DNA from: Candidatus Brocadia sp.
GTDB lineage: Bacteria; Planctomycetota; Brocadiia; Brocadiales; Brocadiaceae
Length of the DNA: 32,000 bases
Direction: 5' to 3'
Assembly (NCBI GenBank): GCA_021650915.1
Contig: CP091279.1
Coordinates: forward strand, 1,020,001-1,052,000
In this document: positions 1 through 32,000 of the stretch, in pieces
Numbering within the stretch: the first letter of the stretch is position 1
Layout: the number at the start of each line of letters is the position of its first letter
Notes under the pieces: generated by a model
What the model was told of the DNA's origin: nothing
The model's input: the letters and a program-made list of their open reading frames with translations, nothing else
Databases searched by the model: none
Program-made: the position numbers and the translations under genes

Positions 1-1176
1 TTCTTTCAGCTTTCCATTCCTTATCATATAAGCCTCTTCTGCGCTGAAGGTAAACATTTCCATATTCGTCTGGCCGCCTAATGCGCCAATGGCATAAATA
101 CCGTTGTCAACCTCTGAGAGCATTTTCTCGAAGGCATAGTCGCGGGGTTCCATATAGGTATTTGTCATACGAACTATAGGCGCATGGGCATACCCGATTG
201 CCCGCGCATTACCGGTTGGTTTTTCCTGCATCTTTGCAGCCGTTTCCCGTGAATGGAGGCGGCTCGTCAGGATACCATCTTTGATGAGATGCGTCTTTTG
301 CGTCGGTGTGCCCTCATTATCATATTTATTGTACCCCGCCTCACCCACAAGAGACCCTTCGTCCACGATGGAAAGGGCGTCACTCCCAAAGCGTTTTCCG
401 ATAACCATAATCTCCCGCATCTTCTTGTTTTCATAAATAAAATCGGCCTCACTAAGATGTCCAAATGCTTCATGAATAAAGACACCGCAAAGTTTTGGAT
501 CAACAATAACCGTATATTTACCCCCTACAACCGGCTTCGCCGTGAGCAGGTCAATCGCACGCTTCGCCACTTCCTGACATTTATTTTCCATGTGCCGGAC
601 ATTGTTGAATCCCCGTAAATCACCAACTGAATGGTAGGCCTGCTGCACATTCATGCCGTCCCTGGCCATGGCAAGCAGCGAAATACCGCAAAAAATTGTT
701 TCCTGCACGATAAAACTGCCTTCGGTATTGGCAAAATACACCGTTCCGTGAGAATCGAGATACCGCACATTTGAGGTTTGTATCTGTTTCGACGAGAGAA
801 TGATATTGTTGTAAGTATGACAAAGGGCCTGTTTATCCGTTAACGAGATATCGGCGGGGTCTGTATCCACCTTTGTCTTCACCAAATCATGGATTACCGG
901 CACCGGAGCAAGCAGGCTCTGCTCTTTCCCGACACATTGCGCTTGTTCACAAGCCATTTCTACATAGCGCGGAAGATCCGCTATATCATTAAAGGCTACA
1001 AACCCCCAACCGCCTTTAACCAATGCCCTCACACATCCGCCAAAAGTAGTATTCTCTCCAATATTTTCCAGTTCTTTCCCTACATAGGTAATTCCTGTAT
1101 TAACACCTTCCTGCGCTCTTATTTCAACATAGTCTGCCTTTGCCTCTTTCAGGGCATTTTTTATGAGTTTTTCCAT
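1..1176 (-). CDS. tldD: TldD-family zinc metalloprotease, N-terminal 392 codons; 3' end runs off the left window edge
   Basis: Absent from the ORF track because no stop codon lies inside the window. Manual reverse-strand translation from ATG (1176-1174) gives an uninterrupted frame to position 1: MEKLIKNALKEAKADYVEIRAQEGVNTGITYVGKELENIG...GKYTVIVDPKLCGVFIHEAFGHLSEADFIYENKK...PIVRMTNTYMEPRDYAFEKMLSEVDNGIYAIGALGGQTNMEMFTFSAEEAYMIRNGKLKE. HEAFGH (457-474) is the TldD/PmbA HExxxH site. GAGGA Shine-Dalgarno lies about 10 nt upstream. Confidence 0.85.
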   Translation of the reverse strand, partial: MEKLIKNALKEAKADYVEIRAQEGVNTGITYVGKELENIGENTTFGGCVRALVKGGWGFVAFNDIADLPRYVEMACEQAQCVGKEQSLLAPVPVIHDLVKTKVDTDPADISLTDKQALCHTYNNIILSSKQIQTSNVRYLDSHGTVYFANTEGSFIVQETIFCGISLLAMARDGMNVQQAYHSVGDLRGFNNVRHMENKCQEVAKRAIDLLTAKPVVGGKYTVIVDPKLCGVFIHEAFGHLSEADFIYENKKMREIMVIGKRFGSDALSIVDEGSLVGEAGYNKYDNEGTPTQKTHLIKDGILTSRLHSRETAAKMQEKPTGNARAIGYAHAPIVRMTNTYMEPRDYAFEKMLSEVDNGIYAIGALGGQTNMEMFTFSAEEAYMIRNGKLKE

Positions 1177-1240
1177 GGAAATTCTTCCTCTGCATGATAA
1201 ATCACGTGTTAAAAGCCATCTTTTTTGTCATCCCTATCCA

Positions 1241-3265
1241 TCATCTTATCATCTTTTCAAATGTTTCTTCATCAAGGATAGCGACATCTAACTCTCTGGC
1301 TTTATCGAGTTTGGAGCCAGGATCTTCTCCTACTACAAGATAATTGGTCTTTTTACTTACCTGGGACACGATCCTTCCCCCCTGCTGTTTAATTAGCATC
1401 TCAGCCTCTTTGCGGGAGTGTTTTTGTAAAGTACCGGTAATGATGAAAGATTTGCCGGAAATTTTTGGGTTTTTTTCTGACGATGGAATAGTTTGTCTTC
1501 TGATATTAACACCGGCAGCCTTCAGCTTTTCAAGAATGCCTTGCGTGTGTTTGTCCTGAAAAAACTCAACAATGCTCTTGGCAACTACCGGCCCAATTTC
1601 ATAAATCCCTTCCAGTGCTCCATGCGTTGCATGCGCCAGTGCGTCGAGGGTATCGAAGTGTCCCGCCAAAACTTCTGCCGTATGTGTACCGACATTAGGA
1701 ATTCCCAAGGCACAAATCAAACGATCCAAACCCCGTTGCTTGCTTTCCTCAATGGCACGGATCACGTTTGAAGACGACTTTTCTCCCATCCGTTCTAAAT
1801 CCGTCAACTCCTGATGCTTAAGATGATAAATATCGGCGTAGTCTTTTACTAAACCTTTGTCAACCAATTGCTCAACGAGCGCCGGGCCAAATCCCTCTAT
1901 ATCCATGGCATGGCGGCTTGCAAAGTATATGATGCGCCTTTTCGCCTGTGCCGGGCAAAAAGGATTATGACAGCGCCGGTACACGCCATCTTGCTGAACG
2001 GAACCATTACATTCGGGGCACATTACCGGCTCCTGAAAAGTACGTTCCGTGCCGTCTCGTTTTTCTTTTACTACGGAGACGACCTGAGGAATAATTTCTC
2101 CCGCCTTTTGCACCACGACGTGGTCGCCCACCCGAATATCTTTTCGGGAAATTTCTTCAAAATTATGAAGCGTAGCGCGACTGACCATGGTGCCCGCAAG
2201 GAGCACCGGGGAGAGATTGGCCACGGGCGTTATCGTTCCGGTCTTCCCTACCTGGGTGACGATTTCTTCAATCACAGTAACCGCCCGTTCAGGCTGATAT
2301 TTATAAGAAATCACCCATCGCGGAGCCTTGCTCGTAGCGCCTAATTGTTCATGCAGGGCAAGGGAATTAACCTTGATAACCATACCGTCTACAAGGTAGT
2401 CGAGATCTCTGCGTTTCTTTTCCCAGTCATTACAATACTGAATGACTGCCTCAATGTTTTCACACACACGGGTATGCGGATTTACGGGCAATCCAAAACC
2501 CCGGATCAGTTCCAGGCACTGCAGATGGGTACTGAGTTCACTGTCCTCAACATGGCCAATCGCATAAGCAAAAATGCGCAAACGCCTTTTTGCTGTAATA
2601 CGGGGGTCGAGCAATTTCAGGGTGCCAGCCGCAGCGTTCCTGGGATTGGCGAATTGCGGTTCACCAGACTCTTCCCGTGCCTCATTCAGTCTCTGAAATT
2701 CCCTGTTAGGCAGATAAATTTCTCCCCTGATTTCTACAACGGAAGGGATTTTCTGACTTCTGTCAACAGATTCCAATTTCAAAGGTATTTGCCGGATGGT
2801 CCTTAAGTTTGCCGTTACATCATCACCCGTAAAGCCATCCCCCCTGGTAGCCCCCCATACAAACAGACCCTTTTCGTACCAAAGCGTGATAGCAACTCCA
2901 TCGATCTTTAACTCAACAACATATTCAACATCCCGATGAACGTCAATACCTGTCATGCGCTTTATGCGCTGGTCAAATTCTTTCAACTCCGCATCTGAGT
3001 ACGTATTGTCAATGCTCAGCATGGGGATTCTATGGTTAATCGCAGAAAACTGCGTAAGGGGCTCACCCCCCACACGCTGGGTGGGAGAATCAGGCGTAAT
3101 AAGGTGCGGATGCGCCTTTTCGAGTTGCTGTAATTCTTTTATGAGCTGATCATATTCGTAGTCAGTAATCTCTGGGTTATTTTCTACATAATACTTTTTG
3201 TCATGGCGTCGTATTGTATCGCGAAGCCGTTCGATATTTTCATTAATAGCTATCATAGAGAGCAT
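1241..3265 (-). CDS. ligA: NAD+-dependent DNA ligase LigA
   Basis: 674-aa ORF. KxDG adenylation site (VELKIDGVAI), Cys4 zinc finger (CPECNGSV...CHNPFCPAQ), HhH region and C-terminal BRCT (GKSFIITGTL...LVVGEDPGSKLDKA). The start could be Met4 instead; no clear SD for either. Confidence 0.97.
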   Translation of the reverse strand: MLSMIAINENIERLRDTIRRHDKKYYVENNPEITDYEYDQLIKELQQLEKAHPHLITPDSPTQRVGGEPLTQFSAINHRIPMLSIDNTYSDAELKEFDQRIKRMTGIDVHRDVEYVVELKIDGVAITLWYEKGLFVWGATRGDGFTGDDVTANLRTIRQIPLKLESVDRSQKIPSVVEIRGEIYLPNREFQRLNEAREESGEPQFANPRNAAAGTLKLLDPRITAKRRLRIFAYAIGHVEDSELSTHLQCLELIRGFGLPVNPHTRVCENIEAVIQYCNDWEKKRRDLDYLVDGMVIKVNSLALHEQLGATSKAPRWVISYKYQPERAVTVIEEIVTQVGKTGTITPVANLSPVLLAGTMVSRATLHNFEEISRKDIRVGDHVVVQKAGEIIPQVVSVVKEKRDGTERTFQEPVMCPECNGSVQQDGVYRRCHNPFCPAQAKRRIIYFASRHAMDIEGFGPALVEQLVDKGLVKDYADIYHLKHQELTDLERMGEKSSSNVIRAIEESKQRGLDRLICALGIPNVGTHTAEVLAGHFDTLDALAHATHGALEGIYEIGPVVAKSIVEFFQDKHTQGILEKLKAAGVNIRRQTIPSSEKNPKISGKSFIITGTLQKHSRKEAEMLIKQQGGRIVSQVSKKTNYLVVGEDPGSKLDKARELDVAILDEETFEKMIR

Positions 3266-3442
3266 GCAACATAGTCATTCATCAGATGTCTTTATAAACC
3301 ACCGTGGCTTACTCAGGAATACAAAATGTTCATTTTTTAGACACTCAAATTTTTTTCTATCATTCCCACAAATTTCGCACGAATTCAGTATATCAAAATT
3401 TATACCTCTGTCAACGATTTATGTTTTAAAGATATAAAGCAC

Positions 3443-3471
3443 TTGACTTTATCGTGTTTTTGATATAGAAT
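3443..3471 (+). promoter_or_regulatory. sigma-70-like promoter TTGACT-N17-TAGAAT upstream of the SPOR-like gene
   Basis: TTGACT at 3443-3448, 17-nt spacer, TAGAAT at 3466-3471, about 90 nt upstream of ATG 3562. Sequence match only. Confidence 0.5.
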
Positions 3472-3561
3472 GAATACCATAAACGATCTTTTCGTATAAC
3501 TCCCGCAACAACAAATTCTTATGAATTCTATAAATCATCCCAACCATGGAGTGGAACATTT

Positions 3562-4383
3562 ATGACAAAAGGAAGTGATTCGAGGGAGTTTTTTGAGATA
3601 TTTAAACCGATGCAAAAGGCAGAGGATGTACAAAAGAATGAAGTTAAATCACAGGAAGAACCAACGGAAGTGAGCCATCAGCCTAAACCGGTTACCCCGA
3701 ATGAGAAAACTGCTGACAAAGCTGCTTCAACTGCAGACCCGTTGGGATGGATTAAAAAAACAAGTGGAGAAGAGCCGTTTCTGAAGGAAAGCAGGAAAGA
3801 GACACAACCCGTTTTTACCCATGGAAAAGAAGACCGTCCCTTGCGCAAAGATGAGGTGGTATTAAGACAGGAAACCCTTATCATTGGGGCTATTGCAGCA
3901 ACTTTTCTCTCAATCGCATGTTTTTTCATTGGACACAAAGTCGGCTATAACAAAGGCATCTTGAGTCAGGCAGAAGAGTGGTTGGAGACAATAGAACCCC
4001 AGGAGGCAAAAAAGCCCGTATTTAAACAATCAATCCCCGAAAATATCCCAGAAAAGACCGTAGCGAAGCCTGCCCCACCCCAGACAGAGAAACAGAATGA
4101 ACAACCGAAACCGATTATCAAAGATACCTGGACTTTGCGCGTCGTTTCTTATAAGAATACCAAAGAAAATTTGGAAAAGGCAAAAGCCATGGCAAAAACA
4201 ATCCAGGAAGTTGTTAACCATGATGCGTTTATTGTCAATAGTGGTAAGGAAATTTTCATTTGTGTCGGTGAGTTTGAGGAAGTTGATAGCGCCGATTTAC
4301 TTGCTGCACAAAAGACTCTTGCCGAGTTTAAGTATCAAAACAAGAGACAATTTGAGGGATGTTATCCCGTCCGTATGAGATAG
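3562..4383 (+). CDS. Bitopic membrane protein with C-terminal SPOR-like (peptidoglycan-binding) domain
   Basis: 273 aa. Charged N-terminus, one TM helix (LIIGAIAATFLSIACFFIGH), Pro/Glu/Lys-rich linker. C-terminal ~85 aa (from W190, nt 4129) fit the SPOR pattern: WTLRVVSYKNTKENLEKAKAMAKTI...AFIV..GKEIFICVGEFEEVDSADLLAAQKTL. GGAG SD before the ATG. Confidence 0.6.
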   Translation: MTKGSDSREFFEIFKPMQKAEDVQKNEVKSQEEPTEVSHQPKPVTPNEKTADKAASTADPLGWIKKTSGEEPFLKESRKETQPVFTHGKEDRPLRKDEVVLRQETLIIGAIAATFLSIACFFIGHKVGYNKGILSQAEEWLETIEPQEAKKPVFKQSIPENIPEKTVAKPAPPQTEKQNEQPKPIIKDTWTLRVVSYKNTKENLEKAKAMAKTIQEVVNHDAFIVNSGKEIFICVGEFEEVDSADLLAAQKTLAEFKYQNKRQFEGCYPVRMR

Positions 4384-4398
4384 AACTAAGGAGGAAAT

Positions 4399-4680
4399 AT
4401 GAGCGTTGATAAAAGTTTAAAACTGAAGGGTAAGTTGGTAAGGCCCAGGAATGTATTTACCAGAACTGAGCGTATCAAGTTACTTAAAGGAGAGGGAAAA
4501 TGGAATCCGACAATGTCGGTATTTGGTATTCCCAAAGTAAAAACCGTTAAGATAAAACGAAAGGCAAAGTCAGAGAAAAAGGAGGCTAAAGCAGAGGCAA
4601 CAACAGGTGCTGCAGCAACGCCATCAACTCCTGGCAGCGCACCAGCTTCAGCTACCGCCAAGGAAAAGGCCAAAAAATGA
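4399..4680 (+). CDS. Small basic protein (PVC-type small basic protein family, from memory) with Ala/Lys/Thr/Pro-rich tail
   Basis: 93 aa, very basic. Strong SD AAGGAGG 6-7 nt upstream. Core KSLKLKGKLVRPRNVFTRTERIKLLKGEGKWNPTMSVFGIPKVK matches my recollection of the family annotated as small basic protein in Planctomycetes/Verrucomicrobia/Chlamydiae. The antisense ORF 4386-4691 is judged spurious. Confidence 0.7.
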   Translation: MSVDKSLKLKGKLVRPRNVFTRTERIKLLKGEGKWNPTMSVFGIPKVKTVKIKRKAKSEKKEAKAEATTGAAATPSTPGSAPASATAKEKAKK

Positions 4681-5777
4681 TGATCGCTCACAGGATGTCG
4701 AAGATCGACTCCTCAGGAATCAGAAAGGTCTTTGATCTGGCGCAAAAAATGCAAAATCCGGTGAACCTTAGTATAGGCCAGCCGGATTTTGATGTTCCTG
4801 AAGAGATTAAAACGGAGGCTGTAAAGGCCATTAAAGATGGCATGAATAAATATACCACTACACAGGGTATACCAGAGCTCCGCGATGGGTTACGCAAACG
4901 ACTCCGGGAAAAACGGGGTGTAACAGCAGAAAACATCATGATCACTTCCGGTGTCTCCGGAGCACTGACACTGGCTTTTATGGTGCTGGTCAACCCGGAG
5001 GACGAGGTACTCATACCAGATCCCGCCTTTGTGAGTTACAAACATTTAGCCAGTTTCTGCGGAGGCAGGCCCGTTTTTGTGGACACCTACCCCGATTTTC
5101 AATTAACGGCTGCACGCATCCAGCCCCACATCACCAAAAAAACAAAGGCCATTATCATAAATAGCCCTGCCAACCCAACAGGGGTAATGTGCACCGGCCA
5201 GGATATAAAAGAAATTGCAGAACTCGCACGAAGGCACAACCTCGTTGTTATCTCGGACGAAATTTACCACGAGTACGATTATCATCATGAGTTTGAGAGT
5301 ATTGGCAAATACTACGAAAACACCCTGATCCTGGATGGTTTTTCCAAATCATTCGCGATGACCGGCTGGCGCATGGGATATGCAACGGGACCTGCCGGTA
5401 TAATCGGCGAAATGATCAAACTTCAACAGTATACCTTTGTCTGCGCACCTTCCTTTGCACAGCACGCCCTCTCCCGATCCTTGGAAACGGATTTAAGCAC
5501 ATACAGGGTGAGCTACAAGAAGAAGAGGGATTTAATGTATGAGGGATTAAAGGATAAATTCCTGATAGTAAAACCGGGTGGCGCTTTTTACTTCTTTCCT
5601 CAGGTACCCTGGGGCACCGACGAAGAGTTTGTAACAGCCGCCATCCAAAAAAATCTCCTCGTCATCCCCGGACGTGTCTTCTCCGAACGCCATACCCATT
5701 TCCGCGTCTCTTATGCAGCTTCTGAAGAAACCATCAAGCGTGGCATAGATATCCTCAATAACCTTGCCAAGCGGTAA
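4677..5777 (+). CDS. Class I/II PLP-dependent aminotransferase (aspartate-aminotransferase-like)
   Basis: 366 aa. PLP-lysine motif SKSFAMTGWRMGY, NSPANPTG, N-terminal GQPDF. The start overlaps the upstream stop as ATGA (4677-4680), suggesting translational coupling. Confidence 0.9.
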   Translation: MMIAHRMSKIDSSGIRKVFDLAQKMQNPVNLSIGQPDFDVPEEIKTEAVKAIKDGMNKYTTTQGIPELRDGLRKRLREKRGVTAENIMITSGVSGALTLAFMVLVNPEDEVLIPDPAFVSYKHLASFCGGRPVFVDTYPDFQLTAARIQPHITKKTKAIIINSPANPTGVMCTGQDIKEIAELARRHNLVVISDEIYHEYDYHHEFESIGKYYENTLILDGFSKSFAMTGWRMGYATGPAGIIGEMIKLQQYTFVCAPSFAQHALSRSLETDLSTYRVSYKKKRDLMYEGLKDKFLIVKPGGAFYFFPQVPWGTDEEFVTAAIQKNLLVIPGRVFSERHTHFRVSYAASEETIKRGIDILNNLAKR

Positions 5778-5804
5778 TCTTAAAAATAATTGAATTACTT
5801 ATGA

Positions 5805-5894
5805 GTAGGGTGGATTAAGGCGTTGGTTTTTACGCCGAATCCACCAATACTACTTCCAGGAAAGGTGGATTCGCTCTCGCTTAATCCACCCTAC
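5805..5894. repeat. REP-like palindromic doublet (two inverted GTAG-headed units)
   Basis: Unit 1, plus strand, 5805-5845: GTAGGGTGGATTAAGGCGTTGGTTTTTACGCCGAATCCACC. Unit 2, minus strand, 5894-5864: GTAGGGTGGATTAAGCGAGAGCGAATCCACC. The first 15 nt are identical. Each unit folds GGTGGATT/AATCCACC, and unit 1 has an inner GGCGT/ACGCC stem. 18-nt spacer. Lies between convergent genes. Confidence 0.6.
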
Positions 5895-6072
5895 CGCAAA
5901 CCAGCTTAAATAAAATGAAAATTCCTATACAATCAAGATACGCAATACAGCTTTCTGAGCCAAGTGGTCTGGCGCTTCGCTCAAGACAAAATCCTCCCCT
6001 GAGCATTGCATTTCAAGAGGATATCATATTTTTATACCTCCCAAACTTAAATCTGGCCCGTACAAAACAATC

Positions 6073-7485
6073 CTACGCTCCCCTCCCATAGCGTCTAAAG
6101 TTAGAAACATCCCTTGGCGGCACAAGAGGGTCTTTATAGTATTCCGGATCCATATGGTATTTTTTAATCAACTTGTAGATATCAGCTCTGTAGCGATTCG
6201 CCATTTTCGCGGCAGTAGAAACGTTTCCCTTGCTTACTTTCAAAAGATTTTCCAGATACTCCCGCTCAAACCGTTCCTTGGCATCTTTATAAGAGTTAAA
6301 GGTGTTTTTGATGGCATTGGTACCGGCAAAGAGATCCTCTGTTGCAATGACATTTTTGTTTGCAATGATAACAGCGTGCTCAACCTTACGCTCCAGTTCA
6401 CTAACATTACCGGGCCAATCGTAGATGACCATCCTCTGAATAGCTGCTGGTGTAAATCCGATAATATCTTTCTTGAGTACATCGCAGAATCTCTTTAAGA
6501 AGTACGCGGCCAACAAAGGAATATCGTCCTTCCGTTCGCGCAAAGGAGGAAGACAGACGGGCGCAACATGGATTTTATAAAACAAATCTCTTTGAAACGT
6601 TCCGTTATTTACCGCCTTTTCCAAGTCGATCGCTGAAGCAAAAATGAACCGCACGTCGACCTTAATGGTTTTTGCGCTCCCGACCGGTTTTATCACTCCT
6701 TCCTGGAGCGCTCTGAGAAGTTTTATCTGGAAGGACGGTGAGGTATTTCCAATCTCGTCCAAAAAAATGGTACCGTTATCCGCCTGTGAAATGAGCCCCT
6801 CCTTGCTTCCCTGAGCATTCGCACGGATGCCCCGTACGCAGCCAAAAAGTTCTTCTTCCTGCGACTCCGTCGGAATTGCCCGGAGGTTTGCGATAATAAA
6901 AGGCCCTTGTGACCGATTACTATTGAAATGAATTACTCGTGCAATGAATTCCTTGCCGGTACCGCATTCACCGTAAAGAGACACGTTACACTCCGTTTTG
7001 GCGATCCTGGAGACCTGTTCAAGAACTCTTTCCATCTGCTTTTCCTTACCAATGATTTGCTGGAAGCCGTTTTTTTCGCCAAGCTGACTCCTGAGATGAT
7101 GGACTTCTCTGGCCACATACTGCTTTTCCAGGGCATTTTCTATATGAAACGAAAGATCTTCATTATTAAATGGTTTGGTAATATAGCTGTAAGCCCCTTT
7201 TCTCATAGCCTCAACAGCGCTTTCAATACTCCCGTGAGCCGTTAAGATAATTATGGGAAGATCGGGATGGAATCGGATAATTTCCTCCATAAGTTCTATG
7301 CCGTCTTCTTCAGACAGTCGTAAATCAACGATAGCAAGATGGAAGGAGGTCGTTGATAACGCGGCCTTTGCCTCCCGGCCATCCGTGGCAACCGTGACGT
7401 AATATCCCCATGATTTCAGACGCATCCGAATAACCTCCAGGATATTGGTATCGTCGTCTATAACCAGAATCTTCTCACCTGCCAT
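6073..7485 (-). CDS. NtrC-family response regulator (REC + AAA+ sigma-54-activator domain + Fis-type HTH) with degenerate GAFTGA loop
   Basis: 470 aa. REC (ILVIDDD...AIVDLRLSEEDG...KPF), Walker A GECGTGKE, Walker B IFLDEIG, QRDLFYK, PPLRERKDDI, WPGNVSELE, C-terminal HTH. The position of GAFTGA reads GIRANA (6814-6831). Confidence 0.9.
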   Translation of the reverse strand: MAGEKILVIDDDTNILEVIRMRLKSWGYYVTVATDGREAKAALSTTSFHLAIVDLRLSEEDGIELMEEIIRFHPDLPIIILTAHGSIESAVEAMRKGAYSYITKPFNNEDLSFHIENALEKQYVAREVHHLRSQLGEKNGFQQIIGKEKQMERVLEQVSRIAKTECNVSLYGECGTGKEFIARVIHFNSNRSQGPFIIANLRAIPTESQEEELFGCVRGIRANAQGSKEGLISQADNGTIFLDEIGNTSPSFQIKLLRALQEGVIKPVGSAKTIKVDVRFIFASAIDLEKAVNNGTFQRDLFYKIHVAPVCLPPLRERKDDIPLLAAYFLKRFCDVLKKDIIGFTPAAIQRMVIYDWPGNVSELERKVEHAVIIANKNVIATEDLFAGTNAIKNTFNSYKDAKERFEREYLENLLKVSKGNVSTAAKMANRYRADIYKLIKKYHMDPEYYKDPLVPPRDVSNFRRYGRGA

Positions 7486-7503
7486 AAATCAACACACCTC
7501 AAA

Positions 7504-7944
7504 TTATTTATTGTCATTCTGTGCCCTGGCAGGTGTCGGCTCGGTTTCCCGGGTTCCTGCCGGAACAGGTCTGGGAATGGATTCTGCAATACTATTATCA
7601 ACTTCTTTTTTCTTCTCTTCTACCTGCACGTCAATTTCCCTGAGTTTTTCTATATCACTTTTCAGATCATCAATCGCAACCCTGGCACTCTGCAGTTCAT
7701 CCGCAAGTCTACCGATTTCCTGATCTTTCATCGACAGACGATCCAAGAGATCCGCAATCGTTTTTTCCTTAAAGTGAAGGGCAAGATTGATGTTTTCCAT
7801 TTCTTTGTTTTTTGCATTTAACTCTTTGCGGGCAGAACAGACGCAACCAGTATTATACATAAGTATGGCTGCGAAAAAACAGAGAACACCAGAGTGTTTT
7901 ATCGATACCCTAATCATCATTTCCTTTCCCATAATCTTTTTCAT
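7504..7944 (-). CDS. Exported or membrane-anchored coiled-coil protein (hypothetical)
   Basis: 146 aa. N-terminal hydrophobic segment GVLCFFAAILMYNTGC (non-canonical lipobox), then heptad-like charged sequence (KEMENINLALHFKEKTIADLLDRLSMKDQEIGRLADELQSARVAIDDLKSDIEKLREIDVQVEEKKKE). The ATG overlaps the HK stop as ATGA (7941-7944). It ends 18 nt before the RR start. Confidence 0.7.
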   Translation of the reverse strand: MKKIMGKEMMIRVSIKHSGVLCFFAAILMYNTGCVCSARKELNAKNKEMENINLALHFKEKTIADLLDRLSMKDQEIGRLADELQSARVAIDDLKSDIEKLREIDVQVEEKKKEVDNSIAESIPRPVPAGTRETEPTPARAQNDNK

Positions 7945-9527
7945 GGTAAATAAAAGACTTCCTTCTCTGAATGCAGTGCGTAATCATATCTGAAGGGAAG
8001 AGTAAAATGAAACGTACTCCCCCCCTCCGTATTTCTTTCTACCCAAATATCACCTCCGTGATCAAGGATAATGTGTTTAACAATGGAAAGCCCTAATCCT
8101 GTTCCTTTCATACCGCCTTTTGCCTTGTTGCTCACCTGCTGAAATTTGTCAAAGATCGTTTTATGACATTCGACCGGTATCCCAATTCCCGTGTCTGATA
8201 TACTGACCTGAACGAAAGAACAAATATTATTCAGTCTGCTTTGTTCTGCAAAAAATCGGGGAACGGTTTTGGAGTCGACCTCACTCATGGTTATAATAAT
8301 TCGTCCTCCAGATGGAGTAAATTTAATGGCATTGCTTAGGAGATTATCCATGACCTGTGCAATCTTTTCACGATCAAGTAAGACTTTCGGTAAACCTCCC
8401 GACTTCTTCCATTGGATATGAATTTTTTTACTCTCTGCCAAAAACCGTATCTCATCAGCACTTTTTCGAATAATATCCTGCAGGGAAGACTCCTGGAAAT
8501 TGTATCGCATCAATCCTGCCTCTATCCGCGAGATGTCCAGCAGGTCATTAATCATCATCGTAAGCCTGATGGTCTCCTCTTTGGTAATATTCAGGAGTTT
8601 TGTCTGCTCAGAGGATATTGGACCGGCAATTTTTTTTAACAGAAGGTCGTTTGCTTCGCGGATGACCGTTAAAGGGGTTTTCAGGTCATGGGAGACATGC
8701 GAAACAAAATCGGTTTTCATCTGATCCATTTCTTTGAGTTTATTGCACATTTGATTAAATGCCATTCCCAGCGTGCCAATCTCGTCACTGGACGTTACTT
8801 CAATCCGATGATTTAAATCCCCATGAGCGATATGCTCTGTCGCATCCTTGAGAATTTTTATAGGAAAGCATATGCTCCGGATGAAAAAGTAGGCGAAAAC
8901 CACTCCAAACAGAACAGCAAACAGGATAATGACAAGGGACATCTGGGTGGATCTGTATCCAACTTTCTGAAGCAGTTCGATTTTTTTAATCAATTCCGTC
9001 TGGGTGACAAGGATGAGTTTATGAATCGATTCCGTAAGCTGGTCAAGTGTCTTTTTCTTCTCTTCTTTGTATCGGGTATCAGACGAAACAGCCTCATTCT
9101 GTCCCATCAGGACAATTTCTTTTGAAACCAGAGAAAGATATTTTTTATACAGTTCCTTTGTCTGCTGGATTCCCCCGCTCTCACCTCGATCCGCTATCGA
9201 CTCTTCCAGATATTTGAGCCGCTCCAGAAATTCCTTCTTTTTCTGATCAAAGAGGTCACGAAAAGCGTTGTCGTTCGTAATGAGATATTTTTTTTCATTT
9301 CTCACCTGCTCAAGAAAACAATCTACCAGCTTCTCTCCATTTTCTATGAAAGGAATGTCTGACCTCATAATGGAGTCGGTAACTTTATTGAGATAGTTAA
9401 GACGATAAATCAGATAAAAACTCATTACCATCATCAACATCACAATGGTAAGATAACCGGAAAGCATTCTCTTCCAGAGGCTATTTTTTAGCATAACGAA
9501 TGATACTGTGAGGCTTTGCCTGTCCAC
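7941..9527 (-). CDS. Membrane sensor histidine kinase (two TM, helical periplasmic sensor, HAMP, HisKA, HATPase_c)
   Basis: 528 aa from a GTG start; ATG at 9494 is an alternative. TM1 about residues 25-45 and TM2 about 195-215. HAMP (IAHGDLNHRIEVTSSDEIGTLGMAFNQM), H-box FVSHVSHDLKTPL, N/G boxes (NLLSNAIKFTP, DTGIGIP, GTGLGLSIVK). Confidence 0.9.
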   Translation of the reverse strand: MDRQSLTVSFVMLKNSLWKRMLSGYLTIVMLMMVMSFYLIYRLNYLNKVTDSIMRSDIPFIENGEKLVDCFLEQVRNEKKYLITNDNAFRDLFDQKKKEFLERLKYLEESIADRGESGGIQQTKELYKKYLSLVSKEIVLMGQNEAVSSDTRYKEEKKKTLDQLTESIHKLILVTQTELIKKIELLQKVGYRSTQMSLVIILFAVLFGVVFAYFFIRSICFPIKILKDATEHIAHGDLNHRIEVTSSDEIGTLGMAFNQMCNKLKEMDQMKTDFVSHVSHDLKTPLTVIREANDLLLKKIAGPISSEQTKLLNITKEETIRLTMMINDLLDISRIEAGLMRYNFQESSLQDIIRKSADEIRFLAESKKIHIQWKKSGGLPKVLLDREKIAQVMDNLLSNAIKFTPSGGRIIITMSEVDSKTVPRFFAEQSRLNNICSFVQVSISDTGIGIPVECHKTIFDKFQQVSNKAKGGMKGTGLGLSIVKHIILDHGGDIWVERNTEGGSTFHFTLPFRYDYALHSEKEVFYLP

Positions 9528-9655
9528 CCCCTCTCTTTTCCTGAGGGCTGCAGCACGATGATTTGTATCTATGGAGGATCAATAATAGTTGCTTAAAAGG
9601 TTACTGAATCTACGCGCCAATGGCAAGGGAAAAAAACACGGCAACAAATTATATA

Positions 9656-9685
9656 TTGCGGTAATATTAAAGCTTATGCTATAGT
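9656..9685 (+). promoter_or_regulatory. Possible sigma-70-like promoter TTGCGG-N18-TATAGT for the PAS kinase operon
   Basis: TTGCGG at 9656-9661 and TATAGT at 9680-9685, about 60 nt upstream of ATG 9745. Weak -35 element. Confidence 0.3.
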
Positions 9686-9744
9686 GCCTTTTGGAATATT
9701 TCCTGTTTATAGTGTAGGGTAACTCTTATCTTCCTGGGGATACT

Positions 9745-10893
9745 ATGGATGTATCAGAACGATTTCTTCAAACAGCCCTGGACGGCATACATGATTGTAT
9801 TAACATTGTAGATAAAAACTTTCAAATTATCTTTGTCAACGAAGCTGCAAGTAAGAGGGCAGGGAAAAATTGGCGATCACTGTTGGGAAACACGTGTTAT
9901 GCGCAACTATGGGGAAAAAACGCTCCCTGTGAAAACTGTGTAACACGGAAGGCTTTTGAAACTGGTAAACCCCAGCAAACCATTAAATGGGAAATCGGCA
10001 ACGACGGGAAAAAACATTTCATGGAACACTTTGTATTCCCTATCGTCGAAAAAGATGATACGGTTGAATATACCGTTGAAATTTTCAGAGACATTACTGA
10101 GAGAAAGTTACTCGAAGAGGAGCGGGAACAACAGCGGCTCGAACTCGGCAAACGGATCCGTGAACTCCGTCACGCCTACGAAGAGCTGAAGTCACTGCAA
10201 AACCAACTTCTGCAAGCAGAAAAAATGGCTTCTGTCGGGCTTCTTGCCTCGAGCCTTGCCCATGAGCTGGATACGCCCCTCGCCACGATTTCCGGATATT
10301 GCGAACTATTGGCAGAGGGAATCGATGACAATCACCTGTTGGGGCATGTGAAAACCATTTCTGAGCAGGTGACAAAGTGCCAAAAAACGACGCGCAGTTT
10401 ATTGGATTTTTCAAGAAAATCCAATGGTGAAAGAAAATGGTGCAATATCCACCATCTCATTAGCAGCATTCTGTCTCTTGTTGAACATCGCCTCATCCTT
10501 CACAAAATAAAACTTCATACCCTCTTTGATAACCAACTCCCCCTGTTATTCGTTGACGGAAACCAGATTCAGCAGGTAATTTTAAACCTGGTAAATAATG
10601 CCGTTGATGCCCAGCCTCAGGGTGGAGATATCTTTATTGAAACCAGGATGAACCATGCGACAAAATCCGTTGAACTTCTTTTTGAGGACAATGGAGTCGG
10701 TATACCTCATGAAAACCGGAAACACATCTTTTCTCCGTTCTTTACCACCAAGGATCCAGGCAAGGGAACGGGATTGGGCTTATCGATCTGTAAAAATATC
10801 ATTATCGCCCATGACGGTAGAATTACCCTCGAAAACCGAAACGGCAACGGCACGAAATTCGTCATCTCCTTACCGGTTTCAGAAGCGCCATGA
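9745..10893 (+). CDS. Cytoplasmic PAS-domain sensor histidine kinase
   Basis: 382 aa with no TM segment. N-terminal PAS (LDGIHDCINIVDKNFQIIFVNEAA...) carrying Cys18, Cys51, Cys62 and Cys65. Coiled-coil linker, H-box SLAHELDTPLATISGY, HATPase_c (NLVNNAVDA, DNGVGIP, GTGLGLSICK). Confidence 0.9.
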   Translation: MDVSERFLQTALDGIHDCINIVDKNFQIIFVNEAASKRAGKNWRSLLGNTCYAQLWGKNAPCENCVTRKAFETGKPQQTIKWEIGNDGKKHFMEHFVFPIVEKDDTVEYTVEIFRDITERKLLEEEREQQRLELGKRIRELRHAYEELKSLQNQLLQAEKMASVGLLASSLAHELDTPLATISGYCELLAEGIDDNHLLGHVKTISEQVTKCQKTTRSLLDFSRKSNGERKWCNIHHLISSILSLVEHRLILHKIKLHTLFDNQLPLLFVDGNQIQQVILNLVNNAVDAQPQGGDIFIETRMNHATKSVELLFEDNGVGIPHENRKHIFSPFFTTKDPGKGTGLGLSICKNIIIAHDGRITLENRNGNGTKFVISLPVSEAP

Positions 10894-10909
10894 TCAGGAG
10901 ACAGGTACC

Positions 10910-12274
10910 TTGAAGAAAATATTGATTGTCGATGATGATATGGCAATGGCAGAGATGTGCAGGGAACTTTTAAAAAGCAAGGGGTACACATCGGACGTTG
11001 TCACTAACGGAAAAGAGGCCATTGAAAGAGTAACTATCCAGGATGCGTACACCATTATCCTTACCGATCTGGTTATGCCAGACATGGACGGGATAGAAGT
11101 CCTGAAAAAGGTTAAACAGCAAAATCCAAAGGCAGACGTAATCGTCATGACCAGTTACGGCACGGTCACCAATGCCGTAGAAGCTATGAAACTGGGAGCC
11201 GCTGATTATCTTACGAAACCTTTCAAGCGTGACGAACTTATCATTGTAATCGAAAAAATTTTGCAACACCAGCGTCTGGAAGGAGAGATAGACCGGCTGC
11301 GTTCGGAACTCGGTGAAAAATACACCTTTGGCAATATTATTGGTGAAAGCCCAAAGATGAAAAAAGTATATGAAATTATCTCCAATGTGTCGAACACGGA
11401 AGCCACGATCCTGATTCAGGGGGAAACGGGCACCGGCAAGGAGCTGGTGGCAAGGGCAATCCATTATAACAGCGGACGCAAAGACAACCCTTTTGTAAAG
11501 GTAGACTGTGCATCGCTCGCGGAATCTCTCCTGGAAAGCGAACTGTTTGGCCATGAAAAGGGAGCATTTACCGGCGCCGCAAAAGACAGAACCGGCCGGT
11601 TCAGAACTGCTGATCGTGGCACCATATTCCTTGACGAAATTGGCAATATTTCCCTGTCCGTTCAGGCAAAATTGCTCCGTGTGCTGCAGGACAATGAATT
11701 TGAGGCTGTGGGAAGCGACGATCCGATAAAAATAAACGTGCGCACCATTGCTGCAACCAACGCCGACCTTGAAGATCGCGTTGAAAAAGGGCTGTTTCGC
11801 AGGGATCTCTTTTACCGGCTGAATGTCATCCGGATTCTGTTGCCACCCCTGCGGGAGCGGTCAGACGATATCCCCAGGCTTGTTTCACATTTTCTTTCTC
11901 TCCACAACAAAAAAAACCGGAAAAAGGTGGAAGGGATATCGCGGGAGGCGTTAAGCAAGTTTATGTCGTATCATTGGCCGGGGAATATCCGGGAACTAGA
12001 AAATGTCATCGAACGCGCCGTCATCCTCTGCAAGGGAACCATGATTGAACCGGTAGATGTTCCTTTGTATCAGGAAAAAATCGGGTCCATACAGGACCTG
12101 TCCGGAAAATCCCTGCAAACGCTTATGGATCAGGTTGAACGCCAGATCATTATCAATACGCTGGAATTGACTCATGCAGACAAGGAAAAAGCCATGAAGA
12201 TACTCAATATCTCCCGTGCCAGTCTCTATAATAAACTCAATAAGCACAAGATTGCCGGGCTCCTGCCATCCTAG
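10910..12274 (+). CDS. Sigma-54-dependent Fis-family response regulator (NtrC/AtoC-like), canonical GAFTGA
   Basis: The ORF-track start (ATG 10655) overlaps the kinase gene by 239 nt. The first in-frame start after the kinase stop (TGA 10891-10893) is TTG 10910, preceded by AGGAG (10896-10900), giving MKKILIVDDD. Motifs: GETGTGKE, ELFGHEKGAFTGA, IFLDEIG, RRDLFYRL, WPGNIRELEN, C-terminal HTH. Confidence 0.88.
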   Translation: MKKILIVDDDMAMAEMCRELLKSKGYTSDVVTNGKEAIERVTIQDAYTIILTDLVMPDMDGIEVLKKVKQQNPKADVIVMTSYGTVTNAVEAMKLGAADYLTKPFKRDELIIVIEKILQHQRLEGEIDRLRSELGEKYTFGNIIGESPKMKKVYEIISNVSNTEATILIQGETGTGKELVARAIHYNSGRKDNPFVKVDCASLAESLLESELFGHEKGAFTGAAKDRTGRFRTADRGTIFLDEIGNISLSVQAKLLRVLQDNEFEAVGSDDPIKINVRTIAATNADLEDRVEKGLFRRDLFYRLNVIRILLPPLRERSDDIPRLVSHFLSLHNKKNRKKVEGISREALSKFMSYHWPGNIRELENVIERAVILCKGTMIEPVDVPLYQEKIGSIQDLSGKSLQTLMDQVERQIIINTLELTHADKEKAMKILNISRASLYNKLNKHKIAGLLPS

Positions 12275-12308
12275 CCCGAACGAGCCATCTGAGGCACCAT
12301 ATTTGTGT

Positions 12309-12347
12309 GTCAACCCTGTCAGAATTTTCAAACCTGACAGGATTAAT
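12309..12347. repeat. 39-nt palindromic intergenic element, copy A
   Basis: GTCAACCCTGTCAGAATTTTCAAACCTGACAGGATTAAT. Stem CCTGTCAG (12315-12322) pairs with CTGACAGG (12334-12341). By my hand alignment 30 of 39 nt are identical to copy B (17784-17822). A T-rich tract follows, so it may also terminate the RR gene. Confidence 0.5.
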
Positions 12348-12403
12348 TTTATTCATAAATTTATGCTAATAATGTCAAAATTGTCTTTGAAAGATACTGA
12401 GTT

Positions 12404-13030
12404 ATGAAAGAATTATCCTTTCTCCGCATTGAGCATTGGCACAACTTCCTCCTTGCCTTTATCCCGCTTTTTATCGCAATTGACGTTATCGGAGTACTCC
12501 CGATTTTCATGTCGCTGGTGGAAGGTATCGAAAAACCCCAGAAGACAAAAATTATACGCCAGTCAGTCATCACCGCCCTTACGGTTAGTATTGGTTTTCT
12601 TGCCCTCGGCAAGTTTGTTTTTTCCGTATTGGGGATTGAAATATACGATTTTAAACTGGCCGGCGGACTTCTGTTACTGGTATTCGCCATCAATGATCTG
12701 CTCTTCGCAGAAAAAGGAAAACGAACCATCGCCTCAACCATAGGAGTCGTTCCCTTAGGTATTCCCCTTGTGGTCGGCCCTGCTGTTCTGACCACGACTA
12801 TTGTGGCGGTGGACACCTATGGTTATATCCCTACGGTAACTTCTCTCGTCGTGAATCTTATCCTCGTGTGGCTTGTGTTTCAGAAATCGGATTTTATTTA
12901 CCGGCTTATGGGCGACGGCGGCTCCAAGGCCTTTGCCAAGGTTGCATCCCTGTTACTTGCAGCCATTGCGGTAATGATGATCCGGCGGGGATTCATGGAT
13001 GTGCTGTTCTATCTTAAATACCCCTCCTGA
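12404..13030 (+). CDS. MarC-family (UPF0056) integral membrane protein
   Basis: 208 aa, about 6 TM helices. The N-terminus FLLAFIPLFIAIDVIGVLPIF and overall layout are typical of MarC/UPF0056. Confidence 0.85.
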   Translation: MKELSFLRIEHWHNFLLAFIPLFIAIDVIGVLPIFMSLVEGIEKPQKTKIIRQSVITALTVSIGFLALGKFVFSVLGIEIYDFKLAGGLLLLVFAINDLLFAEKGKRTIASTIGVVPLGIPLVVGPAVLTTTIVAVDTYGYIPTVTSLVVNLILVWLVFQKSDFIYRLMGDGGSKAFAKVASLLLAAIAVMMIRRGFMDVLFYLKYPS

Positions 13031-13048
13031 CAACATATATTCGTCTTC

Positions 13049-14116
13049 ATGGCCTTCAGACCGATAACCATTAAAAAAGGACTTAAAATCTTTATCGGAT
13101 TAACCGTCCTGGCTATTTGTCTTTTACTCGTTTTTACCTCGGACATAAAGACACTCCAAACCCTCAAGCTGATTGATCACCGATTTCTCCTGCTTTCACT
13201 GACACTGATCTGTCTGTCATGGTTTTTTGATGTACTACGGTTCAGGGTATTGACAAAAATTGCAGGCACAAAGACCCCTTTTCTGTACGGGACAAAGGCT
13301 CTTCTGTCTTATACGTTTGTTTCAAATATAACCCCTTCCTCTGCCGGCGGTGAAACGGTACTGATTTATTTACTGAATCAAAGCGGGGTTGCTTTGGGAA
13401 AAGCGACCGCTATTATCTTTTTGCGCACCATAATCACCATGATATTTTTTGCCATAGGCGGACTACTCACCATTTATTTTTATTATGATCTCTTGTCGAA
13501 TGCCAGTTTGAAGATACTCTTTCATTATGTGGCCATCTTCCTGGCAATAACTGTTATCGTCATTATTTACCTCCTTTTTGCGCCTCTTTCCGCAAGAAAG
13601 GGCTTGAATTTCCTATTTCTGTATTTCGAAAAAATTACCTTTTTCAAAAAGAACTTTTCCTGGTTGAGACACCGTCTTTTTCGGGTAGTCAATGATTTTA
13701 AATCCAGCCTTAAAGAAGTTGTTCAGGAAGAACGATGGCGATTGCTGCTCGTCATTTTTTATACTGTCTTGATGATCGCCGCGCAATTTCTTGTTGCCCC
13801 GCTGCTATTGGCGGGACTCGGCTGCAAGGTGAACGTCATGAACACGGTTAGAATTCAATTCGTGTTAAATTTCCTGCTCTATTATATGCCAACGCCCGGG
13901 GGCAGTGGTGCGTCTGAAGGCGTGGGGTATGCGCTTTTCTCGCCTCTTGTGCCCTCCAGCACCATTGGCGTTTTTCTTGTCCTCTGGAAATTTTTAACTA
14001 TGTATGTATGGACAGTTATCGGCGGCATCATCATTGCCAAAACCATAGGAATGAAACACCTTGAGGAGCTATCAAAAAACCGAGAAACATTTCATCAGAA
14101 TGAAAAAAAGAACTAA
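13049..14116 (+). CDS. Flippase-like / LPG_synthase_TM (UPF0104) family membrane protein
   Basis: 355 aa, polytopic. Characteristic MPTPGGSGASEG motif near the C-terminus and SSAGGE in the N-terminal half. Confidence 0.8.
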   Translation: MAFRPITIKKGLKIFIGLTVLAICLLLVFTSDIKTLQTLKLIDHRFLLLSLTLICLSWFFDVLRFRVLTKIAGTKTPFLYGTKALLSYTFVSNITPSSAGGETVLIYLLNQSGVALGKATAIIFLRTIITMIFFAIGGLLTIYFYYDLLSNASLKILFHYVAIFLAITVIVIIYLLFAPLSARKGLNFLFLYFEKITFFKKNFSWLRHRLFRVVNDFKSSLKEVVQEERWRLLLVIFYTVLMIAAQFLVAPLLLAGLGCKVNVMNTVRIQFVLNFLLYYMPTPGGSGASEGVGYALFSPLVPSSTIGVFLVLWKFLTMYVWTVIGGIIIAKTIGMKHLEELSKNRETFHQNEKKN

Positions 14117-14117
14117 T

Positions 14118-14147
14118 TTGACATTACGCGTAAGAATAAATTACAAT
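14118..14147 (+). promoter_or_regulatory. sigma-70-like promoter TTGACA-N18-TACAAT upstream of the PPIase gene
   Basis: TTGACA at 14118-14123 and TACAAT at 14142-14147, about 43 nt upstream of ATG 14190, which has a GGAG SD. Confidence 0.5.
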
Positions 14148-14189
14148 AAGGGTCTTTATTTTTCAATTTTTTACGGATAGGAGCTGTCA

Positions 14190-15284
14190 ATGTTGAAAGG
14201 ATGTATTAAGCCGTTAGGAATGGTATTGTGCGGAATATTATGCATTCAGGTAAGTGCCTTTTCGGCAGAACCGGATGCAAAAAAAACGTCAGCGCCAGCA
14301 AAAGAGGAAAAACCTGCGGCAAAGACCGAAGCAAAGGCTGAGGCAAAGACCGAGACATCAAAAGGAGAAGTCAAGTCCGCAATTAAGGAATCAACACCAA
14401 AAGAGGCGGCACCTGGCACAAAAGAACAAGATCCCAATAAGATTTTGGCGACAGTCAATGGTGAGAACATCCTTCAGAAAGATGTTAATCACATCCTCAG
14501 CAGGTTTGGAAATCAGATACCGGCCGAGCAAATTCAGGGAGTTACCAAACAAGTACTGGATGGTTTAATTACCCAAAAACTTCTCACGCAATTCATTCGG
14601 GAGAATAAGATCGAACCCAGCAAGACCGATATCGAAACAGAGATAAACAAGGTACGGGAGGATATTAAAGCAAACCCGAGTCTGGCCGGACAAACCCTTG
14701 AACAGGTCTTGGAATCACATGGAAGTTCCCTTGATGATCTGAAAAGGGATATCACCATATCCCTCTCCCTGGAAAAATATCTTGGCAAAGACCTTGATGA
14801 CAAAAAACTCAAGGCCTATTTCGATCAGAATAAGGCTGCTTACAATGGTACCGAAGTAAGGGCAAGTCATATCCTGGTTGATACGCGGAAAATGACGAGC
14901 GATGCAGAGTTGAATCAGGCAATGGAAAAAATCAAAAAGGCAAAGGCTGAGGTTGCTGCCGGAAAAGATTTTGCTGAACTTGCCAAACAATATTCTGATT
15001 GCCCCTCGAAGGAAAAGGGCGGAGACCTCGGTTTCTTTCCAAGAAAGGGACAAATGGTTGAACCTTTTGCCGCCGCGGCGTTTGCGCTTAAAGTAGGACA
15101 GATAAGTGATCCCGTGAAAACAAATTTTGGATATCACATCATCAAGGTAACAGAAATAAAGCAAGGAACTGATGTTAAATTTGATGATATAAAGCAGAAC
15201 ATCAAACAGGACCTTTTACAGGAAAAGGCACAGGTGCTCATAACCCAGATCCGGCAGAAGGCAAAAATAGATATCAAGGCCTGA
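14190..15284 (+). CDS. Exported parvulin-type peptidyl-prolyl cis-trans isomerase (SurA/PrsA-like)
   Basis: 364 aa. Signal peptide ([18 protein letters not shown]), low-complexity [12 protein letters not shown] region, SurA-like N-domain. PpiC domain: VRASHILV...[23 protein letters not shown]...[18 protein letters not shown]. Confidence 0.9.
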
Positions 15285-15340
15285 AGATAACCAGTCACCT
15301 AATTCCAGCCTTTTTGATGAGAATTTATTTTCCGTAAATA

Positions 15341-15385
15341 AAAAGCTTCCCATTCATTGCAAAAGAATGGGAAGCTTTTTTGTTT
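15341..15385 (+). terminator. Rho-independent terminator
   Basis: AAAAGCTTCCCATTC (15341-15355) pairs perfectly with GAATGGGAAGCTTTT (15365-15379) around a 9-nt loop; the T-run continues as TTTTTTGTTT. Lies about 57 nt after the PPIase stop. Confidence 0.85.
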
Positions 15386-15499
15386 CTAATACTTCCTGTG
15401 ACATTTCAGTTGATTTTTTATCCTCAGGATATTATCTTTATTGCCTGTTACTTCGATTTAAGGTCTTTGCAATCGGACAGATGGAGTGAAATAATAATT

Positions 15500-15528
15500 T
15501 TGACTATCTCAATCGTATGTGATATATT
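15500..15528 (+). promoter_or_regulatory. sigma-70-like promoter TTGACT-N17-TATATT for the unknown-function cassette
   Basis: TTGACT at 15500-15505, 17-nt spacer, TATATT at 15523-15528, about 60 nt upstream of ATG 15590. Confidence 0.5.
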
Positions 15529-15589
15529 GCCAGCGGTGTGAGGAAATAATTTATTCCATGGTATCCTCAGGTATTGAGAGAGGAGGTAT

Positions 15590-15958
15590 ATGAAATCAAT
15601 GGCACCAAAAAAGCACGCTACGAATAAGCTTGTTTTAAGTTCCTTTTTCAGGATAATTACCATTGATGGAAAGACGGAACAAGTAACGACGAGGGTGAGA
15701 AGAACGCTTTTTTTCGATGATGAAGACAGTTTCCCTTTTTCAAAGATAAAAAATGTGGAAGTTGCAAAGGATATCAAAGAATCGATACCAAACGATTGTA
15801 TACGATACCTCGTGTTATTGAATTTGGCAAACGGGGACAAGATTCTAATCGATGAGATTGGCGAGTCTTCTCCTCGTGGAGGCATGAGAGAAATGAAAAA
15901 TCTTGGGAAAAAAATCAGCGCCATAACAGGAAAAACACTGAAAACGTTTGAAGATTAA
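15590..15958 (+). CDS. Hypothetical small soluble protein (122 aa)
   Basis: Strong SD AGGAGG (15581-15586) 3 nt before the ATG. No TM segment or signal peptide, no family recognised. Preferred over the almost fully overlapping antisense ORF 15448-15924, which is low-complexity and lacks an SD. Confidence 0.65.
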   Translation: MKSMAPKKHATNKLVLSSFFRIITIDGKTEQVTTRVRRTLFFDDEDSFPFSKIKNVEVAKDIKESIPNDCIRYLVLLNLANGDKILIDEIGESSPRGGMREMKNLGKKISAITGKTLKTFED

Positions 15959-16029
15959 ACGATTCGTTTTCACCCGTTGGAAGAAAAGAAACGAAACGAA
16001 TCATTTTATTATGATGTGGAGGACCTTCT

Positions 16030-16596
16030 ATGCAATGTGCGAAATGGTATCTGCCCATGCTCGGTGTTGTCATTTTAGGAATACCGGCATGGTGTAATGC
16101 ATTCGATATACACCTGACGCAAGAGCAATTAAAAGAGGCAAATGAGTACGGCGCACAATATAAAGGAAAGGAGATTTTTGAAAGCGCAATTGGAAAATCC
16201 GCCCGCTTTGGTGAATACCCTGGCGGGGACGGCGGATTGATTATGAGTAAATATATGAGAGTCGCAGTGAGTTCTGCCATGAGGGCGCTGAAAAATGAGG
16301 CGCTCACACCACAGGACTTAAAAGAGATTGATGCATCAACGACGTTCAATGTGATTGTAAGTATCCCCGAAGAGAACATACAAAACCCGGAGGACGTCCA
16401 GATATTGCTCATACAAGGGACCAATAATATTCTGCCACAAAAGACCGAGTTTGGCATGAAGTACAAAGATAAAAGACAAGGGATTATTGGCATCTTTTCC
16501 TATGAAAAAATCAACCCAAAAGCAAGCACTACAATCCTGATCAAAACGCGAAATGACGAGAGAAAATTTACCATTGATTTTTCTGATGTAAAATGA
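16030..16596 (+). CDS. Exported protein of unknown function (paralogue of 24518-25114)
   Basis: 188 aa. Signal peptide MQCAKWYLPMLGVVILGIPAWCNA, GGAGG SD. Colinear similarity to the 198-aa protein at 24518-25114: IHLTQEQLKEANEYG vs IHYSLSEEQIKQAIAYG; LTPQDLKEI vs LTDAEIYQSL; TILIKTRNDERKFTIDF vs LVILSPLNNERRFVFPL. Confidence 0.8.
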   Translation: MQCAKWYLPMLGVVILGIPAWCNAFDIHLTQEQLKEANEYGAQYKGKEIFESAIGKSARFGEYPGGDGGLIMSKYMRVAVSSAMRALKNEALTPQDLKEIDASTTFNVIVSIPEENIQNPEDVQILLIQGTNNILPQKTEFGMKYKDKRQGIIGIFSYEKINPKASTTILIKTRNDERKFTIDFSDVK

Positions 16597-17654
16597 TCAA
16601 GACCTTAGAAAATAAAAAAACAGGACCGAAACGGACGTTCAGGGATAAAATATTTGATTATTCCTGTCAAAAAATTGGTAAACAAAGGACAAAGACATTT
16701 TTTAAATTATACGATCTTGCCAGGTTTGACCTCTTTGGCAAACCAAAAGGCGCAATCGGTTCAATTGATATTACCAACCGCTGCAATCTGCGTTGCAAAC
16801 ATTGCTACTTTTATGCGCATGACTACGAAAAGCAGCCTGAACTCACCGATGATGAATGGATTGAAAAACTGGAGAGTTTAAAGGAGACCGATTTCCCATT
16901 CTATCAATGTTCCTGGGTTGGTGGTGAGCCGCTCCTGCGAAAGGATCTTGTTGAACGGGGGATGAAATATTTCAAATCAAACCTGATAGCTACCAACGGC
17001 ACCATTGAACTGCCCAACTGGCCTGATGTGAATTTTTATATATCGGTCGATGGCAGAAAAGAGATGCACGATGCCATTCGGGGAAAGGGCTGCTATGATA
17101 AGATACTGAAAAATGCATCCAGGCCTGATTTAAAGATTCATGTATCGATGGTAGTTAACAAAATGAATTACCAGGATATTGAGTATTTTATTGAAGAATG
17201 GAAAGACCGTGGCGTCAAAGGCTGTTTATTTCAAATACACACGCCCGTAAAAGGATTACAGAACGACGATCTTTGGCCTGGCTGGCAATTGCGTGACGAG
17301 ATATTAGATACCCTGCTAAAGCTCAAAGAGGAAAAATACGGTGATTTCATCGGCGTACCAGGCCTCGTCCTCAAACTCATGAAGTCTGATAAGTGTAAAG
17401 AGATTACCAGAAATTGTATTTTCAAAAAGGTAGCCTTTTGTTTCGATCCACAGGGCCAGATTAAAAAGCCCTGTATGATGGGTCCGCAGGCAGACTGCCT
17501 CCGGTGTGGGTGTGTGCTCCCCTTTCATATGTGGGCGCTTGAAGACAAGTGGCTCATGGCGAGAGAACTTCTTATATCCCTGCGTCGGAAGAAGGTGAAA
17601 AAAAATCCCGCGATATCTTCCCAACCCGAACGAGTCGGAAAAGAAATACGGTAG
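16593..17654 (+). CDS. Radical SAM enzyme with Cys-rich C-terminal extension
   Basis: 353 aa. CxxxCxxC at C64/C68/C71 (IDITNRCNLRCKHCYF, nt 16782-16805) and GGEPLL. Seven Cys at residues 268-307 (KCKEITRNCIFKKVAFCFDPQGQIKKPCMMGPQADCLRCGC). The start overlaps the upstream stop as ATGA (16593-16596). Confidence 0.9.
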   Translation: MIKTLENKKTGPKRTFRDKIFDYSCQKIGKQRTKTFFKLYDLARFDLFGKPKGAIGSIDITNRCNLRCKHCYFYAHDYEKQPELTDDEWIEKLESLKETDFPFYQCSWVGGEPLLRKDLVERGMKYFKSNLIATNGTIELPNWPDVNFYISVDGRKEMHDAIRGKGCYDKILKNASRPDLKIHVSMVVNKMNYQDIEYFIEEWKDRGVKGCLFQIHTPVKGLQNDDLWPGWQLRDEILDTLLKLKEEKYGDFIGVPGLVLKLMKSDKCKEITRNCIFKKVAFCFDPQGQIKKPCMMGPQADCLRCGCVLPFHMWALEDKWLMARELLISLRRKKVKKNPAISSQPERVGKEIR

Positions 17655-17676
17655 GGGCAGGTTTGAAACCTGCCCC
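17654..17676. other. Perfect 11+11 palindrome overlapping the radical SAM stop codon
   Basis: GGGGCAGGTTT-G-AAACCTGCCCC. The first G is the last base of TAG (17652-17654). The centre GGTTTGAAACC is shared with copy B at 17784-17822. No T-run follows immediately; an A7-TA-T6 tract lies about 10 nt downstream. Confidence 0.5.
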
Positions 17677-17783
17677 TGCACAGCGAGAAAAAAATATTTT
17701 TGCTGAAAATGTCAAAATATTTTTTATTAGACACTAAACGGAAAGAGTCGAAAGAGGCAATATCCGTAGCACTCAATTCGTAA

Positions 17784-17822
17784 GTCAACCCCGTCCGGGT
17801 TTGAAACCCTGACGGGGTTAAT
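17784..17822. repeat. 39-nt palindromic intergenic element, copy B
   Basis: GTCAACCCCGTCCGGGTTTGAAACCCTGACGGGGTTAAT. The arms at 17787-17802 and 17804-17819 pair at 15 of 16 positions. Lies 9 nt from the 3' end of the minus-strand antiporter gene. Confidence 0.55.
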
Positions 17823-17830
17823 GTATGTGG

Positions 17831-19051
17831 TTACCGCAATACCGGAGTATTGTCAGTTTCCTTCACTTCCTTATCTCTCTTTTCAATAAACCGCTTAATA
17901 AACCAATCCGCTTCCTTCATCAGGATACTGCCAAACACTGCACTCAGTAACACATAGACACCGGTAAGTGACTTCAGGTGATAAGGCGCAGCAGAGTTTA
18001 TCGCAATTGCCCCGGCCAGAATGATAGAAAACTCACCCCGGGGGATAAGACTAAATCCAAGCCTTAAGCAAGCCCTTTTACTCAGTTCGTACTTTTTCCC
18101 GATAAAATATCCCCCAAAAACCTTACTAAAAGAAGAGACAATAAAGATAAATATCCCGATGGGGATCATGCTTCCAAAATGTTTATAATCAATGGACATC
18201 CCAAACGCAACAAAGAAAATCGCTGTGGAAAATTGCTGGAAGGGTTTTATCGCGTCTGAAATTCGATGTCTCTGCTTTGTCTCCGACAGCAGGAGGCCTG
18301 CAAGAAAGGCCCCGATTGCCTCAGAAAGCCCTATCCGGGAAGCAGCGCCAGCAGAAAGAACAATAATCGAAAGGATCAGGATAACAAATAATTCCGTATG
18401 TTCGATATCAACCACCTTATCGATATATTTTTTTGTCGTCCTGGAAAGCATGATAAAAAATAGAAAAAAGGCAGAGGTCTTGAGTATCACAAAGAAGATT
18501 CCCCGCGCATCTATATGCCCGTAATTCACAACACCAACAATGCAGGCAAGAAACGAAGCGATAAACATATCTTCAAAAATCAGAACATTGAGCACGTATT
18601 CAGTTTCCGGATTGGCCGAACGTTTCAAGTCAATGATCGATTTGGCAACAATCACAGAACTGGTTACATACACAACCCCTGCAAATAAAAGGGCATGGAT
18701 GAGGTCATACCCTAATATCCACCCAAGCAGCAGACCAGGCGGAAAGTTAAAAAGCAGATCATACATTCCACTAGAAAATATTTTTCTTTGGTTATGAACC
18801 AGGCTGCCAACGGAAAATTCGAGTCCAAACATAAAGAGCATAAAGATGATACCAAGGGTGGCAATAAATTCGGTAATAATCGTGAGGGGGAAAAAATTCT
18901 GAAGGATCATGCCTACCACAATAAACACTGCGGTAAGAGACTGGTTGACCTTGGTAGCCAAAAAACCGGCAAAAAAGAGCGCGATGAGAGAAATGCCTAA
19001 CGACAATACGCTTTCATTAACGATCATTTTCCAAGCGATGCTTAATTTCAA
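17831..19051 (-). CDS. CPA2-family cation:proton antiporter (KhtU/Kef-like)
   Basis: 406 aa, about 12 TM helices, Na+/H+ exchanger-type sequence (GFLATKV...LGIIFMLFMFGLEFS...PRGEFSIILA). An alternative ATG at 19027 would cut the overlap with the upstream gene from 35 to 11 nt. Confidence 0.88.
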   Translation of the reverse strand: MKLSIAWKMIVNESVLSLGISLIALFFAGFLATKVNQSLTAVFIVVGMILQNFFPLTIITEFIATLGIIFMLFMFGLEFSVGSLVHNQRKIFSSGMYDLLFNFPPGLLLGWILGYDLIHALLFAGVVYVTSSVIVAKSIIDLKRSANPETEYVLNVLIFEDMFIASFLACIVGVVNYGHIDARGIFFVILKTSAFFLFFIMLSRTTKKYIDKVVDIEHTELFVILILSIIVLSAGAASRIGLSEAIGAFLAGLLLSETKQRHRISDAIKPFQQFSTAIFFVAFGMSIDYKHFGSMIPIGIFIFIVSSFSKVFGGYFIGKKYELSKRACLRLGFSLIPRGEFSIILAGAIAINSAAPYHLKSLTGVYVLLSAVFGSILMKEADWFIKRFIEKRDKEVKETDNTPVLR

Positions 19052-19529
19052 AGGTGGATATAAATTTTTTTACCTGTTCATTGTTTCCTACGACAATAAG
19101 AGTGTCCTGAGGCTTGATACTCTCGCCGGGATTGGGATTCGGCATTACGGTCTCACCTCTGATAATGGTGGTAATGGAAACCCCCGTCCTTCTTCTGATA
19201 TCCAGATCTTCGATCTTTTTATTCACTAACATCGAATCGGGCATAATCTTTATCCATTCCATGGTCGCATTCTTCATTGCCAATTTCTGCTCTTCCTCCA
19301 CAACCGGCTGAAAGTACGTTCCAGAGAGAATTGCGCCAATCTGACGTGCCTCTTCATCAGCAAGGGTGGTGACCGATGCCGGTTCATCGTTGTCTCGCGT
19401 AAATTTAAACACCTCTCTCTCACCTGAAGAATGGATGACCACCACCAACTTATCGCCTGAGTCCAATTCCAGGGTAAATTTTTTACCAATTCCGGGCAGT
19501 TCGCTTTCCTTGATTTCCGACATAAACAA
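19017..19529 (-). CDS. Cation:proton antiporter regulatory subunit with TrkA-C (RCK_C) domain (KhtT-like)
   Basis: 170 aa. The N-terminus IKESELPGIGKKFTLELDSGDKLVVVIHSSGEREVF...DEEARQIGAILSG resembles the B. subtilis KhtT N-domain as I recall it. The C-terminal TrkA-C pattern is KKIEDLDIRRRTGVSITTIIRGE...P.PGESIKPQDTLIVVG. Confidence 0.8.
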   Translation of the reverse strand: MFMSEIKESELPGIGKKFTLELDSGDKLVVVIHSSGEREVFKFTRDNDEPASVTTLADEEARQIGAILSGTYFQPVVEEEQKLAMKNATMEWIKIMPDSMLVNKKIEDLDIRRRTGVSITTIIRGETVMPNPNPGESIKPQDTLIVVGNNEQVKKFISTFEIKHRLENDR

Positions 19530-19602
19530 CCCCTTTCGTTAAAACATCCTTTCACTTCTCAAAACAAGAAAACGTCTATCGTCGTTTCCCAGTAATGCCA
19601 TG

Positions 19603-19631
19603 ATATTACGTATTCCGCAATGAATTGTCAA
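19603..19631 (-). promoter_or_regulatory. sigma-70-like promoter TTGACA-N17-TAATAT (minus strand) for the antiporter operon
   Basis: Plus-strand TGTCAA at 19626-19631 and ATATTA at 19603-19608, about 70 nt upstream of ATG 19529. Confidence 0.45.
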
Positions 19632-19672
19632 CCTATTTTAGACACTGCAACACCCGTCGCTGACCAATATCC

Positions 19673-19699
19673 TTGACTTTCGTCCCTGATTCATATAAT
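19673..19699 (+). promoter_or_regulatory. Possible sigma-70-like promoter TTGACT-N15-TATAAT for cobO
   Basis: TTGACT at 19673-19678 and TATAAT at 19694-19699. Both hexamers are good but the 15-nt spacer is short. Confidence 0.35.
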
Positions 19700-19745
19700 C
19701 TTTTACTAAAATTTCCTGCGACTCTATTCAGAAGGGAAAAACCAT

Positions 19746-20273
19746 ATGAGTGAGGGACTCATTCTTGTAAATACTGGCGAAGGGAAAGGAAAGACCACCG
19801 CGGCATTAGGACTCGGCCTTCGGGCAGCCGGTCACGGAATGAAGGTGCTTATGCTCCAGTTTTTCAAGGGGCCATGGCCTACCGGAGAATGCACCGCAGT
19901 AAAACGACTTGAGCCTGATTTCAAAATCATTCCGTTGGGACAGGGATTTATCAAAACACGAAAAGAAGAACATACTGAGGCAACCAGAGAAAATGCCAGA
20001 ACATCCTGGGACTATGCAAAGCAGGAAATCTTTTCTGATCTCTATAATGTCATTATCCTTGATGAAATCAACAATATGATCCACCATGGACTTATATCGG
20101 TGGAGGAAGTAATTTCCGTTTTAAAAGAACGACCGAAAAGACTTACCGTAATCCTTACCGGACGCAATGCCCATGAAAAGGTCATGGAAATGGCTGACAT
20201 GGTCACGGAAATGCGGGAGATCAAACACCATTATCAAAAAGGGATCAAGGCACAAAAAGGTATTGAATTCTAG
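19746..20273 (+). CDS. cobO: Cob(I)yrinic acid a,c-diamide adenosyltransferase (CobA/CobO/BtuR type)
   Basis: 175 aa. P-loop VNTGEGKGKTTAALG, then MLQFFKG, ILDEIN, ILTGRNA, and C-terminal KHHYQKGIKAQKGIEF, typical of the family. Confidence 0.9.
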   Translation: MSEGLILVNTGEGKGKTTAALGLGLRAAGHGMKVLMLQFFKGPWPTGECTAVKRLEPDFKIIPLGQGFIKTRKEEHTEATRENARTSWDYAKQEIFSDLYNVIILDEINNMIHHGLISVEEVISVLKERPKRLTVILTGRNAHEKVMEMADMVTEMREIKHHYQKGIKAQKGIEF

Positions 20274-20322
20274 TCCGGCAGGGTATGATGACCATCCGTT
20301 GAAGTCATAAAAAGAAAATCGT

Positions 20323-21054
20323 ATGCCAGAATCCAAATTACACGTTGTATTATTGCGATCCACGCCATGCCCGGAAGAAATAGTCGCCCAGGCCGCCAAA
20401 CTCTGCTACAGCCCAGCATCTATTGATGATTTAAAGGAACAAATTGAAAGGAAAGGCCAGACGGATTTTATCGGGAAATTAACGGATATGCGACACCTCT
20501 CCCCTCTGGAACACGTCACCTTTACCTTTGGCGTAGAAGGCATCTCCCGTTCCTGTTCTCACCAGATCGTGCGGCATCGCTTAGCCTCTTATTCCCAGCA
20601 AAGCCAGCGTTACGTCGGCCAGCAGAGCGGAAAAACCGGAGGATTCCATTTTATTGTGCCACCCGGCATAGAAAAGATAGGCAAAAAGCCGTGGTTTATT
20701 GAAAAGATGCATCTTATTCAGCAATGGTACGACGAACTTACCGAGGCACTCGGGAATCAGGGAGAAAGCACCTTCGAGGACGCCCGCTTTTTGTTGCCCA
20801 ATGCCGCCGAGACCAAAATAATCATCACCATGAACGCCCGCGAACTTCTGCACTTCTTTCAGGTACGCTGCTGTAACCGTGCACAATGGGAGATACGGGA
20901 ACTGGCAACCGAAATGCTCCGTCAGGCAAAGCATATCTCTCCTCAGCTCTTCAAAAATGCAGGACCTGGCTGCGTTAACGGTACCTGCCCGGAAGGAAAG
21001 ATGACTTGCGGGAAAACGGTTGAGGTCAGGGAGAAATTCAGGCATCTTCCGTAA
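20323..21054 (+). CDS. thyX: Flavin-dependent thymidylate synthase ThyX
   Basis: 243 aa with the ThyX signature RHRLASYSQQSQRY, plus SPLEHV and NARELLHFF. Confidence 0.95.
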   Translation: MPESKLHVVLLRSTPCPEEIVAQAAKLCYSPASIDDLKEQIERKGQTDFIGKLTDMRHLSPLEHVTFTFGVEGISRSCSHQIVRHRLASYSQQSQRYVGQQSGKTGGFHFIVPPGIEKIGKKPWFIEKMHLIQQWYDELTEALGNQGESTFEDARFLLPNAAETKIIITMNARELLHFFQVRCCNRAQWEIRELATEMLRQAKHISPQLFKNAGPGCVNGTCPEGKMTCGKTVEVREKFRHLP

Positions 21055-21137
21055 AAATCACATCGCTGCTTTCTTTATTACCTGAAAATTCGATATACAG
21101 GGACCATTCCTTTTACCTTCAGGAATTATAGCACGTT

Positions 21138-22526
21138 TTAGGGATTTGGGAGCGCCACCTCTACAGGTTTGATCGTTTTCTTAACAATTTCCTTTGAATG
21201 GACAACGTTCAATTTCTTAAAAAGGAAGTCAAATTTTGCTTCGAGTTCTTCACCAATCTTCTTTTTTACATTATCAGGGAGATTCCAGAACCTCTCCTTG
21301 AATGGCCCAAAACCATTCTTCCGAACTTTATAAATGAATTGATCCTCCGTATCGCCCTCTTTCCATTCTTTTTTTATATCAGGATGATTCTTGAAAAAAT
21401 CATAGATCTCTTTCCTGAAGTCTTGTGGAAATACCTTGCTCTCATAAATCATATTCTGGAATTCCGTGGCAAGATGAACTTCGGCAGCGCCAGCTTCCGG
21501 AAATTTATCGAACGCATCGGCGGGAAGCGTAGAGGCACCGTGCTGTACCGCCCCGCTCAGGCCATATTCGTCCCGGGCAGCCATTGATAAATTTTTCAGG
21601 GTATCAAAATCTAATTTTACCTTGGCGACCGTTCCGTCCGGCAGCGGCACCCCCCCGTGTGAAGTGCCTGTTTGTACACTGATTTTGCTGATCCCCTTCA
21701 ATCCCTTGCCTTTCCTGGACAAGGTATCGGTAAACCCATCCATGAAAGCCCTTAATTCTTCAACCGTGCTGTTCTTTTTGCCTACCTCGCCGATTTCACC
21801 GCCAACGGATACTGTAATCCCTTTCGGTTCTAATGTCCTGATGTAGGCGGTAAATTCAGCTGCAAACTCAAAATTGAGCCGCTGCTGTTCCGTGAGGTTT
21901 GGCTTGTTTAAATCCACCAGCGTTGATGTGTCAATATCGACGTTATAAAAGCCGGCATCGATGGCTTCCTTGATGAGTTTTTTTACGGTAGTAATCTCAC
22001 ATTCCTTATCTTTTTCATATTTCTTCGCATTGATCTGAAAATGGTCACCCTGAATAAAGACGGGGCCCTCAAACCCCTCCCTGATAGCGGCAGCAAGAAT
22101 CACCGCGCTATACTCCGCAGGCCGCTGGTCTGTATAGCCTATCTCTGAACGTGCAATCTCAAAGATAAAGGCGCCAACGTGATTCTTCCTGGCAGCCCTG
22201 AAGATGGCGCGTGATACATCGTACGTCAGACCACGGATATTGATAGCCGGGACGGTAAACCCCTTGTATTCTTTTTTGCCCATGGCCTCGTAAAGGGAGT
22301 GAATGGAGGCAGAAACAACGCCAAGCTTATTACCCATATTACGGATCAGCGAACGGGATGCATCCCTGAGAGCGGCTTCCTTATTGAAAACTGCATTGTA
22401 CACAAGGGCGTCCATTTTTTTGTTGCGCAATACCTCTTTGTTCAATACCAGAACAGTGCCATTTTTTTGAATATCAGCGACATTCTTTAGATCATTTAAC
22501 AAGTCTTCTTTCGTATGATAAAGCAT
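21138..22526 (-). CDS. fba: Class II (metal-dependent) fructose/ketose-bisphosphate aldolase, long form
   Basis: 462 aa. PF01116-like landmarks: PAINIRG, VFIQGDHFQ, FYNVDIDTS, SVGGEIGEVG, VQTGTSHGG, AVQHGASTLP. It sits immediately downstream of fbp. Confidence 0.8.
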   Translation of the reverse strand: MLYHTKEDLLNDLKNVADIQKNGTVLVLNKEVLRNKKMDALVYNAVFNKEAALRDASRSLIRNMGNKLGVVSASIHSLYEAMGKKEYKGFTVPAINIRGLTYDVSRAIFRAARKNHVGAFIFEIARSEIGYTDQRPAEYSAVILAAAIREGFEGPVFIQGDHFQINAKKYEKDKECEITTVKKLIKEAIDAGFYNVDIDTSTLVDLNKPNLTEQQRLNFEFAAEFTAYIRTLEPKGITVSVGGEIGEVGKKNSTVEELRAFMDGFTDTLSRKGKGLKGISKISVQTGTSHGGVPLPDGTVAKVKLDFDTLKNLSMAARDEYGLSGAVQHGASTLPADAFDKFPEAGAAEVHLATEFQNMIYESKVFPQDFRKEIYDFFKNHPDIKKEWKEGDTEDQFIYKVRKNGFGPFKERFWNLPDNVKKKIGEELEAKFDFLFKKLNVVHSKEIVKKTIKPVEVALPNP

Positions 22527-22542
22527 GAGTTGTTAACTCCTT

Positions 22543-23556
22543 TTATTCTTGTTCAAAATACTTTTCGTATGCTAAAACGTCCTCTCTGCTCCCAATGATA
22601 AGCGGCACCTTTTGGTGTAAATCGCTGGCCTGAATATCCATAATGCGCTCCTCTCCCGTAGAGGCCATACCGCCGGCCTGTTCCACGATGAAAGCAAGGG
22701 GATTTGCCTCATACAACAATCGCAGTTTCGGTTTCGGTTTTTTCGGATCTTTATAATCCGCCGGATACAGGAATATCCCGCCGTAGAGGAGATTTCTGTG
22801 GAAATCTGCCACCAGCGACCCAATATATCGCAGTGAGTACGGACGGCCTGTCGACGGGTCGCTTTCTTTCAGATACCTGATGTATCGCCGCGTTCCTTCA
22901 TCCCACGTATGGGTGTTTCCCTCGTTGATACTGTAAGTCCTGCCTTTTGCAGCAATTTTTATATTCTCATGGGAAAGCAGGAACTCTCCTATGCTGGGGT
23001 CTAACGTAAAACCATATACTCCTTGTCCCGTCGTATATACCATCATCGTGCTTGACCCATACACAATGTACCCTGCGGCAATCTGTTCCGTCCCCTTTCT
23101 CAGGCAATCCTCAATCGTAGCTTCTTTGCCGGTTGTCTTCCGCCGGTAAACAGAGAATATCGTTCCGACACTCACGTTTGCATCGATATTTGATGAGCCG
23201 TCCAGCGGATCAAACATCAGCACATACTTACCCCTGGGAAATTCTTCAGGGATAGTGATGACATCATCGTTCTCCTCCGATGCCATAATACAGAGATGGC
23301 CACCGTGCTCCATGGATTTACAAATCCTCTCATTGGCAAAAACATCCAGCTTTTTTACCGCTTCGCCATGAATATTTACTTCGCCTGTAAGACCTAATAT
23401 CTCGGCAAGGCCAGCCTTGTTTACCTCACGGGAAATGATCTTTGCCGCAATCGATAAATCCCATAAGAGCCCGGTAAAATCTCCGGTGGCCTGCGGGAAT
23501 AATCTCTCCTGTTCAACAATATGGCGTTGAATGGTAATGCCTTTATTTTTCTGCAT
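22543..23556 (-). CDS. fbp: Class 1 fructose-1,6-bisphosphatase
   Basis: 337 aa. [12 protein letters not shown] metal-binding motif, [39 protein letters not shown]. Confidence 0.95.
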
Positions 23557-23598
23557 ATCGAAGCTCCTTCATCTTTTAATGACATACTACGGTACTGT

Positions 23599-23626
23599 AT
23601 TTTACCTTTCCTCTTGCCAATGTCAA
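23599..23626 (-). promoter_or_regulatory. sigma-70-like promoter TTGACA-N16-TAAAAT (minus strand) for fbp-fba
   Basis: Plus-strand TGTCAA at 23621-23626 and ATTTTA at 23599-23604, about 40 nt upstream of ATG 23556, which has a GAAGGAG SD. Confidence 0.5.
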
Positions 23627-23726
23627 CAAGTAACCATGCACTAAGCACCCGGAATACCCATGAATTTTCATGATGAAAACTTTTCCGGCACGAGGGGAAA
23701 GATCCCTGTAAATTCGCCATGAAATC

Positions 23727-24521
23727 CTATGTGCAGGAAGAAACAATCTGAAACCGCCGGTCGCTGAAGAGATGATTCATCGGGGTTATATTTTTATCCC
23801 GGGCAACGGTGGGACCAATTTCAACCGTCATCGCCTCTTCCCGGTCCGGTGAGGCACGACAGAGCATCTCCCCTTTCGTCCCGACAATCTGGCTGGTACC
23901 AATAAAGGCGAGCGTTTCCTCAGTGCGGAGCTCCGTTCCAATACGGTTTGCGGTGATAGCAAAGACCCTGTTTTCAATGCATCGCGTTATCATGGCCTGC
24001 GGACAGTAGGGAAGAACAAGGTTTGCAGGATGACAGATAATATCTGCCCCCTGTATCGCCAGATATCGTGCAACTTCGGGGAAAAACCAGTCAAAACAGA
24101 TCATGACACCAACCTTCGCTTTTCCGATGTCATACACCGTTAATCCTCTGTTCCCTGGCTCAAACCACTGCTTCTCATGATAAAAGAGATGTAATTTCCG
24201 GTAACATCCGATAAACCCCTGCGGTCCCACCAGGATGGACGAGTTATAACAACGCCCCTGATCCCGTTCCACCAGACCAGCGACAAGATGGACACCCTTT
24301 TCCTTTGAAAGCTTCATGAGTGCGCGCGTTGTCTGCCCTTCCGGGACTTCCTCTGCCAGGGCAATGACCTCTTCCCTGGAGGCGAACTGATACCCCGTAT
24401 TAAACAATTCAGGCAAGACAATGAGATCGGCCTGCAGCGATTGTATCATGATCACCGCCCTTTCGATGTTCTCATCCTTTTTCCCAAAGAAGGGAGATGT
24501 TTGCAGAAATCCAACCTTCAT
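23727..24521 (-). CDS. Carbon-nitrogen hydrolase (nitrilase superfamily)
   Basis: 264 aa. Glu-Lys-Cys triad context: VLPELFNTGY, YRKLHLF, VGVMICFDWFFPE. No TM segment. The ATG overlaps the upstream stop as ATGA (24518-24521), with GGAG inside the upstream coding end. Confidence 0.9.
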   Translation of the reverse strand: MKVGFLQTSPFFGKKDENIERAVIMIQSLQADLIVLPELFNTGYQFASREEVIALAEEVPEGQTTRALMKLSKEKGVHLVAGLVERDQGRCYNSSILVGPQGFIGCYRKLHLFYHEKQWFEPGNRGLTVYDIGKAKVGVMICFDWFFPEVARYLAIQGADIICHPANLVLPYCPQAMITRCIENRVFAITANRIGTELRTEETLAFIGTSQIVGTKGEMLCRASPDREEAMTVEIGPTVARDKNITPMNHLFSDRRFQIVSSCT

Positions 24522-25114
24522 CGCATCTCCTTCAGAGGGAAGACAAATCTTCGTTCGTTGTTCAAGGGACTCAGGATGACCAGACAGACCTCTTCATCGG
24601 GTTCCACAAAATAATTCGGAAAATCATACCGGCAGGTGGCACGATAGCTTCCAGACAATCTGATTCCAAGATTGGTAGGCCTGGCACGGGGGTCATTTTG
24701 CTCATTGACAGGCTGAATGGGTTTGTTTTTATACAATAATACCGCATGATACTCCCGGGAGAAATCGGGAGAATTGCCATACAACACCACCTGAAATGAC
24801 AAAATATCGTCCACCTCCGACAGGGATTGATATATCTCGGCGTCCGTTAACTTCCTGACGGACAGGGATGCCTGCCTTGCTTTATATGCCAGTATGCTGA
24901 ATTTGGTGTTTAATGCTGCCCACTCATATCCCTCTTGCGATACCACAACCCACTCGTCCAAAAAAGGAATATCGTCCAAGCTGTTGTTCTTTTCGCCATA
25001 CGCGATAGCCTGTTTAATCTGTTCTTCGGACAGGCTATAGTGTATAGCGTCTACCTTACTGGAAAGGACAAAAACCAGCATGAACGTCAGGAGCGGAATG
25101 CATCTTTGCCGCAT
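24518..25114 (-). CDS. Exported protein of unknown function (paralogue of 16030-16596)
   Basis: 198 aa. Signal peptide MRQRCIPLLTFMLVFVLSSKVDA. Colinear similarity to the 188-aa protein at 16030-16596 (see that entry). Confidence 0.8.
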   Translation of the reverse strand: MRQRCIPLLTFMLVFVLSSKVDAIHYSLSEEQIKQAIAYGEKNNSLDDIPFLDEWVVVSQEGYEWAALNTKFSILAYKARQASLSVRKLTDAEIYQSLSEVDDILSFQVVLYGNSPDFSREYHAVLLYKNKPIQPVNEQNDPRARPTNLGIRLSGSYRATCRYDFPNYFVEPDEEVCLVILSPLNNERRFVFPLKEMR

Positions 25115-25286
25115 AATGATCCACCAATACTTGAAAGATTCCTTGCAATCACAAAAGAAATTTCTCTATAATAATAGCAGACTTCAGTTGACAGAGTACA
25201 GGAGAAAAACGACCCGAACCAATTCTTTCCGGAACCTTGCTCAACAACAACGTAAAATCCAAGCCACCACGGGAGCTGAAAAGTAT

Positions 25287-26051
25287 ATGAAAGTAACCTT
25301 TCTGGGGACAGGCACATCACACGGAATTCCCATGATTGCCTGCAGTTGCAAGGTTTGCACCTCTGATAATCCCAAGAATAAACGCATGCGCACATCGGTG
25401 CTGGTGAGTACAAACGGATATAATATCCTGATTGACGCCACGCCGGAACTAAGGCTCCAGTGCATTAAAAACAAGATTACAAAACTGGATGCCGTGCTTA
25501 TCACCCATCCCCATGCAGACCACATTTTTGGCCTCGATGATCTCCGGCGATTCAATATGATTCAGCGAATGGATATTCCCATTTATGGCACCCCGAAAAC
25601 CCTTGACACCATACGCCACACGTTCTCCTATGTATTTACGACCCATTCTGAGACGGGTGGTTATAAACCCCGCTTCTCCCTGAAGATTATCAACGGCGAT
25701 TTGACCATTGAAGGGATTCCCATTGTACCCGTAAAGGCGCATCATGGTGAGGGAGAGGTAACGGGGTACCGATTTGATAAATTTGCTTATGTGACCGATG
25801 TCAGCGATATCCCTGAAGAATCTTTGGAAAAACTCCATGACCTGGACGTACTTGTCTTAGGCGCACTTCGCTATACACCGCACATAAAGCACTTCAGCAT
25901 CGAACAGGCATTGCGCGTCGTCAGGAAGCTCAGGCCACAGAAGGCGTACTTTACCCACATGTGCCACGACATCGAACACGAAGAAGACGGCAATAAACTT
26001 CCCGCAGGGGTAGAATTTGCTTTTGACGGCCTGATGATTGACCTTTCCTGA
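25287..26051 (+). CDS. MBL-fold metallo-hydrolase (PhnP-like)
   Basis: The ORF-track start (25080) overlaps the divergent gene. The domain begins at ATG 25287 (MKVTFLGTGTSHGIP) with GGGAG upstream. HPHADH motif (ITHPHADHIFGLDD) and a CSCKVC zinc-ribbon-like insert as in PhnP-type enzymes. Confidence 0.85.
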   Translation: MKVTFLGTGTSHGIPMIACSCKVCTSDNPKNKRMRTSVLVSTNGYNILIDATPELRLQCIKNKITKLDAVLITHPHADHIFGLDDLRRFNMIQRMDIPIYGTPKTLDTIRHTFSYVFTTHSETGGYKPRFSLKIINGDLTIEGIPIVPVKAHHGEGEVTGYRFDKFAYVTDVSDIPEESLEKLHDLDVLVLGALRYTPHIKHFSIEQALRVVRKLRPQKAYFTHMCHDIEHEEDGNKLPAGVEFAFDGLMIDLS

Positions 26052-26078
26052 ATATTCCGAACTGCGTTTCGGGAATAT
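26052..26078. other. Hairpin between convergent genes (possible weak terminator)
   Basis: ATATTCCGAA pairs with TTCGGGAATAT: 10 bp with one bulged G and a 6-nt loop. Starts 1 nt after the MBL stop. No T-run on either strand. Confidence 0.3.
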
Positions 26079-26111
26079 CACGACCACGGTATCGCCCCTT
26101 TCTGTTGCTCA

Positions 26112-26705
26112 TTACCAGCCGAACAAACTGCGTTTCGATATTTTTCGCAATTCTTTTTCGTCAGCCCATTCGATAATTCCGGTTTCCAGTTCCATAAGAT
26201 TGAGGGTAAATTTATAGTAAATATCTTTCACGTTGCTCGTTCTCTTAACGATACTCGCAAAATTGCCGTACAGCATATATTCAGCTCCAATCTGACGGCC
26301 AAAGGCCGCAGCCGTGGTTTGATTCACCATACCTCCTTCATTTTGGAACTCAAACTGTTTTTTCGCGGCATCGACCTTTGTCATATCCACAAAGCGAAAC
26401 TTGCCTGAACGCAAAATCTTTGTCCTGACAGTATCAGTAATCGACTCTGTATCGATATGCTCCAGGGTTTTATTCTTAATGACGTCTACAAAAATAACCG
26501 GGCTCCGTTCGTTTGTCATTTGCACAATCGGCGGAAAGGAAAGGAGGGAATCCACCATTTTATTGGCAATCTGCTGCAAATCAGTCAACCCAAAATCAGC
26601 CGTAGTTGTTTCCTCCTTTGTCACATCCTTATACTTCACGCTTGTAGCGCATCCTGCGCCCATCACCACGCACATACCCCATATCAATTTCTTTAACCCA
26701 TACAT
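26112..26705 (-). CDS. LpoB/YcfM-like lipoprotein (COG3417, penicillin-binding-protein-activator-like)
   Basis: I prefer ATG 26705 (MYGLKKLIWGMCVVMGAGC, lipobox MGAGC), with AAGGAGG 9 nt upstream, over the ORF-track start 26759. Body: PVIFVDVIKNKTLEHID...ILRSGKFRFVD...AAAFGRQIGAEYMLYGNF...YYKFTLNLMELETGIIEW. Confidence 0.75.
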   Translation of the reverse strand: MYGLKKLIWGMCVVMGAGCATSVKYKDVTKEETTTADFGLTDLQQIANKMVDSLLSFPPIVQMTNERSPVIFVDVIKNKTLEHIDTESITDTVRTKILRSGKFRFVDMTKVDAAKKQFEFQNEGGMVNQTTAAAFGRQIGAEYMLYGNFASIVKRTSNVKDIYYKFTLNLMELETGIIEWADEKELRKISKRSLFGW

Positions 26706-26775
26706 TCCTGGTATCCTCCTTATAATAAATTCCTTACTCGCGGGAAAGACAAAATCCAAAGCACGAAATTTGCAA

Positions 26776-26812
26776 GTAACTCCGTAAGGGCTTAAAACCC
26801 TGACAGAGTTAC
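26776..26812. repeat. Palindromic intergenic element, copy C (degenerate)
   Basis: GTAACTCCGTAAGGGCTTAAAACCCTGACAGAGTTAC. The arms pair at 15 of 18 positions. By hand alignment about 29 of 38 nt are identical to copy B, including AAACCCTGAC. Lies between the two lipoprotein genes. Confidence 0.45.
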
Positions 26813-26874
26813 GTTGTTCATAATCTTTGTTAAAATACGATAACGCAGTAAAACCACAACCAAATTCCCTCCTG

Positions 26875-28314
26875 TCAAAAGGCTATTACGGTAGTATACA
26901 TTACCGGCCCTATCCGTATAATTCGAAGTATCGTTTTCCCGTTCTGGTTAATGGTAACATCGACATCCGAGAATGCCCCTGATGCTTTATGTTCTGCATG
27001 CAAATGATGCACCCCTGCAGGAAGATGCCTGCGCATGATTTGCACATCCTGCGGCAACGTTAACCAGCTTCTCAGGTCTGCCTTTTCAGAAAAGACAGTA
27101 TAGAACGAAGACAGTATCGTGCCTACAGATCCTCCCGAATCTTTTGCCTGGTACTGAAACGCCGCCTTGGTTGCGGATCTGAGGAGGTGTCTGACAACCA
27201 TCCCGGCCACTTTTTCCTTCAGCGCTTTTACCGCCAGCGCCTGTACGTAACACAGTGGTTCCGTTTCACCAAACACGCTTTTCCTCTCAGGTTCGGACAG
27301 AGAAAGCGGTTCTGTGCCAGGCCATTTTGCCCTATACACCGGAAATGCAATAGCCAAAAATCCATTGGGAGTGGGAATCGGGACTTTGATCTCCCTTTTT
27401 TGAGGGACAAATCCATTCTCAAAGAGAACCACCAATTCCCCTCCGTTTGCATTTCCAATACCCTCTTCATCCTCACTCTGAATCTTTTCAAACCTGGAGG
27501 CGTATTCGTTCAACTCCTGGTTCATTCCAAGGGCTTTGGCCAGACGCATGACATCATGCTGCAAGTAAGTATTTTCGGGAAATATCTGAAGGGCCTTTTT
27601 GTAATCAATGTATGCGTCGTTGGGTTGATTGAGCAATTCATAGACGATGCCGGACAGGTAAAAGGTGTACGCATTTTGGAAGGAGTTCTTCACCTTCCCT
27701 GCGCTATCATCCATGGTGCGATACGCAGAATTCAGACTGGCATAGGCCGGTTCTGTCTCAAGACTTCTTTCCCTGGCTTTTTCTTCCGCCCTTCCCACTT
27801 CTTTTTCATGCATTTCCAGCGCTCTGTTTTGTTCAAGATTGGCGCGTCTGACTTCAACACCTGCTCCCTCGATATCCTTGTTCTCTAGGTAATTAAACGC
27901 CTGGAATTGATGCAAAAACACCTTTTCATACCCCTCTCCCTGATAAGGAGCGGCATTGTCATTGGTTAAAAAGGCGGCGGTCAGCGCTCCCATATCCGAA
28001 GCGCGGATAATCGCCTTGTCTTCCCGCTGCTGAATGGCCTCCATTGCTGTCGCATAATCCTTCATGCTTACCTGCAGGTCGTTCTTTATCTGTGCAAGAC
28101 GACCACGCTCCAAACGATAAAGAATCTTATCTTTGCCCTTACCGTACTTGTCAAGAACTTTGAGCGCGTAATCAAACTTGCGGGATTTGACCCCGTCAAG
28201 CAGAGAGTTCATTCTGGTTGTGTAAGAGATGAAAACGCTTGAAGTGGAACAACCGACAAGGAGAACGGCAATGGCAAAACCAATGGGAGACAGTCGTCTT
28301 AACCAGTCAGGCAT
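26875..28314 (-). CDS. TPR-like lipoprotein (COG3014-like)
   Basis: 479 aa. Lipoprotein signal IAVLLVGCSTSS. Helical-repeat N-terminal half (ILYRLERGRLAQI..., YEKVFLHQFQAFNYLENKDIEGAGVEVRRANLEQ, YTFYLSGIVYELLNQPNDAYIDYKKALQIFP). From memory this resembles COG3014 proteins found next to LpoB-like genes. Confidence 0.65.
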   Translation of the reverse strand: MPDWLRRLSPIGFAIAVLLVGCSTSSVFISYTTRMNSLLDGVKSRKFDYALKVLDKYGKGKDKILYRLERGRLAQIKNDLQVSMKDYATAMEAIQQREDKAIIRASDMGALTAAFLTNDNAAPYQGEGYEKVFLHQFQAFNYLENKDIEGAGVEVRRANLEQNRALEMHEKEVGRAEEKARERSLETEPAYASLNSAYRTMDDSAGKVKNSFQNAYTFYLSGIVYELLNQPNDAYIDYKKALQIFPENTYLQHDVMRLAKALGMNQELNEYASRFEKIQSEDEEGIGNANGGELVVLFENGFVPQKREIKVPIPTPNGFLAIAFPVYRAKWPGTEPLSLSEPERKSVFGETEPLCYVQALAVKALKEKVAGMVVRHLLRSATKAAFQYQAKDSGGSVGTILSSFYTVFSEKADLRSWLTLPQDVQIMRRHLPAGVHHLHAEHKASGAFSDVDVTINQNGKTILRIIRIGPVMYTTVIAF

Positions 28315-28505
28315 AACGCCCTCTTGAACCGTCCCTTCTCTGCGCTTTTTTCAGCATCGGTAGTCCTTCAGGATGAGATTCTTTTCTTGATTCCATTTGG
28401 AATTATATAGCTCAACCATTGTCTGTCAAGGTCATTTACCTGAAACAGCCTCTTTAAAAATTGTCATTGCTATACCGCTTAGATTTTATTATCTTTATTC
28501 AAATT

Positions 28506-29708
28506 ATGAACAAATATATTCTCGCTAGTGTTCCTTGTCTCATTGCTATTATTGTCGTATCCTTCTTTCTTTTTGGCAACACAAAATCGATTCAGTACAA
28601 AACAGAGAAAATCGACCGCGGTACGATAGCAAAATATGTTACGGCAACCGGCACCATTAACCCTGTCAGGACGGTAATCATTGGCAGCCAGGTGACCGGC
28701 CTTATCTCGAAATTATATGCTGATTATAATTCTGAAGTTAAGACGGGGCAAATCGTTGCTCAAATTGATCCCATCCCTTTTGAACATCAGGTAAAACGAG
28801 CGGAAGCTGCCCTGGCTACTGCCATCGCTTCCCTTGAAAAGGCAAAGGTAACGGCCAAAAATAACCGGAGAAACTATCATCGTTCAAAAAAATTATTTGC
28901 CAAAAAAGTCGTTTCCATAGAAGAACTGGATGCCGCCAGGACGGTATATGAAACGGGACTAGCAGATACAAAACTGGCAGAAGCCCAGGTATTGCAGGCC
29001 AAAGCTGCACTGGATATTGCCAAAACAGACCTAAAACACACGGTAATTCTTTCACCCTTAAACGGCATTGTGATCTCAAGAAATGTAGACGTGGGACAAA
29101 CGGTTGTCTCCAGTTTTCAAACCCCTACCCTCTTTAATATTGCGGAAGACCTTGTCCATATGCAGGTGAATACCAATGTTGACGAGGCCGATATCGGCAT
29201 GGTGAAAGTGGGACAAGATGCCAAATTCACCGTAGATGCCTTTCCCGATGATGTCTTTGAAGGCAGGGTTTCCGAAATTCGTATGGCGCCGATCATCTTT
29301 CAAAATGTGGTGACCTATGACACAATTATTAATGTCGGCAACTCCTCCCTGAAACTAAAGCCGGGCATGACCGCAAACACTTCCATTTTGGTTGCCAGGG
29401 TGGAAGATGTTGTGCGAGTTCCCAATGCCGCCCTGCGGTATACACCGTCTGAGGTTTTAAAAACTGAGATGGATAAAAAGGCGCTCATTGACCGGAAATC
29501 ATCTAAAAAAACCATTTCACATATCTGGGTGCTCGATAACGGGGAATTGCGGCGGATTGCCGTAAAATTAGGAGTAGGAGATGATAGTTTTACAGAAATT
29601 TCTGGAGGAGACCTGAAAGAAGGTCAGGAGGTCGTGGTTAGTGAAACGGTTCCTGTTACAGCCAAAAAGGGTCAGCAAAAAGTTCCGTGGGGAAGAACCC
29701 GTTATTAA
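28506..29708 (+). CDS. HlyD/MacA-family periplasmic adaptor (membrane fusion protein)
   Basis: The ORF track starts at TTG 28461. ATG 28506 (MNKYILASVPCLIAIIVVSFF) gives the usual N-terminal anchor. Motifs: GTINPVRTVIIGSQVTGLI, coiled-coil hairpin, HTVILSPLNGIVISRNVDVGQTV, LKPGMTANTSI. Confidence 0.88.
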   Translation: MNKYILASVPCLIAIIVVSFFLFGNTKSIQYKTEKIDRGTIAKYVTATGTINPVRTVIIGSQVTGLISKLYADYNSEVKTGQIVAQIDPIPFEHQVKRAEAALATAIASLEKAKVTAKNNRRNYHRSKKLFAKKVVSIEELDAARTVYETGLADTKLAEAQVLQAKAALDIAKTDLKHTVILSPLNGIVISRNVDVGQTVVSSFQTPTLFNIAEDLVHMQVNTNVDEADIGMVKVGQDAKFTVDAFPDDVFEGRVSEIRMAPIIFQNVVTYDTIINVGNSSLKLKPGMTANTSILVARVEDVVRVPNAALRYTPSEVLKTEMDKKALIDRKSSKKTISHIWVLDNGELRRIAVKLGVGDDSFTEISGGDLKEGQEVVVSETVPVTAKKGQQKVPWGRTRY

Positions 29709-29710
29709 TC

Positions 29711-30433
29711 ATGCACGATATCGTCGTATTAAAAGACGTTCACAAGATATATACGATGGGCGATGTTCAGGTTTCAGCCCTGCAGGGAGTGTCATTGACC
29801 ATTCAAAAAGGCGAATTTATTGCTGTTATGGGGGCATCCGGCTCCGGGAAGTCCACCATGATGCATATCCTTGGATGTCTCGATAGCCCGACACAGGGAA
29901 GCTATTATTTGGATGGTGTTGAAGTCTCCCGGTTTTCAAAGAACGAATTGGCAGAAATCCGGAACAAGAAATTGGGATTCATCTTTCAGAGCTTTAACCT
30001 TCTCAGCCGGACTACCGTAGTGGAGAATATTGAACTTCCCCTTATTTATCGGAAAAGTCTGAAGAAAGGCGACCTTGACAGGATTCACCAAATCATGCAC
30101 ATTCTGGGCATTAAGGGATTTGGCCGGCATTATCCCAACCAATTATCCGGTGGGCAGCAACAACGGGTTGCCATTGCGCGCGCCATTATTACTGACCCTA
30201 CATTACTCCTTGCAGATGAACCGACAGGAAACCTTGACAGCGCCACCAGCAAAGACGTCATGAGCATCCTCCGCGATCTTAACCAAAACATGGGGATTAC
30301 CATTGTGCTGGTCACCCATGAAACGGATATTGCGCTTTACGCCCGCAGGGTCATTGTTCTTAAGGATGGCAAGATATTAAGTGATAGCCGCTCTCCATCG
30401 TCTGACATAGCTGCGTCTCCTTTTCATGATTGA
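29711..30433 (+). CDS. ABC transporter ATP-binding protein (MacB/LolD-type)
   Basis: ATG 29711 lies 2 nt after the adaptor stop; the ORF-track start 29687 overlaps the adaptor gene. Walker [10 protein letters not shown], signature [14 protein letters not shown], Walker [14 protein letters not shown]-loop VTHE. Confidence 0.95.
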
Positions 30434-30487
30434 TCTCTTCGACACCATGAATCGTAACAAACAAACCTCTGTCCTCTTTTGTAATCA

Positions 30488-31696
30488 ATGACAGCGCTTC
30501 TAAAAATAGCTCTCCGTGCAATTCAGAGGAATAAGTTACGGTCTTCCCTGACCGTGCTGGGCATTATCATTGGCGTCGGCGCCGTCATTGTCATGGTAAG
30601 CATCGGCCAGGGAGCAAAGGCCTTTGTTGAAAAGCAACTGGAGAGTCTGGGCACCAATGTCCTCATCATTATTCCCATCAGCACTACCCATACCTCAGCC
30701 AGGGGCACAACGGGCACTATTACCTTAACCGCGGAAGACGCCTTTGCAATGGAGAAGGAATGCGGCGCCGTCAGTTACGTTTCACCGGGAATCAGGACCA
30801 GCACCCAGGTGGTTTACGGCAACATGAACTGGACAACCTTTGTCTCCGGCGTGGGACCGGATTTTCAGACCATACGCAACTGGCAACTGGAATCGGGAAG
30901 GTTTATTACCCAGCAGGACGCAAATAGTATGGCAAAGGTATGCCTCCTGGGGCAGACGGTGGTAACGAACCTTTTTGGGACAATGAACCCTGTTGGCCAG
31001 TGGATTCGGGTAAACAACATCCCCTTTCGGGTAATTGGCGTCCTCTACCCGAAAGGTCAATCGCCTACCGGACAAGATCAGGACGACATGGTGCTCATGC
31101 CGTACACAACCGTTCAAAGGAAAATTATGGGCGTAACGCATATTGGCTACGTCCTGGCGTCAACGATTACTGCCGAGTCGCGGTTTGAGGCCATGGAACA
31201 GATTACTTCCCTCTTGCGACAGCGCCACCGCTTGAGACCTCACGAAGAAAATGATTTCACCGTCATCAGCCAGGTGGAATTTGCTTCGACGGTGATGGAA
31301 ACAAGCCATACGATGGGCATACTCCTTGGGAGTATTGCCCTAGTATCCCTGTTTGTCGGCGGTATCGGCATTATGAACATCATGCTGGTTTCCACAACCG
31401 AAAGGACGAGAGAGATTGGCATCAGGATGGCAGTCGGCGCAAAGGAAAAGGACATCCTCTTCCAGTTTCTGATCGAATCGACGGTGCTGAGCTCGCTTGG
31501 CGGGTTGATTGGAATAATTTTTGGCATTTTTACGTCAAAATTAGTCTCTTACTATGGCGGCTGGCCATCGTTGGTATCTCCTCCCTCCATCGCCGTTGCC
31601 TTTCTCTTTTCCAATGTGGTCGGCATCTTCTTTGGTTATTACCCGGCCAGAAAGGCATCAAGACTCAACCCCATTGAGGCGCTCCGGTATGAATAA
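30488..31696 (+). CDS. ABC transporter permease (MacB periplasmic core domain + FtsX)
   Basis: 402 aa. N-terminus IALRAIQRNKLRSSLTVLGIIIGVGAVI, large periplasmic domain, C-terminal FtsX helices (ERTREIGIRMAVGAK...YPARKASRLNPIEALRYE). Confidence 0.95.
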   Translation: MTALLKIALRAIQRNKLRSSLTVLGIIIGVGAVIVMVSIGQGAKAFVEKQLESLGTNVLIIIPISTTHTSARGTTGTITLTAEDAFAMEKECGAVSYVSPGIRTSTQVVYGNMNWTTFVSGVGPDFQTIRNWQLESGRFITQQDANSMAKVCLLGQTVVTNLFGTMNPVGQWIRVNNIPFRVIGVLYPKGQSPTGQDQDDMVLMPYTTVQRKIMGVTHIGYVLASTITAESRFEAMEQITSLLRQRHRLRPHEENDFTVISQVEFASTVMETSHTMGILLGSIALVSLFVGGIGIMNIMLVSTTERTREIGIRMAVGAKEKDILFQFLIESTVLSSLGGLIGIIFGIFTSKLVSYYGGWPSLVSPPSIAVAFLFSNVVGIFFGYYPARKASRLNPIEALRYE

Positions 31697-31728
31697 GACA
31701 AAATTTCATGTTTAGGAAATTCAAACTG

Positions 31729-31795
31729 GTAGCCGCAGACTTCAGTCTGCGCAGGCTAAAGCCATGCGGCTATCCAAGTCGTTGCCTTTGGCAAC
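31729..31795. other. Cluster of stable hairpins after the permease gene (GTAG-headed)
   Basis: GTAGCCGCAGACTTCAGTCTGCGCAGGCTAAAGCCATGCGGCTA: outer stem TAGCCGCA/TGCGGCTA (31730-31737 / 31765-31772) and an alternative inner hairpin GCAGAC-TTCA-GTCTGC. Then GTTGCC-TTT-GGCAAC (31781-31795). No T-run follows. Confidence 0.35.
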
Positions 31796-31916
31796 CTAAT
31801 TTAGGGTCTTCAGGCAAGTGAGTGGGTAATTTTGAGCAGTAAATTGGCTACTATATAGCATAAAATAAGAGGAAAAAGAGGTTTTCTATGAGCAAAAAAA
31901 TCTGTAAGATTTCTCT

Positions 31917-32000
31917 ATGGAAAAAAAGAGGAGACTGCGGGACGAATATCGGTTCCCCGGATTTGGTTCGAAAGCAGAAATAAAGGGGATATTTGGAGAC
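31917..32000 (+). CDS. Possible 5' end of an ORF running off the right window edge
   Basis: ATG 31917 opens 28 codons to the edge: MEKKRRLRDEYRFPGFGSKAEIKGIFGD. No obvious SD. A competing 31-codon ORF (31888-31983, MSKKICKISLWKK...) has a better SD (AAGAGG...AGAGG). Neither can be resolved from 84 nt. Confidence 0.25.
   Translation, partial: MEKKRRLRDEYRFPGFGSKAEIKGIFGD

Follow-up and report, generated by a model that had tools for sequence, protein, structure and literature searches.

Anaerobic sulfatase-maturating enzymes (AtsB/ChuR/anSME, TIGR03942) are radical SAM proteins with C-terminal auxiliary Fe-S cysteines, encoded beside genes for signal-peptide proteins. The tetraether synthase Tes and the GMGT synthase Gms also belong to the radical SAM enzymes; they carry auxiliary clusters and activate otherwise inert C-H bonds in lipids, and branched tetraether lipids underlie widely used palaeoclimate proxies. 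We know of no enzyme that decorates the branched tetraether lipids of bacteria, and to our knowledge anammox lipid and organelle biogenesis is still largely unexplained. Under published criteria, a Gms protein has 400 aa or more, carries a COG4001 domain at its N terminus and contains a full SPASM domain (PMC11214058), and a membrane-spanning lipid synthase (Mss) is recognised by similarity to Tmari_0825 / WP_129545148.1 (E <= 1e-50) together with a length of at least 400 aa (10.1101/2023.10.20.563219). Published candidate genes for ladderane synthesis are located in fatty-acid-synthesis clusters and include one for a B12-radical SAM enzyme (PMC13459092, PMC2649909).

The locus described here lies in a 32-kb window of Candidatus Brocadia DNA, the window being the whole stretch analysed. 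Like the sulfatase-maturating systems, it pairs a radical SAM gene with a gene for an exported protein. Three plus-strand genes are present: A (15590-15958, 122 aa), B (16030-16596, 188 aa, the predicted exported protein) and C (16593-17654, 353 aa, the radical SAM enzyme). C starts within the stop codon of B, and the two genes share 4 nt (ATGA). The upstream neighbour, a SurA-like PPIase gene (14190-15284), ends in a plus-strand intrinsic terminator (15340-15389) that forms the 5' boundary of the unit. Its arms (15340-15358 and 15362-15380) form a 19+19 nt inverted repeat with 95% complementarity and are followed by the T-run TTTTTTGTTT; the fold has an energy of -23.1 kcal/mol (z = -7.2), which none of 200 shuffles equalled, and the hairpin recurs in Jettenia (L004). 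A sigma-70-type promoter on the same strand (15500-15528; TTGACT-N17-(TG)TGATATATT) was identified by motif scan, in which it ranked second with 10/12 matches and a TG extension, and by its conservation upstream of A. The block TTGACTATC...TGTGATATATT was nearly unaltered 5' of A in Jettenia and in L094 and was degenerate in L003; compared across these loci, its recurrence exceeds chance expectation for non-coding DNA. The three genes, their overlap, the terminator and the promoter were all found where the original prediction had placed them. Its description of a discrete unit with its own promoter was also borne out: both the A-B-C arrangement and the promoter are conserved across genera.

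Strong Shine-Dalgarno sequences precede A (GAGGAGG, 15580-15586) and B (GGAGG, 16018-16022), and none of its own was found for C. Rfam searches of 15200-17900 gave no family above threshold. A riboswitch or leader RNA in the 5' UTR was rejected, the only matches being sub-threshold ones to terminator-like models. At the other end of the unit, a palindrome had been reported to overlap the last stop codon; it does overlap the TAG of C, and its perfect arms measure 12+12 nt (17653-17664 and 17666-17677, on neither strand in particular) and not 11+11. The fold that it forms with a second hairpin has an energy of -33.5 kcal/mol (z = -6.0). No plus-strand T-run follows it, and at the same position other genera carry different hairpins in place of a conserved palindrome. 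A dispersed repeat was rejected, the palindrome being single copy within the window. Because it stands between the convergent C and Na+/H+ exchanger (17831-19051, minus strand) genes, we infer a role in termination: the palindrome is likely a bidirectional terminator or an RNA-stabilising hairpin.

As had been anticipated, neither A nor B could be assigned to a family: searches of Pfam, NCBIfam, PADLOC and PDB sequence profiles were empty for both. Structure models gave a PH-like fold for A and an Ig-like sandwich for B. The 74 homologues of A were all of Brocadiales type, and neither A nor any of these homologues has a Pfam domain; in many of them the start corresponds to Met4. The AF2 model of A (pLDDT 82.6, with only one of five AF2 models confident) shows by DSSP seven strands and a C-terminal helix, a PH-like pattern. 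Its best Foldseek match was EROS (8kei_D, TM 0.55), and the PH-like matches as a whole reached TM 0.46-0.55 with probabilities up to 1.0, for a single confident model of a protein with no sequence family. Bacterial PH-like (bPH) proteins (3hsa, 3dcx and 3b77) were among these matches and have the same seven-strand and C-terminal-helix topology as the model and a similar size. A differs from them in that it has no Pfam bPH sequence match, TM scores only in the range just given and no transmembrane helices; hydropathy revealed no hydrophobic segment in A. A is thus predicted to be a cytoplasmic protein with a PH-like fold.

B has 77 close homologues, all from Brocadiales and without a Pfam domain, and about 30 distant full-length relatives outside this set. 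Residues 1-24 (16030-16101) resemble a Sec-type signal peptide, as judged by inspection and hydropathy: K5 is basic, residues 7-21 form a hydrophobic stretch with its hydropathy peak at residues 12-16, and the predicted cut falls between A24 and F25. Both of these residues are invariant among the homologues, position -3 is S or C, and the signal region contains no lipobox and no RR (twin-arginine) motif. By these features, the n-region, the h-region and the small residues at -3 and -1 agree with a Sec/SPase I signal peptide. In the AF2 model (pLDDT 85.4) the mature part consists of helices followed by an Ig-like beta-sandwich, for which PDB structures gave only partial Ig-like matches at TM of about 0.3.

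C belongs to the radical SAM superfamily, scoring 61.3 bits against PF04055 (cut-off 29.5). Its CNLRCKHC motif (residues 64-71; C64, C68 and C71) was invariant in 23 diverse orthologues and is the motif that binds the radical SAM cluster. Five C-terminal cysteines (C275, C294, C302, C305 and C307) were invariant in the same orthologues, and their pattern, C-x12-G-x5-C-x7-CxxCxC, suggests a twitch-like auxiliary cluster. The Pfam SPASM model PF13186 did not match, the five cysteines are not a full SPASM set, and C contains no B12 domain; the chemistry can therefore not be named. No NCBIfam model reached its cut-off on C. The best curated models were AhbC/NirJ-type cofactor enzymes and the PTO1314 family, all far under their cut-offs, and the best PDB relatives, SkfB and then GDGT-MAS, matched over the radical SAM core only. 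Members of the C clade scored at least 370 bits and carried the C-terminal motif, and all other matches scored at most 314 bits. The proteins are about 300-375 aa long (ORFs 303-428 aa from stop to stop; called genes 340-353 aa). By score and motif, the clade is a sharply bounded, uncharacterised group of small radical SAM enzymes. A C-like gene of Hadarchaeum (L020) was borderline at 294 bits and was not relied on.

The A-B-C order with its ATGA overlap recurred in Loosdrechtia, Jettenia and four further Brocadiaceae-type contigs, and three more metagenome loci carried A and B upstream of C. The overlap itself, a feature stressed in the original prediction, was kept in every Brocadiaceae locus examined. 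The gene order also survived differing flanks: two additional genes separate the PPIase gene from A in L094, and the exchanger genes are missing from L001. In other anammox and Brocadiia lineages, C occurred without A or B, as in Subterrananammoxibius (L006, 73% identity), Anammoxibacter (L007, 67%), L096 (68%) and L101 (65%), and tblastn and HMM searches found A and B absent from all C loci outside Brocadiaceae, including all more distant orthologues. In the tree of C, the A- and B-linked genes formed one terminal clade (Brocadiaceae) without a long branch, nested in C genes of Brocadiia and Planctomycetota that share 50-73% identity and lack A and B. From this single nested clade it follows that A and B were probably added once, upstream of a resident C. 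A-B-C is, by its conserved order, a real three-gene unit confined to one anammox family, the Brocadiaceae.

More distant orthologues of C had other neighbours. On Acidobacteriota-type contigs, C came right after a tetraether-synthase (Tes)-like gene of the same orientation, which in L015 scored 312 bits on NF045702. In about 18 loci, Tes-like homologues preceded C on its own strand. Most of these loci belong to one acidobacterial lineage, with 67-90% identity among the Tes-like genes, and so represent few independent events. On Desulfobacterota-type contigs, C directly followed a radical SAM/SPASM gene of about 460 aa with Gms-like architecture, in some cases with B12-radical SAM genes nearby. 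Loci with a Gms-like gene directly 5' of C were L014, L103, L116, L131, L133 and L166; in L013, L118 and L153 the Gms-like gene stood at another place in the locus. B12-radical SAM genes occurred in L013, L018, L118, L139 and L156. Among 28 loci with C at 39-52% identity and no less than 1.5 kb available upstream, 19 had a lipid-type partner of this sort. Placement behind tes-like or gms-like genes, on the same strand and with a short gap, was seen in two subclades that are separate in the tree of C. Two loci with TrsS/Tes-like neighbours (L165 and L175) were dropped as support because their C-like genes, at 68-75 bits, fall outside the clade. Homology between B and the exported protein encoded between the tes-like genes and C in acidobacterial loci was rejected (hhalign probability 0.2%). 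We found no description in the literature of the C clade linked to tes-like or gms-like genes.

Our preferred reading, to which we give a probability of about 0.45, is that an operon specific to Brocadiaceae formed around an older C gene, whose product acts on a lipid or some other hydrophobic molecule, with A and B as accessories. A and B would have joined the resident C once. All three genes would be transcribed from the one conserved promoter, with translation of C coupled to that of B, as the ATGA overlap and the lack of a separate ribosome-binding site suggest. The substrate from which C abstracts hydrogen would be hydrophobic, a membrane-lipid alkyl chain being the likeliest, and C would use its auxiliary cluster in the way of Tes and Gms; it would not modify B. 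B would instead be an ordinary Sec-exported protein of the periplasm or anammoxosome, and A would serve as a PH-like adaptor in the cytoplasm. Both would be lineage-specific accessories co-expressed with C, possibly in one membrane or envelope process. A lipid role is supported by the lipid-enzyme neighbours of C orthologues and by the rank of GDGT-MAS as second-best PDB relative. Several observations count against it: the 32-kb window contains no tes-, gms- or B12-type gene, the Tes-linked loci go back to few events, adjoining radical SAM genes could have just regulation or electron supply in common, and A and B are tied to lipids by fold-level hints alone.

The neighbours of stand-alone C genes also bear on a different account, in which C is a housekeeping enzyme acting on a cofactor, a nucleic acid or another small molecule. 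A and B would be unrelated to it and would merely have landed between C and its promoter, and the tes/gms adjacency would reflect clustering of oxygen-sensitive Fe-S enzymes with no common pathway. In Brocadiia, such C genes adjoin ThyX, CobO, ThrRS-IF3-L35-L20, PSP1 and NTP-transferase genes, surroundings that are uninformative on lipids, and in Planctomycetota the neighbours are highly variable; the AhbC/NirJ-type and PTO1314 scores, although far under cut-off, point the same way. Against this account stand the tes- and gms-like placement in two separate subclades and the intact coupling and gene order across genera despite changing flanks, and we regard it as possible but doubtful. The original prediction had proposed instead that C modifies B in the cytoplasm before Sec export, in the manner of anaerobic sulfatase-maturating enzymes, coupling placing the enzyme beside its client. 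Such a lineage-specific enzyme-client relation is conceivable in Brocadiaceae, where B and C are always adjacent with the 4-nt overlap. Sec substrates cross the membrane unfolded, which would leave B accessible to a cytoplasmic enzyme, and the auxiliary-cluster motif of C resembles that of many peptide-modifying radical SAM enzymes. By the original prediction's own criterion, the neighbourhood survey did not support the pairing outside Brocadiaceae: adjacency was confined to this family, and five independent loci with distant B relatives had no neighbouring radical SAM gene, with little downstream sequence in two of them (127 nt in L086, about 70 nt in L091). Conversely, C orthologues at 65-73% identity occur without an adjacent B, and C is widespread without it. 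C scores only 38.2 bits on the anSME model (cut-off 349.45) and has no full SPASM set. B has neither a sulfatase domain nor the conserved C/S-x-P/A-x-R motif. Mature B of the window contains no cysteine, the nearly conserved Cys59 of its homologues being Arg here, and the family offers no conserved Cys or Ser target; SSAMR (residues 81-85, in a predicted helix), a chance match to the sulfatase motif, is kept in only 5 of 34 homologues. No RRE or PqqD-type domain was matched in A, B or C. C is thus probably not a maturase for its neighbour, and we consider the client hypothesis unlikely.

If C has a protein partner at all, A could be considered in place of B, either as a substrate or as a substrate-presenting or membrane-tethering adaptor that the Brocadiaceae enzyme needs. 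Of the two added genes, A is the better conserved: its homologues share 57-100% identity and many residues are invariant, an ESSxRGG loop among them. Like C, A is predicted to be cytoplasmic, and PH-like folds often bind membranes or partner proteins. This partnership is made quite improbable by the absence of A from every C locus beyond Brocadiaceae, by searches in which A matched neither RRE domains nor established radical SAM partners, and by the single confident model in five. An anti-phage cassette of the prokaryotic viperin type was suggested by PADLOC pVip models, whose 49-bit match covers only the radical SAM core of C. It is very hard to reconcile with the other evidence: C reaches 39.8 bits on the NCBIfam viperin model NF038283 (cut-off 180), A and B match no PADLOC model, and the locus, set among housekeeping genes, shows synteny and vertical inheritance, a GC content close to that of its surroundings and no mobile-element or defence-island context.

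The Brocadiaceae operon marks two family-specific proteins, one of them predicted to be exported to the periplasm or anammoxosome, that would be co-expressed with an Fe-S radical enzyme. Beyond this family, the analysis defines a clean, uncharacterised radical SAM clade placed in operon-like fashion behind tes-like and gms-like genes on soil Acidobacteriota-type and Desulfobacterota-type contigs. The homologue surveys published for Tes, Gms and Mss set a minimum length of 400 aa or more and would have missed proteins of 300-375 aa; C is therefore a concrete, testable candidate for tetraether-lipid decoration. A bolder and rather unlikely extension holds that the C clade is an undescribed small lipid enzyme working with Tes- and Gms-like synthases. 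In Acidobacteriota and Desulfobacterota it would fill a gap in the synthesis or decoration of branched membrane-spanning lipids (brGDGT-type), and anammox bacteria would have recruited it, with A as a cytoplasmic PH-like membrane adaptor and the exported B, to modify or handle their unusual lipids. A ladderane-specific role was rejected because the locus lacks the published candidate genes and C also occurs in non-anammox bacteria.

Compared with RiPP systems, the neighbours of C are proteins of 122 and 188 aa that are folded in the models, with no short precursor peptide, and RiPP maturase models score far under their cut-offs. The best-scoring curated family, PTO1314 (TIGR03961), aligns with residues 59-295 of C and is similar in length and likewise uncharacterised in function; C is a non-member at 66 bits (cut-off 306). 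Tes (GDGT-MAS; NF045702, PDB 7tol), the second-best PDB relative, matches residues 53-121 only, at 48.8 bits against a cut-off of 450, and its N-terminal zinc ribbon (Zn_ribbon_HMPTM) is unmatched in C. Set beside Tes and Gms, C is 100-300 residues shorter, falls at 353 aa below the 400-aa length used for both, and has a single apparent auxiliary-cluster motif; where Gms has a long N-terminal domain, C has an extension of about 55 aa. C was rejected as Gms or Tes on length, architecture and model scores; with Mss it was compared by length, and here too its 353 aa fall short of 400. The best solved relative of C is SkfB, a twitch-domain enzyme (PDB 6efn; E = 4e-18 over the core), with similarity limited to profile positions 50-196. 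Two features of SkfB, an N-terminal domain for peptide recognition and a co-encoded short peptide substrate, were not seen at the C locus; the two enzymes are alike in being compact, with a single C-terminal auxiliary-cluster region.

The cassette consists of three plus-strand open reading frames: A (15590-15958; 122 aa, small and cytoplasmic), B (16030-16596; 188 aa, exported) and C (16593-17654; 353 aa, a radical SAM enzyme). B and C overlap by 4 nt (ATGA), all as originally predicted. Upstream, a 19+19-nt inverted repeat followed by a T-run (15340-15380; folding energy -23.1 kcal/mol, z = -7.2) closes the SurA-like PPIase gene preceding A, and a TTGACT-N17-TATATT promoter with a TG extension (15500-15528) ranked second among promoter-like sites in a scan of 5 kb. 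The promoter block TTGACTATC...TGTGATATATT was kept in non-coding DNA of Jettenia and of the Brocadiaceae-type contig L094, and partly in that of L003; given this conservation, the original prediction that the cassette is autonomous and has a promoter of its own is sound. Shine-Dalgarno sequences were strong for A and B, with none for C, and an Rfam scan of the cassette stretch returned no family at threshold. This layout suggests that A, B and C are co-transcribed and that B and C are translationally coupled. A perfect 12+12 palindrome (17653-17677) overlaps the TAG stop of C and precedes a convergent Na+/H+ exchanger gene; because the plus strand 3' of it carries no T-run and convergent genes lie on either side, we only infer that it acts as a terminator.

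The three genes are a real, lineage-specific cassette. Candidatus Brocadia MAG proteins showed 99% identity to B and 100% to A, and the A-B-C order with the 4-nt overlap was also present in Loosdrechtia (L001), Jettenia (L004), L003 and L094; A and B preceded C in three more metagenome loci (L098-L100). Flanks were largely syntenic (MarC, PPIase, A-B-C, at times the exchanger with a TrkA_C gene, then CobO and ThyX), and the trio was unbroken where they changed: in L094 two additional genes separate A from the PPIase gene, and the exchanger genes are missing from L001. The minus-strand exchanger and TrkA_C pair (17831-19529), convergent with C, was present in Brocadia, Jettenia and L003 and absent from Loosdrechtia and L094, where CobO directly follows C. 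The PPIase gene (14190-15284), whose product continues past its signal peptide with a long Lys/Ala/Glu/Thr-rich low-complexity stretch, lies immediately 5' of A in most Brocadiaceae, with a strong terminator between the two. Between MarC and PPIase, a gene with a flippase-like LPG_synthase_TM domain (13049-14116) is absent from the corresponding position in Loosdrechtia and Jettenia and was therefore inserted locally within the Brocadia lineage.

All close homologues of B (n = 77) and A (n = 74) came from Brocadiales-type sources, and no Pfam domain was found in them. The B model (pLDDT 85) comprised a disordered signal peptide, a helical part and an Ig-like sandwich, for which Foldseek against PDB gave partial Ig-like matches only. 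In the signal peptide, K5 precedes a hydrophobic core, position -3 is S or C, and A24, which is invariant, comes directly before F25; neither a lipobox nor a twin arginine was seen in it. Full-length but distant relatives of B, about 30 in all, came out of an exhaustive profile search; each has a signal peptide, and a DFSxxK-like motif closes the C-terminus in most of them. No Pfam entry exists for this whole family of about 190-aa proteins. Some distant relatives (P0276, P0279, P0282) carry in the beta-sandwich a CCExC / HHCEWC insertion, possibly a metal or disulfide site, which is absent from Brocadiaceae B proteins. A was modelled with a PH-like fold, only one of five AF2 models being confident. 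As first proposed, neither protein has an assignable family; both are orphans for which folds are predicted.

C scored 61 bits against Pfam Radical_SAM and reached no NCBIfam cut-off: its best scores were PTO1314 (66 bits, cut-off 306) and AhbC/NirJ (~60), with 49 bits on the tetraether synthase (Tes) model (cut-off 450) and 38 bits on the anaerobic sulfatase-maturating enzyme (anSME) model (cut-off 349). Profile searches of representative genomes and metagenomes gave ~170 loci with relatives. With a C-derived HMM, clade members scored at least 370 bits over full length and kept the C-terminal motif, matches outside the clade did not exceed 314 bits, and ordinary radical SAM genes stayed at or below about 110 bits; C thus belongs to a cleanly separated, uncharacterised radical SAM clade. 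Invariant in 23 diverse orthologues were the C64/C68/C71 motif and C275, C294, C302, C305 and C307, which look like a twitch-like or truncated-SPASM pattern. Divergent C-like genes outside the clade (about 195 bits) occur in Asgard archaea (L022:2968-4598; L023:5223-6897), sharing an arrangement with a FabG-like short-chain dehydrogenase before and a convergent alkyl-sulfatase-like metallo-beta-lactamase gene after.

The original prediction put forward the hypothesis that C modifies B before export, as anSMEs do with their clients. We searched for A and B in all C-relative loci by tblastn and family HMMs. Both were confined to loci whose C shares 81% or more identity with the query, and neither was found beside C genes of 65-73% identity, including those of the anammox lineages Subterrananammoxibius (L006) and Anammoxibacter (L007, where C still adjoins ThyX) and of Brocadiia-type L096 and L101. 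In a neighbour-joining tree, A+B-linked C genes formed a single terminal clade, with no unusually long branch, nested among stand-alone C genes, from which we conclude that the A-B pair joined a resident C in a single event, on its upstream side and at the base of Brocadiaceae. C itself is ancestral and does not depend on B. Nor did five independent distant-B loci, including contig MAYW01000126.1 of GCA_001723765.1 (which we take to be Candidatus Scalindua rubra), hold A or any radical SAM gene, L086 and L091 extending only 127 nt and ~70 nt downstream. Judged by the co-occurrence of B homologues with this radical SAM clade, its own yardstick, the maturase/client pair fails outside one family. 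Within Brocadiaceae only the adjacency of B and C speaks for it; mature B of the window has zero cysteines (the usual Cys59 is Arg), and its sulfatase-like SSAMR, retained in 5 of 34 homologues, is a chance match. We consider modification of B by C unlikely.

Neighbours of C in other phyla point to a lipid or other hydrophobic molecule, not a protein, as its substrate; this tes-, gms- (GMGT synthase) and B12-type gene context is the sole positive functional evidence for C. A partner gene of one of these types was present in 19 of 28 loci with C 39-52% identical and upstream sequence of 1.5 kb or more. On Acidobacteriota-type contigs (C 43-51% identical), C lay 15-2300 nt downstream of a same-strand Tes-like gene of 650-690 aa; the one in L015 falls short of the 450-bit cut-off of NF045702, with a score of 312 bits. 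This arrangement occurred in about 18 soil and Acidobacteriota-type loci (L015:2759-6927, from Pyrinomonadaceae; L104, L106, L108-L111, L114, L117, L123, L125, L129, L137, L138, L161, L168, L176). In a separate Desulfobacterota-type subclade, C was immediately 3' of a radical SAM/SPASM gene of ~460 aa whose long N-terminal domain gives a Gms-like architecture (L014:1216-3629; L103, L116, L131, L133, L166), the two lying roughly 3-560 nt apart as judged from tblastn coordinates; in L013, L118 and L153 the Gms-like gene was elsewhere in the locus. B12-radical SAM genes accompanied C in L013, L018, L118, L139 and L156.

In many acidobacterial loci, a protein of 185-270 aa that matches no Pfam family, and that bears a signal peptide and a hydrophobic segment at its C-terminus, is encoded after the tes-like gene and before C (alignment A5; L015:4842-5393, L125:4290-4880, L108:559-1119, L138:326-883, L114:1541-2134). 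Its position equals that of B, and it was rejected as a B homologue (hhalign probability 0.2%). The cluster in L013 (3000-12950) and L118 combines three B12-radical SAM genes, a Gms-like radical SAM/SPASM gene and the C orthologue with a PagL-like outer-membrane protein, a GT2 glycosyltransferase and a polysaccharide deacetylase/DUF3473 protein, and looks like an envelope-lipid modification island.

We favour, with a probability of about 0.45, the reading that the operon would tie the expression and translation of C, probably a lipid-directed enzyme, to those of A and B, two accessory proteins specific to Brocadiaceae. However, Tes-linked loci are mostly of one lineage, no lipid-type partner gene was found within the 32-kb window, and the stand-alone C genes of Brocadiia lie amid housekeeping genes. 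The main competing explanation is that A, B and C share a promoter only and C is a non-lipid housekeeping enzyme; given the lipid-type neighbours elsewhere, we regard it as rather unlikely.

In the literature, tes, gms and mss (membrane-spanning lipid synthase) are clustered in Acidobacteria and Planctomycetes (PMC11214058). Homologue surveys applied a length cut-off of at least 400 aa (PMC11186832; methods of 10.1101/2023.10.20.563219), and our search on tes, gms and mss found no paper naming a 300-375-aa radical SAM partner. Among solved structures, the A model was most like EROS and bacterial PH proteins in fold (TM up to 0.55), and C was nearest to SkfB and to the tetraether synthase GDGT-MAS, the likeness to each being confined to the core.

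Follow-up and report, generated by a model that had tools for sequence, protein, structure and literature searches.

Genes A and B, two genes of a 32,000-nucleotide stretch of the genome of Candidatus Brocadia, an anammox bacterium (contig CP091279.1, positions 1,020,001 to 1,052,000; hereafter the window), encode small exported proteins that are genuine, anciently diverged homologues. They belong to a sizeable protein family, defined here and without a database description, that comprises 319 sequence clusters and has no Pfam, NCBIfam or PDB relative. The reading that we prefer, and to which we give a probability of roughly 55%, is that A and B are non-catalytic exported modules, each encoded in a conserved operon and co-expressed with a lineage-specific enzyme. 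The analysis thereby delivers two concrete gene pairs from anammox bacteria, one of an exported protein with a nitrilase-like hydrolase, and the other of an exported protein with an orphan radical SAM enzyme. The feature that made these loci striking, a single exported family repeatedly coupled to enzymes, fails across the family. The finding is at the level of a domain of unknown function, an undescribed family in an ordinary operon architecture, and it reveals no new mechanism.

Each exported protein gene overlaps the gene of a signal-less enzyme

Gene A (24518..25114, minus strand) encodes a 198-aa exported protein of subfamily A, and gene B (16030..16596, plus strand) encodes a 188-aa exported protein of subfamily B; both open reading frames were confirmed at these coordinates. 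Downstream of A is the gene of a 264-aa C-N hydrolase of the nitrilase superfamily (23727..24521, minus strand; PF00795, E 6.7e-49), and downstream of B that of a 353-aa radical SAM enzyme (16593..17654, plus strand; PF04055, E 1.6e-16). The initial annotation had reported that in both pairs the stop of the exported protein gene overlaps the start of the enzyme gene by ATGA, and direct reading of the junctions bears this out. Gene A ends in ...GAG ATG CGA TGA, and the hydrolase start codon takes its A from the end of the Arg codon and its TG from the beginning of the stop codon (overlap at 24518..24521, minus strand). At the end of gene B, ...GTA AAA TGA, the stop codon is overlapped in the same manner by the radical SAM start codon (16593-16596). 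The A/hydrolase junction CTGAAGGAGATGCGATGAAGG contains the hexamer AAGGAG (24527..24532, minus strand), a putative Shine-Dalgarno-like site for the hydrolase; it falls within the terminal codons of A (LKEMR) and precedes the hydrolase ATG by 5 nt.

The 4-nt overlap would be expected to couple translation, such that exported protein and enzyme are made together, and because the two proteins would be made together, each pair probably serves one physiological process. The coupling had been put forward as an unusual feature, but the overlap as such is ordinary: ATGA is the commonest type of overlap, and it recurs in the window at a third, unrelated pair (7941-7944). Since the 4-nt overlap occurs in three of the window's roughly 17 co-directional gene pairs, the coincidence of ATGA at the A and B loci is weak evidence when taken alone.

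The operon that contains A consists of A as the upstream gene and the nitrilase-superfamily hydrolase. Gene B lies between the radical SAM gene and a 122-aa ORF (15590..15958, plus strand) located 71 nt upstream of B, which is the first gene of the B/radical SAM cluster and has no Pfam match. The radical SAM gene is preceded by a SurA-like gene, the 122-aa ORF and B, and is followed by a Na+/H+ exchanger gene. Upstream of the 122-aa ORF there is a promoter-like site (15500-15528), and a second such site is found between the hydrolase gene and the FBPase gene downstream of it, each being a weak consensus match. These matches suggest that the 122-aa ORF, B and the radical SAM gene form a three-gene unit and that the FBPase gene has a promoter of its own.

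A and B carry predicted Sec-type signal peptides

In their own sequences and in the family alignments, the N-termini of both A and B display a Sec-type layout, with a positive n-region, a hydrophobic h-region of the usual 10-15 residues and a small-x-Ala motif. The signal peptide of A spans residues 1-23 (MRQRCIPLLTFMLVFVLSSKVDA; 25046..25114, minus strand), with cleavage predicted after VDA as read from the sequence; that of B spans residues 1-24 (16030..16101, plus strand), with cleavage predicted after CNA from the alignment and the sequence. Maximum Kyte-Doolittle hydropathy in a 12-aa window is 2.77 for A and 2.25 for B, and the Ala at position -1 (Ala23 of A, Ala24 of B) is invariant in each orthologue group. 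In the AF2 models, pLDDT is below 50 for residues 1-4 and 11-23 of A and for residues 1-21 of B. No comparable N-terminal hydrophobic segment is present in the hydrolase or the radical SAM protein. We predict that A and B are exported via a Sec-type signal peptide, and the assignment of signal peptides to both proteins in the initial annotation is upheld by the layout, the invariant -1 Ala and the hydrophobic maxima. A lipoprotein signal was rejected, as there is no lipobox and a Cys near the B cleavage site is not conserved; a Tat signal was rejected, as the family alignments contain no consistent twin-arginine motif. Because several members of one distant subfamily are without a signal peptide, the domain is not always extracytoplasmic.

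A and B are homologous over their whole mature length

Direct comparison of the two proteins was marginal. BLASTP of A against B gave 21% identity over 107 aa with an E-value of 6e-4, and the signal peptide was inside the aligned stretch; in single-sequence searches of 5.8 billion proteins, A and B each retrieved their own orthologues only, and never the other group. Profile-profile comparison, which had been proposed as a check of the relationship, was significant. Using alignments of 30 orthologues each for A and B as input, hhalign returned a probability of 94.4% and an E-value of 9.2e-8 over 154 colinear columns that run from past the signal peptides to the C-termini and represent the whole mature proteins. 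HMMs built from the mature regions only matched the other group at 19-21 bits, and the best of 600 shuffled sequences scored 6.8 bits. In an all-against-all BLASTP of 122 family representatives, the sequences formed a single component at a threshold of at least 40 bits, with many intermediates that match both A and B, for example P0210 (76.6 bits against A, 57.8 bits against B). The AF2 models are confident (pLDDT of 82.6 for A and 85.2 for B), and the predicted order of elements is common to both: it starts with a long helix at the N-terminus and continues through short helices, a beta-hairpin and two more helices to a seven-strand sandwich.

Homology of A and B is confirmed by the profile-profile comparison, the mature-only HMMs, the order of elements in the AF2 models and the bridging family members. 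That the similarity arises by chance or from composition, with a signal peptide and low complexity producing a likeness between unrelated proteins, would accord with the weak pairwise match and with the failure of either single-sequence search to recover the other group, but it is refuted by the hhalign match over the full mature length, the BLASTP intermediates that join the two groups, and the cross-matches of the mature-only HMMs above the shuffled controls, the models also predicting an identical topology, and we assign it a negligible probability. The sequence motifs originally cited in support of the relationship are present and are found in aligned columns of both the hhalign and MAFFT alignments, except that the C-terminal motif is one residue off for B.

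Predicted fold and conserved residues of the shared domain

In the AF2 models, the shared domain, of about 175 aa, opens with a helical part that includes a beta-hairpin and closes with a seven-strand Ig-like beta-sandwich. Searches of Pfam-A and NCBIfam gave no match over the shared domain for A, B, or ten distant members of the family, and a family profile compared with PDB sequences found nothing below an E-value of 0.1, the best being 0.11. Foldseek searches of the PDB with both models, and of BFVD with model B, detected generic Ig-like sandwiches only. The likeness is between antibody constant-type Ig-like sandwiches in the PDB and the C-terminal ~100 residues of both models, and it is a generic one (Foldseek E-value of about 1e-3, TM of about 0.3, 5-20% identity), whereas the N-terminal helical half of the models is unmatched. 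Judged from the models, the Ig-like resemblance is one of fold class and not of family relationship.

Only three positions are near-invariant family-wide, A36, G40 and F165 (A numbering), and no polar residue is conserved. The absence of a conserved residue of polar or catalytic type indicates that the domain most likely serves for binding or as a structural module, and not for catalysis. In this capacity it would be extracytoplasmic, located in either the periplasm or the anammoxosome. Among A orthologues, Cys161 is invariant. Mature B has a sole near-invariant Cys, at position 59, which is replaced by Arg in the B protein of the window, leaving its mature part without Cys.

A and B represent two subfamilies of a large family

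When a profile of the merged alignment was searched against 1.84 billion representative proteins, 319 clusters, defined at 50% identity, were found at an E-value of 1e-3 or below, and 120 at 1e-10 or below. Most family members are 185-205 aa in length and are matched end to end, and some longer members possess fused N-terminal Cu_amine_oxidN1 or TPR domains. A search with the 122-sequence alignment returned almost solely A and B orthologues and left the distant members unnamed; a scan of metagenome loci with one subfamily contributed 10 loci. There are 107 clusters of A orthologues, among which all those with a named source are from Brocadiales or Planctomycetota, and 77 clusters of B orthologues. 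Source-named homologues of A and B are from Brocadia, Jettenia, Loosdrechtia, other Brocadiales MAGs, or MAGs labelled Planctomycetota or Planctomycetia. For the family as a whole, named members are mainly from Brocadiales (including Scalindua, Bathyanammoxibius, Avalokitesvara, and Hypogeohydataceae), other Planctomycetota, and Nitrospirota.

The family divides into about ten subfamilies. Nitrospirota proteins and a third Brocadia paralogue, whose cluster P0190 contains BBO17575.1 of Ca. Brocadia pituitae, fall into one group with A and are closer to it than B is; B groups with a Scalindua protein. As A and B are placed in different subfamilies, each together with other proteins, they are not recent or private duplicates. 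The initial annotation had described A as a second, divergent copy of B; this is replaced by a picture of two subfamilies of a large family rather than a simple duplicate pair. The genus Brocadia has at least three paralogues, the third having been seen in Ca. Brocadia pituitae and not in this genome, and no further family members or tandem copies besides A and B were present in either the window or the retrieved loci. The hypothetical proteins BBO17575.1, ODS31317.1 (Ca. Scalindua rubra), and MFQ5455206.1 (a Nitrospirota MAG) are assigned to the same family by HMM. They are similar to A and B in length (about 190-205 aa), in mostly having a signal peptide and in the colinearity of the motifs, but their gene neighbours differ. 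No name, Pfam or NCBIfam model, or solved structure was found for these relatives.

The gene pairings are conserved in the Brocadiaceae

A survey with one genome per GTDB species identified 28 A loci, all in the Brocadiales. The hydrolase gene is directly downstream of A in 25 of these species-level loci, and the 4-nt overlap is found in all but one of the 25, the remaining locus (L036) having a gap of about 15 nt. Pair and overlap are retained down to 57% identity for A. In one Brocadiaceae MAG (L029), A is alone, without the hydrolase, and one locus (L034) is uninformative on pairing because the contig ends just after A. Outside this set of 28, the complete Jettenia genome CP091278 has, in place of the hydrolase, an 89-aa ORF and a gene of the FGE-sulfatase family downstream of A. 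At the B locus, the order of SurA-like gene, ~120-aa ORF, B, and radical SAM gene is found in Jettenia, in Loosdrechtia, and on a 2.9-Mb MAG contig. The order of 122-aa ORF, B, and radical SAM gene was kept in 3/3 other genomes examined (loci L006, L007, and L008), and the flanking genes change. The coupling of each exported protein gene to the gene of a signal-less enzyme is conserved across the Brocadiaceae for both A (25/28) and B (3/3). That the overlap is retained at protein identities of roughly 55-80% speaks for a functional link, without specifying its kind.

Beyond these orthologous groups, the pattern disappears. No ATGA-overlapping enzyme gene was found at the third Brocadia paralogue or at about a dozen distant loci, and the family-wide preference for an overlapping downstream enzyme that the earlier reading of these loci implied is not borne out by this survey of neighbours. 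Upstream of the third Brocadia paralogue are small uncharacterised ORFs; downstream of it, after a gap of ~155 nt, is an ORF with weak TPR/coiled-coil matches. The neighbours of distant members include a methyltransferase gene together with a convergent ThyX gene, an MtrB/PioB-type porin with multihaem cytochromes, an HNH nuclease, an M48 peptidase with an ECF/anti-sigma gene, an ACT protein and, in another locus, housekeeping genes. The one case that comes close is in another Brocadiales MAG (L040), where an O-methyltransferase gene begins 3 nt downstream of an A-like gene; next comes a B12-radical SAM gene, and further upstream of the A-like gene there is a SPASM radical SAM gene.

Synteny that is conserved in one bacterial family could reflect descent alone. 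If operon compaction and vertical inheritance within the Brocadiaceae were the whole explanation, the exported proteins would be unrelated to the work of the enzymes. The frequency of 4-nt overlaps among co-directional pairs of the window is compatible with this, as are the derivation of all conserved pairings from one bacterial family, the two lineages in which A persists but the hydrolase does not accompany it, and the want of any preferred partner in the wider family. It is less easily reconciled with an overlap that is retained in 24/25 paired loci while A diverges to 57% identity, with a 122-aa ORF/B/radical SAM order kept in every other genome examined while the flanks change, or with a promoter-like site that would split the A/hydrolase pair from the next gene. 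We consider descent without a functional link to be a serious but doubtful explanation. In the preferred reading, of non-catalytic exported modules co-expressed with an enzyme, the partner enzyme would be a property of each orthologous group, vertically inherited in the Brocadiaceae, and not a property of the family.

The partner enzymes and possible modification of the exported proteins

The triad residues of the C-N hydrolase, E38, K109, and C142, are present. Its best NCBIfam match is the archaeal-type nitrilase NF040852, with which it has a near full-length alignment (1-258 of 262) and a common Glu-Lys-Cys triad; because the score of 324.2 bits is below the equivalog cutoff of 500 bits, the substrate specificity of that nitrilase is not transferable to the hydrolase. 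Nitrilases are not known to be paired with an exported partner, and the literature on anammox and nitrilase yielded nothing on an A/hydrolase pair.

The radical SAM enzyme contains the CX3CX2C motif as CNLRCKHC (residues 64-71) and has seven C-terminal Cys residues at 268-307. A Pfam scan (E-value of 1 or below) found no SPASM (PF13186) and no RRE-type domain. The nearest NCBIfam models are those of SPASM-type maturases of proteins, peptides, or cofactors, all of them matched far below their cutoffs (35-66 bits, the cutoffs being 265-650). The Cys-rich stretch at the C-terminus is at most suggestive of a SPASM-type maturase.

Such a maturase would invite a model in which the adjacent enzyme modifies the exported protein in the cytoplasm before Sec export, the family being a tailored scaffold. 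The shared role as carrier, substrate or sensor that the initial annotation suggested for the exported proteins is a conjecture that the results neither support nor contradict. Besides the seven C-terminal Cys residues and the distant SPASM-type matches of the radical SAM enzyme, the tight stop/start coupling would fit this model, as would the O-methyltransferase, B12-radical SAM, and SPASM radical SAM neighbours of the A-like gene at L040 and the 89-aa ORF and FGE-sulfatase-family gene that follow A in one Jettenia genome. Several lines of evidence oppose it, and we regard it as unlikely. The missing SPASM and RRE-type domains argue against a maturase, and the replacement of Cys59 by Arg leaves mature B of the window with no Cys. 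A and B are both predicted by the models to be compact folded domains without a leader/core layout. C-N hydrolases are not known to act as protein maturases, with the exception of the membrane-bound Lnt, and for most family members there is no adjacent enzyme at all.

The B locus can be compared with the anSME/sulfatase and QhpD/QhpC pairs, in which a radical SAM enzyme with additional C-terminal Cys residues is likewise encoded next to an exported protein, in tight coupling. It differs from these maturase pairs in that the radical SAM enzyme scores 38 bits against the sulfatase_rSAM cutoff of 349 and has no SPASM Pfam match, and in that B has no conserved target motif, its mature form in the window being without Cys.

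A more general version extends this to the whole family, as a protein scaffold on which interchangeable cytoplasmic enzymes would act before its export; it is more speculative still and in our judgment improbable. The interchangeable enzymes may be the Cys-rich radical SAM enzyme for B, the C-N hydrolase for A, an O-methyltransferase with a B12-radical SAM enzyme in a sister lineage, and an FGE-like enzyme in one Jettenia genome. If true, it would amount to a counterpart of RiPP maturation at the protein level, found mainly in anammox bacteria and related organisms.

Other genes at the two loci

The radical SAM genes proposed for ladderane synthesis in anammox bacteria are embedded in FASII gene clusters (PMC2649909). 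A link of the radical SAM gene of the window to ladderane synthesis was rejected, since its neighbours are the SurA-like gene, the 122-aa ORF, B, and the Na+/H+ exchanger gene, and not FASII genes.

An MBL-fold hydrolase is encoded divergently from A (25287..26051, plus strand; NCBIfam NF038231, 339.5 bits against a cutoff of 360). We treat it as a conserved neighbour that provides context only; the gene is found upstream of and divergent from A in most A loci.

Gene cluster and cysteine of B

Directly upstream of the gene for B (the 188-aa exported protein encoded at 16030-16596, + strand) lies a 122-aa ORF at 15590-15958, also on the + strand, which has no match in Pfam or NCBIfam. It occupies this position directly 5′ of B in the window and in all three of the other genomes examined (Jettenia, Loosdrechtia, and a further MAG), and in the window a promoter-like site is found near it at 15500-15528. 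The 122-aa ORF, B, and the radical SAM gene (16593-17654, + strand) probably constitute one three-gene unit.

The sole near-invariant cysteine of the mature B family is at position 59, within the motif ACFGEYP. In the window genome, B residue 59 is Arg rather than Cys (local sequence SARFGEYP), and the mature protein contains no cysteine.

Genomic neighborhood of A

In most Brocadiaceae loci encoding A (the 198-aa exported protein, 24518-25114, − strand, in the window), a gene for an MBL-fold hydrolase is divergent from A, and this includes the Jettenia locus without the C-N hydrolase. The window copy (25287-26051, + strand) matches the NCBIfam model "GPMC system MBL fold metallohydrolase" with 339.5 bits, slightly below the cutoff of 360. 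Adjoining it is a 215-aa ORF whose N-terminus is hydrophobic (26112-26759, − strand); several Brocadia loci keep this ORF beside the MBL-fold gene, at 72-87% identity by tblastn.

Downstream of A in Jettenia CP091278 (locus L001, 4609-5788), the C-N hydrolase is replaced by an 89-aa ORF, for which there was no Pfam match, and an FGE-sulfatase-family gene; Jettenia ecosi (L031) retains the C-N hydrolase. One A-family cluster representative, P0076, is 320 aa long with a C-N hydrolase Pfam match. It may reflect fusion of the A/hydrolase pair, read-through of the pair after a frameshift, or an artefact of gene calling. In a Brocadiales MAG from outside the Brocadiaceae (L040, 1985-7165), an A-like gene belongs to a tight same-strand cluster with the order glutaredoxin, SPASM radical SAM, NYN nuclease, family member, O-methyltransferase, and B12-binding radical SAM.

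Gene overlap and a putative promoter

A third ATGA stop/start overlap, at 7941-7944 on the − strand, joins an unrelated pair of genes (7941-9527 and 7504-7944), and this type of overlap is therefore common in the window genome. Between the C-N hydrolase gene and the FBPase gene is a near-consensus sigma-70-like site (23599-23626, − strand; TTGACA, 16 nt, TAAAAT; 11 of 12 consensus positions matched), which suggests that the FBPase gene has a separate promoter.

Divergent subfamilies

In a B-like subfamily from other Planctomycetota and Brocadiales (cluster representatives P0188, P0191, and P0193; loci L051-L053), the sandwich half contains a Cys-rich insertion (CCE[LW]C...) that is absent from both A and B. 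Members of the P0204 subfamily (L045-L048) have no signal peptide and start right at the mature domain (MYT.GIK.NLTEEE...), whereas a sister, L044, contains the sequence LNGC, which resembles a lipobox. A membrane M48 peptidase gene is located 12 nt downstream of the P0204-subfamily gene in L046 and L047, and in L047 the next gene encodes both a zinc-finger anti-sigma domain and sigma-70 region 4.
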